A stretch of 64,000 nucleotides of DNA from Anthoceros angustus (taxonomy: Eukaryota > Plantae > Anthocerotophyta), in contig MU008153.1 in assembly GCA_010909165.1 (NCBI GenBank), positions 372,001-436,000 on the forward strand, given 5' to 3'. Shown piece after piece: positions 1 to 64,000 of this stretch. Made by a program: the position numbers and the translations under genes. The notes beneath the pieces were generated by a model. That model worked only from the letters and a program-made list of their open reading frames with translations, did no database searches and was not told the DNA's origin. Each line of letters starts with the position of its first letter. Positions within the stretch are counted from its first letter, which is position 1.

Positions 1-4
1 AGAT

Positions 5-135
5 GAGGGCATGATTTTATAACAAGCGGCTCTACTGGGTCATGGGGCTAGGGAACTAGGGAATGGGTGGATACGAGGGCATGATTTTATAACAAGAGGC
101 CCCACCGGACCATGGGGCTAGGGAATGGATGACAC
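5..135. repeat. Degenerate tandem duplication (~71-bp period)
   Basis: gagggcatgattttataacaag...catggggctaggga occurs at 5 and again at 76. Confidence 0.7.
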
Positions 136-326
136 CCCATGCGAATACTAATCCGTTAAGAACGTTTGACTGTGGAGTTTTGATGAACCCCAAGTCCCCA
201 AGTATGGATGTCTCCTTCAAAGGAGAACTTAACTGGGCTTTTTAAGGTATACCACCCCATCGCAATAGTGATCGGAGCAAAAGGATGCTTAACTGTGGAG
301 TTCGGTGTAGATGTCATTCTTGCGTG

Positions 327-440
327 GTGGACATGTATGCAAAATGTGGTGAACTGGAAGATGCACCACATGTTTTTGACAGCTTGTCCACAAAGAATGT
401 TGTGACTTGGATGGCCGTTGTTGGATATGCACGACAAGGG
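327..440 (+). pseudogene. Isolated PLS-class PPR fragment
   Basis: Translates VDMYAKCGELEDAPHVFDSLSTKNVVTWMAVVGYARQG*, near-identical to the S/P motifs of the PPR gene at 58.7-62.5 kb. No flanking ORF. Confidence 0.7.
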
Positions 441-1608
441 TGAGCCGCTCATTGTGTAGTGTCTGCCAATCACAATTATAGTACTGAAGAGTAAGTGCAA
501 GCTTGAATTTAACCTAAGAATCAAACTTTTATTTGAAAGACCTCAATGGCCAAAATACCACAATATGAAATTCAAAACATCAATATGGCACCATTAAATT
601 TGAAATCAAGTGGAGAAAATTTAAAATTTTGACCAGTCATCTAAGTTTTGCCATCCTCAGATGTAAAAAGGCCTATGGGGCCCCTTATTGTAGTCAAGTT
701 CACCAAAAAAATTAGTTCTATTAAACACATGATTAGGCTTGCCTAGGTTCATTTTTACATTAATTATGTTCTTTTTTAGATTATATATTTAATTATGTTC
801 TTCTTTAGATTATATATTTTTCTTATAATATTAAATATATTTACAACCTTTATTAAAATTTTTACATATTCAATAACTACTTATTTTAATAATTAATAAA
901 ATAATACTTACCGATTTGTCAAATTATATTGAGGAAGAAGAAGAATAATTTTATTTAAGTCTACTAAGGATGGATGAGGAGCAAAATGATAACAATTGTC
1001 CTCCCCAAGAAGTGACATTCAGACCAAAGTTCATTAGAACTCAAAAAGTCATGTGCCATTTGGTTCGAACACTACTAAAAAGCGTTACCCATCCCTTGAT
1101 ATAAAAAACCCTATGGGACCTCGTATTCTATGAAGCTCTTCGGGGCTGCCTGCTATAATGCCCCACGTGGATACTAAATAGAAAATGCACAATGAAGTTC
1201 ACCAAAAGAAGTGACAATAATCAATAACTAAATAATTAAAAACTCTTAACAGCTAAAAATAATTAGGGAGTAGAAGGCTGAGTAACATTTAATGGGGGAA
1301 TAACACTTAAGGTAGGAGACTGAACTTGTTACATGTTAATCTCAGTATCCAATATGTTGGCTTGTCGTGTGGTTCTTGCAAAGTTGGTTCTTGTGTCCGT
1401 TGTCAGAGCACGTTCGAGTCTTAAGGTAGACTAAACAACTTAAGGGTGGATCCCCAACCGCACAGTACGGACGATGAAACGATGACACCATGACCGGGTG
1501 GTCATGGACGTTCGTACCCGGAACAAACCTGACACCGCGCCTTGCCCGGCGATCTCCTCTTTCCTGACTAAAAACTTACATTTCCCTTGACCGCCCAAAT
1601 TTATATGC

Positions 1609-2543
1609 ATGTATGTGGGAACCGGCCCCTACCAGCAGATTGAGAAGTGGCTTCTTGTGTTGGAGCTCGAAAGCTGGTCTCTCCATACACAGATTGTGAT
1701 GGAGCTACTCTGCTCCTTGAGCACGTGCCATGGATCATACCCCATGGCAATCCCTTCACATGGCAGACGTGGCCCTACCAGTGGAGGCATAGCGGTCTCC
1801 AGCTCATGCTCATTCTCCAGCCGCTCAAGGCTATGGCTGCTGCTTCCAGGCAGAGGGACCAAGACGGCACCAAGAAGGCAGCAGGTGGCAGTAATTGCGG
1901 GATTTCTGCCTGTGGATCCCTGGTCACCTAATATTGATTCGCAGAGCGTCGCCTCGCAGCTCTTCGCTGTGTCATTGATCCCCTATCTCGGATTTCTCTA
2001 TCACATGACCCGGTCCAAGACTGCGCCTAAACTTACGCTCTTCGGATTCTACTTCCTCCTAGTGTTTGTAGGAGCCACGAGTACGTTTGTGTTTTTTTTT
2101 TGTGCGCTATGCGCAAGTGCTGGCCGTTTCGTTGTAGATTCCTACGCAATATCCTGAATGTGGCCAGACGCTTACTCGTTGTGTGATCGTTGTTTTGTGG
2201 ATGCATCTTGTGCCATCAGTACCTGCCGGCATTTACGGTCAGTGAATTTTTTGTGTCCCAGATCTGCCTGACCTGCTTCGTTTTCCTCCTGCAATTGCCG
2301 GTGGATGTATGTGATTCCTGCGGGTTCTGAAAAATATTTTTTTGGTTTGTCCTTGATGCAGCCAAGGTGCACTATGGGACATCCTTGTCAAATGTTGATT
2401 GGCTCCACGGGGGAGCTGAATTTTTCTTGACTCTCACAAATTTGTTCATAGTCATTGGTTTAAGACAAGCCTTACGAACGGTCCAGAGTAAGACTGGGGA
2501 ATCAGAGGTTGAGGAGAAGGACGCTATAGGATCACCTAAGTAG
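1609..2543 (+). CDS. DUF3593-family (probably plastid) membrane protein. Exons 1609(or 1699)-2080, 2220-2237, 2362-2543
   Basis: SQLFAVSLIPYLGFLYHMTRSKTAPKLTLFGFYFLLVFVGAT|IPAGIY|AKVHYGTSLSNVDWLHGGAEFFLTLTNLFIVIGLRQAL joins in frame over canonical GT-AG introns. Ser/Arg-rich N-terminus resembles a transit peptide. Start codon uncertain. Confidence 0.85.
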
Positions 2544-2960
2544 ATTTCTGCTAGGGAATTGAAGTCCACAATGCTAATAGAAGCTATCCAATCAAGTCGA
2601 TTCTGAACACGAGGCATGGCCACACGTCCCTGCAGCATGAGTCAGGCCCTTCAATGGTCATCAAAACATTGATGGGGAAACTGATGAAGCAAAATGTCAC
2701 CTCCTCCTGCTCTTTCAAGTGGAGGCCTGGGATTGAGCTGTGGACTCCTTCGTGGGAGACTCCTTTCGCTGCGTGCAATTGTTTTAAGTTTAGTTCCTCG
2801 TATTAGCATTGATCTTGAAGCAGGAATCAACTTGTGTATGCAGGACATGAGCATTGCAACAAATGAGCACATAACCGCCCAGACGTACCTGGCGACCTGA
2901 GGAGCCTCAGGTTTCAGCCTGCAGTTGTTGGTTAGTCCGACCATACGACGCTGAAGTCCT

Positions 2961-5737
2961 TTAAATGGTCTTGGTGCTTGAGGGGTCTGAGGGAGTCATG
3001 TTCAACAGAAAACGAGGCTGTGTCATGGTATGGAGGCATGTCAAGTTCAGCATGGCTGAGGAGAGTAAATCGAGATAGCTCACCAGAGGACTTCGTGGAT
3101 TCGTGACACAGCATTTTCTTGGACGGCTACCAAGGCTCATCAAGCTGCTGCCTGCTAACGTGCTAGGCGGTGCCATGACAGTCGGTGCTGACCTAGTAGA
3201 GTTGTGTCCTCCATCAGAAACGACTGAATTGCACGCAGACTTCGAGATGCGAGCAGAAACTGCCGCCAACTTCAAGTCCAGCTTTTCCAGAGAGGCTAGA
3301 ATGTTCTTCTCTTCTTCAGACAAAACTGGGCCTTCACCTGTGGCCATGCGTGGTGGTGCACAGTACTCCCTCGGTGGTAAGGCAGGAGGTGGCCTCTGAT
3401 CCTGAACTGCAAAGAAGGTCATCTGCTTCGGCATCCAGATCTCATCTGGCCTTGTGCCAGCGGAACTGCCTGGCGTGCTTGGTGTGGCTTTGGCACCAGA
3501 TTCGTGTTCAGGTCCCCTGGGAAGCAAGGATTCCTTGCTCCTCGGATTGCTCAGTTGTCGAGGTTGAGCTTCTCTGGAAGGTTTGCCTTGCTGATCCTCC
3601 GAGGTGTGCCTTGACCTTTCACTTATCGTGGTAGAGGGTTGTGTTGCTCTTGCAGGTGTCATTTGTCGGTCTCCAGATGTGTCCCTGGCATGCTCGTGGT
3701 GTGTGACAGACTGTTTTGTTTGCATCTCCTGAGCTGTTCCCCTGGAAACCTCACAGCTGCTGACGGGCTGAGGCAGCGGGGGTGACCTGAAGTGCCCAAC
3801 TTCGTTCCCCTGTCTGTACATTTGATGACTCATGTTGAGGAGTCGAGGTACAGATGGCTGCCCCATCTGAGAATTCTGCATAGCTGGATATGGCATGGAA
3901 TGTATAGAAGGTGGCTGCTTCCGGTGTAAGGGACCCTGCGCTTCCCACCCAATCTCCCAGGCTTTGGATTGCAGGGGTCTCGTTTCATTACTCGAGAATG
4001 CATGTGCATCCTCAGTTGTTTTTCCTCTGGAAGTATGGCGCTCTGTGTGTATTTTGAAGCTCTCGTGGGCATGCAGCTGTTGATTTGGAAACCAGTTTTG
4101 CATTGCATCATTGCTTACATTGATCTGTCCTTGGTCTCCTCGAGCCCTCTTGTAGCCTTGTTCATCGGAAGGAGAGACGCAGTAAGCAGTCAAGGCTGCA
4201 ACTGCTGAGTTGTACTGTTCTTCACCTCTGCAGAAGTTGGAGAGCTGGACAGTCATCGCCGTGTTGTGCACTTTGATAGTACCTTGGTCGTCGTTTTGTG
4301 AGCAGGTACACTCGTCCAGAGCAACATGTGGTTCATGCTTTTGGCGCTTTTCACTTTCCTGTGTGAGCTGTGACCGACCGTCTGTCTCCACGGTGTCGAT
4401 CTCTTCACCATCCTCAATATCTAGGGCTTCTGGCTGGTTGCAATCTTCAAGGCGAGACTGAATGGCAGTGACCTCTGCAATCAACCTCGCTGTAGCAGCT
4501 TCATTTGCAAGTCTAGCTTTGACTATCTCCTCGCGGAGATAACTTGCTTCCCTATTAAATCCTTGTGCTGTACCAGATATGTCTGCTACTTCTCCCCTTG
4601 AACCTGAAGACCTCTGATCTTCTCCAGGTGAAGCACAGTTACATGCCATACCATTTCTCGAGTTGGCTATCGAATTTGACGGTGAGGTTGATCTTGACAC
4701 AAACACTTGCTGGGAGCAGTCAAGAATAGAGGCCGCCTCGGCCTCGAAGAACTCGTGCTCCTTTTCATAGCATGGACCATCCTGATTTGTGTTCTTCTCT
4801 GCGTAGGCCTTCTTCGAGAATCCCATGTTCAAAACCTTGGGTGATGCGAAAGTGTTAGAGTAGGCGATTAGGCTACTTGCAGTTGTTGTGATTGATGACA
4901 CAGTCACCGAGTCATCTACTGCTGGAGTGATGTGCTGAAAATTCCTGTGCACATAGTACCCGTCCTCGTCTAACTCTAGCTTTGAGTAATCTATGGGACC
5001 GCAACTCAGATGCGAATCAAGCTCGTATGCATCACGAGCACTTTCTGTCCAAGATTCGCTGTAGTCGTGTGCAGAAGAAGCTGCATGGTGCTCTTCAGAT
5101 TCGAAGCTCTCCTTCCGCTTACTGTTAAGGCTGTCGCAGGTGAAGTAAGTTCGAAATGAATCGCAAGCATTAAACAAACAATAACACGATGATGGACTCA
5201 CAAAATTTCAATACTGTAAGAAGAGGCTTACGGGTTCGAGCGTGTGACGTTCATAGTTCTCAAAGCATGCGGATGCAAGGTGATTTTGCCCCCAGTTGCG
5301 AGGTGATTCGTTGGGGGCCCTGCTTTAGCGATTACCCTGATCCTGTCATCAATATCCCTCTCCTCTCTGTATACTGAAGAATTCCACCTCGGTTTCTTAT
5401 GGCCGCCTTTCTCCTGCTTGCTGCAACCGCGTTGTGCCTTTGAATTCGAAGTGGCTGAATTTTTTACAGGAGTCTGCAGAGCGGAGTGGATGTACCCTGC
5501 CAGCCTTGCTCGTTCTTTCCTTCGCAGCTCTAATATCTCCTGGGCCTCCCTCTTCTCAGACTGCTCCCTTTCCAGACGAACCTCTTGCCATTTCCTACAT
5601 AGGTTGTCGACACCACGATTTGGCTTGCAGGCTTTGCTTTCTGAATCTAACGGAAAGAGACGACAGAAAGGCAGCAAAGGACAACAGAAGACATAGCATT
5701 TGCAAGCCTTCCATACCGGTGTCTCGAAGCAGTGCAC
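2961..5737 (-). CDS. Large low-complexity/coiled-coil protein of unknown function. Intron 5231-5131 joins ORFs 5228-5737 and 2961-5201
   Basis: 746-aa open frame. GTAAGC donor at 5231 and CAG acceptor at 5133-5131 give a phase-2 in-frame join. True start and 3' end not resolved. Confidence 0.6.
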
Positions 5738-6632
5738 TTAGCGTTCAGGAGCCTTCTCCTCTCCATGCTCATCCTTGAGCATTTCATCGCCGAGTAGTGC
5801 ATTTCTTGTCCCTTCTCCTGCATCATCCTGTGCCTGCCAATGTATACTTCTCCGCTCTTCACTCCGAGTGACTACGATCTAAACACAAATCTCGCCACCT
5901 TGCACCAGCTGCACTGCTGCACTATAGATGAAGCCCGGCACTATCTATCTATCTTTCTTCCTATTGTCCTTGCCTCACAATCTCCGGAAAACAATCATCA
6001 AGAAATCCTGGAAGAACTTCGACACTCATTGTGACAACCACTGGCTTCACCACTTCTTGGATCCAGCGGACAGCAGCCAAAGGCCGGGAACAACAGAAAA
6101 TTTCTTCCGCTCAATATTCACGGCAAGAGCGCATGGAATGAACACATTGAAGGCCGAGATCATCTTAAAATTCCAGGACATCCTCTCAGAACTATATCGG
6201 AACTCCGGCCATTCTTCCAATTCCTCCAGATTTTTTCACATCAAGTAGCAGAAGAGTGTACACTCACACGAGCATCTTCCGAGACGGACGGAATGCAAGC
6301 GCAAACCACACAGAGCTGCGTGGCTGCCTCCCACCTAACTGTTTCCCCCTCAAGCATCGTCCGTCCCGTTCTGTTCGAATTCCTCTTTACGCGGTACAGT
6401 GACCAACGTCCACTTAGTCTAACCGTAAACCGCTTCTATGGGTTAAGAGTAAATCAAACGACAAACCTCTCTTCGTATGACCCTGTTCCCTTACTGCGTT
6501 TCACGCGTATCAACTCCCCTGTGTTGTAGTGAAGCTTGTGTGTATGTGCTGCCGCACTGTTTTCTCCAGCTAAACAAGGTTCATAGAAGGTAGAGAATTT
6601 TGGTATAGTTTTTTGATATATTTTAGTATTTA

Positions 6633-8215
6633 ATGAGAATGTCTTCAAAGTTATGGGTGTCTTGGGGTGTATTTTTTTCATTGTTCTTGTGCACAACTCT
6701 TTTATATGAAGTGAAGCTTATTGGGGCTCAACTATCACCTAACCCTCCAAATCTTCCAGGTTTTCAATTTCCATCACCTGGGATTTCTATTCCTAAACTT
6801 CTTACTCAACCTTTCTGTACCAATGAAGTTGCATATCCAAGTTGTCCAGCAGTTACTACATTTGATTTAATAGACCTTCGATTCTTCGTTGGGACATGGT
6901 ATGAAATTGGGAGGACGGGACGAAGCAAACTCCAAAATGAGGCAGGACAAAATTGTCAACAAGTCAATTATACTTTAGTTAACGTTGGAATTATTGGAGA
7001 ATCATCCAGTCAGCTGAAAGTGGTGAACAAAGCTGTGCAAGTTACAGGCCCTGTCGCTACTTTTGGGTTAAAATCTATTGGAAGTGGAACAAGGAGAGTG
7101 TGCAATGCAGCTAAGAAAATATGCGACCTACTTGGTCCAACTGCACAAATTACACAAACTAGTGCTCAAGTAAGTCAATTGTATGTGCCACTTTCATAAA
7201 ATCATTTGATGTACCTAATATGTATTGTCTATACTCAAATTATATAATTTATTTATTATTAAAAATACTACAGCTTGGAACACTTGCCGCATCATTGGCT
7301 CTGGTACACCCAGTAGAAGCAGCTGCTCTATCGAATGCATCTTTGAAGATAACCGCCAAAGGCCAACAAATTCAAGCATCTCTCGATTTTCTTGCTAAAA
7401 ACGTCACTATCATTCAAGAATTAGCTTTACACACAAGTGACAACAATAGTACTAGAGATGTTATAGTGAACAACCTCCAAACATCGATATCTGCAATTCG
7501 TGATATCATCACCAATATTTCCTCACTTGTTTCTCAAGTGAGTGATGCTCGGACAGATGTATTACAGGTACATCCACCTCACTGAATTTATCAAAATTTT
7601 ATTGGGATGAGAAATACTTATCAATATTTAATTGAATGTGGTCACAACCTACTTGTGCAGGTTGCTTCTTCATTGTTAGCTCCAAATCCAAGTAAAGGTA
7701 TTGATCCTCCACCATTTGAATTAATTGGCCAATTATGGAAAGCAGTGGTGGAACTTAGTAGCCAAGAACAAGAAATTCTAGCAAAGGCAACGAAGATTCG
7801 TGTAAGCTTGGCTAGCATTGATGTTGCTTCAGGCTTACTCAATCTTGACCAAAGCAACCAAACCACAGTTGTAACTCAAGTTGGATCAGCTGTGCAAAAT
7901 ATTACATCATATGGAAAGCTCAATGTAACCTTACCTAATCAAACTAATGTGTCCAAAGAATCTCCATTTTGGATTTTGGCTTTGGATGGTATACCTAGCC
8001 AAGGATATCAATCTGCTTTGACATATTCTTGCACTGAAAGTGCAAATGGAGATATAAGAAAAACATTATCCATACTTTCGAGGAACACCACATTAGCACA
8101 AAACACTCTTACTGGATATCTCCAAACCGCTATAGCTTTTGGATTTAGTTTTGATTGTGAAGACCCTCTTATTTTGAACAATCAAGACCCTTCATGCGTT
8201 GCAGCCATAGCTTGA
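6633..8215 (+). CDS. Secreted ApoD/Blc-like lipocalin with a large central insertion. Exons 6633-7169, 7274-7567, 7661-8215 (~460 aa)
   Basis: Hydrophobic signal peptide; SCR1 motif FVGTWYEIG; C-terminal SPFWILALD..YQSALTYSC and LSILSRNTTL (SCR2/SCR3-like); terminal Cys; phase-0 GT-AG introns. Confidence 0.75.
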
Positions 8216-8419
8216 TGTGATTTGCAAGTATAACAATTCTGTAACGTTGATGCAATAAAGTTGATGTTTCTATTTTCTACAAAAAAAATCATCTAATTTT
8301 AAAATCCATAAAATAATTAAATGTTTTATTTTTATATCTTATTCATTTTTATCATATTTATTAGTTTTTTCTATTTTTTATATCTATTCATTGGCTTGCA
8401 CACCCTAAGAAATAATATA

Positions 8420-8560
8420 TAGAAGAAGAACAAGAAATCTATTATAGTCCACTTAGATGGAATTTTTTCTATCAAGGGACTTATACTTAACAACTTGTAC
8501 CATGGTGTGCCTAAACTATTAGCACTACATGCATCCACTACCTCTAGGCACTCCCATAAA
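8420..8560 (-). repeat. Dispersed LINE-like 3' end; related copies at ~932-975(-), 25745-25850(-), 32130-32170(+), 40075-40225(-)
   Basis: Shared core caacttgtaccatggtgtgcctaa.cta.t.gcac...gcatccact and/or terminus ccttagtggacttaaataaaattcttcttctt (AATAAA followed by (TTC)n). Confidence 0.6.
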
Positions 8561-8689
8561 CTAGGTACAATTCAAGGCAATATTTTTGGTGGAAGTACCA
8601 ATCAGATTAATTTTAAATAAAATAAAAATATTCTTCTAAAAATTTATTCTTCTTTTTTTTTTTCCTACTTTCAGTAACTAATCTAGATA

Positions 8690-9100
8690 TTATGTATATC
8701 GTGAATATGTATTAATGCTCAAGATTATGCCTAGTCCAAAGGCTATATATATAGTGTTCCCGTATACATATATGATATGAGTGAGCTAAAAAACATTAGG
8801 TAGTGAGTGACTTCAGTAATATTAGATTTTTGAGAATATGTCTAAATGCTAAATATGATATGAGTGGGCTAAGTAAAGTTAGGTAATGAATGACTTCAAT
8901 AATATTAGATTTTGAGATTATATCTAAGTGTTATCGATTTGTATATGTTACTTTTGTCTAATGTTCATCTTGTCAGCTTACGTGTTTACTTGTAGTATTA
9001 CAAGTAAAGCGATTCCAATTCGAATTAAGGTACCTTGTTTTTTGGGAGCTGTTTCCATGTCATGTTTGCCAAGTTCATTATTATCATGCAACTCGGACGC
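8690..9100 (-). pseudogene. F-box paralogue relic (3' part) with flank; inverted homologue of 29548-29850
   Basis: Translates CMIIMNLANMTWKQLPKNKVP*, versus IINMVNRSWRRLPKLKLP in the intact F-box gene. Nucleotide homology to 29550-29850. Confidence 0.6.
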
Positions 9101-9686
9101 TACACAACTCCGGGACCCTTGCTTATCTCTCTGTTTGAAGGGTTTTCTCTCTCTATGTTGGAAGGTTTTGCAATCACTATGTTGAAGTATACTGCCATGC
9201 TTAGGGTATCTTATTGTAGCTCTTGCATGCGTTATTTTTGAACATTGGTTTTAACTAAGTGTGCACCAGTTGAGCTGACAAAGGTCTCCCATCTTGATTG
9301 TTGGCTCTTCTCGCCATGTTATTGAGGCCGTCATCGCTCTAGTTGGCCATACTGGCTATGCTATTCAGCTATGTACAACCAGCGGCGACGTGATAAACCC
9401 ACCCTAAGCTGATGGTGTCCATGGTGAATGTCATCCCTCTCGGCCACTATGCAACTCCCTTGCTTATCTTCATGTTTGAAGATTATTATCAACTAGTGTG
9501 GAAAAACACTTCACATGAGAATTCGGCATAGCATATTACTCTTAAATAATGTGCAAACTCTCTTTACATGAGAATTTGGCACAACACTTCCATTATTCTT
9601 ATCTCGTGTAGAAGATTTCTCACTTGAGAATAACGCTCAGCAGATTATTATTCACTCATCAATTGTGGAACTATTGTCTACTCATA

Positions 9687-12600
9687 CTTGGCTGAGGAGG
9701 TTTATGGAGTCGTGCTGGAGCGGTGTTCAGGGAGTGGTGTTCTCAAGGGTTTTGGAGCGGTGAGCGGTGTTGTCAAGGGTCTTCTATATATGGTCTTTTC
9801 CAGGGTCTTCTCCAGGTCTTTTTACATGGCTCCCCAGTATGATGCGGGCCACCCAATCTACGCCTATCAAGGACACCCCTTGCCCGGTCTACTCTCAGCT
9901 TTGCTCTGGGGTCAAGGGGGTGAAATGTCACATTGGGCACAAGCACAAAGATTTCGACAAGACTACTTGGGAGGCACAAGTACGGCTTGCTTCTTCTTCC
10001 GGCGCAGCGGCTCACCCAATCCTCTTCCGGCAGCTCCCTTGGGCGCCGGGTCTGGGAGTGGCAGGCGGTCCAACCACTGGCGTTGTTTCACACTCGTTTC
10101 CCGAGCCCCCGTCTTTTTCGGCGGCTCCCGAGGCGTCTTCACGATGATGTTCGCCTTACGTACCGCCTTCCATTGGATCGCCTTGCGCGGGACCCCGGGG
10201 ATGAGGAGGCTTGGACTCTTTTCCTTTTCCTTCCTACATGGTGTCTTCGGCGCTCTAGAGGCGGTTCTTCGGGCCGTAGGGTGGTGGCTTCTCGCCTCCG
10301 CCGCTTTCGGGCGAGGGATTGGGAGGCTCTACAAGAGGAGAATCTTTTGGCGGCAAGATCTAGGTTGGGGTCGGCCAAGGACAACCAGGTTTGTCCGGAC
10401 CCTGGTAAGGCGTGTCTCCGAAGGTGTCATATGTTGGGTCGGAATGGTGAGTACGTGCGGGCCGCTAGGGCTTTACGCCCGGAGCCGGTGCCGGCCTTCG
10501 AGGACACCATCGCTGCGCTCCGTGCCCTTCATTTGGCCCCCAGTGACAGCATTCCACAGGATACCTTCGACTTCGTGCCCGAGGAGCTTTTTTGTCTAGA
10601 CAGGGCAGTCTTTGGTCGGGCCCTCTCCACTGCCCCCCGACTCTCCTCGGGTGGTCTGTCAGGGACAGTTTATGACCACCTTCGAGATTATTTTCCCCAG
10701 AGGATCCATCTAGTGGTTATTTAGAGCTTTTCTTTCTGGCGGCGGCTGTGGCCAGAGGCGAGGTCCCTCGCAGGATCTCCCAGGTCTTAGGGGCTTGCAG
10801 GTTACTAGCTTTGGAGAAACCTACGTCAGGGGTGCGCCCTATTGCTGTCGGAGAGGTGTTCCTGCGCCTCATTAGCCGCAGCATTGCGATTCAACTTCGG
10901 GAGCACTCATAACTCCAGGGGGTTGTGAGTCTGCGGCCTTTGGTATTCAGGCAGTCCTTGAGTCTCGCCCACATTGGGTTGCTCTACAGGTAGATGTCGA
11001 GAATGCCTTCAACACTGTGTCTAGGGCCGTCATTTTCTAGGAACTCAATGACGCAGGAGGGCACCTAGGGGGCCTCATTCCATTTGTTCGCTCCTTCTAC
11101 GATTCTCCATCCAATCTCTACTATCAACATAGTCCAGCTACGGAAGGCGTTTCGGTTCTCCACTCGGCGACGGGCACAAGGCAAGGGGATCCATTGGGAG
11201 GCACGCTCTTCACCATGGCGCACTTCAGGGCACTGTCCTCCACAACCTCTGCAGTTCGGGAGTGCCTTTTCCCATCCGTGGCTGACGATACCCATATCCT
11301 CGGGCCAGGGGACAAGGTGAGGGCTGCATTTGATCTCTTCTCCTTGGAGCTCTCCCGTATAGGATTAAGGGTCAAGATCAATAAGTACAGGGTGTGGTCC
11401 CCTTCCGGCAATACATCCCCTCTTCACTATCCAGGGGGGGATATTATTTCTCCGCAAGGGCTTCGGGTCCTCGGAGTTCCGCTGGGTCCCCCGGACTTTA
11501 TTCAAGGGTGTGTGGACGTGGCTCTGGAAGAAGACATGGCTCACATTGGGGACCTTTCACAAATTGGGGACCCTCAGGTTGCGTTTGGTACTTTGTCTTC
11601 CTGCTTCGCGCATCGACCATGTTATCTTACCAGGACGGTTGTCCCCGGCCTTTTTATCAAGCTTGAGGCATTTTGATAGGCAGGTTATGTAGGCGCTTGG
11701 GGACATTATAGGTCCCGGCACCTTCGAATGCGCTGACGGTGACTTGGCGCGGAAACAAGCATCATTGCCAGTGGCCTTTGGTGGCACTGGCTTGCTGGCC
11801 ATGGAGGCCTCATCTCCGGCAGCTTTCCTCGGGAGTTGGGCCCTCTCTGCCCCAATTTTGGCCTCTCGATTCTTAATGCAGGACTCCCCCCTTCTGGAAG
11901 CCTTCGTCTCGAGTGTTGAGGAGGGGGCCTTCCCCTTGCAGATCTCTCTCAGGCGGGCTAGGGACTCCCTTTCCTTAGAGGCTAGGGAAGACATGCCTCT
12001 ATGTTCCTGTTCGGGGAAGGGGGCAGGCTCCTGGCTTTTGGCTCGGCCTTGCATTCCGGCGTTCCGAATCGCATTAGCATCCTTTTCGACCGCGATGAGG
12101 GTCCGCCTCGGTTTGGCTCATCCTCTGGCCTCTTCTCTTTCCACGTGCAGTTGTGGAGCTGACATCGACGATTCCGAATCCCATTTGGCCCGTTGTCCTG
12201 TGGAGGGGCAACGTATTGCTACGCATGATGCCGTTCGCGACGTCATGTTTTCGATAACTATGGAGAGTGGTTTTTTTTTTATACCGGGAGTGCCCATATA
12301 CATTGCGTAATGGCGTGTCACTCAGGGCAGACCTTTTTTATACTAGGGGAGAGCAAATTTATATCGCTGATGTGGTTGTCACGGATCCCACGAGAGACTC
12401 TATAAGCGAGCATGTCATCATCAACCCCCCGGGCTGGGAGGCGGAAGGATGCGCAAAAAGCAAGACTCATAAGTACTCTCCTATGCAAGACGGCCATGTT
12501 TTCATCCCCCTCGCCCTCGAGACTCATGGGGCTATGGGCAAGGGCTTCTCTAGGTTAATTAAGGAGTGTGCAAAAGTCTATCACAGCCACAGGAATTGGA

Positions 12601-12911
12601 GGGGCCTCCCCCTTTCCTCCGTGGTGGCTTTCTTTCGCCAGCAGGTTTCCATAGCTCTGTAGAAAGTGCTGGCTAACGCTGTTTATAGGATGGCTACGTG
12701 CGCAGGACTAGCGCCTTCTTCGGCACCGGTGGTAGGTAGGCACTTCATCATCCCTGATCACGATATCATTGGTGCAGTAGGTAATTACGGGAAAGGCATT
12801 CTAGGAGACTAGGACTTCCCCTTTTACTATTAGCCCTTTTTGGGTTGTTGCTCCTCGGACTTCAGGGGTAGATGGGGTTCCCCATCTTGTCTATTAATAA
12901 CGTCTACTCTT
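9687..12911 (+). mobile_element. Near-full-length, inactivated CRE-like non-LTR retrotransposon (RT + C-terminal restriction-like endonuclease)
   Basis: RPIAVGEVFLRL, QVDVENAFN, QGDPLGG and VADDTHILG RT motifs; CSC-x9-H-x3-C knuckle, THD, RADL..IADV and FIPLALETHG endonuclease motifs. Frameshifts and in-frame TAG stops at 11038, 11690 and 12660. ctcata flanks both ends (9681, 12912). Confidence 0.85.
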
Positions 12912-13340
12912 CTCATAATTATCATGCATCCTGCAATTTCATGCGTGCTGGTGTATGTTAGACCACGCCCAAAGAAATGCACTTGTTGCTTGTAGTAATT
13001 GTATAAGAAGAGTGTATATATATCACTACAAAGAAACCACGTCAAGATTGTCCAACTATCTTGTGGCTGTTATTGCATGGCAGATCCCATTACCCTAGTA
13101 AAGGTAGCAGGTACATGTAGCACTTTCTTTAGAATCCAAGGTGATGCACCTTGATATAAAGAAAATGTCAGACATACGACCCATCCATTAATTCTAGGCG
13201 GATCCGGTATTACAATTAACTCCAAGGACTCTTGAGCAAAGGAAAGGCGAACAAAATCGATATGGGCTTTCTTCCCGGTGATCTTCACACCCTACGTGCA
13301 TCCAGTTATTACAAGCCCAAGTCCATTTCTTTGAGGATGA
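12912..13340 (-). pseudogene. F-box paralogue relic (middle part), interrupted by the CRE-like insertion
   Basis: LTWFLCSDIYTLFLYNYYKQQVHFFGRGL aligns with ISLRFLPHDMQSLLTSNFNKQEVHFFGNGL of ORF 46416-47954. Collinear with 29200-29565. Confidence 0.75.
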
Positions 13341-13379
13341 CCGGGTATGCATGAGCAACAAAATGAAATCACAGGCCGA

Positions 13380-14140
13380 GGATGATATAGTTAACCTCGT
13401 AAATAAACATGGTAACAGCTCCCAAAACTTGAGCTACTAGAGTTGAAATTGCAGAACGCCTCTCCAATAACATGTTCCCTGAGCTTTTTCAAGAGTTTGG
13501 AGACTTCTAAAATCCGTATACCCGGGGTCGGAGCAATCTCCCCAGCAGGGAAATGCAAAGTGGGGAGGATGCATGACGGGAACCAGATACAGCACTTGGA
13601 GAGCTTGACCTTCAAGCCAACCAAAGAGAACTTTGGGAGAAGAGCTCGAAGGCCTCCTTGACCTTGTTCCTAGGCCCGAGGATGTGAGAGTCGTCTCCCA
13701 GCAATGGGAAGACATAGTCGCGCACAGAGGAAGCGGCCCTAGATAGGGCCCTGTAGTGAGCAATGGAAAAGAGAGAATCGCCTAGAGGGTCGCCTTGCCT
13801 GGTACCTGTCGCCGATTCCAAGATGGAGACGGCAAATCCCGAAGAGATGTTCTTGTGCTGATATTAGAGGTTGGAAGACCTCCCTTAGAAGCACCGGACA
13901 AAAGGGATAAAGCTCCCTAGGACACCACCATCATCCCTGAGCTTCTCGAAGATTACGCTCGTGGAAATGGTATTAAAGGACCACCTGTAAGACTAGGACA
14001 TGAATCAATGTTTCCTCGTAGAGAGGGGCCTTCAGTTTGTCTTGGCCTCTAACCGAAATATTGGGTTGTTGATTGTTTGCTTGATATCCTTGGATAGGGC
14101 TTTTGCACACCAAATAAAGAGCATGCGGACACTCTCATAA
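13380..14140 (-). mobile_element. Diverged CRE-like RT fragment
   Basis: ESATGTRQGDPLGDSLFSIAHYRAL...LGDDSHILGP, homologous to 11160-11440. Confidence 0.75.
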
Positions 14141-14249
14141 GAATGTCATAAGGGAAATTCGAATTCCTTCATGTGTGGCAGGGTCCATCAAGATATCCTT
14201 CTCAAGTATATACTTCTCCCGTAAGCTCCCTAAAAGTTGGTGAAACTTG

Positions 14250-14565
14250 ACTCCGGGAACAACTCCTTCTCCCATCATGATGATGAAAAATACCAAGAGC
14301 ACATAGTTAGTTTGAGCAAAATGACTTGCAAGCTCGGAGGCATATCCATAGACTTGTGTTCACCGCCACTCGGAAGGAATTGAGAAACAAGGCAAGTTTG
14401 ATACTATGGTAAAGCCTCTCCTTAGGTTTGAAAAGAAGATAGTACATAGGGCTTGGAAGTTATTGCAGGGTGGAAAGGAGGAGAACGCATGATCCGAGGC
14501 CCCCAACCCGAACCTAATTGAATTCTAATTTCATCAATCTTTTTTCAGCACTTTGTTGTACATTA
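14250..14565 (+). repeat. Dispersed repeat; inverted homologue at ~26610-26940
   Basis: Shared gttagtttgagcaaaatgac.tgcaagct and aagcctctccttaggttt.aaaagaagata segments (FKPLLRFQKKI-like reading). Confidence 0.65.
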
Positions 14566-14589
14566 ACCTGTCCTTTTTTCGGCACATCA

Positions 14590-14890
14590 AGCGGCTTCCC
14601 TGAGCTCTTTTTTGTGGCTACTGCTGTGGCACGGGGAGAAATGCCTTTTCAGATCTCTCAAGTCCTTGCAACTAGCTAGTCGCCATGGACAAGCTTGCCC
14701 CAGGCTCTGGTGTACGTCCACTCGCGGTCGGGGAAGCCTTCATGTGACTCCTCAATCGTACTATTGCCCTTCAGTGCCGCTCCCTCCTCCAACAACACCT
14801 TAACCCCCTTCAATTTGGCATCACCACTCTAAGGGGTTGTGAGTCCGTGGTATTTGGTGTGCAGGCATGCCTTGACACCCACCATGAGTG
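14590..14890 (+). mobile_element. Diverged CRE-like RT N-terminal fragment
   Basis: Homologous to 10725-10980 (ELFF..AVARGE....SQVL....RPIAVGE....GCES..FGVQA). Confidence 0.65.
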
Positions 14891-15745
14891 GGTAAGCTTA
14901 GGATTATCCCAAAAGTGATGGGAGACTCTACTTCTCCTTCTTTCAACCTCGAGGTTTTCAACCTTTTTTCAGCTAAAATTTTTATTTATCAATAATTAAT
15001 TCCAAAAAAAAATGCCATGAGGGCGTGGTTACCACCACATCACCAAGGTGATCTCCTGTTTCTTGAAAAAAAAATTCAATACCCAAAGGCCACCACAAAA
15101 TTTTGAGTGGTATGAAAACCATCATCTTTGCGCAATTAGAATATTAGAACTTGTTGGGTGAGTAAACTTTATGTGGACATCCTCACACCATAGTGTACCT
15201 CGTGATAAAAGTTGGGGCTCATCCGAGTACCCTACACTCGTCAAAGCACTCTGCAAACACAAAGATCCGGCATCAAAGCATTTGGCAAACACGAAGATCC
15301 GGCAACAAAACTTACCAGGGATTAACAAATCCCGGAGTCCCACACTTCCTCGGTCGTAGAGACTGCAACTGCCCTGCTCCTCCACACGTAGAGGCCACCT
15401 CCGCCCGTACTACGCCACTGCCTGCCACCAGTCTGGATGTCGGACTTCGCAGGTCCTCCAGTCCAGCCAGCTCGCAGAATCGGATCCGCAGAATATGCTT
15501 CACAACCCCAGTTACAATGAACAAGCTACCGATAAAGATGCGGGGTAGCAGGCAACCAGACCCGGGTGCTGTTTTCCAGATTGTTTGGTTTGGTAAGCGT
15601 CTGAGTAGGGCTCCGCTTTGTGATATGAGCTCCCACCATAGTGGCTGATGTCTGTTTTGATGCTATCAGCGTTGTTGCATGCCCTAATTACATGTATCTG
15701 ACGACCGTATGATAGCCTCGGATAGTGAAGGTCATGCTAGTGTCG

Positions 15746-18741
15746 TCACGTCTGTAACAGAGAATGGAAAGCCTCTTGGGGGATATCAACAGAGCCCACG
15801 CGTTTCATCCGTTTCTTCCCTTCCTTCTGCTTTTCCAACAGCTTTCTCTTTCGGGTAACGTCTCCTCCGTAGCACTTGGCCAGCACGTTTTTCCGCATTG
15901 CAGAGATCCTGGGAAACCATTGCAGAAGGTCAGTCAGAATGGTCTGAAACAGTCGCAGGGGAAGGGAATGCAGGAAATAGACGTACGTTTCCCGAGCTAT
16001 GACTTTAGAGCCTATGGCTGCTTGGATGGCAACTTCGAACATTTGCCTGCATCAAACATATACAGGAGGAGATCAGCATCACCACTAACACCGAGAGCAG
16101 CACGGGATGAATGTTGTAACTTATCAGCCTGGGCAGCAGGGCACGTATGGACGACTCGCTAACCTGTCAATTACTTTCTTGAGCTTTTCAACGAGCTCAC
16201 GGCCGATGCGCTGAGATTTTGACCGATGCACGATCGTAGCAAGGGCATCAACGACTTGACCATTCAGCATGACATCAAGCTTCACAAGATCAGCAGCTTG
16301 ATATCTGCGAGGTTTGGTCAAACCGCAAATGATCAGAACGCCGCCATTGACCATCAAGAGCTTCACTGGCGACCAACTGAGAGAACGGATAGGACTTACC
16401 CTGCTTCTTCATAGTCAAAGGATGCATAGCCTGAAGTCATTCCCTTCAGCTGATTGTAGAAGTCGACCACAACCTCGCGCAAAGGAAGCTTATACTTTAA
16501 CATAGCCCGCTGTCTGGGTGAAGTGGTGCCGCAAGGAGATCAGTTCATTTGGAAGATGAGTAAGCCGGAGATAGCACGGATCAAAGAGACATACCCGTCA
16601 ATGAAGGTGTGTTCGGTTTGCTCACCCCTCCTCTCCGAGCAGAGAGTGATTAAACTTCCAATATACCTGGATAGGTAGAGCCTGGAAGCTTAGGGCAGGG
16701 CTTCCTGAGACTTATGAAGCATCAGAGTGACAAGGGCACAACCAACAGTTCAGAAACGAGTGCGCCATGGGGCTTACTCACTGGGAGTGATGATGGTTGC
16801 ATTCACTGTTGGTTCCCAGCATGTGACCAGTCGTTTCCCAGAACCTGACGACAAGCTTGCTGGGTTTTGCACAGTTATCTTGCTGCACAGCCGAAGGGTA
16901 TAAGGCGTCTGATCTCAAACGGTCAACACCATACAGCAGAGCTATTGCACCCGGAAGGCCTACAGAGGTCAAAGAAGAAGTACCTTCCATCATCATACTC
17001 AAAAATGTAAGGGACAGTTGGATGGGTAGTTATCACTCGGGCTCCATGCTCCTGTTGATCCAAAAGAGAAGGGCATGCTTGAAAAGAGTGGGATGCAGCA
17101 AAATGTGCTTTGAGATATGCTTATATTGGCTCACTTGTTCTAACCGCTGATGAAAGACATCCATATGAAGTAATCCTAAGAACCCACATCTGTCACAGGC
17201 AGAGGAGAGAGAAGTGTGAGCAACCAATCAGTCCATGCAGGTTGGAAGACACAAAAATCTGATGCTGAAGGAGGGTTGAGGTGCAAGGTTAGTGTGAACG
17301 ACAAAATTCAACCTGAATCCTATCCCTAGAGCTCCACTAGTTTCTTTCGTCACAGAAACACTTGCATCGTTGCACGTGAGCCTTTCAATGGCTGCACATA
17401 GTGCATCATAGTCTGACCCATCAGCTGGATAGACTCCTGCAAATACCATGTGCTTTGCTGGCTTGAATCCTGCATGATAGAATAGCCAAATGTAATCATC
17501 AGATAAGTTCATATTCATCCAAAAGCTACAATAACAGTGGTGAGCAAACCCTACCAGGCAGAGGTTCCACAACACTTCGAACACGATGCAATGTGTCCCC
17601 TATACGGGCCTCTTGTGTAGAGCGCATTCCCGTGACAAGATATCCCACCTGTCCTGTCAATAGAATGCCTGTTGCTTTGAGCTCTGGATGCATAATTCCT
17701 ACATCCATGGCTTCGTAATCCTGCCCAGTAGAAGCTGATGAAATTTTCTCTCCTTTCCTCAGCGCCCCGTCTACAACTGCAACATGGCAGATAACACCCT
17801 TGTACTCATCATAGTAGGAATCCAGTAAAAGCATTCTGAGGGGTGCGTCTGTTGAGCCCCTTGGCTGTGGGATGCGCTCAATGACAGCAGGCAAAACATG
17901 CGGTAGACCTTCTCCGGTTTTTGCAGATGTTAGCAGAACATCATCAGGATTGATGTCAAATATGTTCTTCAGCTGAGTCTTCACACCGTCAGGATCAGCA
18001 TTGGGCTGATCAATCTTGTTTATGACAGGAATGATGGTGAGATCAGCCTCAAATGCCAGATAGAAGTTAGCCACCGTCTGAGCTTGAACCCCTTGTGAGG
18101 CATCCACTAGAAGCAGGACCCCCTGACATGCTGCCAGAGATCTGGACACCTCATAGCTGAAATCCACATGCCCCGGCGTGTCAATAAGATTAAGCAAATA
18201 TCGAGCCTTAGAACCATCAGCCGCAGAGTAGTTGAAGAACATGGTGGCTGTCTGGGCTTTCACTGTTATCCCTCTTTCCCTTTCCACCTACTTCAAACAA
18301 GAAACTCGATCAACAACCAACTCTTCAGAAAAACCAACCCAAGCTCCCAGGATTGCCGCGCAGTCACCACAAACAAAAATCACTGGAATTCCCACACATT
18401 CCTACCTGCAGCTTGTCGAGATACTGAGGCTGCCCAAGCCCTTTCCGAATCGTCCCAGTGAGCTCCAGCAGCCGATCGGCAAGTGTGGACTTGCCATGAT
18501 CCACATGTGCTATGATTGAAAAATTTCTGATCAGCGCAGGAGGGTACTGCGTGAGTTCCAAGTCATCCCTGCCATGCGCTTCTTGAAAAGCAGCAGAGGA
18601 GCACGATCTGCACCACAAGCTGGACCACGTCCGCACATCCTCCCCCCACAGCCTCCTCGCTGGGAGATGTGAGGCAGCCTCCAAAAATCTGACTGCCTGC
18701 TTAGAACAGTGTCGGATGATCGACACGCCCATGAATGCCAT
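15746..18741 (-). CDS. GUF1: Translation factor GUF1/LepA (EF4), mitochondrial type. 11 exons: 18741-18406, 18287-17555, 17469-17313, 17189-17135, 17051-16984, 16882-16778, 16666-16595, 16513-16400, 16304-16164, 16046-15987, 15908-15746
   Basis: [66 protein letters not shown] and [31 protein letters not shown]. All introns GT-AG and in phase. N-terminal presequence-like extension. Confidence 0.96.
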
Positions 18742-19813
18742 CTCCGTATCTCATCCAGACAACATCCCCACCACGTTCCCAACCCCGGACCTCAAGGCCA
18801 GCTAACCAGGGCAAGCATCCGCACAAAGTGCAGAACCAATGCCCATCATCCCCGCCCTATCCATACCCATCAACCTCGTAGCAGCTCCGCCAAGACCTAC
18901 AAAACATCACGCCGCAAACCGCATGTTCCCAGCTCGAGAAACAAACAACAGCGCACTTTACAGCAACAATGTGCAACAAGCTTTGTCAAAATCCAGCTCC
19001 GCTGCACACATGGGCATGGGCACGTCCCTGCACAGCAGCCGGAAGTTGGAGTGCGTTAGGGCCGACCGATAACGGGATTATGGACGAGCTCTCCGTTCTC
19101 TCTTCCTCGGTCCGTTTTCCTCGTTTCCCGTTCCGTTACGAGACACCTGGTTTATCCAGTGAAGTGCGTGGCCTGGCTAAAATCCGCGTCAGTCTCTTAA
19201 CACAGACGTCTGCGTTGAAGTATCAAGAAATGCTGCACGTCAAGGCCACGTGGTCGAATCCGGTCCCAGAGCCGGAATCCGGCAAAGTGTCTGCTGCGCG
19301 ATTGGACCTCGCCGCAATAGAGAACGGGGGGAAGCTGCAGGCCTGAACGCACGGTGGTGCACTATTACGAGAAGGAAGTATCTCAATCAGCGTGGGACTC
19401 TGGAGGTTGGAGCGGCGAGAGAGAAGCTTGATGTGCTGAAAGTCTCACGTTTCTGGAGGCCAGTGGCGCTGAGCACAACAATAGTCTTGTGCTTTGATCG
19501 ATTGTCGCGTCGGCTGGCTGTGTGGAGCATTTTTCCTTTGTACCTGCTTTGTTCCGTGTGTTCTCGAGACCAAAACGTGAGGAATATATCAACCCCTACT
19601 GCACCTCTTCCTCCTCCTGTGAAAGAACTCCGCGGTTTGAGCATCCGGAAGCCAGGGCAGGAGAGGAGAGGATAGGATAGGATAGGAGGTTTTAGCATAC
19701 GCGAGCCAGGGCAGGAGAGGAGAGGAGAGGAGGATGAGCTTGTAGAGGTCGTGGTTTGAGGATTCGGAAGACAGGGCTGGAGAGGGAGAAGAGGATCTGA
19801 CATTGGCGGGAAG

Positions 19814-20812
19814 ATGGAGGCTTGTTCGCAGTCCCTGGCGCGTGTCTCGCCGCTGTGCTGCAACCTGCGGGTAAAATCCTCCAGTTTGAGCGGCGGCGGC
19901 GCTGGTTTGTCCTTCGTGCGCCTTCCGATTAATGTTACTACTCCTTTAAGAGGAGAAACTGTGGAGCGGAGGAGCGGGAATGCGAGCTTACGGCGAGAGA
20001 GTGTGAGGACCAGAGCGTTCCAGGAGGCGGAGGAGGAGGAGATCTTGCAGGCGCCGTCATCTTCGTCGCGGGAGGAGGAGATTGCGCAGGCGCCGTCATC
20101 TTCGTCGCAGGAGGATGATGCGAGAGTGCAGCGGATCCATACTGTGGAGGATTTCGATGCGGCGTTGAAGAAGGCGGGGAAGAAGCTTGTGGTGGTAGAG
20201 TACGCGACCACCCATAGCTCCAACAGCCAGCAAATCTACCCGGCTGTGGTGAGCCTGAGCCGGAGCTGCCAGGATGTGGAGTTCCTGCTTGTGATGGGAG
20301 ACGAGTGCGAGGACACCAGGTCGCTGTGCAGCCGCGCCGGGGTGAAGAAGGTGCCGCATTTCGTTTTCTACAAGAACCAGGAGAAGATTCATGAGGAGCA
20401 AGGCATCGACGCCGACATGCTGGCGGGAGATGTGCTCTACTATGGCGACCCCGATGTTCCGGTGCGGCACCTCAAGGGCGCGCAAGAGCTGGAGGCGTTT
20501 CTGGCAGAGACGGCCAAGGAGGACCGGCTGGTAGTGGTGGACGTGGGACTGAAGCATTGCGGGCCCTGTGTCAAGGTCTACCCTACTGTCATCAAGCTGG
20601 CCAAGAATATGAAGGGTTCTGTGGCCTTTGCGCGGATGCATGGGGACGAGAACGAGGAAACTATGCAGTTGATGAAGAAGATGGAGGTGGTGGAGGTTCC
20701 TACTTTTCTCTTCATCAGACAGGGCAAGCTGTGCGGGCGGTATGTTGGCTCTGGGAAAGGAGAGCTCATTGGGGAAATACTAAGATATCAAGGAGTCCGG
20801 GTCACGTATTGA
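19814..20812 (+). CDS. CDSP32: Chloroplast two-domain thioredoxin CDSP32 (intronless)
   Basis: Transit-like N-terminus; two Trx modules; HCGPCVKVYPTVIKL active site; C-terminus GSGKGELIGEILRYQGVRVTY. Confidence 0.95.
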   Translation: MEACSQSLARVSPLCCNLRVKSSSLSGGGAGLSFVRLPINVTTPLRGETVERRSGNASLRRESVRTRAFQEAEEEEILQAPSSSSREEEIAQAPSSSSQEDDARVQRIHTVEDFDAALKKAGKKLVVVEYATTHSSNSQQIYPAVVSLSRSCQDVEFLLVMGDECEDTRSLCSRAGVKKVPHFVFYKNQEKIHEEQGIDADMLAGDVLYYGDPDVPVRHLKGAQELEAFLAETAKEDRLVVVDVGLKHCGPCVKVYPTVIKLAKNMKGSVAFARMHGDENEETMQLMKKMEVVEVPTFLFIRQGKLCGRYVGSGKGELIGEILRYQGVRVTY

Positions 20813-21492
20813 CAGAGGTAGCGAGTGGATGGTGTCTCGCAAAAGAATGTGCGACCGTCTGGACCTGTACGCCTCACAAGGGGCAGGTACACGACCTAGG
20901 TGTTTGACAGTTTTTAGTCATATTTTCAGTGACCCCCAAGGACTCCGTCTGTAGTGTGTACAAAGAGATGCAACGATAAACTCTAGTTCTCGCCTTCATC
21001 GGTTCTTCTCTTGCATGCACATGGCAATGAAATTATGCCTAATTCGGAGAAGACTAAAAAACCTAATTAGTCTTTGAGACATTTGTCAGCGTGTGAAGAA
21101 CGTTAACACTTACAGCGACACGTCTCCTCTTCTCCTGAAGAGCATAGTCGAATCCAGATAGCACCTCTCGGTCTGCATCCAGATCAACCTACATAGAAGA
21201 CAATTGCAATTCTAGCACGACAAGTACCTCCATTACCAAGGTTAGATTCCAAGGTTCCCATGATGCGCACGTAGGTTACGATACCATGGCTCATTCCTGC
21301 AAGAAACTCACCTCGTCTCATCTTTCCTCGTCTACAGAGGTTGATGCGTCCAGCAGTGATATCATGGCGGCATCTGTATTTGCAACCAGAAAAGCTGAAG
21401 ATACTGATTCTCATCAGAGAGGAAGAGCCAACTAAGGCAGTCATACCAAACCCAGCTCCATGGATCAGGATCTACCTGATACCTCTGAGGAC

Positions 21493-21546
21493 CCCGGATC
21501 AAGACCTGTCCCAGAGGGCCCCGGATCAAGACCTGTCCCAGAGGGC
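21493..21546. repeat. 27-bp tandem duplication
   Basis: cccggatcaagacctgtcccagagggc x2. Confidence 0.85.
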
Positions 21547-21677
21547 CCCAGACATCAAAAAGCCATTCAGCACATCTTAGCAAATGAGCACCCTGTGACA
21601 TCTGACAGCACGCTGTGCAACTCAAACAGATGTGGCCAATATTGGCTCTAACTTCGTGTAACATTAAGCAGGCCTTG

Positions 21678-24600
21678 CTACAAGAACTTGATCTTTTTGT
21701 GACCAGGTTTACTCTGTATGACTCTACGTTGAGTGCCCTGTTCCACAAAGGCCCCACTATTTTCTCCCTTGGAGCGTGTTGCACCATCTCTCAACCGGGG
21801 ATATTTACTACCTTGAGTAGCCCTCTCCGTAGAGGGATAGCTTGCAACATCATGGGCCAGTGTTGAATGCCTACTTCCCCTGTGTGACCCATCCCAATGG
21901 CGCTTGCCATGCTCATTAGACTGTCTACTGCTGCTTCTAATGTGCAACAATAACCTCCCATCATCTTTCCTACTATGACGAGGAGCTTTACCATGCTCTT
22001 CATCCTTCATATGCTCCCCACTGTTTGAGGACCGCTTCCGCTTACGCGGATTTCCATCCCCCGTGGAGCTATTTGGTGCCTTTCCTTTGAATTCTTGCGC
22101 ATAATGAACTTTCCATTCCCGCTTGCTGAGGACACGCCCCAACTGCTTCTCTAGAGCTGCCTTGAGTCTCTTTTTTCGAGACTGTGGTTTCGACAGCTCA
22201 GGTGTTCCATGACTCCCACCTCCTAGTGGCACAGAGAGTAGTTCATCATTCCCACCATCAAGGTTTGATGACTTATTTTGCTTGGTCTGCAACTCACTTC
22301 GGCTGGTATTGGAAAATCCATCTTTTCGTCTCCTCTTGCTTGGCCCAGGTGTCTCAGGATCTCTACCATGACCACCCCTTTTGCTCGACCCAGGTGTCTC
22401 AGGATTTTTACCATTACCACCGTGTCCTCGAGGGAAGGACTCCTCATCATCCAGCCAACGGCCTCGCTTTCGACTTCGTGGCTGGAAATCATCACTGTCA
22501 CTGTCCGCCAAAAACTGCCCTGTTCCAGGTGTGTATATTGGCAATGCAACTGCCGGAGATGACACATCGCGAAACCCAAGAGACTTGCGGTTAACCAGCT
22601 TCTTGTCCATTCGGACAATACGTCCCAGAATGCCGACATTGACTGTTGCCTCAGTTGCCTCATCAACATCATCAAGTGTTGTCAGGAGCTGATGTGCAAG
22701 AGCAAAGGCTGACTGCACCTGCACAGCACGAAGGAGCTTCAGTATGCAAGCTACATATCTAAATTTGACCAGACCACTTGAACATCAAGCCAACAGACCT
22801 TTCCTGCTGTTGCAAGACACATACCTTTTGGATGGCAAACGAATTCTTTCCAATGTCGTTCTCTGGAGTCTGGTAAACAAAGAACAGATGTTATTACCAC
22901 AGAATATGCTAAAAGAAAAGAATCAACGACCTATCTGCATAAAACAGCAATAGACTTCAAACAACAGCAATACCTGAGGATCCTCCACAGACAATAAGTA
23001 AGGTCTCTTTAGATCACAAAATCTGTCCAGCCAAAGACATGTTACAAATTTGTTTCATTTGACAACATTCAGACAAACCAGCCCACCTTCCCCCTGTTCT
23101 ACTACCACCTGTGCATGCAGAAACATGAGATTACTTCGTTGCCTTGGTGGTCACAAACCAAAGACTTACCCTCGTAATTTCTTTGAGTAGAAGCTGCCAC
23201 CATTTCTACAAGAGACACCTACTTCTCTAGCGTTTAGAATACGGCCATACAGCTCAAAGAAATCAACCTGCATTGATAAGAACAAGGAGGTTATTCAAAC
23301 CTTCACAAACCTCAGTGAACAGACCAGACTTTTTGTTCATTCGTACCAACAACATGCCGAGATTCTCCTCCACCAAAGGACCCGACATAACTCCGGCTCG
23401 CTTCTGCCAACGACTTGGATGCATCTGTCAGGAAGGGTGAGCTATATCAGCAAAAGCATGAGGACCGTGAAAAAACCATGCGCTTCATTCAAGAGAAAAC
23501 ATACACCTAACATTTGGAGATCTAAACACTGGACATGAAATGTAGAACAAAACACATAGATCAAACCCAAAGTTACCTGCAAATGAGTAAGCAGCATGAC
23601 TAAAAGAGCATATGATCCGATTCCACCAGAGTATACCTGAACAGAACTTAGAACATTCAAATTCATGTGACTTGATAGCAAACCAGAGATTACTGCTACT
23701 ATCAGGTTGTCAAGGACACAACCAGAAGATAACTCAGCAGACCTCATTTAGCTCCCTTTGCTGAAGAAATATCTTCAGCACTAGACAGAGAGGCTTCAGC
23801 GGTGGTAATTGCTCCATGGCTTCCTGTTACAGCAATATATGGTGCAGTGGTTAGAAATCCAGCAGGGCAACTCGAGTAAAACACCATGACTCTGCTCACA
23901 AAGCGCTGCAAGCACACAACTGTGAGAAAATGGGTACCTTTATGAAGTTCGCAGCTTGTGGGCCATTTGCAACGTCAAAGCTTCATCAAAAAGAAAAAAA
24001 AACTGATCAAAATGCTAAACTCTAATTCGAGCCAAAGTTGCAATCACACAATAAACCTGCTATGGTTTTGCAGTCAACCAAACATAGAATAGTGAAGGTC
24101 ACCTTATGTCAAAGTTAATGTTGCTCTGGCTCTCCACAAATTTTACAATAGGTACGCGGGCATTTGCAATAACCTGACCACAGAACAAGCTAGATGTGAC
24201 TATCATCCAGTATCAGCTGGTCACAGAAACGTCAACAACCAAGTGAAGGCAAGATAAGAGGGCTCACACAGCAGACAATCTAAACGGGACAACATGGAAA
24301 CCTAAGCTGCCAACTGCAACCAGGAAGTGAAAAATTTCATATCTATCAACCTGAAGCTTCTTGACCAACGACCTCCTTGACAGGGTCTTTGCAAGAGCCC
24401 TAAGCCCGTCTTTCCGCACTTGACAACCGGACTTGAGAATTACAACCTGCCGGTCACAGCTGTCAGCCACATAAGATGAACCTTGTTTCAAACAGCACAG
24501 CCAAGCACAAGTATACCACGTGCAAGCAAAACCCTACTCACATCTACATCACTTGTCGGAAGATACAGGCCCGTGGCGAATGACCCGAACACATGCACCT

Positions 24601-25498
24601 GGAGTCAAATACACACCGTCTCAGACACACCACGCCACACATGGCTTCCAGTACATCAGCGATCAGCAAGCAGAAATAAGAAACCAACAGAGTACATGGA
24701 GATCTCCACCTCACAGGACGGCCATATAGACTTCACTGCTGCCGAAATACGTTCTACAGCGGTTACGCGCTCCAAGTGCTCCTCCTCCGTAGGAGAAACA
24801 AATTCACAGAACTCCACAATCTCTTCAAACACAATACTTCCCAGTCAGAGGACCTTCCAGCATCCACAAAAGAACCTAACCTGACATCATCCCTCCCATG
24901 CTCCTTCAACCTCAACAACGCAACCATTTTACACACCCTTGTGCAGCTGCAGCAGCGGACTATGCATCCAATTGCCTCTCGCAAGCTTGGCGGCCCACGG
25001 GGGAGGCACACTAGCATCCTTGTTCAACGCCTCGGCCACATACCGCCGCTTGCTGCTGCTCGCCGTCCTGGCCAACGGCTCTGACGCTACCGGCGTCTTC
25101 ACGTCCTCCGGCTCGCCATCACCTAGAGCCAGAAAATCCATCTCCAAAGACCTATCCCCGTCGAAGGAGATGAAAGAATCACCGTCAGCCGCCCTTTCCA
25201 CAGCATTTCTTGTCACCCGGGGAATTGCATGTTGCGGATCTGCTGCCCCAGCTCCCTCTGTTTCTGGCTCCTCTTCGGCCTGAAGGCCGATGAAGCTCTC
25301 ATCGGGCTCTGCAGTCTGCTTTGCTGCGGGAGTCCCGTAGAATTTGAGCAAGGACCGGGGCAGGTTTTCCTCGCCTTCTGTAATAAGTGGAGCCAAAGTG
25401 GTGTACACGAAGGGTCTCGACTGCTCCGCCTCCATCTCTGCTCCTGCAACCACCTTCTTGGCCCTCTTGGACATAGAGGCCCCTTGCACTCGCCCCAT
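21678..25498 (-). CDS. TRF4: TRF4/PAPD5-like non-canonical poly(A) polymerase (plant TRL-like), multi-exon
   Basis: Exons read SPLLQLHK / EIVEFCEFVSPTEEE / VFGSFATGLYLPTSDVD (GS..DxD) / VIANARVPIVKF / SFDVANGPQAA / LKPLCLVLKIFLQQRELNE / VYSGGIGSYALLVML, followed by a basic disordered C-terminal exon. Internal boundaries only partly traced. Confidence 0.9.
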
Positions 25499-28400
25499 GG
25501 CCTTCGCCTTACCACACCGCTTTCGGAAAACCCGCGTCTACATCATGCATGGAGTCCACACAAAACGAATTTCATCATCAGGAAGTCATTACGTACATTA
25601 ATCTCATCCAATCATCTGCTACTCTGGGAAAGGGAGTCTTAACCATGGAGTAGGCACAAGAGTATTTTTTTTGTCGCGACATGGGCAAGAGTACTTCGAC
25701 ACACCGGGCGCAATAGGATTTGAGACACCCAGCCAAGCTTTAGAGGAAGAAGGTAAACTACCATGGTCCGCCTAAGCTACTTGCACAACGGCATCCACTC
25801 CCTCTAGGCACCCCATCTAAGTACACATCTAAGCGCACTATGTTCAACAGCGGCTATATCCTTGGTCGTATTGGACTCTTTTCGAGTTCAGTACATAGAT
25901 TATTATGGGAAAGTGATTTTTCTTGTACTCACTTTAAGAACATATATAGTACATACTACGAGAGGGTATACCTTGACTTCTTCCTCTTATTCTATCGAGT
26001 TATTTTTCACTTTTGCCAAAATTAGTTTTATTTTGTTTATAAAATTATTAAGGGCATGTAGACCTAGGAAGAAAACTCAACTCCATTTTATCCGCCATTC
26101 CTTCGCTCAAAATGGGCTACAGCTGCACTACTAAACCAGCCTAGAATGCGTGGAAGGTCTAAGCATTTTCTTCAGGAATAAGGTGTCTTACAAGCCTACA
26201 TCACCTTGTTTCCAAAAGAAAAGCTTTGCACATGTGAGACATACACCTTCAGGCATGAGATTGTTAGCATACGGTCACACATACACAATCAGCAGGTGTA
26301 CGCACTTTTTCTTGTTATCACTTGCTAAAAGACTCCACCAGCCAGTTTGTCTCAAATGTGAGGACTTACAAAATGCCGATCTTGCACAACAAATTAGTCT
26401 GGGACCATGGCCTAGGGGTGACCCACTTCCTGCAAGGGCTGTATGTATGCACCATAAAGACCTCCACTATCACCATCCTCCAACTACGAGCGTACCAAGA
26501 CAAAAATCCTAATTACTTCTTTCCAAGACTCCTCTCACACTTTGTGCTCTAGGATTGTTTCCAAGTGATAGGAAGTTAACTTGCAAGCCATTTTTCGTGC
26601 CAAAAATATATATATATTAATATACAACAATGTGGTGAAAAAGATTACAAATGATGAAACTAGAATCCATCAAGTCTGAGTTAGGGGTCTTGGATCGAGA
26701 GTCCTCCTCCTTTCCAGCTTCCAATAAATTTTGAGCCCTACGTATTATCTTCTTTTGAAACCTAAGGAGAGGCTTAAACAAAGTATCAAACCTGAACTGT
26801 ATCTCAATCTCTTTCTGAGTGGGAGTGGACACAAGTCCATTGATATTTCTCAAAGCTTGCAGGTCATTTTGCTCAAACTAACAAAAGCTGATGAAACTTG
26901 ATTACGGGAACATCTCCTTCTCTCATCCAAAAGAGGAAGAATACCAAGAGCACCCAAAATGAGAGTGGCGTAGCAAAGAGCACACCGGCCGGAGACAAGC
27001 TAATTGACTGCCCACAAACCTGCTATTTTCAGAAGCTCTGAATTGGAACCCAATTTGTGTGTGCACCCAGATCCTCTACTTGCTCTGTTACTCACAGATA
27101 ATAGCGAGCCCGTCCGAGAAACTTTGAAATCCACACAAAAGGAGCCCCCATTTTCTCCAAGCTTGCAAACAAAGCAAACGGCATTCGCTCCTTGGCTTCA
27201 CAAGATGCAAAAAGATGCAGACCCATAGATTGCAACTACGCTAACTACTTGACATGAAAACGAAGCACAAGCTAATGCCATGGCTTCAAGGAAACGGAGC
27301 AGCACCCAGGGGGCAAATGCTAGTGCTGGTGCTGGTGCAAGACTTGTGAAGTCCAAACCGACAGGGGTATAAAATCCGATTTTAGCGGCACAGGGGACCT
27401 TCTAAGGGAAGAGTGCAGCTTTGAAGTCGAAACAAGGGAAGGGAGCATTTGGGTTGGTGGATGACAATACCTCAACACTGTTGGACGAGCTAGGGGTTGT
27501 TCCAAACAATACTCTAGAGAACCCTTTTACTACGAGAGAGAAAAATGCCTTCCAGGAAGTATGTGCAGATCTCCCCGAAAAGGGACTACTAGACAAAGAA
27601 TGGTGCATCCATGAAGAAGGCATTGATTCCATTGAGGCAAACTTTGATCCCATTCTTGTCTAATGGGTGAATGGGTACATGGACGTGCTCAAGACATAGA
27701 AGATAGTGGTTTTCTACATTCTTTAGGCTTGGAAGTACGAGGTCCGACCATAGGTGAGAATGAAGCTTTTGATCTGCACCATGAAGGAGAAGTTTTACAT
27801 CAAAGTTCCAATTGTCATCGGATGCTTGTCTTGAGTGCGGACAAGTTGATTCCAAGACGCTACAACACACTAGATCTTCGCATAGGACTTGATGTTGTCA
27901 TTACAATCGAAAAGGTGAGCCTACAGGTATTATGTATTGTTTGTTGCTAGTATTGTGTGTTTTCGTAGAGACTTGAAGACCCCCAGTGCGCACACTGCAG
28001 GCCCCTAGCGGACAAGTGTGCACACTTGTGCACACAGTGGGCCTTCATGGCCCTATGCACGCACAAGTGCGTGCACTGCAGGCTTGCAGGTCGCTAATAC
28101 TTTGATTGTATCTTTCTTACAGACGTTCAGGAATGTGTTGACATTTATCCGAAAAGAGATAGTAGTTGGATTGACTATGACGAAGATGGCCGACTAAGCT
28201 GTGGCGAGCCAACCTTTAGTTAACGGGCAGCAAGGTTGCAAACTGCCGTCTTCTTTCTTCAGCCGACGAATTCTGCCATATTCTTTCTCCAGACCTGCTG
28301 ACGATTCGTCGGTAGGTCTAGAGGAAGAAATCTCAAAGAAAGACTCGACGGAGTAAGAAACAAAAAGATATCACACTCCAGATGCTAAGGATGGAGAGGC

Positions 28401-29030
28401 TGACGCAGATAGTGGAGATCGCGATGAAGAAGGAGCAACCGAAGAAGAAGCGGATGATGAAGCAATGGGTTGAGTGATCGAGAGGATAACAACAACAATG
28501 AGGAGATGAATAGCGAGGGGGCATCCATACGGTCCTCTAATGCCTCTAAAAATCAATTTCTTTTGCCATTTGCAAAAAAATTCTTACGGAGCCTAGAAGG
28601 CATCCAAAATGAATCTATAGCAAAAAGAGCGAGGGCAGATACTATGGAGAAGGCACAAGGAAAGAAAAAAGCCCAGACAAATACCAAGTTGTGGAAATAG
28701 ACGAGGATCTTCAGGAAATTGTTCGCGATTCACCTGTGACGAGGAAAAGGAAAGACGAAGGCATGAAAAGAGGTAAGCCCACTTACCTGGACGATAGTTC
28801 GGCAACGGGGCGAGTGATTACTAAAGCAGTTCTAACAGACAGCGATAGAGTGGAGCGAGTGCAGCTAAACAAGGATCCTCTTAATCAAATTCGGAAGTCA
28901 GCGCATAAGAAGAGATGCATACCTTACACTGACATGGTTGCCATCACCACGCTGAGAAGTGCTTTTTATTTAACTCGTGACGCTTAGATCCCGAAGAGTA
29001 GATTAGTCTTGGAGAAAGCATCTTCTCCGA

Positions 29031-29214
29031 GAAATAGTGAGTAGGGTGTGGAGATGACTAAGAAGAAAGCCCCTAGTGAAATAGTGAGTAGGGTGTAGAG
29101 ATGACTAAGAAGAAAGCCCCTAGTGAAATAGTGAGTAGGGTGTGGAGATGACTAAGAAGAAAGCCCCTAGTGAAATAGTGAGTAGGGTGTGGACATGACT
29201 AAGAAGAAAGCCCG
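29031..29214. repeat. 47-bp tandem array, ~4 copies
   Basis: gaaatagtgagtagggtgtggagatgactaagaagaaagcccctagt starting at 29031, 29078, 29125, 29172. Confidence 0.95.
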
Positions 29215-29640
29215 TATTGATATTGTTTACCTTTCCTTTGCTCAAGAATGGCTGTTGTTAAGTATAATATCGGATCAGCCTTGAATAAATGGATGGGTGG
29301 TAAGTCCGACATTTTCGTTAGAACAAGATGCATTACCTTGGCTTCTAAAGAAAGGGCTAGAAGTACCTACTACCCTTTCTAGGGTGATCGGATCAGCAAT
29401 GCAACAACAGCCACAAGAAAGTTGGACAACATTGATGTGGTTTCTTTGCTAGTGATCTATATTCACTCTTCATATATGATGATTACAAGTAACAAGTGCA
29501 TTCCTTTGGGTGTGGTTTAAAATACACCAACAAGCATGAAATTGAAGGATGCATGAGAATTATTAACCTAGCAAACAAGACATGGAAACAACTCCCAAAA
29601 GTTAAGGTACCCGAATTTGAAATGGAATCGCGCTTGTAAA
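29200..29640 (+). pseudogene. F-box paralogue relic
   Basis: KKARIDIVYLSFAQE...LPWLLKK...CMRIINLANKTWKQLPKVKVP with stops; homologous to 12912-13340(-) and to the intact F-box gene. Confidence 0.75.
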
Positions 29641-31213
29641 GGTAAACACGTAAGCAGACAAAATTGACTAAACAACACTTACATAAGTTTTCAAAATTTA
29701 ATATTACTGAAGTCACTCACTCATTGCCTAACTTTACTTAGCTTACTCATATCATATTTGGCTCATGAACACTATATATTATATGACCTTTGGACTTGGC
29801 ATAATCTAGAGCATAAAAACATATTTTCGATATATATAATATCCATATCAAATACTCAAAGTATAAAATAATTAATAAAAATAATTTTTAATAAAATTAT
29901 ATTTATTCTTTTTAGGACACTATGTGACCGGTGATTCACGCAGCAATTTGTTCCTTTAATTTGTTAAATCTATGAATTATGTTTCCGCTTGGGTTTTATT
30001 TCACCAATAAATTGGATGACATGGACAGGATGCGATTGATTGATTGATTGATAGAAAGTTTGTTACATGTGGTAGGGCTTGCATTGTAGGGTTGAACTAT
30101 TTCTAAATTGTAACAATGTAAAATTTATTTAGATTTATAATTTTATTCTATATTTTTATATTTTACTTCAAATTATTTTTGTGTAACCTTTTAAGTTTAC
30201 TTTTATTATTTTTGCTTGATTTTCCATTTATTGAGTAAAATAAATCAATTAATAATAATCATTTAATAACATAGAGTCCGAATGGGGATTATTTAATGTC
30301 ATCCAAGGCCATTGGCTCATTCCATTTGTGGGAAACCTATAGCTGGACTTCCCAGCGGTGGACTACTTCTTGGGGCGGCCTTGTAAATGTTGCCTAGAGC
30401 CCTAATGGACCAGTTCTGCTGGTTGCTTTTGACTAGTCACCAACTCTAGCAGCCTTCGACTTTGTTGCCATGCCTCCCTCATTAGATGTGCACTGGTTGC
30501 CATTAGATTTGCCTGGTCTTCATAGCATCACGGGAGGGTTAGCAACATTGACAAGATTGTCTAGAACAATATTGGAAAGCACTCGGCGGTATCCTGCAGT
30601 GCTGACAAGGCGCAAGCCTCGTCAGCGCTTGTGGCCATTTTTGAAGTGCGGCAGTCACCGATTGTATGTGTGTCACTCTTGGGCTTTGTTTTAGCTCCAT
30701 AGGCCGGGGTGAGGCTGGTAATATTTGCTTTCCATGAAAGCAAAAAGCTGAAGCGGGGGATGCTACTCTTGGTTTGTTGGAGCAACGGATTTTGCTCCAT
30801 CTATTCCCATGTGTTTGGCGGTTTAGGGTGGAGCCATCAACAACAACAATAAATGCGACATACATACATGCATATGGTGACCGTCGCATCAGTACATAGG
30901 TAGCAGCTGTTGTTCCCCTGTAGCACATTAACCCCTAAGGGTCGAACCTCCTCAAATTGGGTAGTTGTCTGTACGTTTTAGGCTCTTTGACTTTTTCCGC
31001 ATTGATTTTTTTACTTCAGACCTGTGAACATATGTGCTTGACAATGTGGGGAGCATGTAGATTTTTAGAGTAGAAAAAAAGAGACACCATTTCCATGCCT
31101 GATGGTGAGCTTAAAAGGGAGATTCCTGGGAGATGGCATAGAACAAGGCCCGGGTACATGCCAAAGGAAGGCCTGCCGTCACAACGGCCCCAATTCTTGA
31201 GCCGTTCTAGACC

Positions 31214-32175
31214 GTGGTCCGTGAGGCCTCGACAACAGCAAATGACGAACGGGCAACATCCGGGCGCCTATTGGAAGGCTGGAACCTAGATCTGACACCT
31301 AGTTTGGAAGGCTACAAGAAGATTATTCTCGATCTTATTCATGCACAGAGGGAAGAAATGCACAGTTATATTGCCAAAAAGTTGCGGGGTTTGGATTATC
31401 AGGTTGGAAGACTCTCGGAAAAGTTGGGGTAGTAAGGATTACAAAATGAAGTTTTTTCACGGACCATAGAGGAGAAAGCTATAAATTTGGAAAATCAGTT
31501 TACTTCAACGAAACAAGTTTTACCTAGATATTTGGAGAAGCTTACTGGTAAAAACCTCATAGGGATTAATGATCCCCCTGCTCCTTCTTGTCCTGGTGGT
31601 AACACAATATCGGAAGTTGTTTCCGAGACGGCAGACCGTGCTCGCTGTGCTTTGAACTTGAGAATTTCTGGTCTTGGTAATGATATTGTTGCACCACTTG
31701 TGGCTGCAAAGGAGTTTCTCCATAGTCTAGAGGTCGATGTGCTCGTTCCTCGAGCCTTCTGGCTTGGAAAAGATCCCGGTAGGGAGAGCATATTGATTAT
31801 GACTTCATTCTATGGATGATCGCCTCTAGGTTACGAAGGCTAGGTCTATGTTACGGACAACTCAATTATATATCAATGAGGATCTTACACCATTGCAACG
31901 GAAGATTAAGAAGGAGAAGTTACCCGCTTTCAGAGCAGCTCGTGCTGCAGGTCAAGTGCCTTTCTTTTGTGGGGATGAATTGGTGGTATTTGGCCCTCGT
32001 TCACAAAATTTCATTGACACTGTTGATTGATTAAAGATTATTTGTCTTGTTTGAATTTTACCTTTACATTAGTCCAGACCAGTTTACCGCAATTTATGTA
32101 GTTATCATATTTCATTCCCATGATGGAAATCCATCCTTGGTGGACTTTAATAAAATTCTTCTTCTTTTTCTATTG
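31214..32175 (+). mobile_element. Decayed LINE ORF1-like sequence followed closely by an AATAAA-(TTC)n 3' tail
   Basis: Coiled-coil start, LNLRISGL, LYINEDLTPLQRKIKKE (typical ORF1 RRM/CTD of L2/CR1-group LINEs); tail at 32140-32170. Confidence 0.55.
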
Positions 32176-33133
32176 CCGGTTATCTAAGTGTCAAGGGCCC
32201 ATGGAACCCTGATCCCATTGTGTTTTCGGAAATGGCAGTCACCGTACTTCGAAAGGTAGAGCTTACAGGGAATGGCCCAATGCTCCTGACCTCCAATTGT
32301 GCTCACATTTTATGAGGATGTCCATGGCCTTGCCAAGAATTTGTGATAAAGTTTGCTTAACCCAGCTCCTTGTCATTCTCCGCCCACGAGTGAAGATGCT
32401 TGTTCGTGGCCTTATGAACATGAAGGATCAACGGGCTTTGGAAATTTGTGGAAGTGTCATATGAGGCATTGCCATTTTGAAGTGTCAGATTCGCCACATG
32501 ACACCTGGCCTCCTTCAACTGTGCCGCCAGGTCTTTGAATGTCCTTGTGTGATGAGAATCATCGACACCACATGTTATGTCCACTTGAGATAGGCAAGAG
32601 CTGCTGCTTGCGTGAACCCCCCATATCCATTGCTATATTCGAATACGCTCCTATGTATTTTGCTCCTCTTGAGCATACTGCCATCACCCCACGTATTGAT
32701 CACTACCAGCGCCCTCATTCAAGTTTGTGTGTGCCCAGTACTGCCTAAATGTGCCATGATGGGAATATTTGAAGCATTGTTTGAGCGAAGGGAGGGGAAT
32801 GCTTCATGACTTCTGGCAAGTAAAAAACGCTAGGAATGTAGAGAGCCTAGTTCGTACTGCTGGAACTGGACAGATTTACATTATGAAGTCTCCTACAAAT
32901 CCAAGTTTTATTGATCAGTCCCGCGCTTAAGAACTCCTACCAATTTACATACTAAAATCTCAAGTGTCTTGCTCTGCTTGACAAGCGCAATCTTCGAAGT
33001 CTCTAGCTCCAGTCTTCGGGTCACTCATGTTTATCATTCCCCTCCCAGCCGTAGATTAACTCATGCCACCCTGCTTGTAATTCGTCATGCCATGGAGGAT
33101 ATGGAAATATGCTTTGCGATCCCACAGCTGGAT

Positions 33134-33325
33134 TTAGTTCGATGGACAATATGATGACTCGCAATAGGGTACCCCTGCAACGAGATAATTAAGCTGGTGG
33201 GTCATTCCCATTTCTTTGGACTTGGTTCTTATACGAACAAGATGTGACGAGAGTCTGAGACACTGCGAAGGAAAATAGATCGATATTGTCCAACCTATCA
33301 TGTGTTCAAGAATGATTTGTATCAT
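33134..33325 (-). mobile_element. Degenerate LINE ORF2 C-terminal relic
   Basis: CLRLSSHLVRIRT resembles the LRxSSHxLxIETGR motif; otherwise heavily decayed. Confidence 0.35.
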
Positions 33326-33398
33326 ACTACCGGATCAACCTAGAATGGGTAGTGAGTTGTTGTGGTAGTTAGGTCTTAGCTGCAAGCGCCCACGGCCA

Positions 33399-33704
33399 TT
33401 ACAGATTACCTTTGGTCGCTATGCTTGCTTCATTGTTTGAAGTGCAGCCATAGGGGCACTGCAACTGCAATGCAAGACTCCCATACCAACGCACACACCA
33501 CACACGGTAATGAGTGCGACAACAACCATTCGTGAGCTCTGAAAAAAGGTGGGCAAGAATGAAAGGAAAAGGGACAAGAATCGGTCTTCGTCTCCTTGCT
33601 CTGTTCACATTCTCTTCACATCTCATTATTATGAGCCCCATGTCCATTTCTTTGGGAATATCCTTGCACGCATCCGCCAACATGGATTCGGAATTGCAGG
33701 TCAC
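33399..33704 (-). pseudogene. Possible further relic of the same decayed F-box family
   Basis: caaagaaatggacatggggctcataataa matches caaagaaatggacttgggcttgtaataa at ~13330(-). Confidence 0.35.
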
Positions 33705-34337
33705 ATGATAATAGTGAACCTCTTAAACAGTACACAGCGGTAGCTCCCAAAACAGCTCCAACTACCAGATTTGTAGTCGAAGCCGGAGCAATACAAGTCA
33801 GCATTAGGTTTGTCTACATCAGCTATCTAGGTAGCTAAGGGCATGTGCGACGAGTGGTTGGCCATCGAGCCGCAAGTTTTCAGGAAAGAAGAAGAAGGTA
33901 AGTGCATGCTTGTGTCATGTATGCATGTGCCTATATGATTTTCTTGCGTGCAGGCAGCCATAGAAGCCCACACTCCTATCATGATGCCACGCCCGGAAGA
34001 TTGGGCGAAAGTTGAGCAGTACAGTGTCCTCATATGCATAAGCTACTATTGTTCCCTAGGTCAGTATGTTACACACGCACACACACGAAATCTGATGATG
34101 ACGTCCAGGAAACGATTGCTGGAAGCAAAAACTGAGCTCAGTGGCTCATTTCCTTGGGGGGGAACAAGGAGGGAGGCAAGGAAAGGAACATGCATGACAT
34201 ACAAGAGTTTCTATGAGGATAGAGGAGACGGAAAGTGCTTTGGATGTTGTGGGTTCAGAAGATGTTGAAGAACCAAGTAGAAAGTGTACAGTTGTGATAA
34301 AACAAATGAATTTATTTTACATAACATTAATGGACAC

Positions 34338-36260
34338 CTAAATCCCTTCCACCTTGATTTGAAGGCGAGGTTGCGGAACGGGCTCCGTGGCGGGGCGGTT
34401 GTAGTGTTGGTGGAGCTGGACGCGGTAGAACTTTTTGGTGCGGTTGTACAAGACCGTGGCAGCCAAGGCACCGGCGAGGCAAAAGACAGCCATGATGGCG
34501 AAAGCGAGGCGGAAACAGAGGGGACCGGTGCAGTCGATCTGGTCCGAGCCGTCGGCGGCGAAAAGGCGGGGAACCCGCGAGAAGAGGCGTTTGCGCATCC
34601 GTTCCGTGAGAGGCTTTCCGTTGAGGTTGGCCTGCCTGCTGGCTTGGATGTCGTAGAGGCAGCCGGCGATCTGGACGGAGAGCAGGTAGGCGCTTATCGG
34701 GTTGCTGACGGACACCAGGTTGAGCAGCGTGCCGAAGCTCCGCAGCCCGAAGAGCTCGGACGTGCACACCGGAATGAGGGCCCAGATCCCGCCATAGCTC
34801 AGCCCGATGGAGATCGAGCCGAGGTAGAGGCTGCCGGAGAAGGCTCCGGCCAGCACCAGGTGGCCTGCAGCAAGCATGGCCAGGCAGAGGACGAGGAAGC
34901 CGGGCCGCGGTATCCCCCGCTTGTGCAGAGCCAATTCTGAGAGAAGCCCGGATCCGACTCTGCCGAGGAAGTTCCAGATTGAGACGAGTGAGACGAATGT
35001 GTGCACGCGCGACTGGGAGTACCCTAGCGATGTTCCGACCTGGCTCAGGTTGTCGATGGCTGTCAGCCCTGACCCGATCCCTAAGCTGGATGCAAGCAGG
35101 AGGAGCCAGAAGTCCGCCCCGCTGATGGCTTCTAGCAAGCTGAAATCGTCTCCTCGCTGCGGACGCGGCTTGGGAGGCGGGGCGAGCTCGTCCGGATCCT
35201 GAAGCTTGCTCTGATTGATGTCAGTGTAGGCCGGGGAAGATGATCCTGCTTCCGATCTGGAGTAGCCGTTCTCAGGGGTGTCTGGATCTGAAGGTGGATC
35301 GACATGTAATAGTTTCTTGGAGGAGGAGGAGGAGAAGGAGGGGGGAGAGGAGGAGCGGTGCTTGGAATTAATGACCTTGTCCTCGTCTTGGCGATGGCGA
35401 TCTGGCAGCAGAGGGGCCTTGAGTGAGGAGGAGGAGGAAGAAAGGGTAGTCTCCTTGTACTGGGATTTGATGGCCACACCTACAGGAAGGATCAGCATGA
35501 GCAAGATGACGGACACAATTAGCCAGATCCAGGTTGTTCCAATTGCGACAGAATCCTCCACCATGATCACAGCCATAAGGAAGACGGAGAGGGAGAGAGC
35601 GATGGCGGAGACGAGGAGGAGGTTCTTGATCTCATCTGGCTCCTTTTTCTGTGTCTCGAGAGGTCTGACGACGAACATAACGGCCACGGGAAGCACGGTG
35701 CTGAGCCAGGACACCATGAGGAGGAAGCTGCTTTGGTCCTGCCCGTAGATGGCCAGCCAGAGTTGCGTCAGGATGGCGCTGCTGAGGCCGGAGAATCCCT
35801 TCATCATCCCAACCATAATGCCACGGTTCATGGGGAAGTTCTTGACGCAGGTGACAACAGCCGCGGTGTGGAGGTACGTTTGCCCGTTGGCAGCAATGCA
35901 GATGTAGCAGCACATTTGCCAGAGTGCCGGCTGCTCGACCTGCCCGGTCATGGCCATCCACATCATGGTGTAGCCGTACAAATTCTGCGCGGCTCCGATC
36001 ACCAGGACGCCCCACGGCGGGAAGCGGTCGTACAGCAAGCCGGAGATGATTCCCACGCTCTCTCCCAGATCCTTGAACCAGCCGAGGGTATCCAGTGTTT
36101 GCTGGTCGTACCCCATGCCATCCTTGAGCTCGCCGGAGTACAGGCTGAAATTGTAGGACGCGCCGGAGACAGCCTGAATCCACATGCTCACCACCAGGAT
36201 GAACCATCGGTTCCTCACCAAATCCGCCACGAATCTCAGGTACTTGTCCGCTCTCTCCAT
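34338..36260 (-). CDS. Nodulin-like / NFD4-like major facilitator superfamily transporter (640 aa, intronless)
   Basis: NRWFILVVSMWIQAVSGASYNFSLYSGELK; GWFKDLGESVGIISG; TCVKNFPMNRGIMVGMMKGFSGLSSAILTQL; SELFGLRSFGTLLN; CTGPLCFRLAF. Confidence 0.95.
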   Translation of the reverse strand: MERADKYLRFVADLVRNRWFILVVSMWIQAVSGASYNFSLYSGELKDGMGYDQQTLDTLGWFKDLGESVGIISGLLYDRFPPWGVLVIGAAQNLYGYTMMWMAMTGQVEQPALWQMCCYICIAANGQTYLHTAAVVTCVKNFPMNRGIMVGMMKGFSGLSSAILTQLWLAIYGQDQSSFLLMVSWLSTVLPVAVMFVVRPLETQKKEPDEIKNLLLVSAIALSLSVFLMAVIMVEDSVAIGTTWIWLIVSVILLMLILPVGVAIKSQYKETTLSSSSSSLKAPLLPDRHRQDEDKVINSKHRSSSPPSFSSSSSKKLLHVDPPSDPDTPENGYSRSEAGSSSPAYTDINQSKLQDPDELAPPPKPRPQRGDDFSLLEAISGADFWLLLLASSLGIGSGLTAIDNLSQVGTSLGYSQSRVHTFVSLVSIWNFLGRVGSGLLSELALHKRGIPRPGFLVLCLAMLAAGHLVLAGAFSGSLYLGSISIGLSYGGIWALIPVCTSELFGLRSFGTLLNLVSVSNPISAYLLSVQIAGCLYDIQASRQANLNGKPLTERMRKRLFSRVPRLFAADGSDQIDCTGPLCFRLAFAIMAVFCLAGALAATVLYNRTKKFYRVQLHQHYNRPATEPVPQPRLQIKVEGI

Positions 36261-37710
36261 ACTGACAGATCAGATCACTCAGATTCCTGCAGCTGTTTCA
36301 AAGCAGACTGTAGCGCAGCAGCAGCAGCTGCTCCGAGAGATTCAGCACACACTCATGCACGTATTCCTTTGCAGCTGCTCTTTGTTGACCGGCTGGGAGA
36401 TGGAAGATTTCATGCTGCGCGACTTTGAGCACTGCACCACAGAATATTATGCTCTTCACTCCTGCTGCAGGAAGATGCGCAGCAATTGATCAGATCTGCA
36501 AACTTCTTGGTAGGTTGAGCACGATCTCCTGCTCCGGAAGGTGCAATTCCTCCAAGAACAGGCGGCCATTTGCGGCGGGCTTGGAGGCATCGCCGGCGCC
36601 GGTATGCAATGGAATTGATGCGGATGGTGAGATGCAGGGAAGGGGTGGAAGGAATGCAAGGGACGAGGCAGGCAGGGTACAAATTTGATTGAAGCACCCT
36701 GCCAAGTGTCGGACAGCGTTGCATCCGCAGGGCCAGGCGCTCCACGGTGACAGGAGCGGCGGCCTTCCGACTGCTAACGGGGTGTCAAGAGAGGACACCT
36801 TGCAAAAGCGTTGCATCTGACAGGCGACTCCGCAGCAGGTGTCTTCCCCTCACATGCATGGGCCTCGCATGCACAAGGGTCTTGGCGACCATGGCCGGGG
36901 TCATGCCAACCGGCGTCGCCCATATGGTTCGGCCTCGTCTGGGACCTTCGGGGGCAAGGTCGGAGCTGCGATACCTCATCGGCTTGGTGGAACACATGTC
37001 GCCTACTCTGCCGGCTTCGGGAATCGGGAGCCGCAACTGTCAGAAGTGTCTGGTATAATTACTCTCATAGGGAGTCGCGCGGCAATTGGAGAATGTAACT
37101 ATGACACCACATCGCTTTTTCCTGGACGGCATCCTCCATCTTTAGTATTGGCTACCTCCAGAATCGAGAAGAGACAGGTACGGAATTCCGGATCGGCTGA
37201 AAACGGGGATGGCAGCAGAACGTGGAACTATGTACTTCAAACAAAAAACATGGCTGCTGTCCCCCAGCGATCTGGGGAAAGTTGGGGGATGTACATATTT
37301 GCTCTTGACCACCTGGAGGTTGGAGGATAGGAGCTCGGGAGTCGGAACCGCAACAAAATTTGGTGCGAACGCGAATTTGCAAATCTGCGGACTTTTGCAA
37401 AGTCCGCTTACTTTGTAACTTCGTAATGGGCGCAACATGCGATTCTTTTTGTTAGAGCTTATTAAGCATTGACCACAGCACCCACCGAACTTTTATCTCG
37501 TAAGAATTCAATTGTCATTGCTTGGCTATCTATATTGCTTGCTTGATGATGGAGGTCAAGCCAATGTGGGGAGCTTTGTTCATATCAAGTTACTAACCTC
37601 ACAAATATCTTGTGTTTATTATTTCAATATCATTTGATATTCAAGAGAAAGTAGAAGAAAAAGGCATCAGTTTATCTTTGTACAAGGATTGCCAAATCTA
37701 ATAACGTATT

Positions 37711-38181
37711 GGAAGGATGCACAACCAGCAAGACTCACAAGTACTCTCCTATGCAAGACGGCGATGTTTTCATCCCCCTCGCCCTCGAGACTCATGGGGC
37801 TATGGGCAAGGGCTTCTCTAGGTTAATTAAGGAGTGTGCCATAGCCTATCACAGCCACAAGAATTGGAGGAGCCTCCCCCTTTCCTCCGTGGTGGCTTTC
37901 TTTCGCCAGCGGGTTTCCATAGCTCTGCAGAAAGCTTTGGCTAACGCTGTTTATAGGATGGCTACGTGCGCAGGACTAGCGGCTTCTTTGGCACCGGTGG
38001 TAGGTAGGCCCTTCATCATCCCTGATCACGATATCCTTGGTGCAGTAGGTAGTTACGGGAAAGGCATTCGAGGGGACTAGGACTTCCCCTTTTACTATTA
38101 GCCCTTTTTGGGTTGTTCCTCCTCAGTCTTCAGGGGTAGATGGGATTTCCCATCTCGCCTATTAATAACGTCTACTCTTCA
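37711..38181 (+). mobile_element. 5'-truncated copy of the CRE-like element with a 13-bp target-site duplication
   Basis: High identity to 12445-12911. ctaataacgtatt at 37698-37710 and again at 38182-38194. Confidence 0.9.
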
Positions 38182-38690
38182 CTAATAACGTATTAATTTG
38201 GTTCATAACATTAAGAATATTAAATTTATAAATTATCTTATAATTATATATTTATCACGTAAATTAAAACAAAGAGTTCAAGACAACATCAAAAAGACCT
38301 CTAGGATATAGTACACCATTTCACAATTCTTTATATCATATGTAAATGTTTTATAAATACAGACAACTCTTAAAACTGTGACATCTAGTAAAAATGTTTT
38401 AAAATGAAGGACACTAGAATGAATAAACAAAAAGGATAAAATCAAAGTCATAAGAAACACTTAAAAAATTGTACATACTCTCCAACTTTTTCGACTCCAA
38501 ATATAAGTTGCTCTTGTTTCCCAAGCGCATTGAATTCTTTTCCAATTTTGAAGAAGCTCCTTGACGTTTCAACATGAAAGACGTGCATCCAAGTTAAATG
38601 TTCACCAAATATCATTTCTTTATCATGTTGCAAGTAATGTGCACCTAAACGAGTCTTCTAAAAACCATCTTTCTCCAAGACCTGTGCCTT

Positions 38691-38942
38691 TTTCTCTAGC
38701 TCTTGCAATCCTTCCCATAACGATCGGACTTGAACACTGACCTTCAACATGTGCAACATTATCCCCTTCTCAAAACAATCAGACTTGAACGTTGAATATA
38801 CTACATTTGGGACATTTTTCTCTAGCTCTTGCAATCCTTCCCATAACGATCGGACTTGAACACTGACCTTCAACATGTGCAACATTATCCCCTTCTCAAA
38901 ACAATCCGACTTGAACGTTGAATATACTACATTTGGGACACT
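38691..38942. repeat. 126-bp tandem duplication
   Basis: tttctctagctcttgcaatcc... starts at 38691 and 38817. Confidence 0.9.
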
Positions 38943-39019
38943 ATCCCCTTCTCATACAGCCAGTCCAGACTTGAACATTGACCATATTTGAACATTTGGG
39001 ACACTATCCCTTCTTCGCT

Positions 39020-39440
39020 GCTCTTTTGTCTTTGAAGACTTACCCTGCTTATGCATCAAGTTCTCCTACGAGGATTGTCTCTTTGAAGACTTACCTTGCA
39101 TATGCTTCAAATTCTCCTACCAGGATTGCCTCTTAGAAGACTTACCTGTTAATGCTTCAATTTCTCCCCGATGATTGCCCCTTTGAAGACTTACCTTAGA
39201 AGACTTACCTGTTAATGCTTCAATTTCTCCCCGATGATTGCCCCTTTGAAGACTTACCTTAGAAGACTTACCTGTTAATGCTTCAATTTCTCCCCGATGA
39301 TTGCCCCTTTGAAGACTTACCTTGCTTATGCTTCAAATTCTCTCGAGGATTGCCTCTTTGAAGACTTACCTTGTTATGAACCTTGGTATGTTTCAAATTC
39401 TCTTTGAAGACTTACCTTGTTATGAACCTTGGTATGCTTC
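39020..39440. repeat. gaagacttacc-based array with three near-perfect 63-bp units (39132, 39195, 39258)
   Basis: cttagaagacttacctgttaatgcttcaatttctccccgatgattgcccctttgaagacttac x3 with degenerate flanking units. Confidence 0.9.
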
Positions 39441-41829
39441 AAATTCTCCTCTGGGGATTGCTTCCATTTCTCCTACGATGATTGCTTCCAATTTTTTTAT
39501 GAAGATTGCCTTTAGTGGTTCTTTAACATCTCTCCCATCATTTCCTTCATTCAAGTAGTCCTTGCTAACAGCCTCTTCCATGTGATAGTTTCTTAGGCTA
39601 CCAAGACATCTATAAATAAATGGGCTAGATGCAGGCATAGAATGATACAAAAACAAGGGCTAAGTTGTCCAACCTACAACTTGACAATCTTAGGAAAACT
39701 CATGGAGATAGAGAGCTGCTGCTTTATGGTCTCTGTTTGTCCAATCTCTCTCACACGAGACATCACTCATGGATTTGGGCTCCTTGCCTTCAACAATGGC
39801 CTACCCATCCTACCCCATCATAAGATCCTTCATAGTTAATTTTCATGATTGGAATCTTGTTCCATCAAATGTCGGCATTTTCTATAGTTATCATATTGTA
39901 GCCTCTCATCCACAAAGTCCAAATACCAGTATTCCAGTTTGGATAAATATTGATCTAAGTACAAGAAAAAAAGGAAATAGATAGGATCTTGTGAAGATCC
40001 ATAAAATGTTGGGTTGATATAATTTCGATGACCTTTCTTATTTTACATAACTTTTCGCGTTAAATATCAATGTAGGAGAAGAAGAAGAATTTTATTTAAG
40101 TCCACTAAGGATTTCGTTATGGGACTTGGTACTTAACAACTTGTACCATGGTGTGCCTAAGCTACTTGCACCAAGGGCATCCACTCCAGCACCCCGTCTA
40201 AGTATCGATCTAAGCTCAGGATGCTTAGACCTTCTTATAAAGGTGTGTCCATTTGGCCTAAGCCATTTGGACACGTAGCTGGGCGAGATGTTGTCGCTTG
40301 AAACTCTGATGTATGATGTCGTGTGTATATGCTAACTGCGTGTAATCTTGAACTGTGCCATGTAAGCACCAGTGGTGGCAGCAAGGCACAGGCTGCGGCT
40401 CGATGGCCACCCACTCTTCGCACATCTCTGCAATCGGGCACCTCTGCAAAACTTGCAATCCAAGCATGTCAGATGATATCAGTGCGCAATTGCACACTCA
40501 TGCAGCAGTTCTTCGAGGTTTCCAAGTATGTATCATCGACAAAGCCAGCTTCCAGTGGATCCGCATGTGAAGGATCGCATGTTCGATCAGCCTCCTCGGA
40601 GCGGGAACACCACAGACGGTACCGCCATGGAGGCGTTCAAGGCCGACGTGCCCCTGGAACAGGATTTCATTGCGGAGTTGGAGCAGGTGCAACTCTTCCG
40701 GGATGCGGGTAATGCGCAGACTCAGGACTGTCAGCCTCGGTATCAGCGTCCGGAAGAGGACCAGGCAGACGAGGGGCCGGAAGAAAGGATCATTTTTCGA
40801 GCCAATATAGACACCGCTGAGTAGGTTCCATCCGAAGGATACTTCTTGGTAAGAGCCTGAGTTGCTGGAGGCTTGAAAATCGCTCAATTTGGCTCGTTCC
40901 TTGGTTTCTTGCAGGGAGGACGATATTGCGGTGAGGGATATTGAGAAAATCGGTGGAAAGCCGGAGGAGAGAAAGGAGATAGGAGGGAAGCCGATCACTC
41001 CCACAGATGCCAGCCTGTAAGTCTGCAGGCCCTAATTCTCAATCTCTGGGAACGTTATGTGCCGCTTGCAATCCAGGCTACGATGTGAACTGTTTGGGTG
41101 CCGATGCAGAATACAGTCGGAAGAGCGTATGCTTGGAAATTCAACCGGAGAAGGAAGCTTTGCAGCTCGAATGCAGTCAGCGTCGGCTGCCAATGTGAAG
41201 GCAGGGGTGGTCAGTGCCGAGATTGGCGGTAGTGCTGCAAAGTGGGATCTAGACACGCACAAGAAGAATGTGTGACTTGCCTTCTGAAGCAGAAGGCGGT
41301 CGGGAAGATCGGATATACGGTACGAGATTTATGGACCAGTAAAGAATGGACGTTTTCGGCAATGAGGGGAGATGGGATTGGTAGTTTTCAAATTGGAAGT
41401 TCTGATTAGGCTGCATCAAAAGATACCAAGTTCTACACTACATAGTTGTGGGCCGTCCACCACGACCCCACACGCTGTCGTGCTTTTTTATATGCCTAGT
41501 ACGCGTGTCGTTTCATGGTGGAAGTAAGTCTTGAACCTGTTCAGAATTGGCTCTGAACAGTCTGAACCTGCTCAGAATTGGCTCTGCGTGCTTTTGATTC
41601 GTACCTCCTGGCACCTGCGTGTTTTTGATACGTACCTCCTCGCACCTCCTGAATCGTACTAGGTCCTGCCACCGCGTGGAGCGCTTTCGTCCCGTGGAGA
41701 ACTGCTCTTTCGAAGTGCTGAAAGCGGAGTGCTTGTTGTTCACTTTCTCAGTGCTCAACGTGTAGTTCTTGTTGTTTGGTCTTCTGTGTTATGTTGTTGT
41801 TCCTCTTGATAAGCTAAAATTTCCTTCTC

Positions 41830-42240
41830 TTGTGAGCTTGGAGGATACGCTGAAATTGCTTCTCTTGCAAGCTTGAGGGAGGATAAGCTGAGATTGCTTC
41901 TCTTGAGATTTGCTTCTCTTGTGAGCTTGAGATTTGCTTCTCTTGTGTGAGCTTCTCTTGTGTGCTTGAGATTTGCTTCTCTTGTGTGAGCTTGGAGGAT
42001 GAGTTGCTTCTCTTGTGAGGTGGAGATAAGCTGAGGGATAAAGCTGAGATTGCTCTCTTTTGAGGATAAAGCTGAGATTGCTCTCTTTTGAGGATAAAGC
42101 TGAGATTGCTCTCTTTGGAGGATAAAGCTGAGATTGCTGTCTTGTGAGCTTGGAGTGAGGAAGCATAGATTTGTTGCTTCCTGTCTGGTGAGCTTGGAGT
42201 GAGGGAGCGGAGATTTGTTGCTTCTTCACTCAGAGATTTG
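41830..42240. repeat. Low-complexity gcttctcttgtgagc / 28-bp minisatellite upstream of the C2 gene
   Basis: gaggataaagctgagattgctctcttt repeated with a 28-bp period at ~42034-42140. Confidence 0.8.
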
Positions 42241-42267
42241 TTGCTTTCTTGGTGTGAAGAAGCAGCG

Positions 42268-43491
42268 ATGGGGGAGAGAATTTTGGAGATCAAGGTTATA
42301 TCGGCGGAAGAGTTAAAGCAGGTGAAATGGACGGGGAAGATGAGCCCTTACGTCGTGGTTTGGATATATCCCGAGCAGAAGGTGAGCACCACAACATGTA
42401 TGGAAGGAGGGAAGAATCCTAAGTGGGACGAAACTCTCCAGCTCAAGGTCGAAGAGCGGCATCTCCACGTCCCTAGGATGACCATCAGTATCGAGGTGTT
42501 GCACAATGGCACGTTCGGAGAGGTCTCTCTTGGGACTGCCAACTTCCCTCTCACGGAGGTGACCAAAGAGTGGAAGGACGGCTCCACAAGTCCACAGTAC
42601 CTGGCTTACCAGCTCCGGCGGCCGTCCGGAAGGACGCAGGGAGTTGTCAATCTGGCCATCTCCTTGGTTCCCAAGGTTGGCGGGTCGGGTGAACATGAGG
42701 CGAGTGCGCCTGCTGCACCTGAGGTTGCTGTCCCTCCTACGACAGTTGCCTCTCCTGTGGATACGACAGTTGCCTCTCCTGTAGATAGGACAGTTGCTTC
42801 TCCTGTGGAGTCTTCGTCTGTGACAGCAGCGGCGAAGCCTGAGCTGGGGAAGGAGACTGTTGCAGCAGAGAAAGTGGAGGCCAAGGGAGAAGCTACGAAG
42901 GAGCCGCCATTAGCACCTTACCCCGGTGCTGTACCCTACGGTCAGGGTTTGCCTCCGGCAGGGCTTCCACAGGGATACCCTGCTCCTGTTCCTGCTGGTG
43001 CAGGGTATCCACAAGGCTATCCTCCCGCGCCTCAGAGCTATCCTCCTCCCCAAGCAGGTTATGCTCCTCCCCAAGCAGGCTATGCTCCTCCTCCAGCAGG
43101 CTATCCTCCCACGGGATACCCTCAAGGCTACCCTCTTCCTGCAGGCTATGCTTATCCTCCTCCCGCAGCCTATCCCCAAGGCTATCCTCAGCCTCAGCCC
43201 GGTCAGGCATACCCGCAAGGAGGATATCCTCAGCTGTATCAAGGCTACCCTCCTTATGCTGGTGCCCCTGCTGCGTCTTATGCCTACCCTCAGCAGCAGC
43301 CGTATCCCCTGCAGCAGCAATATGCTGTTCAGCAACCCCAGAAGCCGAACAGATTTGGAGGGCTAGGAGCCGGTGCTGCTGGGCTTGGATTGGGGTTGGG
43401 GGCAGGTCTGCTTGGTGGTGTCTTGCTAGAGGAAGCATTAGATAACGACAACGATAACGATTACGACTACGACGATGGTGGAGATTTTTGA
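42268..43491 (+). CDS. SRC2: SRC2-like C2-domain protein with Pro/Tyr/Gly/Gln-rich tail
   Basis: ILEIKVISAEELK..MSPYVVVWI..GGKNPKWDETL..LAYQLRRPSGRTQGVVNL; YPPP repeats; GLGAGLLGGVLLEEA...DYDYDDGGDF end. ATG at 42268. Confidence 0.88.
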   Translation: MGERILEIKVISAEELKQVKWTGKMSPYVVVWIYPEQKVSTTTCMEGGKNPKWDETLQLKVEERHLHVPRMTISIEVLHNGTFGEVSLGTANFPLTEVTKEWKDGSTSPQYLAYQLRRPSGRTQGVVNLAISLVPKVGGSGEHEASAPAAPEVAVPPTTVASPVDTTVASPVDRTVASPVESSSVTAAAKPELGKETVAAEKVEAKGEATKEPPLAPYPGAVPYGQGLPPAGLPQGYPAPVPAGAGYPQGYPPAPQSYPPPQAGYAPPQAGYAPPPAGYPPTGYPQGYPLPAGYAYPPPAAYPQGYPQPQPGQAYPQGGYPQLYQGYPPYAGAPAASYAYPQQQPYPLQQQYAVQQPQKPNRFGGLGAGAAGLGLGLGAGLLGGVLLEEALDNDNDNDYDYDDGGDF

Positions 43492-46415
43492 TGTCATCAG
43501 TACCTACTTAGCTTTAAGGTCATGGCTTTGCTTCTTGTTGGAGTAGGTCCATTACAATTTCTGTATGAGATACCAGCTTTCGAGCTGTATCAATGAAGAA
43601 GCTACTTCTCAATGTGCTGTAGGGCCGCCTCCTTTGGCGTAGGGATTGGTAACATGTTCTCGAACTAGCTGCCAAGTATGAGTCCATTTTCTTCGTGTGC
43701 AAGGTGACCTGGACCATGCATCTGGCCGAACTCGGGAGGCACGATCGCTTCTGGTTTTGCACTTATCACAGTGCCTCTGCATGATTCCTGTCATGCTCTA
43801 CAGGTGGAACGGCTGGGACCTCATAGTAGTAAGACTGATTGTGCCTTTCTTTCCAAACAGCCGGAGGTGTTGGCTGAAGACGATTACAGTTTCACTCCGA
43901 AAGGCACAGTCATCGTGTGACCCATCAAAGTCCAAGGGTGAGACGTTCACCAAGATTTTCGTGCTGTGCAGCAAGGGAACAAACTCCACGATTCCAGAAG
44001 CCCTATAGAAACAGTAGACCGAGTAGACCTATCCGACAGCCAGCAGAGCTGCACATCCACACGATGATTAAGAACAATGCATGGCTAAACTTAATTCCGT
44101 GACATTGGTGGGACTGTCTTTCGGATACTGTGCCAGTAGGTTGTAGTGGGTTGCTTGTGTTCTGGAATGACTTCGAGTTCACAGTAGTCCAGAAAAGAAG
44201 TTTGAGAGTGTGGTTAACGTTGTCCTTTGTGTGTCTGTCTGTGCGCTCGGCATCGGAGTTGGAAGCAGGGCAGCAGCGAACCTCTTGGCGTCACCCTACT
44301 CGAGACTTGTTCCGTCGTGCCAGTATCTTCGAACCCATTGGTCACCTGTCTTTAACTCCAGGCTAAAGACAGTGTGTCTTATGGTGAGGTCAACTTCTAG
44401 TCTCATTGTGATGAGAATTTGGTAAGGTCTGATTTGATCAAGGGCTGAAGGTGCTTGTTGTTGTTCCAGGGCATTTAATTGTGGAGAATGTCTTCCTGAA
44501 TTGTTTGCAGTTGGAGCACTGGTAGCCAGGTAAAGAAATTGTGCTGTCTATATACGTTGGACAGATGTGTAGTAATTTTATTCTTGATGTGTGCAGGGGA
44601 AAGAGGAGTGCTCACCTCGAAGCAAGAGGTATAGTCCCTAATCAGAATTGGAAGTGAACAAGAAAGCTACTTGGATGTAGCCTCGATCGTATTCATTAGG
44701 ATCTAGGTAATCCTCTGAGTTTTAATTCTTTCCCGATTAATAGCAATACCGAACAAGTACCTATAATATAGCAAATCTTCATGGGCTTCCTTTAGATAGG
44801 CCGGTTCTCTGTTCCTTGAAAATTCCAGTAGGGGAGCGCCTCTGTTGGCCCAGGCAAGGAGGCATCTTTTTCTCTGATAACCTGGCATGGCGCCTCAGCA
44901 TATAGGTGGCTGTCATGAGGTTGGATGTGGGAATTAAGAACAAAACTTGAGCTTTGATACCATGTGATAAAGCGAGGATTTAAGGAGATCGTGTTTTGCT
45001 CGGATTGATTGTTGCTATAAGGCGTTATGTATAGACGTGTGTATGTGAAACGTTGTGTCTAAGATCGAACTGTTTAGTCCATTAGCATTTGATATCTACC
45101 GAGATACGAATCGGGCTCTAAGAGCTAGAGTTATTAGCTTAACACCTCGAACGTCATAGCTCCCTCATTCACGTCGCAAGTAATCTCGTCTCCTTATTCG
45201 TACATACACAGCTTGCTGGTGCACTTGGATTTTAGGATTGGAAAAAGCTTTTGATGGCCCTAGGAATAGCCAAACGCCGAAGTGCCTGGTTTTTTGGGAG
45301 CCCACAGAGTGTGCTTCTTTCTAGCATTGACCATGTTTGCTCAACCATCGGAGCAATACAAGTTGAGAACCAGAGGAAGATGCTTTCTCGCATCGGCGAG
45401 GACAGCTTTGGGCAAAGGTGCTTGGAAATTAGTGGGGACACACCTGGTTGGTTTCTACTTTTCGAAGCACATGGGAGTGTAGATCTTGGGTGCGCTGCTA
45501 TTTGTGGTTGCAAGCGTAAAGCATCCCTATTTTTGTGGAGTTAGTTATGCAAAAAAAAAAACGCTTATTCGCCTAAAATGGCCGAAAGAAGGGCCAGGTG
45601 TTATGGGGTTAAGGACTTTTCTCCTTCAATTGTCGCATCGTATCCTCTGCTAACCAGTGGGTCGGAGTGAGGTCCTCAACTCGGAACTGAAAATCAAGTT
45701 TGTAGTATTTCAGGCAGTGTCGTTATGCTTTTGCTTGTGTGCGCCTGCATTCGTCATCGGAGTTGGAAGTTTAGCAGGGCTCTGGCAGCGAACGACAAGT
45801 TGGCTCATGTCTTCTCCACTAACAGTACTTTCAAGGCACTCGTTCTGTCGTGCTGTACACTTTGCTGGCAGGACTCTCCTTTTTAGAGAAATACAAAAGG
45901 CTTGATAAAATAGAAAAATAACATAAAAAGCCTGGAACATTGTGCACAGGCAGAATGACAGGAACCAAGAGAACAGAAGGGCCTCACCACCCAGCAGGGG
46001 CACAAGAACACAAAAGAACAACACACGGATGTGGCCCCCAGCACTCAAAAGAACACAAGCAAGGGCCTACTCCAACTCCTTCACCCATTCCTGCATACGA
46101 TGCAGGTAGGAGGGCCGATAGGATTCGAGGCCCAATCTTCTGCTGGCAGGACTCTGGTAGTGTCTTCGAACCGAGACGTCACCTGTCTGCCACCTGCAAA
46201 CAAGCAACAAATTATTGTTGTGTGTTGCTCACAACTCAGAGTGCGGAGGACATGGAAAATTCATGCAGCAACTGGGTATTTGAGATATTTCTTCCGCATC
46301 CACTTTTGTTTGACTTACTTACGGCAGCAAGAATGTGTTCATTGCGTTCTATCATCAGGATTCACAACTTACTGGAAAATAACAAAAGTTGATGTGGTTG
46401 GCGTGAGAAGATCCT

Positions 46416-47954
46416 CTACAGGTGGATGTGCACTGCCTTAGGCTCAAACACTGAGAGCTTGCACGACTTCTTATCTCTGATATCGCTGAACACGTCAAGC
46501 CAGCGGTCTGCAAGAATGTCAAAAAGTGCCACTGTATGCCAGTCATGCCATATCTCGTTTGTCATCCGTTCAAAAGCATCGGGATAAGAGCGACCTGAGT
46601 GCATAGGCGGCTCCATCTGCATATAGTATCGAGCCACCCATATATATTGTCCAGCCAGGCCAAGGTTTCCATCCCAGCCGTACATTAACGCATCCCACCC
46701 TGCATTATTATGCCATGGAGCGTATGGAAGCAGGTTTACAGGCCCCCAGCTCCTTTTATGCGGATGGAGCATGGTGATTCCCAACAGGACATCCTCATCG
46801 ACCACATAGGTTACTGCCCCATACAGGTTCCCTTTGTAGTACCAAAGTCCCTTCCACTCTTCAAACTTAAGATAAGGGCGGCAGGACAGGTCCAACAGTC
46901 CTGCCCTCTGCAGCTCGAATGATGCAGGTCTTGGTGGCCATCGTGCACGGATAACCTCCAACAGGGCACCACTATCGAGGCTGTGCACAAGCAGCTGTGC
47001 AATTGAGTTATCAAAGTCGGGCTTGGTATAGACATTGAACTGGGTGTAGAGGCGGTTTTCAGCGAAGGCCCTCACAAATCTAGGACTTGTTGGGTCTGAA
47101 ACTTCCATAATATGATGAAAAGTTCTGATATTGAATCTTGGAGATGGATAAGGCTCCCCTTCGACAACTTTCCAAGAATCCCTCGCAGACGCATAGATTG
47201 CAACACACCACGCATTTCTGCGTCTGGCATTGTCTGACCACTGGAAGAAGTGAATTACCTCGAAAGTCCCAGATTCTTCATCCACGTTGCAAGTAATCTC
47301 GTCCCCTTCTTTGTACTCCCAGACCTCACGGTCCTGGAATGTCTCGGGTAGCTTGAGTTTTGGGAGGCGCCTCCAGCTCCTGTTAACCATGTTAATGATA
47401 ACAATGGGTCCTCCAGATCCATACTTTCGGATACATAGCAGGCCGTTGCCAAAGAAATGGACTTCTTGCTTGTTAAAATTAGAGGTAAGAAGGCTTTGCA
47501 TATCATGAGGAAGGAAACGCAGACTGATGTTGTCCACCTTTCCTGTGGACAAGACTGGATCCTGTTGCGTTGCCATATCCTTACAAACCCATTCTGGATA
47601 GAACATTGTCACAATTTCTTCAGAAACACGTAGATTCAGATCGGCGGGCGCTCCATGCCCGCCTATGACTTCATAGGCACAAATGGCAGCAGGAAGGGGC
47701 TTTGCATCTGCTCTGGCCTGCAACCGGAATTCTGGGGTCTCGATGCATCGCTTACAGTCCTTGGATAGGACTTTCAAGCGCATCTGCACATCAAATGAGG
47801 AGAATGCAAATATATCCATAAGAATGTTGAAGGGGAGTTTTGAACTCCCCCATATGGCAGGGTCCATGATGACATCCCTCCCTGGTATGTACTCCTCCTG
47901 CAAGCTTCCTACAAGCTGGTGCAACTTCACTGCGGGACCACTTCCTCCTGCCAT
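46416..47954 (-). CDS. Divergent F-box protein (512 aa, intronless)
   Basis: N-terminal SKLPFNILMDIFAFSSFDVQMRLKVLSKDCKRCI F-box-like motif; GNGLLC...IINMVNRSWRRLP typical of F-box-associated beta-propeller regions. Confidence 0.75.
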   Translation of the reverse strand: MAGGSGPAVKLHQLVGSLQEEYIPGRDVIMDPAIWGSSKLPFNILMDIFAFSSFDVQMRLKVLSKDCKRCIETPEFRLQARADAKPLPAAICAYEVIGGHGAPADLNLRVSEEIVTMFYPEWVCKDMATQQDPVLSTGKVDNISLRFLPHDMQSLLTSNFNKQEVHFFGNGLLCIRKYGSGGPIVIINMVNRSWRRLPKLKLPETFQDREVWEYKEGDEITCNVDEESGTFEVIHFFQWSDNARRRNAWCVAIYASARDSWKVVEGEPYPSPRFNIRTFHHIMEVSDPTSPRFVRAFAENRLYTQFNVYTKPDFDNSIAQLLVHSLDSGALLEVIRARWPPRPASFELQRAGLLDLSCRPYLKFEEWKGLWYYKGNLYGAVTYVVDEDVLLGITMLHPHKRSWGPVNLLPYAPWHNNAGWDALMYGWDGNLGLAGQYIWVARYYMQMEPPMHSGRSYPDAFERMTNEIWHDWHTVALFDILADRWLDVFSDIRDKKSCKLSVFEPKAVHIHL

Positions 47955-50149
47955 CCTGAACTTAGAGAAAACAATGACTCTGTTAGCACCAGTTGAATTG
48001 GCTTCCTCCTACCTAGAACCGAACCGAATCTGGCTTCTGCAGTTGTGAGAGTCTAAACTTGCGAAAAGTAAGGAAAATATCTATGGCTTCTAGAACACCT
48101 TGGGGAACTTAGATATTACTGGCTATAAAGCTTCTATAGCACGATGACCATCCTGTAAGATGAGCAGAGCGTACTACAGGATATACATTGGATTTAGGAA
48201 ACTATCGCACTTTCAGTACTTGGCCAGTACACTTGCCGGAAATCATTGATAAGTAGCTCCCACGAGAGCTACTCGTGTAACATACATGGTGCATCAGTCT
48301 TAACCCTTCTTACATTTAATAAGCACAATATTTTATAGTTACTGAAGTCTGAGTGAGGTATTGGGATGGTAAGTATGGTAAGATGATAAGAAAATAAGTG
48401 GTAAAAGTGATCATGGTGTGAAGCATGCCCATAAGATGTGCACTAACCCTTTATGTGCAGAAGAAAATTTTAGTGGGCCAGGTGGTGTGCTAGAATACCA
48501 GCCGATCTTGATCCTTTCTAACCTGCATTAATTGTGAGGAACATGAATTGAAGCTTTAGATGGAATATATAAACTTTTAATGAGACATGATTCATCTGAT
48601 AACCCCAATCACTTGGTACTAGAAACAAAACACAATAGGACCAGTCATAATCACTTGAATGGATAGTATGACCTCAATCACTTGGTAATAGAAACAAAAC
48701 CCAATGAAGACAAGTACAATCAATTGATCTTAACTGATCTGATAACCTAATCATATGGTAACTTAATGAAAGGTTACGATATATTTTTTACAAAACTAAA
48801 CACAACACGGACTGAAGATAGGACAAATAATTTGATGTGATAACCCCAATCACTCATTTGGGATCTCCAACCATTAACATGTTTCTTAAACTCTTTTCCT
48901 AAGATAATTTATTTATCGTTTGAGATTACTTTGAACTTTGAAGAAATCATTGTTTCTTCTAGTTTTTGGCTCTACAACTACTTCAAATTCTTACAAAATC
49001 ATGGAAAGAAATCCTAGAAAGCCATCAAAACAATCATGGTTTCTACCTTGCTTAGGTTGAGGCACAACAACTACTTTAATTTCTTATATGATCATGGGAA
49101 GAACTTTTGAGGAGACATCAAAGCAATTAGCATCGTCTAACGATGTTCTTAATCGAGATACCTCTCACTTCAACTCTACAGGAAGCTCTTTTGATTTAGT
49201 AAGAATTTGAACATACCTTGAATAACTCTAGGGATTGTCTCGAAGAATTTGACGAAAATCTCTCGCACTCCACTTGCATCGCCTTACAGAGAGCCTTCCA
49301 CTACGTGAGAGAAAACCAACTCTCTTCTCCCATTAGCTCACACAAAGCACTCCACTACTCAAAGGAAAACTCACTCTTTGCTCCCACCAACTCACCCGAA
49401 GTGCTCTACTACTTGAAGGAAAACCACTCTCCGTTCGCACTAGCTAAAAAGAGAGCGCTCCACTACGCAAAGGAAAACCCACTCTACACTGCAACCGGCT
49501 CACAAATAGCACTCCACTATGCGAAGGAAAACCTACTCTCCATAAACCTTGGACTCCCAAGAAATGTACTTATCTATAGAATTTAGGGTTAGATAAAATA
49601 GAATAAATATTCACTAATCAAACTTGATGGTATTATATATATACTTTATAGTATTGTATATTCCCTAATCGACTTTCATATTATGCATAATTTTTCATTG
49701 TTGAAATATGAAGAGATAGGAAGGGCAAGAGTTGGAATCTTAAAAGAAAACACACGTTTCTAATTCATATTGGAATATTTGGAATTGAATTTTAGATTTT
49801 TTTTCTCTAGGTACTTTATTAATATAATTTATTTGTTATTTATGAACACCTTGACACATATATACTTTAAAGAAATCAAGTAGCTTTTAAGAACTTAACA
49901 AAACACTTCGCCCTCATAGGTTTATAGAGTGCTTCGCTTCTAGCAGAGGGTCTATGGATTGCTCAATTACTCATGGTTTTACAAAAAGCTTTACGTCTCA
50001 AGCGCCATCACTCACGCGCTCTCCACTTGGCGAATAAGACAAAGATAGGCTCCCCATTTGCATAACCTCTAGTCCATTTTTCGAGGCGCGCCCAACTCCC
50101 TCGAATAGAGCCTGCCCCATTTCTTCGGCACCCACGTTTTTGGGTCACC

Positions 50150-50430
50150 TACTAATAAGGCAGCAAGAATGTGTTGATCAGTGCGTTCCATCATCCACAT
50201 CTCAACTCACTGGTAAACAACAAATTGTTGATGTTGTTGGCTTGAGAAGTTTCTCTCCATTGTTGATGTTGTTGGCTTGAGAAGTTTCTCTCCATTGTTG
50301 ATGTTGTTGGCTTGAGAGATGGATAACTCCAACAGGGCATCACCATGGATGTCTATGAGTAAATGTGAATCTTCGTACCTCCTATCCAAACTTGCTTTCA
50401 GTGGAATGTAGACAGTACTGGGCTTCACCT
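50150..50430 (-). pseudogene. Possible F-box-family relic
   Basis: ataactccaacagggca.ca matches ~46953 of the F-box ORF (DALLELS vs GALLEVI); gcagcaagaatgtgtt shared with ~46325. Confidence 0.3.
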
Positions 50431-51469
50431 CACCTATGTCTTAGTGAAAATTTAGAATATGTAAAACTATTACATTAACAAGCAATCTGTACTAGTACCC
50501 AAATGTGTGCCAAAGGGCCATATGTCCAAATGGCCAAGGAGGAATCTGGGGCAACCACAGCCCCACCGTCGTAGACGAAGATAGGAAGCTAGGGGAGATA
50601 GAGGGCTGGGGGCTAGGGCCCAGTGAGCTGGACATCAGCTCAGAATAGGAGTGTAATAAAGACACCCTCTCAGGGCGTAGTATAAGAGGGCAGACACCGC
50701 TCTAGTAAAGCATCTTTCTTTTGGCGTTGATATCGCGTTCTCTTGCAGGCCCTTGTGTGTTTTTCGTTAGCGCGAAACCTGAGTCACTGAGCGGCAAGAC
50801 AACTTCAGAGAGACTGATCCAAGTCCTGGTGACGGACCCTAACGTGTGGTGGTGCGTGTACAGGCGCGGACGACCAGGGACCCTTGTTCCTCCAGAATAG
50901 GGGACCGACGTCGGACGGACCGGAGCACGTGAGACTAGTGGAACTCCGAGAGGGTGAGCAGAGCCCGGACGGAGAGGCTTGGTTAAACGACGGCAGAGGT
51001 CCGTGGCCACGTAGGCCCACCCACGATTCCCAACTGGTAATGTCCGTAGTAAGCGTGGTAGGAGAGACGGACTAGAAGAGACTGGTAGGAAACGGACGCG
51101 AACGAGTCCTTAAACATTTGGCCACGCCGGGCCTGTCAGGTGGATGCTTAGGAGTAATTAGGGAGTGAAAACGGTCGCGTTGGGGTCTCGGATAGAAACC
51201 CGCCCCGACGACGAGGCGAGAATCGGGCCACGAACGTGCAAAACGGAACCAATCATTCCCTTGGGAACGGACCTCTTATTGCAACGACATGGGATTGTGC
51301 GCGCCCGGCTAGCCATCAGCTAAAGTCGCGCCACAGGTACCAAGGAGACGCGTAGTAGGTGCTCTGAAGGACGGACGGTCATAGAAACCTGACCATACAC
51401 AACATTTCGAACGTTTCTTTCAAAAAGCGTGTAGTGTATGTCGCATGTTACGAGGTTGAAATCGCTTGG

Positions 51470-51780
51470 GTTTCAAACATGGTGAATATGTAGAAATCCG
51501 ATCTGACACCCAGCCAAGGAAGGATGATAGAAACCCAAACGTGATGAATACGTAGAAATCCGGCCCGACACCTTGCCACGAACGTAAGGATGACAGAAAC
51601 CCAAATGTGGTGAATACGTAGAAATCCGGCCCGACACCCAGCCACGTAAGGATGATAGAAACCCAAATGTGGTGAACACCTAGAAATCCAGCCCGACACC
51701 CAGCCACGTAAGGATTGACAGAAACACAAATGTGGTGAAGACGTAGAAAACTGGTTCGACACCCAGCCACGTAAGGGTGA
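51470..51780. repeat. ~62-bp tandem array, 5 copies
   Basis: ggtgaatacgtagaaatccggcccgacacccagccacgtaaggatgatagaaacccaaatgt units at ~51481, 51543, 51609, 51671, 51733. Confidence 0.9.
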
Positions 51781-52128
51781 CATTTTCTAAGAACTTTCGC
51801 ATATTCCTATGAGAGAGGGAATGGGTGTCCCGAACGGGCCACCTGCGTAAAGCCGCCATGACTCAAAGAGCCATATGTTTAAAACGCAAGCAACAACTTC
51901 CCTAAAAAACCACGGAAACCTAGACGCACCCAGTGTCGCGGGAACTAAGTGTCCGAAACGGCATGCCATAGAAGAGCTGCCTGACCACACACTGTAGACC
52001 CAAGAACAAGATAAGAACACGATGTAGACGAGGCACACACCCAAGACCTTCACGTTGTACTGCAACTTGAAATTTCGCAAATTCATAACGAGGTCCCGAA
52101 AACCTGAGGCGCACAGACCGTTTGGAAG

Positions 52129-52198
52129 CTGGCAAGAAATCCACCTCACACTGTTGGCAGCAACTGGCAGGAAATCCACCTCACACTGTTGGCAGCAA
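52129..52198. repeat. 35-bp tandem duplication
   Basis: ctggca.gaaatccacctcacactgttggcagcaa x2. Confidence 0.85.
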
Positions 52199-52502
52199 CA
52201 ACATCCGTATCCTGTAGCTCAAATTTGCTGAAAGCCCGCCTGGCGCTCTCACGGGATTTGGGTACAGCGGCCTTTCCCTAAGAACGCGTGAATGTGTGTC
52301 GGAGAGCCGTCCGAATCTTTTCCCGCCCGTTAATTGGAGGGCGAACTGGTGGAGCGTGGAAGGTGCAAATGTCGCGGCAGCACTGGAGATGTCCGATTTC
52401 GCGCTCAGCCCCAGGCTGAGGCCGAGGCCTGGGCCGGAACGAGCAGCTCTTGGCTCAAGAGCGGCATTTCAGACCCAGAGCAGCGTGGTTGTGGGAGCCT
52501 GA

Positions 52503-53090
52503 ATGCCAGCCATGGAGACGTCTCTGATCGCGCAGCCGGGAGCAGCCGGCCTGGGCAAGGACAGGTCTGTGCTGGCCCTGGCCAAGGCGTCCGCCCGGAA
52601 GGCTGCCTCGGGATGGCTCACCGCCAGGCACAGGCAGCCCCGCTCTCTCCCGGCACCGGACAATTCCGCTGCTCTCCTGGCCGGGCCTGGTGCCCGGACC
52701 GCTTCCTTCCGGGACGCTCCCTCCTTCCGGGACGCCCCCTCCTTCCGGGATGCTTCCTGTCGGGTTTCATCCTTCCGGGCTTCCTCCTTCAGGGTGTCCT
52801 CGTTCCGGGATTCCTCGGGGCTGGAGAGCGGGCTGGGAAGCTCCTGCAGCTATGATGGGGGAAAGGGTGGGGAGGAAGAAGGTAGTGCGGAATGTGGGAA
52901 GGAGAAGAGGTCGTTCTTTGGGAAGGCGGTGCGGAAGCTGGCCAAGCTCGGGCGGAAGAAGGACAAGAAACAGTGTGGGATGGATGGCAGGGCCATGGCG
53001 GGAGAGGGCAGCGGGGCAGGGTGGGGGTCTGTGCATCTGCGTGTGGCGGCTGCCGTTGCCAGCGGAGCGGCGGGTACAGGATTGCGGTAG
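52503..53090 (+). CDS. Putative 195-aa protein with repeated SFR motifs and a basic patch
   Basis: ATG-started ORF with in-frame repeats SFRDAP/SSFR and FFGKAVRKLAKLGRKKDKK. The region is GC-rich, so it may be spurious or a 5' part of the downstream gene. Confidence 0.4.
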   Translation: MPAMETSLIAQPGAAGLGKDRSVLALAKASARKAASGWLTARHRQPRSLPAPDNSAALLAGPGARTASFRDAPSFRDAPSFRDASCRVSSFRASSFRVSSFRDSSGLESGLGSSCSYDGGKGGEEEGSAECGKEKRSFFGKAVRKLAKLGRKKDKKQCGMDGRAMAGEGSGAGWGSVHLRVAAAVASGAAGTGLR

Positions 53091-53214
53091 GGTTGGACTC
53101 GGCGGGGACGGATGGGGCTGAGGAGGGTACTTTGGGGAGGGGGGATGGAGGAGGCGGGAAGGGCAGGGCGGGTTTGGTGGAGGAGACGGGTTTGGGGATT
53201 ATCAAGATGAGGGG

Positions 53215-55367
53215 ATGGAGAGTGTGCTTGGGGGCGGGGGTGATCGGGATGGGGAGGAGGAGGACGGGTGGAGAGGACGGAGATGGAGGTATGGAGCGGG
53301 GCCTTTTGCGTCTGTGAACCTGCCTGCGAGGAGCGGCGTGCAGGGTTTCCCCGGGAGCCCTCCGAGGACTGGGTCTGAGCAGCCGGAGAGGAACCTTCAG
53401 CAGATTTTGCCGAGGCTGCAGGCCCCTGCGGTTGTTTCGTTAGGGCCTCCGAGCTCGGAGGTGAAGGTGCCGACAGTGCCGCCGCCGGCTGAGCTAGAGA
53501 GGCATCCGGGGGGAAGTTCTGATGGTCTTGTGCCTGCTGGGCCGGAGGTTTCTCAGAGCTCGGGACCCGGAGTGGCGGAATTGAGGCAGCCGGAGGAGGT
53601 TCCTGGGGCTGAGCTTGAAGTGCATCCTGGAGGATCTGGTAGTAGCTTGTCCGGGAAGCGAGGAAGTGGGAAGAGTGGAGATTTTATGGAATGGGTTGTT
53701 GGACTTGTGCACGCACTCGTGCCAGGTGGGCAGGGAAGGAGTGATGATAGCGAGGCTGAGAGGAGGAAGCTTGTCGAGGAGACGGCAGCGCATGTGATGC
53801 AGCTTATCTTTGAGGGAACTGGGGATGAAGGCCTTGCCAAGAGAAAGGAGGTGATTTTTGTTTGTGTGTGCGCTTGCTTCTAGGGTTTTCATGTGGATGT
53901 GTTGTGGAGGAGGAGGCCAGAGGTTGTCGCTGGCTGCTCATCTGTCCAACTGGTGGAGTGAATGGGTTGTTGCAGACTGGGGCATTGCGACGGCTGCAAC
54001 GAGAATCGTTCTCCGACTTGCTGAAGATGCGGGAGCGCCTGGATAAACTTGAGTTGCATACTGGGCTGCGGCAATTGAAGAACTTTGGCAGTTCATCTGG
54101 ATTGTCGAAGACGCAGTTGAGAGGAAATGTGGGCGCAGGAGGTGCTCTTGTTTTGATGAAGGACAACAACAGTAGGCAATCACGAAATGCGCTTGAGAAT
54201 GCCGGAATGCTGACTGGGCTGGAAGTGAAGTTCAGGTTTGAGACCAGTTTCAGAGACAACGACAAGCTGGTCACAGAATGTGTTGCGGGACAAGGAAGCG
54301 AGGCTGGTTCTGATGCCACCTTCGGTGGGCCCATTTCCATAAGGAAAGTGGCTTACACTGCTGAGATCTCCGACAGACTCAGTGTCGCTGTTGCGCCTCT
54401 TGGAGGGGATAGCAGTGATATGCTGCAAGCAGTTAATCCCTTGCAGGTACGTCATCGATTGCTGACTTGCGCGTTCGTGCGTGCTCACGTTGCTGTTGGG
54501 TATCTAATCCTCTTGTGAAACACTGTTCTTTCCACTCAGGATGTTGGTTTGACCTCGTTCAGCAGCAATGGGCCCATCCTCTACAGCCACTGCAAGGGAT
54601 CTGGTGTAGGAGCAACAGTCAAGGGAACAAGATCTGTGTGCTCTTTTTCGCAGTACATTGGTGGTTGGGAGAACTGCGTTTCCGGTTTTGGGGCAGCTGA
54701 TTCTGGAGCACCTCTTTGCCTGAGCACGGTTGCACAGCTCACCGCTGTTCCTGCTGACTTCTTGGCTGTCTCATTAACAGCATTGAACAGATACTGGCCT
54801 AGCCCGCCCCTTCCTTCTCATCACAGTCTGCACTGGAGCGAGATGGGACCTCTCGTCCTGAGCAAAACCCAGTCCTCAGCTTCATCACGTTCTCTTGGAA
54901 GTTCAAATGGCTCCGTTGCCAATGGTCAGCTTGTTAACTGGAGCACCTCCGACCTGGATACTGGGGCTCTGGACAGCAAGGGGGCGGCGATGCAATCGTT
55001 TGCCCTCGCTGCAGAAGCAGATCTGGGTCCCGTCAATTTGGGTGGATGGGCTCAAGTGGATCGCAGTGACTGGCTTCTGGATTCAGAGAAGAAGCAGGTG
55101 CAGTGGGCATTGACAATGGCCAAGTCTGCTGGAGACCACGTTGTCGGGGGTCTAACCATCGGCCGGTCGAAGCCTGATTTGTGGAGTTCAACTAAAGGTG
55201 ATGAGGGCAGCTTTTCAAGCCAAACAGATCTTTCCCAGATGCAGGTGGAGGCGTTCCTGAGGTTGAAGTGTGCAGCAGGGTTTGTTCTACAGCCTGGCCT
55301 GTTGTACACGGCGAACAAGCAGTCTCGAACGCCTGCTGTCATGCTAAGGTCCTCCTGGACGCTCTGA
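53215..55367 (+). CDS. Putative beta-barrel (cyanobacterial OprB/SomA-porin-like) protein. Exons 53215-53850, 53976-54446, 54540-55367 (~644 aa)
   Basis: Phase-0 GT-AG joins. Coiled coil LRRLQRESFSDLLKMRERLDKLE, then TQLRGNV, FRFETSFRDNDKL, AYTAEISDRLSV, VEAFLRL...VLQPGLLY and the terminal strand MLRSSWTL. Gene structure is solid; function is inferred. Confidence 0.8.
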
Positions 55368-57454
55368 TACGTTTTGTGAGGCTGTCACCCCAAGAACAGT
55401 GCTTGCTATCAACAGAAGAACGAACGACAGTCACACATGTACAGATCAGGAGATGCTGAAATAATATACACCTAGTATTTCCATCACCTCTGCAGACAAA
55501 GCAAGGAATCAGCTTTTCTCTTGAATTTCGAAATGCCAACACCAGCTTCTGAACTTCTTAGTGAGTTCTGTCCACTTGGTAGACAGATATGTCGAGATTT
55601 TCCTAGAAAGGGAAACATAGCACAATTCAGAAACGTCTGCAAATTGAACAGACATGTTACACCACGAATTGAACGTTCACAGAATTGGTCTGGTTTTCTG
55701 AACAGCAAGTGCCCCACTTTCAGCCAGAAGGTTCCCGTTCCTTGATGCGTGTGCCAGACTTCCAATCCTCTGCAACGAAGTGACCACTTCCAATCCTCTG
55801 CCACAAAGTGACCTCTTCCAATCCTATACAACACAATGGCCCCGCATGACAACCATGTTCTCTCTCCCTCCCTCTTTGCCGCCACCGGCCGCGTCATGCT
55901 CTCAGTTCCTGAATTGCCCTACGAGCAGGCGAATTCTGGAGAGTTTGTTGGCGAAGGAATATGGCATGCCAAGGCGGATACTCCCGGGACGATGCGACGA
56001 TGCGAGACTGCTGGAGTCCTGAACACTCTCGTGCGGATCCGGAAGCGCCACCGGCTCAAACTTTCATCAGGACAAGTCTATACCAAGGAATGCATTTTCT
56101 GAAAAATTTGCTCAACTTGAATTCTCTATGACGAGCAACATCGTTGCCGAGGACCGAACTCCGGCAATCCCGATGATAAGCGGGAACGTTCACCACTATG
56201 CCACAACGATTGTTCGTCTTTTAATGCTCTTCTTTTTGTTGTACTGTCTTCACAGCAAAACAAGAGAGGTGCCTGACGCAGATAGATGGGTGGGACTGTT
56301 CCAATCATCCAGAAGACAGGCATGGGCGAGCTTCGTGTACTTCAGCTCTACAGCAGCTCTGATACTTGTTTGTGTGAAAGATTGCAGCATGAGACAGTGC
56401 GAGACAAGGTGTAGTTACAGGAGAATGCTCCTGTAAATGTCCGGGAACGGTTAGACGTTTCTGCTCTGAAATTTCACCTGTACATAGCTCAGAGTTCTCT
56501 GTGATCTTCGGGATTGTTGATACTGTCCTAAGAAGTGGAGACACTTGTTCGACAGAAGTTGTAAACTTGTCCAGAATCTTAAGCATCAAGGTTGACAGAT
56601 ACTCTGCTGCTCCTGCAACCTTCCGTGTGTGGAAGCGTTGTAGGAAGTGTGATTGCCCAAGGCCTGCATCAAAAGTGTACAAGCCGTTCGAATCGTGTGG
56701 TTGCCACCTCAAGTTCTAAACTTTAAAGCTCCATGAGAAAGTTGCCATCCAAGTTTGCCGAAAAGCTGAATTCTGCCCAATTCTGGAGTGGATTCTGATG
56801 CCCCCAACTTCATGTATCTAACAATACTGGCTGCATTTTGTTTGGTTTTTCTTGCTACTTTAGAAGCCCCCTGCACGATACCTGCCGAGCTGTGGTCATA
56901 AACATCATTGAAAAACAGTAGGCCCTTTTTTCTCGTCTATCATCGATTTCCACACCAGGTCTGCCTGACGCCTAGAAGTCCTGAAGCTGTTTCTCTTCAA
57001 CGCTGGGGTACAACACTTGCTCATGTCAAAGTGGGAGTCTCCTGCTGTCAAAGCTGTTCATGTCCTCTCATCTTCTTGACTAAATCCAAATCAAGACTGA
57101 GCATGCCGGGCACTTCTGAGTTTGAGGCAGCAACCAAGACACCAACCTATCTGCATGTACTGGATATTGGGTGACAAATAACCAGTAGGCGACAAATTAT
57201 GCATTTAGAAGGCACGATGAGGTATTATGGATAAGTGATCCGTTCCTTGTGGTGCCGGGGAGAGTACATAGCCTGACGCACTTTGTTGTGCATTCCCTGT
57301 AAACAAGTTGTATGCCAAGGAATATCAGTTGTGCTGTTCACTATTCGCAAGCAGGGCTGTAGCAAGCACGCATAACTTTCATGAAAACAAGTCTAGCAAT
57401 GCATGGAGAAAAATTTCTGTGTGGGCCGAAGTATTTCAAAGTGAAACTGATGGA

Positions 57455-57509
57455 GCACCATCGCCGGGAGTCGAACCCGATTACCCGATTGGTATTCACC
57501 CCACCACTG
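57455..57509 (-). pseudogene. Degenerate tRNA(Gly)-like fragment / SINE head
   Basis: cagtggt..ggt.gaata...cgggttcgactcccggc..tggtgc: B-box/T-arm intact, anticodon arm and 5' acceptor stem broken. Confidence 0.35.
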
Positions 57510-57519
57510 CCCTGCACCG

Positions 57520-57900
57520 ATTAACCTAAGTTGCACTGTGCACGCGCATGGTTTGTTACTGTCGGAAGGCGCCTTCATAGCCACGTTGTTGGTGAGTGTG
57601 GGCTCACAGCAGATCTAAGCACGATGTCTGCCTCCTCCGTGGCCGTAGCAGCTGGAGAGCAGTCATGGAGATGCTGATGCTGATGCTGAGTGATCTGGTC
57701 AAACACGTTGCACAGCCACAGCCAGCCCAATGTAGCAGCAAAGTTGGCATCCAGTATCACGTTACTAAGCTTGGTATCTCTTGACTGTTTGGAGCCTCCA
57801 TGCAGATGCCCAAGAGCATCCACCACTCCCGGTACGATGCGAAGCCTAGTCATTTAATCCAGCCCTGGTGGAGCACATGCAGCGGGGTTGGGTATGCTTC
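57520..57900 (-). pseudogene. Receptor-like kinase pseudogene fragment
   Basis: TRLRIVPGVVDALGHLH...RDTKLSNVILDANFAATLG (subdomains VIa-VII, HRD and DFG corrupted), TEEADIV. Confidence 0.55.
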
Positions 57901-58728
57901 ACAAGTTATTATTGTATAGCACCCCAAATCAGGCAGACCAATCCTTTTCAAGTCCCAGGAATTTGGGATATTCAAGGACGAGCTTTAAGTGAACGCCCTC
58001 CAAGCTAATCAGCCCTGTTATGTTATGCAGGGGCGGGTCTCGCAGTTCTTGGGAGTCGAGTGATGAGAAACCTGCCCACTAGAGTGATGGATTTTCATTG
58101 GTAGATTTGCTTGAAGCCACCTGCTTCGGGAGAAACAATTTCCAGTGGAGGCTACTCCACATTTTCATTAGTATGGGCCCTCCATATCTGGGAGTCCAGA
58201 CAGCATGGCCTCCCTCCCCACAGTCCAACAACCGGAAGGATTCAAGGGCCTCCCAAATTTCGAGGAGACCTAAGAAGCTCAAAGAACCCACTCACCTGTG
58301 GCCGAAAACATGGGGTGTATCTGGTCTCAACGTATCCGCCCCGTCAATCTCCACTGCAGGACGGAACAGGAACGAGTTCAGTGTAGGTGGTTCCAAGCTA
58401 CAGCACCTCTAAACTGCCCTGCTTCAGCCAGCCACTCTTGTATCACCACTGCAATCGCTGCGGACATACCGACACGAATGGCAGGGGAGACATTTCTCCG
58501 GATTCACATCCTACAGTTCAGCAAACCTGCATTCCGTAACATTCCGAAACCCTTGACCAAGAACACTTCACACCAGTTTCTGTCCACCCACTGGTGTTAA
58601 TTGTCCAAAACTTCGGAACCATACATTGTTCTTTTTTTTTCTGGTTGCCCAAGTGAAAACCGTGTGCATTGTCCTGGAGGGTGGTGTGGTCATATATACT
58701 CACATCTTCCGGCAGCGGTCCCTGAACG

Positions 58729-61700
58729 ATGGCCACAGTATGGCAACCGGACCAATTATGGACCCAACAAATTTGTGTGTGTACAGGGATTCTACGAGGA
58801 GCTCCCGCTCACCTCACCACAGGGACTCAAGCCCCGGCAAACCACCAAACCTCCAGGTGCTGCAGTGTAAGGAGCCCAGTTTTTCCACTTCCGAGAAAAT
58901 GTGTGGGTGGGGACGGCTTTTCCAGCGATGGTCGTCGCCAGAAGCAGGAGCAGCAGCAGCAGCAGGAGCACTTGTGGCAACAATTGTTTCTGGACCCTAC
59001 CATGTGGTGGGACAACCGACGAGATAAGAAGAGCTCCCGTTTGCCTGACTTCCGTCGTAAGGGGTCCGGCGAGGTGCTGTGGTTAGACAGCATGTCGAAG
59101 CCAGCTTGGGTTGATGAGCAGCTCGTTTCCTTGGATATGCAGATGGGTCATGGTGACTCTCCCTCCAAGTTCAGCTCTCCGGATAATCCTGAACCTGGGA
59201 GGCGTGCAGCATCGGAAATGGGCTCAAGGGGGAGCAATGTAAGGAGCCCAGCTCTTCCACTTCCGAGGAAATTTGCCGGTGTGAACGGGTTGTCCAACGT
59301 TGGTCGTCGCCAGGAGCAGGAGCAGGAGCACTTGTGGCAAGAATTTTTTCTGGAGCCTACCATGTGGTGGGACAACAGGCGAGATAAGAAGAGCTCCCGT
59401 TCGCCTGACTTCCGGCGGAAGGGGTCCGGCGAGGTGCTGTGGTTAAACAACATGTTTAAGCCAGCTTGGGTTGATGAGCAGCTCGTTTCCTTGGATATGC
59501 AGATGGGTCATGGTGCCTCTCCTTCCGAGTCCAGCTCTCCGGATAAGCCTGAACCTGGCAGGCGTGCAGGATCGGAAATGGGCGTCGTAACGGCTGTAAC
59601 CGTGAGCACGTTATGTCAGCAGGGGAAGCTTTCTGAGGCCGTTGGAGCCCTGGAATCTCTGGCGCAGACAGACTCTGCTATTTCTCAGTCTCTGTTTTAC
59701 ACTGTGCTGAAACTGTGTACAGCTAAGAAGGATCTGGTTGTGGGGCGACGAGTTCATGACCTCACTGTCAAACTCGGGTACGAGTCGGATGCATACTTGG
59801 GGAACCATATCTTGCGCATGTATGCATGTGGAGGTAGTCTGCAGGAGGCCATGGATGTGTTCACCAGGGTGGGCAAACCAGATGCCTTCATGTGGTTTTC
59901 CATAATCTCGGCATATGCTAAGCATGGGAAACCTAAGGAGGCCATACAATTGTACCATGAGATGCGTAGGTCAGGAGTGAAGGTGAATGGTCACGTCTTT
60001 GTAGCTGCCCTTCAAGCATGTACATTTGCTGCCGACTTGGAATCTGGCAGAAAAGTGCACTATGATGTGCTGCACAGTGGCATTCCCATTAACTTGTTTG
60101 TTGGCAATTGCCTGGTTGACATGTATGCAAAATGTGGTGAACTGGAAGATGCACGCCAGGTTTTTGACAGCATGCCCACAAGGGATGTAGTGACATGGAC
60201 GGCACTGATTGCGGGGTATGCCGAGCAAGGGCTTGGACACGAGGCGCTTGTTCTGTATGGACAAATGGAGCAGGAGGGGCTGATTTTGGCTAACCATGTT
60301 ACTTTTGCTTGCCTTCTGAAGGCCTGTGCAAGCACTGGTTCTTTACAGAAGGGCAGGCAGTTGCACTCACACATTGTGGAAAGAGGACTGCTGGATGACG
60401 TAGTGTTGGGCAACCTTGGTGGACATGTATGCAAAATGTGGTGAACTGAAGATGCACGCCAGGTTTTGACAGCATGGCCACAAAGGATGTGGTGACATGG
60501 ACTGATATCTGGGTATGCAAAATGTGGTGAACTGAAGATGCACGCCAGGTTTTGACAGCATGAACACAAAGGATGTGGTGACATGGAATGCCCTGATTGC
60601 TGGGTATGCAAGGACTAGGACATGAGGCACTTGTTCTGTATGGACAAATGGAGAAGGAGGCCTCATTTTGGCTAACCATGTTACTTGCCTTCTGAAGGCC
60701 TGTGCAAGCACTGGTGCCTTACAGAAGGGCAGGCAGCTCACACATTGTGGAAGAGGACTGCTGGATGACGTAGTGTTGGGCAACCTTGGTGGACATGTAT
60801 GCAAAATGTGGTGAACTGAAGATGCACGCCAGGTTTTGACAGCATGGCCACAAAGGATGTGGTGACATGGACTGATATCTGGGTATGCAAAATGTGGTGA
60901 ACTGAAGATGCACGCCAGGTTTTGACAGCATGAACACAAAGGATGTGGTGACATGGAATGCCCTGATTGCTGGGTATGCAAGGACTAGGACATGAGGCAC
61001 TTGTTCTGTATGGACAAATGGAGAAGGAGGCCTCATTTTGGCTGACCATGTTACTTGCCTTCTGAAGGCCTGTGCAAGCACTGGTGCCTTACAGAAGGGC
61101 AGGCAGCTCACACATTGTGGAAGAGGACTGCTGGATGACGTAGTGTTGGGCAACCTTGGTGGACATGTATGCAAAATGTGGTGAACTGAAGATGCACGCC
61201 AGGTTTTGACAGCATGGCCACAAAGGATGTGGTGACATGGACTGATATCTGGGTATGCAAAATGTGGTGAACTGAAGATGCACGCCAGGTTTTTGACAGC
61301 ATGAACACAAAGAATGTGGTGACATGGAATGCCCTGATAGCTGGGTATGCGGAGCAAGAGCTAGGACATGAGGCACTTCTTCTGTATGGACAAATGGAGA
61401 AGGAGGGCCTCATTTTGGCTGACCATATTACTTTTGCTTGCCTTCTGAAGGCCTGTGGAAGCACTGGTGCCTTACACAAAGGGAGGGAGCTGCACTTACA
61501 GATTGTGGAAAGAGGACTGCTGGATAACATGGTGTTGGGCAACTGCCTGGTGGACATGTATGCAAAATGTGGCGATCTGGAAGATGCACGCCAGGTTTTT
61601 GACAGCATGAACACAAAGGATGTGGTGACATGGAATGCCCTGATATCTGGGTATGGTACTTGTGATGAAGGTCACAAGGCACTAGCTTGTTTTGAGGAGA

Positions 61701-62536
61701 TGTTAGTTGCCGGTATTCAGCCTAATGATGCTACTTTTACTTGCCTTTTGGTAGCATGCAGTCATGAGGGACTGGTCGACGAGGGTCGCAAGCACTTTGA
61801 TTCCATGGCTGAACAGTATGGTATCAAACCTACTATTGAGCATTACACGTGCATGATTGATCTTCTTGGGCGTGCAGGCCATTTACATGAGGCTGAGAAG
61901 ATGCTATTGTCATGTGAGGGCCAAAGTGATGTCGTTGGGTTGATGTGTTTGCTGAATGCCTGCAAAAACCATGGGGATATAAAGAGGGCGATGTGGTGTT
62001 TTGAAAGCATTGTTAGGCTGGACCCCCAGCAGGCGCCCGCGTATGTGCTTATGGCCAATGCGTACGCAGATGCAGGCAGGTGGACCGATGTAGACAGGAT
62101 TGAAACAAAGAGAAGGGTAGCAGGAGCCAACAAGAAACCTGCAGTGGCGACCATTGAGGTGAAAAAGGAGGTACATAGATTTGTGGTGGGAGAAAGGGGA
62201 GAGGACATTGCGCTTAAGGTAGAGAGCACAAATGCACGTCTGAAGCAGGAAGGAGGCCACGTGCCTCACACAAAGTTGGTGTTGAAGCCAATGTCTGAGA
62301 AGGAAAAGGAAGATATGCTTTGCGGGCATGCTGAGAAGCTAGCTCTGGCGTTTGGTCTCTTGAATACTCCGAGTGGAACACCTCTAGTGGTCACTAAGAA
62401 TCTGCGCATGTGCAGCGACTGCCACAGTTCCACGGAGATCATGTCAAGGCTTGAACAGAGAGACATTGTTGTAAGGGATGGGTACCGTGTGCATCGATTC
62501 GCAGCTGGTTGTTGCAGTTGTAACGGTCGACCGTGA
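58729..62536 (+). CDS. PLS-class PPR RNA-editing factor with two N-terminal PDF-like motifs and a C-terminal E1/E2-DYW:KP domain ending GRP; frame broken at ~60411-61300
   Basis: P/L/S motifs (VVTWTALIAGYAEQG, HVTFACLLKAC, GNCLVDMYAKCG); HYTCMIDLLGRAG; KKPAVATIEV; HAEKLALAFG; KNLRMCSDCH; terminal CSCNGRP. Confidence 0.9.
60411..61300. repeat. 370-bp tandem array (~2.4 copies) of deletion-riddled PPR motifs
   Basis: caaccttggtggacatgtatgc at 60411, 60781 and 61151; units almost identical. Confidence 0.95.
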
Positions 62537-62544
62537 GAATAATG

Positions 62545-62825
62545 AAGGACTATGAATCCCACAACAGGGAAGTTTTTAAAACAATATGCTGGCATCTTAA
62601 CACCAAGTACTTCCTCTTTTCCCAGTTCTCGGTCACTGACGGGAAGTACACTGTCAGTGGGCCAGAGGACGTATCTACACTTCTGGGATTTGCAACCCAA
62701 AGCCATTATTCACAGACTGAAAGGCCACTTTGATGCTGCCATCTGCGTGTCTTGTCACCCTACTGAGAGCAAAATTGCTTCATCGTCCCTGGCGAATAAC
62801 AAGACTATCAAAATATGGGTGCAAG
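62545..62825 (+). pseudogene. WDR5: WDR5-like WD40 C-terminal pseudogene fragment (frameshifted)
   Basis: TGKFLKQYAG / LNTKYFLFSQFSVTDGKYTVSGPED / FWDLQ...LKGHFDAAICVSCHPTESKIASSSLANNKTIKIW spread across two frames. Confidence 0.8.
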
Positions 62826-63089
62826 TGTCTGCACAAGCTCCCACCCCAGTATGGATGCAAGCGTCTGCATAAGCACCCTCCCCAGCATGCCTATTTGACA
62901 CCCAAGCAACAAAAGTTCAATTTGCAACAAACCATCAAAAGCTTGTACTATGACGTGCAAATACGTCCACCAACACGGCTTCGTCCTCGAAGCCTCAGAT
63001 TGTCAGCCCGTGATCGAGGGCATAAGACCGCAAAAGCTCCTGGCAATGTGTGAGATTGGCATGTGGCTCCGTAAGTCCCATCCAACAAG

Positions 63090-63330
63090 GGAAACCCTTC
63101 CGGAGAACAAAAATGCAAACGTCGCCACACCAGGCGATGACGTAAGATCATCTCTACCTCGTACTTGGGCTCATTGTAGGACAGATCTGGTGGTGGCCGG
63201 GCAGGCGGATTATTTAAGACTGAGACGTGAAACATGGGTACCGATGCCAAGGATGACCACACTAAGCCCGGCTCTCGTCCGCGAGTGCACATATTGCCTG
63301 GTAACTCTGAGAGACTCTCTTCACACAACC
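63090..63330 (-). mobile_element. Chromovirus (Ty3/Gypsy) integrase C-terminus / chromodomain relic
   Basis: PMFHVSVL...RPPPDL...PKYEVEMILRHR. Confidence 0.65.
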
Positions 63331-63742
63331 AACCGCAGCTTGAAACACATGGCTGCCGTCTGAGCATGTCATTCTTGAACTCAAGCCCCTTCAACCAGCT
63401 CTGTGGGGACACATCAAAAGCATCTAGCATCTTTCGGGAGTTTTGATACCTGCTCATGGCAACGCGCACTGAGAAAGGAAAATCCAATCACAGACCAACA
63501 CGTTGTATTAGTACGAGGGATGTTTAGCGTGCTCTTTGCGCTATAACTTGCATCGAACTTGCATAACAGGAAGTTAAACCTTCAACCTGAATAGCCTGCT
63601 GTCGACATACCTTCAAGTTGCAAGGTCGAATCAGCCCCATTCGACATGGTTCGGAGACTTTGGGACCTTCTCTGGACGTGATCATACTAGTGGTAGTAAC
63701 ACGTGCACCAAGAGGATGGACGCCAGTCATGTTTCAACCATG

Positions 63743-64000
63743 CTACAAGCTCCAGGACGATCTTACCATAAAAGCAGGTGTTCGAGACTGCCTGTCCGCA
63801 ATATACAAGATTCCAGGTTGCACAACAAACCCTGGCGCACAACTCCACCTTAGAAAGGCCTCCATCTGCACCTGAGAGTGTCCAGGATCACTGCCCTCAT
63901 CACATTTCAAGGAGCTCCAGAAGTCAGGCTTGGACAGGCCCACGGTTAGACCTCCCCCAACTTTGGATCCTGGAGGACTTGCAACACTTAGCAGCCATTG
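63743..64000 (-). CDS. Last exon (partial) of a paralogue of the porin-like gene at 53215-55367; continues beyond the window
   Basis: QWLLSVASPPGSKVGGGLTVGLSKPDFW...QVQMEAFLRWSCAPGFVVQPGILYIADRQSRTPAFMVRSSWSL*, collinear with 55100-55367. Confidence 0.85.
   Translation of the reverse strand, partial: QWLLSVASPPGSKVGGGLTVGLSKPDFWSSLKCDEGSDPGHSQVQMEAFLRWSCAPGFVVQPGILYIADRQSRTPAFMVRSSWSL

Follow-up and report, generated by a model that had tools for sequence, protein, structure and literature searches.

An intact three-exon gene of 461 codons was identified at positions 6633-8215 (+) of the window (the whole 64-kb stretch of DNA that was analysed), with its product very probably being a secreted lipocalin of the ApoD type, in the barrel of which a rigid four-helix bundle of approximately 200 residues separates strand C from strand D. 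The original prediction, namely that a helical bundle is placed in a barrel hairpin of a secreted lipocalin, is supported by an ApoD profile match and by the predicted structure of a homologue, with secretion being predicted. The fuller explanation, that of a secreted split lipocalin acting as an extracellular carrier of hydrophobic molecules with the bundle positioned at the entrance of its pocket, is considered reasonably likely.

The exons comprise 179, 98 and 184 codons, followed by a stop codon, and both introns are of the GT..AG type and lie in phase 0, with an AT-rich sequence (GC contents of 22% and 32%, compared to 38-40% for the exons). No second copy of the gene was found within the 64-kb window. 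The features of the gene model are as follows:

6633..7169 (+), exon 1: 179 codons, open frame with GT at 7170; signal peptide, Pro-rich linker, N-terminal extension, strands A-C and the first part of the helical insert
6633..6728 (+), predicted signal peptide: approximately 32 amino acids, with putative cleavage after ..LIGA and before QLSP
7170..7273 (+), intron 1: 104 nt, GT..AG, phase 0, 22% GC
7274..7567 (+), exon 2: 98 codons, wholly within the helical insert
7568..7660 (+), intron 2: 93 nt, GT..AG, phase 0
7661..8215 (+), exon 3: 184 codons and TGA; end of helix 3, helix 4, strands D-H, helix A1, strand I and a Cys-containing tail

Splicing at both joints (7169>7274 and 7567>7661) was observed in contigs of a relative, X1, with approximately 92% identity to the window. 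One contig spans positions 6720-7169 and continues at 7274, with precisely 7170-7273 missing, while the 19 loose letters leading a second contig match positions 7546-7564 at 17 of 19 and are followed by CAG and exon 3. These contigs, which join exons 1-2 and 2-3, point to a single transcript rather than two. The library type was guessed as RNA, this being likely since the contigs carry spliced joints; in the run search no run recorded as RNA was found to contain the stretch, with the contigs of the relative alone being recovered (5% of words).

A syntenic homologue on contig L001 was found to possess the same three exons, with an intron at the position of intron 1 of the window. Its exon 1 is 51% identical and its exon 2 is 40% identical with identical boundaries, and both loci have a DUF3593 gene upstream, together with a long ORF on the minus strand. 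Translation of the gene of the window may begin at the second ATG of exon 1 (6639), as in this homologue. At the level of sequence comparison, purifying selection is indicated for all parts of the gene, insert included (pN of 0.19 for the N-terminal half, 0.31 for the insert and 0.26 for the C-terminal half, with pS of approximately 0.7, being 0.67 for the insert), and eight N-x-S/T sites are kept in place between the two sequences.

The N-terminus of the protein is basic and leads into a hydrophobic core (mean Kyte-Doolittle value of 1.7-1.8, amino acids 7-27) and then a small-residue site, with the signal peptide being called by eye and by hydropathy. The signal region of the L001 homologue has the same layout, ending in ..TFA/Q. 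Exon 1 also encodes Cys residues at 6816, 6843 and 6954. The elements listed for this region in the original prediction, namely a signal peptide, a Pro-rich linker, a Cys and the motif GTWYEIG (6891-6911), were all located at the places given for them. The protein is probably secreted, N-glycosylated and disulfide-bonded.

Evidence for the barrel was obtained from both of its coding parts. Exon 1 matched residues 3-57 of Per a 4 (phmmer, E 3.2e-5) and also residues 5-73 of ApoD, while exon 3 matched residues 52-168 of Sandercyanin (phmmer, E 0.004). The single exons yielded lipocalin and Blc matches with Pfam and NCBIfam, all of these being sub-threshold (for the Pfam lipocalin matches, 13.7 and 14 bits against gathering cut-offs of 24 and 23). 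Among full-length homologues, 12 of 14 matched PF08212 at E values up to 0.1, the best being 1.2e-12. A profile built from the 14 homologues matched human ApoD with an E value of 1.4e-19 in two abutting pieces, with profile positions 39-108 aligning to ApoD residues 5-64 and positions 306-396 to residues 61-148. The two halves thereby align jointly as adjoining parts of one ApoD chain, with the approximately 197 extra profile positions falling in the C-D loop.

The lipocalin signature motifs were examined in the same alignments. SCR1 is present, with GTWYEIG being matched by GTWYEL in Per a 4 and by GRWYEI in ApoD; within the family alignment its Gly is invariant and its Trp is the majority consensus, and the omega loop contains an invariant K, E and G. 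In the SCR2 region, at the F-G turn, LDG....GYQSALTYSC aligns with TDYDNYALVYSC of Sandercyanin, retaining the Asp, Tyr-x-x-Ala-Leu and Y-S-C, with the T and Y of T-D-Y being absent and five residues being extra. SCR3 is present as ..LSILSR, the counterparts of which in the alignments are SIVSR in Sandercyanin and ILAR in ApoD, and its Arg is almost invariant across the family. In ApoD, one disulfide joins the N-terminal Cys to a strand G Cys and the other joins the strand B Cys to the C-terminal Cys; Cys residues were found at all four of the aligned positions (6843, 6954, 8030 and 8195).

The fold was computed on a homologue from Marchantia paleacea (P0004) that is 30-34% identical to the exons of the window. 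The AF2 model (pLDDT 87.4, pTM 0.84) places strands A-C first, followed by five helical segments (residues 118-312), strands D-H, a helix and strand I. Comparison of the model with ApoD (2hzq) gave a TM value of 0.84 with Foldseek and, with VIA-align, a Z value of 21.6 at an rmsd of 2.2 Å over 163 of 166 residues with 27% identity. In this predicted structure the two halves close into one complete eight-stranded ApoD-like barrel, as had been anticipated, and the bundle projects from the hairpin between strands C and D. Mapping of the model onto the window via the family alignment, in which the three exons tile without a gap in any secondary-structure element, gave the following elements of the barrel and insert:

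6891..7040 (+), N-terminal barrel part: strand A with SCR1, omega loop, strands B and C
7050..7843 (+), coding region of the four-helix bundle: genomic span including both introns, mapped from the P0004 model
7050-7133 and 7146-7297, helix 1 of the insert
7101..7124 (+), C-x2-A-[RK]-x2-C pair in helix 1: present in the window, L001 and most land-plant members
7310-7438, helix 2 of the insert
7454-7681, helix 3 of the insert
7721-7843, helix 4 of the insert
7877..8176 (+), C-terminal barrel part: strands D-H, helix A1 and strand I
7877-7897, strand D
7916-7933, strand E
7940-7993, strand F
8003-8038, strand G, with YSC at 8024-8032
8054-8080, strand H, with SCR3 ..LSILSR at 8066-8083
8099-8137, helix A1
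8168-8176, strand I

The end of strand C at 7040 and the start of strand D at 7877 agree with the break near 7040 and the resumption from approximately 7860 that had been proposed, as does the presence of some 200 amino acids and both introns between them. The protein is not a single compact domain of approximately 160-200 residues, since a bundle of about 200 residues stands between strands C and D; this insert alters the domain count and not the homology of the barrel. The sub-gathering Pfam scores of the single exons would be expected were there no split lipocalin at all, the likeness being due to chance or the locus being a pseudogene, a pair of genes or an assembly error. This is extremely unlikely, as it is opposed by the two-piece profile match to ApoD, the structural Z value of the P0004 model and the spliced contigs of the relative. 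At least 11 named species, moreover, have annotated full-length proteins built in this way, and the gene itself shows open frames, canonical splice sites and signs of purifying selection.

When folded by itself, the insert gave a model of four helices of approximately 45 residues arranged as a long up-down bundle (pLDDT 92.2, pTM 0.87). Its composition in the window (A 12.6%, L 11.6%, S 11.6%, I 9%, V 8%, Q 6.5%) bears out its earlier description as rich in Ala, Leu, Ile and Gln, which had left out Ser and Thr. Across the family, the inserts contain 8-19% D+E+K+R and 34-47% Ala/Ser/Thr/Gly, and their helices are amphipathic (hydrophobic moment of 0.7-1.2 on family columns). The CxxxxxxC pair that had been noticed in the insert corresponds to the conserved pair in helix 1. 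The best-conserved motif of the insert, L-D-x-L-A..V..I-Q.....L-S-Q..G, extends into the loop that connects helix 2 to helix 3 and terminates there, a loop which the up-down topology would place at the barrel-proximal end; the L-S-Q portion has diverged in the window and L001.

No natural donor of the insert was found with Foldseek or VIA-align, which returned designed or generic bundles, and the Atlas language-model search with the insert gave no usable match. Sequence matches of the helical part in the PDB (Mce/MlaD, designed coiled coils, syntaxin and chemoreceptors) were set aside as looking like coiled-coil composition. A designed maquette (6z0c) is similar in topology and length (Z 17.2, 2.4 Å over 187 residues), while among natural bundles the plant PMEI/invertase inhibitors scored Z 11.5-13.1 and AhlB, a ClyA-family toxin component, scored Z 13.4. 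Identity to bundles of these types is approximately 10%, amounting to no sequence relationship, and the natural-bundle scores lie within the range expected of unrelated helical bundles. Unlike the insert, the maquettes, PMEI proteins and ClyA-family proteins compared are never embedded in a beta-barrel.

In the established lipocalin topology, the C-D loop is one of four loops surrounding the open end of the barrel, and as it borders this end the bundle should lie at the opening of the ligand pocket. The site of action would most probably be extracellular or within the secretory pathway, with the protein carrying a small hydrophobic molecule in its barrel. The bundle would serve as a fixed module beside the pocket entrance, where it would shape or cap access, and may provide a second binding surface. 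Such a role at the pocket mouth is a tentative suggestion, and one that falls somewhat short of being likely; the placement of the best-conserved insert motif in the barrel-proximal loop and the invariant K, E and G of the neighbouring omega loop point towards it, while the divergence of L-S-Q in the window and L001 speaks against it. No evidence was found to link the protein to a cyanobiont, symbiont interaction having been among the roles proposed earlier, beside lipid storage or transport. A further step would be that barrel and bundle form one machine, in which the proximal loops gate the pocket and pass a hydrophobic cargo (candidates being a sterol, a pigment or a wall or cuticle precursor) to or from a second site in the bundle, this being an ancient extracellular lipid shuttle that predates land plants and was discarded by flowering plants. 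This is a doubtful extension; if true, it would constitute the first natural lipocalin with a whole domain grafted into an anticalin-type loop.

The amphipathic character of the helices is also compatible with the bundle being a domain like that of the exchangeable apolipoproteins, closed in solution and with helices that open onto lipid surfaces such as droplets, vesicles or the lipid of cuticles and spore walls. On this view the lipocalin docks on lipid surfaces and resembles, in a single chain, ApoD carried on a lipoprotein particle, ApoD itself being known to associate with HDL. Faint Pfam matches to ApoLp-III (E 0.0075) and Apolipoprotein A1/A4/E (E 0.072) fit this possibility, but each was obtained with one member and is far sub-threshold. 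It is judged unlikely, as exchangeable apolipoproteins are highly charged while the inserts are poorly charged and rich in Ala, Ser, Thr and Gly, the bundle has conserved N-glycosylation sites and was modelled as tight at very high confidence, and the top fold matches were generic or designed bundles with no apolipoprotein structures among them.

Alternatively, the bundle could be a rigid stalk or docking handle, for oligomerisation or for binding a receptor or wall polymers, with the barrel being secondary or even ligand-free. Its shape of a long rod and its resemblance to elongated extracellular bundles (the PMEI/invertase inhibitors above and trypanosome surface receptors) would suit such a part, as would the conserved C-x6-C pair on one helix, which could form intermolecular bonds because Cys residues seven apart in a helix cannot bond together. 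The resemblance, however, is at Z values of 11-13, which fall in the range that the tool gives for unrelated helical bundles, no partner is known, and the barrel retains SCR1 and SCR3 and is better conserved than the rest of the protein, which argues that its pocket is in use. This possibility is rated as quite improbable, and a hydrophobic carrier with the bundle at its pocket entrance remains the preferred reading.

A search with exon 3 identified 28 family representatives. Named relatives among the matches listed belong to Zygnematophyceae, liverworts, lycophytes, a fern and Ginkgo, in line with the earlier proposal that homologues be sought, with no named angiosperm and no named moss protein among these matches. 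Species names were obtained from a word-index protein search with the family alignment (8000 candidates, 4 scored). The same search with exon 3 alone, the length window of which leaves out full-length relatives, returned nothing, and with exon 1 its sole match was an ORF of contig L001 that had been called in prokaryote style. The insert has been retained since before the split between conjugating green algae and land plants. Three matches of approximately 250 amino acids (P0013, P0019 and P0024), considered as possible relatives lacking the insert, proved to be C-terminal fragments that still contain helical sequence, and two very long matches (P0026 and P0028) were found to be butterfly gene models fusing tandem ordinary lipocalins.

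A third group of plant lipocalins beside TIL and CHL, the seedless-plant-specific lipocalins (SLL), has been described, with Pp3c11_15530 and Pp3c1_13830 among its members; these possess a predicted signal peptide, are predicted to be extracellular and occur in charophytes and seedless plants, having been lost in most seed plants (bioRxiv 10.1101/2025.03.13.638958). The SLL clade was assembled by a PF08212 search, and the insert goes unmentioned in that preprint (bioRxiv 10.1101/2025.03.13.638958). The present family resembles SLL in its hydrophobic N-terminal signal and in the groups of its named relatives, and its members would be expected to fall in the SLL clade because they pass the PF08212 search. 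The two are probably the same, as judged on sequences other than those of mosses. A literature search covering lipocalins with an insertion, the gene identifiers and lipocalins of hornworts or Zygnematophyceae returned the SLL preprint only, and no description of the insert layout was found. The protein had been called novel; this holds for the insert and not for the clade, the relatives already being labelled as lipocalin-domain proteins in database entries.

Lipocalins are textbook single-domain proteins, and the four loops at their open end are those varied by anticalin engineers. The present family represents a natural and conserved insertion of a 200-residue domain in an anticalin-type loop, indicating that the scaffold tolerates domain grafting and offering a natural template for it. 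It also marks an uncharacterised, secreted and putatively lipid-binding family of algae, bryophytes, lycophytes, ferns and Ginkgo, which is a candidate for cell-surface processes altered in seed-plant evolution. As Marchantia polymorpha possesses a homologue (MPTK1_2g17690), its function is directly testable by knockout.

Comparison to known lipocalins showed that the best sequence-profile matches were of the ApoD type (2hzq, Sandercyanin, insect bilin-binding protein, insecticyanin and crustacyanin), ahead of Blc and plant TIL. The family shares with this type the barrel and C-terminal helix, the G-x-W-Y-E-I of SCR1, the Arg of SCR3, Cys at both disulfide positions and secretion (predicted for the family). 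It differs in possessing the four-helix bundle of the C-D loop, the N-terminal Pro-rich linker and four more conserved Cys, and in occurring in plants and streptophyte algae and not, unlike the ApoD type, in animals. Blc (E 6.5e-11, Z 19.4) and Arabidopsis TIL (8wb2; E 4.3e-8, Z 17.8) belong to the same superfamily and fold. TIL is a protein of approximately 185 amino acids without a signal peptide, CHL/LCNP carries a plastid transit peptide, and both TIL and CHL are without a domain inside the barrel and are further from the family in sequence than ApoD. Violaxanthin de-epoxidase (VDE) is also a plant lipocalin barrel with extra domains (barrel Z 17.1), but these are added at the N- and C-termini of an unbroken barrel in a protein of the thylakoid lumen, whereas the domain of the present family lies within the barrel. 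The language-model features of exon 3 were found to point to VDE-type clusters.

Direct reading of the sequence identified three open exons on the forward strand between positions 6300 and 8700 of the window, with two GT..AG introns in phase 0 (104 and 93 nt) between them; the introns are AT-rich (GC content of 22% and 32%, against 38-40% for the exons).

6633-7169, forward strand, exon 1 (179 codons)
7274-7567, forward strand, exon 2 (98 codons)
7661-8215, forward strand, exon 3 (184 codons and TGA)

Splicing was examined using contigs from X1, a sequencing run of an organism approximately 92% identical to the window (none of the listed runs being recorded as RNA). One contig was found to span 6720-7169 and to resume at 7274, skipping exactly the predicted GT..AG intron 1. 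A second contig spans 7658-8159; just ahead of this stretch it carries 19 letters, 17 of which agree with the last part of exon 2 (7546-7564), and these lead through CAG into exon 3. Both joints are thus used as modelled, and the exons do not belong to two separate transcripts, at least in this relative.

Searched separately rather than as a joined protein, the terminal exons gave matches to lipocalin families that were under the Pfam threshold for each exon alone (exon 1 aa 80-126 to PF08212 positions 1-44, E 0.061; exon 3 to PF00061, E 0.058). Against solved structures, exon 1 (aa 70-126) matched residues 3-57 of Per a 4 (E 3.2e-5) and also aligned to residues 5-73 of human apolipoprotein D (ApoD), while exon 3 (aa 55-183) matched residues 52-168 of Sandercyanin (E 0.004); as sequence alignments, these matches are complementary. 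Language-model features of exon 3 pointed to lipocalin-clan clusters only. Among full-length family members, 12 of 14 matched PF08212 (E up to 0.1; best 1.2e-12), and a profile of the 14 members matched human ApoD with an E value of 1.4e-19 in two stretches.

Profile positions 39-108, ApoD residues 5-64
Profile positions 306-396, ApoD residues 61-148

The two halves of the profile adjoin on ApoD, with approximately 197 profile positions inserted at approximately ApoD residues 61-64, the C-D hairpin. ApoD and Sandercyanin scored above Blc (6.5e-11) and Arabidopsis TIL (4.3e-8).

The whole-protein fold was obtained for P0004 only, a database homologue from Marchantia paleacea (436 aa), using an alignment of 34 rows that included as separate rows the exons of the window and of L001, a Logan contig with a syntenic homologue. 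The resulting model (pLDDT 87.4, pTM 0.84) contains the following elements.

64-72, strand A
83-95, strand B
103-114, strand C
118-145, 150-165, 170-212, 218-262 and 272-312, helices after strand C
325-387, strands D-H
394-406, C-terminal helix
417-419, C-terminal strand

The best Foldseek match of this model was ApoD (2hzq; TM 0.84, ApoD-normalised), with the alignment running across both halves, and VIA-align superposed it on 163 of 166 ApoD residues (Z 21.6, rmsd 2.2 Å, 27% identity), followed in rank by Sandercyanin, Blc, crustacyanin, bilin-binding protein and TIL. ApoD clusters were also returned by an Atlas search. This superposition across both halves indicates that they assemble into one barrel in the homologue model, as the original prediction had required of a lipocalin interrupted by a helical insert; with the adjoining profile halves, both its observation and its structural interpretation proved right. 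The window exons align to the P0004 model gap-free in every element, and mapping from it places the end of strand C at 7040 and the start of strand D at 7877, bearing out where the barrel had been read to break off and resume.

When the insert was folded by itself from its own alignment, the model (pLDDT 92.2, pTM 0.87) had four helices of approximately 45 residues each, with a short break in the first. Insertion into a hairpin needs both ends to lie on the same side, as they do in this model. Both introns fall within the insert-coding region, and the insert is thus not delimited by introns. Its best structural matches were designed maquette bundles (Z 17.2), with natural bundles (AhlB, plant PMEI and others) at Z 11-13, the range usual for unrelated helical bundles according to the tool; no relatives of the insert were found by sequence or language-model search. 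Conservation is lower in the insert than in the barrel (mean top-residue frequency of 0.37 versus 0.50-0.53). Two conserved motifs were identified, namely C-x2-A-[RK]-x2-C in helix 1 (window 7101-7124; family alignments A1 and A2) and L-D-x-L-A..V..I-Q.....L-S-Q..G, which ends in the helix 2-3 turn. The cysteines of the former sit seven apart on one continuous modelled helix, making a mutual bond impossible; they may bond with other chains or other parts of the protein, or bind something. Both full-length zygnematophycean members lack the pair.

The C-D loop is one of four loops round the open end of the lipocalin barrel, which would put the bundle at the mouth of the pocket, where the helix 2-3 turn, bearing the best-conserved insert motif, would face the barrel. 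The protein would be secreted in glycosylated form and carry a small hydrophobic molecule, with the bundle shaping or capping access to the pocket or supplying a second binding surface. Across the family the insert is low in charged (8-19%) and aromatic (1.5-4.6%) residues and high in Ala/Ser/Thr/Gly (34-47%). That the bundle opens on lipid in the manner of an apolipoprotein is unlikely given this low charge, the glycan sites in the insert and the tight packing modelled with confidence, the Pfam matches pointing that way being faint and confined to single members. That the bundle serves as a docking or oligomerisation stalk is judged improbable, and a carrier with a bundle at its pocket mouth is preferred.

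On the 15-kb contig L001, the homologue shows the three-exon layout of the window gene, and its introns fall at matching codons (identity of 51%, 40% and 57% for exons 1, 2 and 3). Two upstream neighbours are common to both, placing the lipocalin gene in a conserved syntenic block; the long ORF matched no Pfam family.

Window, 1609-2157, forward strand, DUF3593 gene
Window, 2961-5201, reverse strand, long opposite-strand ORF
L001, 310-964, DUF3593 gene
L001, 1891-3945, long ORF

Between the window gene and the L001 homologue, synonymous sites were found to be saturated (pS ~0.7), with non-synonymous differences of 0.19, 0.31 and 0.26 in the N-terminal barrel part, insert and C-terminal barrel part, respectively. 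Judged from the sequences, the whole protein is under purifying selection, insert included. Eight N-x-S/T sites keep their positions, and the pattern of predicted sequons and cysteines fits a secretory-pathway protein.

Searching exhaustively by HMMER, with exon 3 as query, returned 28 representatives (E <= 0.001). Full-length members (370-534 aa) carry the exon-3 region at the C-terminal end and share the part order of the window gene, which is a paralogue within a real, conserved family. The members with a species name are distributed as follows.

Liverworts: Marchantia paleacea, M. polymorpha (MPTK1_2g17690), Calypogeia fissa, Riccia fluitans
Lycophytes: Selaginella moellendorffii, Diphasiastrum complanatum
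Fern: Ceratopteris richardii
Gymnosperm: Ginkgo biloba
Zygnematophyceae: Closterium, Mesotaenium, Netrium

No named angiosperms were among the matches, and those from outside the family were butterfly gene models only. These two, from Danaus chrysippus (P0026, 1380 aa, up to 7 lipocalin-domain matches) and Leptosia nina (P0028, 3464 aa, up to 18), almost certainly fuse tandem genes for ordinary, bilin-binding-protein-like lipocalins. Matches of approximately 250 aa were considered as insert-less relatives and rejected, being fragments that still bear helical sequence. Shorter inserts (137 and 151 aa), without helix 1 or without parts of helices 2-3, were observed in Ginkgo Gb_35276 (P0006, 374 aa) and a Closterium protein (P0018, 370 aa); they may reflect either genuine variation or faulty gene models.

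In UniProt, the family members from Selaginella and Riccia are already labelled as lipocalin-domain proteins. A third, secreted group of plant lipocalins, SLL, has been defined from charophytes and seedless plants, being rare in vascular plants, and is described as mostly a Blc-like domain, with no mention of an insertion (bioRxiv 10.1101/2025.03.13.638958). As the present family passes the same Pfam search and has the same distribution, it is probably the SLL clade, SLL being its likely published name. Literature searches by gene identifier returned nothing, and none turned up a lipocalin into which a helical domain is inserted; as far as could be found, the literature holds no structural description of the family.

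Elsewhere in the window, a GC-rich region (57%) with several overlapping long ORFs resembles a degraded retroelement, two of its ORFs giving no match in a Pfam scan. Two further coding features were observed.

9688-12310, GC-rich region
17526-18287, reverse strand, translational GTPase exon (EF-Tu GTP-binding domain and domain 2; LepA/GUF1-like by eye)
19814-20812, forward strand, gene for a thioredoxin-domain protein (332 aa)

Follow-up and report, generated by a model that had tools for sequence, protein, structure and literature searches.

The gene at 53215-55367 of a window of 64,000 nucleotides from Anthoceros angustus (the whole stretch analysed here, positions 372,001 to 436,000 of contig MU008153.1, assembly GCA_010909165.1) probably represents, in a non-flowering land plant, the orthologue of Arabidopsis UP1/At1g11320: a nuclear-encoded chloroplast-envelope beta-barrel homologous to the cyanobacterial porins that are built from an SLH domain, a coiled coil and an OprB barrel. 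Such a protein bears on how metabolites pass through the chloroplast outer envelope, and on which proteins of the ancestral cyanobacterial outer membrane have persisted. The initial annotation, made from the sequence without database searches, had taken the gene for an endosymbiont-derived outer-envelope barrel of a class not known among those described. Its inference is supported but not new: in 2011, Imai et al. (PMC3045335) had already described cyanobacterial SomB as a homologue of At1g11320, for which they proposed a barrel in the chloroplast, so the class was not an unknown one. The window gene thus adds nothing new in kind to a family that is already in the literature.

The gene is intact and nuclear, and the window is plant DNA, not human. 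It lies on the + strand where the initial annotation had placed it, in three exons, and its open reading frame translates into 644 aa with no internal stop. All seven of the protein motifs quoted at that time are present, in the order in which they were given. The features along the gene are listed below, with strands, helices and loops mapped onto window coordinates from an AlphaFold2 model of P0013, a liverwort homologue that is 45% identical to the window protein.

53215-53850 (+): exon 1, coding, aa 1-212, from open reading frame and translation; aa ~155-212 form the conserved helical segment ahead of the coil
53851-53975 (+): intron 1, 125 nt, GT..AG (GTGATT..TTGCAG), phase 0, splice sites read from the sequence
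53976-54446 (+): exon 2, coding
53976-54059 (+): predicted coiled-coil 'stalk' helix, ALRRLQRESFSDLLKMRERLDKLE, mapping to helix 27-61 of the P0013 model
54114-54410 (+): predicted barrel strands 1-5, where loop 1 carries a helix, from the P0013 model via alignment A2
54411-54446 (+): first part of the predicted strand 5-6 loop (L3 position), with VNPLQ, at the end of exon 2
54447-54539 (+): intron 2, 93 nt, GT..AG (GTACGT..ACTCAG), phase 0
54540-55367 (+): exon 3, coding
54540-54593 (+): second part of the predicted strand 5-6 loop, with short helices in the model
54594-54797 (+): predicted barrel strands 6-9, mapped from the P0013 model
54798-54983 (+): long strand 9-10 loop, WPSPPLPS..LHWSEMGPLVL, pLDDT <50 in the model
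54984-55364 (+): predicted barrel strands 10-16, with VEAFLRLKCAAGFVLQPG as strands 14-15 and a terminal strand ending SSWTL
55365-55367 (+): stop codon TGA

Homologues span the junction at intron 1 (KRKE/TGALRRLQ), and the homologue P0002 is continuous over the junction at intron 2, where it reads VNPLQGHALTQF. The splice model is supported because alignments to homologues, which start between aa 153 and 207 of the window protein, are unbroken over both junctions and run through to the final residue. Conservation is confined to aa ~155-644, and the true start could therefore be either M1 (53215) or M158 (53686). The first ~150 aa are of low complexity, rich in G, P, S and E, and not conserved; they have no match in the N-terminal parts of homologues, where only aa ~155-215 of the window protein find a counterpart. 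Long N-terminal extensions are also present in non-seed-plant members of the family, in which the conserved part is limited to the last ~60 aa ahead of the coil, and neither a relic SLH domain nor any other conserved domain was found in these extensions.

The relationship to cyanobacterial porins was assessed by comparing a profile of the plant family with one of 61 cyanobacterial proteins, accepted as genuine because they carry both SLH (PF00395) and OprB (PF04966). The two profiles align with Prob 99.0 and E 2.7e-18 over 349 collinear columns (hhalign). The aligned stretch begins at the coiled coil, just past the cyanobacterial SLH domain, and ends at the penultimate strand. The barrel by itself gives Prob 98.7 and E 1.7e-16 over 320 columns, and the coil by itself Prob 91.3 and E 9.7e-7 over 33 columns. 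Strands 1-7 and strands 8-16, compared separately with the cyanobacterial barrel, reach E 2.9e-9 and 6e-9, respectively. A reversed-alignment control returned Prob 0.1 and E 0.6-0.75, 0.63 in the case of the barrel alone, against E values of 1e-16 to 1e-20 for the real comparisons. At the level of profiles, then, the resemblance is far beyond chance, and the coil-plus-barrel unit is collinear throughout with that of the cyanobacterial porins. The similarity that the initial annotation had proposed as its own check is thereby found, and the cyanobacterial motifs that it had cited are real: the consensus of the 61 porins reads LQRLQEEFAAELATLRGRVDxLE, TTTKLxGE, TSFTGxDxL, LxYxFP, NP, HxEAFY..DNISITPG and LRTTFxF.

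At lower levels of sensitivity the link is not seen. The Pfam OprB gathering threshold of 22.9 bits was not reached by the plant family (best E 0.13, in one of 88 members, with no match for the window pieces), and controls among the cyanobacterial porins scored 125 and 53 bits. Scans of the window pieces and ~110 family members assigned no Pfam family at threshold, and a search of PDB sequences with the plant profile gave nothing at E<=10. A HMMER profile search of the whole library of 1.84 billion proteins recovered only 278 at E<=1e-3; the 150 matches listed all had E<=1.4e-20, those looked up by name were from plants or green algae, and the remainder of the list consisted mostly of short pieces. 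Because so few proteins were recovered, with the named ones all plant or green algal, the large OprB family is not reached by searches of this kind. Membership of the porin family consequently rests on profile-profile and fold evidence, given that neither Pfam OprB nor any PDB sequence is matched.

Two mundane explanations, that the likeness is one of generic amphipathic strands and a coiled coil, or that the protein is what databases call it, would be in keeping with the failure of HMMER-level searches to join the families, and with public names of members such as 'GDSL esterase/lipase' and 'Bacterial surface antigen (D15) domain-containing protein' (Omp85/D15). Both are effectively refuted by the hhalign controls and the Pfam scans: the reversed alignment fails, each barrel half, like the coil, gives a match of its own that is in register, and P0331, P0181, P0120, P0115 and P0172, which bear these names, have no GDSL or D15 match at E<=10.

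The AlphaFold2 model of P0013 (pLDDT 79.3, pTM 0.71) has a helix at 27-61 followed directly by 16 strands up to the C-terminus, in agreement with the succession of coiled coil and beta-strands that had been read from the window sequence. Between strands 5 and 6 lies a 30-aa helix-bearing loop with three short helices. The best Foldseek matches of this model are 16-stranded trimeric bacterial porins, namely OmpT, OmpM1 (ranked 2nd), VhChiP, Omp32 and OprB (13th), and 16-strand porins make up almost all of the 50 best, alongside a few 18-strand channels (OccK1/OpdK, OccAB3, MOMP). A cyanobacterial porin modelled likewise has a coil at 120-157 and 16 strands, again with three short helices in the strand 5-6 loop, and it matches the same PDB set, with OprB at rank 4; the helix adjoins strand 1 in both models. 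Judged on this homologue model, the window protein is predicted to have the 16-strand fold of general porins, as the proposal of a beta-barrel had implied.

Particular segments of the window protein correspond to the cyanobacterial ones. Its coil, LQRESFSDLLKMRERLDKLE, agrees with the stalk motif LQ.EF..EL..LRGRVD.LE and stands directly before strand 1. In the hhalign alignment the VNPLQ loop falls on the cyanobacterial loop NP...G.GA.S.F..NPIY, and the region of strands 14-15 falls on HxEAFY..DNISITPG. By its position, the strand 5-6 loop is likely to be a constriction loop. The long strand 9-10 loop has a motif conserved among non-seed-plant members.

Among the known systems close to it are the cyanobacterial SLH-OprB porins themselves (SomA/SomB, Slr1841; TCDB 1.B.23 CBP), with which the plant protein shares, in collinear order, the coil motif, 16 strands, an NP-containing strand 5-6 loop, an EAF..PG hairpin and an LR(S/T)(S/T)(W/F)x(L/F) end. 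The plant family differs in being nuclear-encoded, with introns, in having neither the signal peptide region nor SLH, in an identity of ~16%, and in scoring below the Pfam OprB threshold; the terminal residue of the window protein is Leu, whereas bacterial porins end in Phe. The loss of SLH that had been supposed at the outset is borne out, since PF00395 is absent from the window pieces and from every plant or algal member scanned, including the long N-terminal forms. The nearest solved architecture is that of OmpM1 from Veillonella parvula (PDB 8BYM/8BYS/8BYT), a 16-strand porin that is trimeric and whose N-terminal stalk is a triple coiled coil (PMC10628300). Its stalk has the motif RL..EF..EL..L..RV..LE in common with the plant family, but it retains its own SLH domain, which binds polyaminated peptidoglycan; the OmpM proteins of diderm Firmicutes have the same architecture as porins of the SomA/SomB/Slr1841 type. 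The carbohydrate-selective porin OprB of Pseudomonas putida (PDB 4GEY) likewise has a 16-strand barrel, and it was not found by the cyanobacterial profile at the sequence level (E<=0.01). OprB is selective for sugars, whereas nothing here indicates the same in the plant protein.

Since the coil motif and architecture also occur in OmpM1 of Negativicutes and in SlpA of Deinococcus, and members of the CBP family are recorded by TCDB from several phyla (PMC4827864), the gene could in principle have come by horizontal transfer from a non-cyanobacterial bacterium with SLH-stalk porins and not from the plastid ancestor. We consider such a route improbable, as the family occurs across green algae and land plants, the orthologue is located in the plastid envelope, cyanobacterial sequences give a very strong profile match, and only three outer-membrane barrels, OprB-type porins among them, are conserved throughout the cyanobacteria (PMC4365693). 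An origin of the plant family from the endosymbiont is the simplest reading.

Members of the family were found from green algae to flowering plants (Chlorokybus, Myrmecia, Tetraselmis, ferns, Taxus, a liverwort, Sphagnum, Oryza, Elaeis, Musa and many eudicots), and the family thus spans Viridiplantae. The member in Arabidopsis thaliana is P0331 (Q9SXB7, NP_172599, At1g11320, UP1), a protein of 424 aa in which SDGRTIGL, the segment that Imai et al. give for At1g11320, is present. It matches the exon-2 piece of the window protein with 44% identity (E 1e-29, BLASTP) and the exon-3 piece with E 1e-15, extending to the C-terminus; P0182, the representative of its cluster, covers profile positions 1-423 with E 6.6e-157. 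From these matches, the window protein and At1g11320 are probably orthologous. They share the pre-coil helix, the coiled coil and the predicted 16-strand barrel, collinear to the last residue, with 44% identity in the part from coil to strand 5 and 23% in the rest, and they differ in the ~150-aa non-conserved low-complexity N-terminus and the longer strand 9-10 loop of the window protein.

The localization of UP1 has been studied experimentally. The protein is enriched in the chloroplast envelope by a factor of 8.0 and UP1::GFP was seen in the envelope only (PMC6601204), and a UP1 FAST fusion also localized to the chloroplast envelope (PMC13263057). The former study says 'envelope' and not 'outer envelope', and its fusion, which carried GFP at the C-terminus, was overexpressed and confined to Arabidopsis. 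A preprint (10.1101/813725) reported that the protein departs from the envelope in the cold. Of the plastid outer-envelope location first proposed for the window protein, the envelope part is thus supported, for the Arabidopsis orthologue only.

A mitochondrial or dual-targeted outer-membrane barrel is a possibility that Imai et al. left open; the Arabidopsis member emerged from their 2011 screen for mitochondrial barrels with a weak beta-signal-like match. We regard it as highly improbable. Imai et al. themselves judged the beta-signal match not to be genuine, and UP1 is enriched in purified envelope, with its GFP fusion confined there. Furthermore, the modelled barrel has 16 strands, the 50 Foldseek matches listed for the P0013 model include neither VDAC nor Tom40, and Porin_3 is not among the 25 Pfam families listed for 88 members. 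The plant mitochondrial barrel OM47 (At3g27930) had been considered as a candidate identity, and it was rejected as unrelated because the printed OM47 sequence (PMC5100019 supplement) shares none of the motifs of the family.

On the preferred reading, that of a plastid barrel descended from cyanobacterial SLH-OprB porins, the gene would have moved from the cyanobacterial endosymbiont to the nucleus, and its product would sit in the outer envelope membrane, because barrels are found there. By analogy with OmpM1, the protein may assemble into trimers through a triple coiled coil, and it would act as a putative passive channel for solutes or ions, narrowed by the strand 5-6 loop. After the loss of the wall anchor the coil would keep a role of its own, in trimerization or in touching a partner that faces the intermembrane space.

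The barrel might instead be mainly structural and no general solute channel, with its pore closed or plugged, and the coil might tether the outer envelope to a partner in the intermembrane space or inner envelope, or to surviving plastid peptidoglycan. The coil is indeed the most conserved segment of the family, with at least 90% conservation in 18 of its 34 columns versus ~15% in the barrel, its bacterial relatives combine the roles of tether and porin (PMC10628300), the major outer-membrane proteins of Synechocystis are reported to pass inorganic molecules and not organic substances (PMC9705863), and non-seed-plant members have long N-terminal extensions. However, the wall-binding SLH domain has been lost, the extensions are not conserved in sequence, and the helix-bearing strand 5-6 loop, which is typical of an open porin, has been kept, and we therefore think a purely structural role unlikely. 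A bolder proposal combines the two functions. In plastids, the UP1 family would descend directly from the ancestral OmpM-type tether-porin, and would still be a trimer on its near-invariant coiled-coil stalk in the intermembrane space. It would form a major general diffusion pore of the outer envelope, and its stalk and pre-coil helix would contact a partner in the inner envelope or, where it is kept, in the plastid wall. We put this forward as a speculative idea with a rather small chance of being correct. Were it true, UP1 would join Omp85 and LptD as the third core barrel of the cyanobacterial outer membrane to be kept by plastids, and one that current surveys of outer-envelope channels overlook.

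OEP21, OEP24, OEP37, OEP40 and OM47/VDAC are likewise organelle outer-membrane beta-barrels thought to carry solutes, and belong to unrelated families. In a recent preprint (10.1101/2025.06.18.660430), none of the five families studied had a supported cyanobacterial match: for OEP24, OEP37 and OEP40 the HHpred hits were all poorly supported (E > 0.09), and the single well-supported hit for OEP21 was pea OEP21 itself. The UP1 family, in contrast to the named OEPs, has a strong cyanobacterial match, and it seems to represent, in plastids, the third outer-membrane barrel common to all cyanobacteria. We found no work under the names OEP44-49, and no literature linking SomA/SomB with a chloroplast barrel beyond Imai et al. 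(2011). Its conservation extends from green algae to crops, its Arabidopsis locus is known, and an envelope-localized fusion has already been made; this candidate pore, in the literature since 2011, is easy to test experimentally.

The misnaming as 'GDSL esterase/lipase' has also entered at least one envelope-proteomics preprint. A word search started from a protein labelled 'Thlaspi arvense' listed no members from Brassicaceae, and the idea that the family is missing from Arabidopsis was rejected when the Arabidopsis member was found by cluster look-up. The 'Thlaspi arvense' record is itself closest to Ericales and is probably mislabelled.

The porin gene consists of three open stretches on the + strand, joined through two canonical introns into a CDS of 1935 nt that encodes 644 aa and has no internal stops:

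53215-55367 (+), porin gene
53851-53975 (+), intron 1, 125 nt, GT..AG
54447-54539 (+), intron 2, 93 nt, GT..AG

The three-exon model is supported by fern, gymnosperm, liverwort and moss homologues, whose alignments start at window aa 171-216 and continue unbroken to the final residue, and by VNPLQGHALTQF, which is read continuously over the second exon junction in one homologue. Conservation in the product is confined to aa ~155-644; the first ~150 aa, rich in G, P, S and E, matched nothing in comparisons with homologues, so a start at M158 (53686) is equally possible. Close upstream of the gene are tandem repeats (window 51505-51782 and 52704-52816; a 62-nt unit present 4.4 times, and 18/15-nt units, one frame of which gives SFRDAP repeats); the surrounding region is G-skewed and has 61% GC.

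Word-index searches recovered ~370 relatives, every one from a plant or green alga; almost all of them are labeled "uncharacterized" or "hypothetical", with no Pfam domain recorded. When 1.84 billion representative proteins were searched by profile, only 278 matched at E<=1e-3. Members include green algae (Chlorokybus, [Myrmecia] bisecta, Tetraselmis), Sphagnum, Riccia, ferns, Taxus, monocots (Oryza, Elaeis, Musa, Carex) and many eudicots. Flowering-plant members are about 400-425 aa long, and most non-seed-plant and gymnosperm members, with some algal ones, are lengthened at the N-terminus by 140 to nearly 900 aa of sequence that is unconserved except for the final ~60 residues preceding the coil, the coiled-coil helix before strand 1 of the barrel. 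In the family alignment this coil (window 53976-54059) is the best-conserved segment, with 18 of 34 columns reaching 90% conservation, a level that about 15% of barrel columns reach, despite loss of the SLH domain once attached to it.

Structure was predicted with AlphaFold2 for P0013, a Riccia homologue 45% identical to the window protein, from an alignment of 88 sequences that included the window exon-2 and exon-3 products, and the elements were transferred to window coordinates. The model (mean pLDDT 79.3, pTM 0.71) has N-terminal helices at 3-23 and 27-61 followed by 16 beta-strands up to the C-terminus, with three short helices in the 30-residue loop that joins strands 5 and 6; the loop joining strands 9 and 10 is long and of low confidence. 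Among PDB structures, Foldseek ranks trimeric 16-stranded porins of bacteria highest for this model (OmpT, OmpM1 of Veillonella at rank 2, VhChiP, Omp32, OmpF/C/K36, OprB at rank 13, and DcaP), and the 50 matches listed include neither VDAC nor Tom40. The beta-barrel proposed in the initial annotation is thus the predicted fold, at least as modeled for this homologue.

Pfam scans and a PDB sequence search joined the plant family to no known family; OprB appeared for only one of 88 members, at E 0.13. Cyanobacterial porins were represented by a profile of their own, for which bacterial genomes were searched with the SLH-domain peptide EFAAGLNAC written as a degenerate DNA pattern. This pattern gave 120 bacterial loci, every organism-named one cyanobacterial, whose ORFs carry SLH (PF00395) and OprB (PF04966) at Pfam threshold; 61 diverse ORFs made up the profile.

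Table. Profile-profile comparisons (hhalign) of plant and cyanobacterial alignments
Full plant vs cyanobacterial set: Prob 99.0, E 2.7e-18, 349 columns
Barrel only: Prob 98.7, E 1.7e-16, 320 columns
Coil only: Prob 91.3, E 9.7e-7, 33 columns
Plant strands 1-7 vs cyanobacterial barrel: Prob 96.1, E 2.9e-9, 136 columns
Plant strands 8-16 vs cyanobacterial barrel: Prob 95.9, E 6e-9, 165 columns
Control, plant barrel vs reversed cyanobacterial barrel: Prob 0.1, E 0.63, 13 columns
Control, full plant vs reversed cyanobacterial alignment: Prob 0.1, E 0.75, 46 columns

The main alignment begins directly after the cyanobacterial SLH domain and extends to the penultimate strand, and each half of the plant barrel is in register with the cyanobacterial one. 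A cyanobacterial member modeled by the same procedure (pLDDT 80.0) has the same arrangement as the P0013 model, with a coil adjoining strand 1, a barrel of 16 strands and three short helices in the loop from strand 5 to strand 6, and matches the same PDB porins in Foldseek. Together, the profile matches, their reversed controls and the like models make homology of the plant family to cyanobacterial SLH-OprB porins, in both coil and barrel, well supported. The observation behind the initial annotation is confirmed: its quoted motifs are all in the translated product in the order claimed, the cyanobacterial motifs it listed reappear in the consensus of the 61 porins, and the profile similarity it proposed to look for was found (E 2.7e-18 vs 0.75 for the reversed control). 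Its interpretation of the protein as a porin is supported. The loss of SLH that it inferred also agrees with Pfam scans, which detected this domain in none of the plant members examined, while stalk motif and barrel are kept.

At the sequence level, the matches of the cyanobacterial profile to OmpM1 (Veillonella) and SlpA (Deinococcus) are confined to the SLH-plus-coil part, and P. putida OprB is unmatched at E<=0.01. OmpM1 is a solved 16-strand trimeric porin in which a triple coiled coil, or "stalk", joins an N-terminal SLH domain to the barrel, and it acts both as a tether between outer membrane and peptidoglycan and as a diffusion pore (PMC10628300). The plant family has the stalk motif and barrel in common with OmpM1 and differs in lacking SLH in the members examined. 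The plant protein would reside in the outer envelope membrane as a trimer held by its coiled coil on the intermembrane-space side, and its pore, which the loop between strands 5 and 6 would narrow, would conduct small solutes or ions. The main rival, in which the protein conducts little and persists mainly as a scaffold or tether, seems to us rather unlikely. The gene itself probably came to the nucleus from the cyanobacterial endosymbiont; horizontal transfer from another phylum bearing SLH porins we consider quite improbable.

The Arabidopsis member is Q9SXB7 (NP_172599, At1g11320; 424 aa), which matches the window exon 2 and exon 3 products at E 1e-29 and 1e-15 and contains the SDGRTIGL segment quoted for At1g11320 by Imai et al. 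(2011), who had already linked this protein to SomB and suggested a chloroplast rather than mitochondrial barrel (PMC3045335). OM47 (At3g27930), a plant mitochondrial barrel, was rejected as the family's identity; its printed sequence has none of the plant-family motifs. Bouchnak et al. (2019) refer to the At1g11320 protein as UP1, reported an envelope enrichment factor of 8.0 and saw UP1::GFP in the envelope only (PMC6601204), and UP1 serves as an envelope marker in a 2026 Plant Journal paper (PMC13263057). The suggestion of a class not known among described OEPs therefore does not hold: the porin gene is an additional member of a family already recorded, localized and linked to SomB, and its novelty is modest. 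In a 2016 survey covering 76 families of outer-membrane pores, the OprB and cyanobacterial-porin families have no plant members listed (PMC4827864), and a 2025 preprint on outer-envelope channel evolution treats five other families (OEP21, OEP24, OEP37, OEP40 and JASSY) and does not include UP1 (10.1101/2025.06.18.660430). For the UP1 family, our literature searches turned up neither channel measurements nor work on topology, oligomeric state or mutants. The case is of value in drawing attention to a mis-annotated, overlooked and readily testable candidate pore of the chloroplast envelope.

In the members scanned (Q9SXB7/At1g11320, P0181, P0120, P0115 and P0172), neither the label "GDSL esterase/lipase" nor "Bacterial surface antigen (D15) domain-containing protein" is supported by a Pfam match at E<=10. 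The lipase label was accepted as true in an envelope-proteomics preprint on cold acclimation, in which the protein leaves the envelope in the cold (10.1101/813725). Another member, P0046 (CAH2050335.1), is labeled Thlaspi arvense, clusters with a Bertholletia excelsa protein at >=90% identity, is 74% identical to Actinidia and has no Brassicaceae among its neighbors; either the label is probably wrong or the contig is, through contamination.

As a whole, the window (64 kb) is land-plant nuclear DNA, which also contains a gene for a thioredoxin-domain protein and the following:

9688-12662 (+), overlapping long ORFs in a GC-rich block (57% GC at 10-12 kb)
34338-36260 (-), gene of one exon encoding a nodulin-like/NFD4 transporter, a membrane protein of major-facilitator type (Pfam E 3.6e-80)
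42199-43491 (+), C2-domain protein whose long C-terminal tail is rich in Pro, Gln, Tyr and Gly and finishes with an acidic D/N/Y stretch
58729-60444 (+), PPR gene
61301-62536 (+), adjacent PPR gene with E and DYW deaminase domains, of RNA-editing factor type

Two pieces of the GC-rich ORF block were scanned with Pfam and neither matched; the block may be a decayed mobile element. Between the PPR genes, antisense ORFs (60060-61614) recur as a result of near-identical PPR repeat units.
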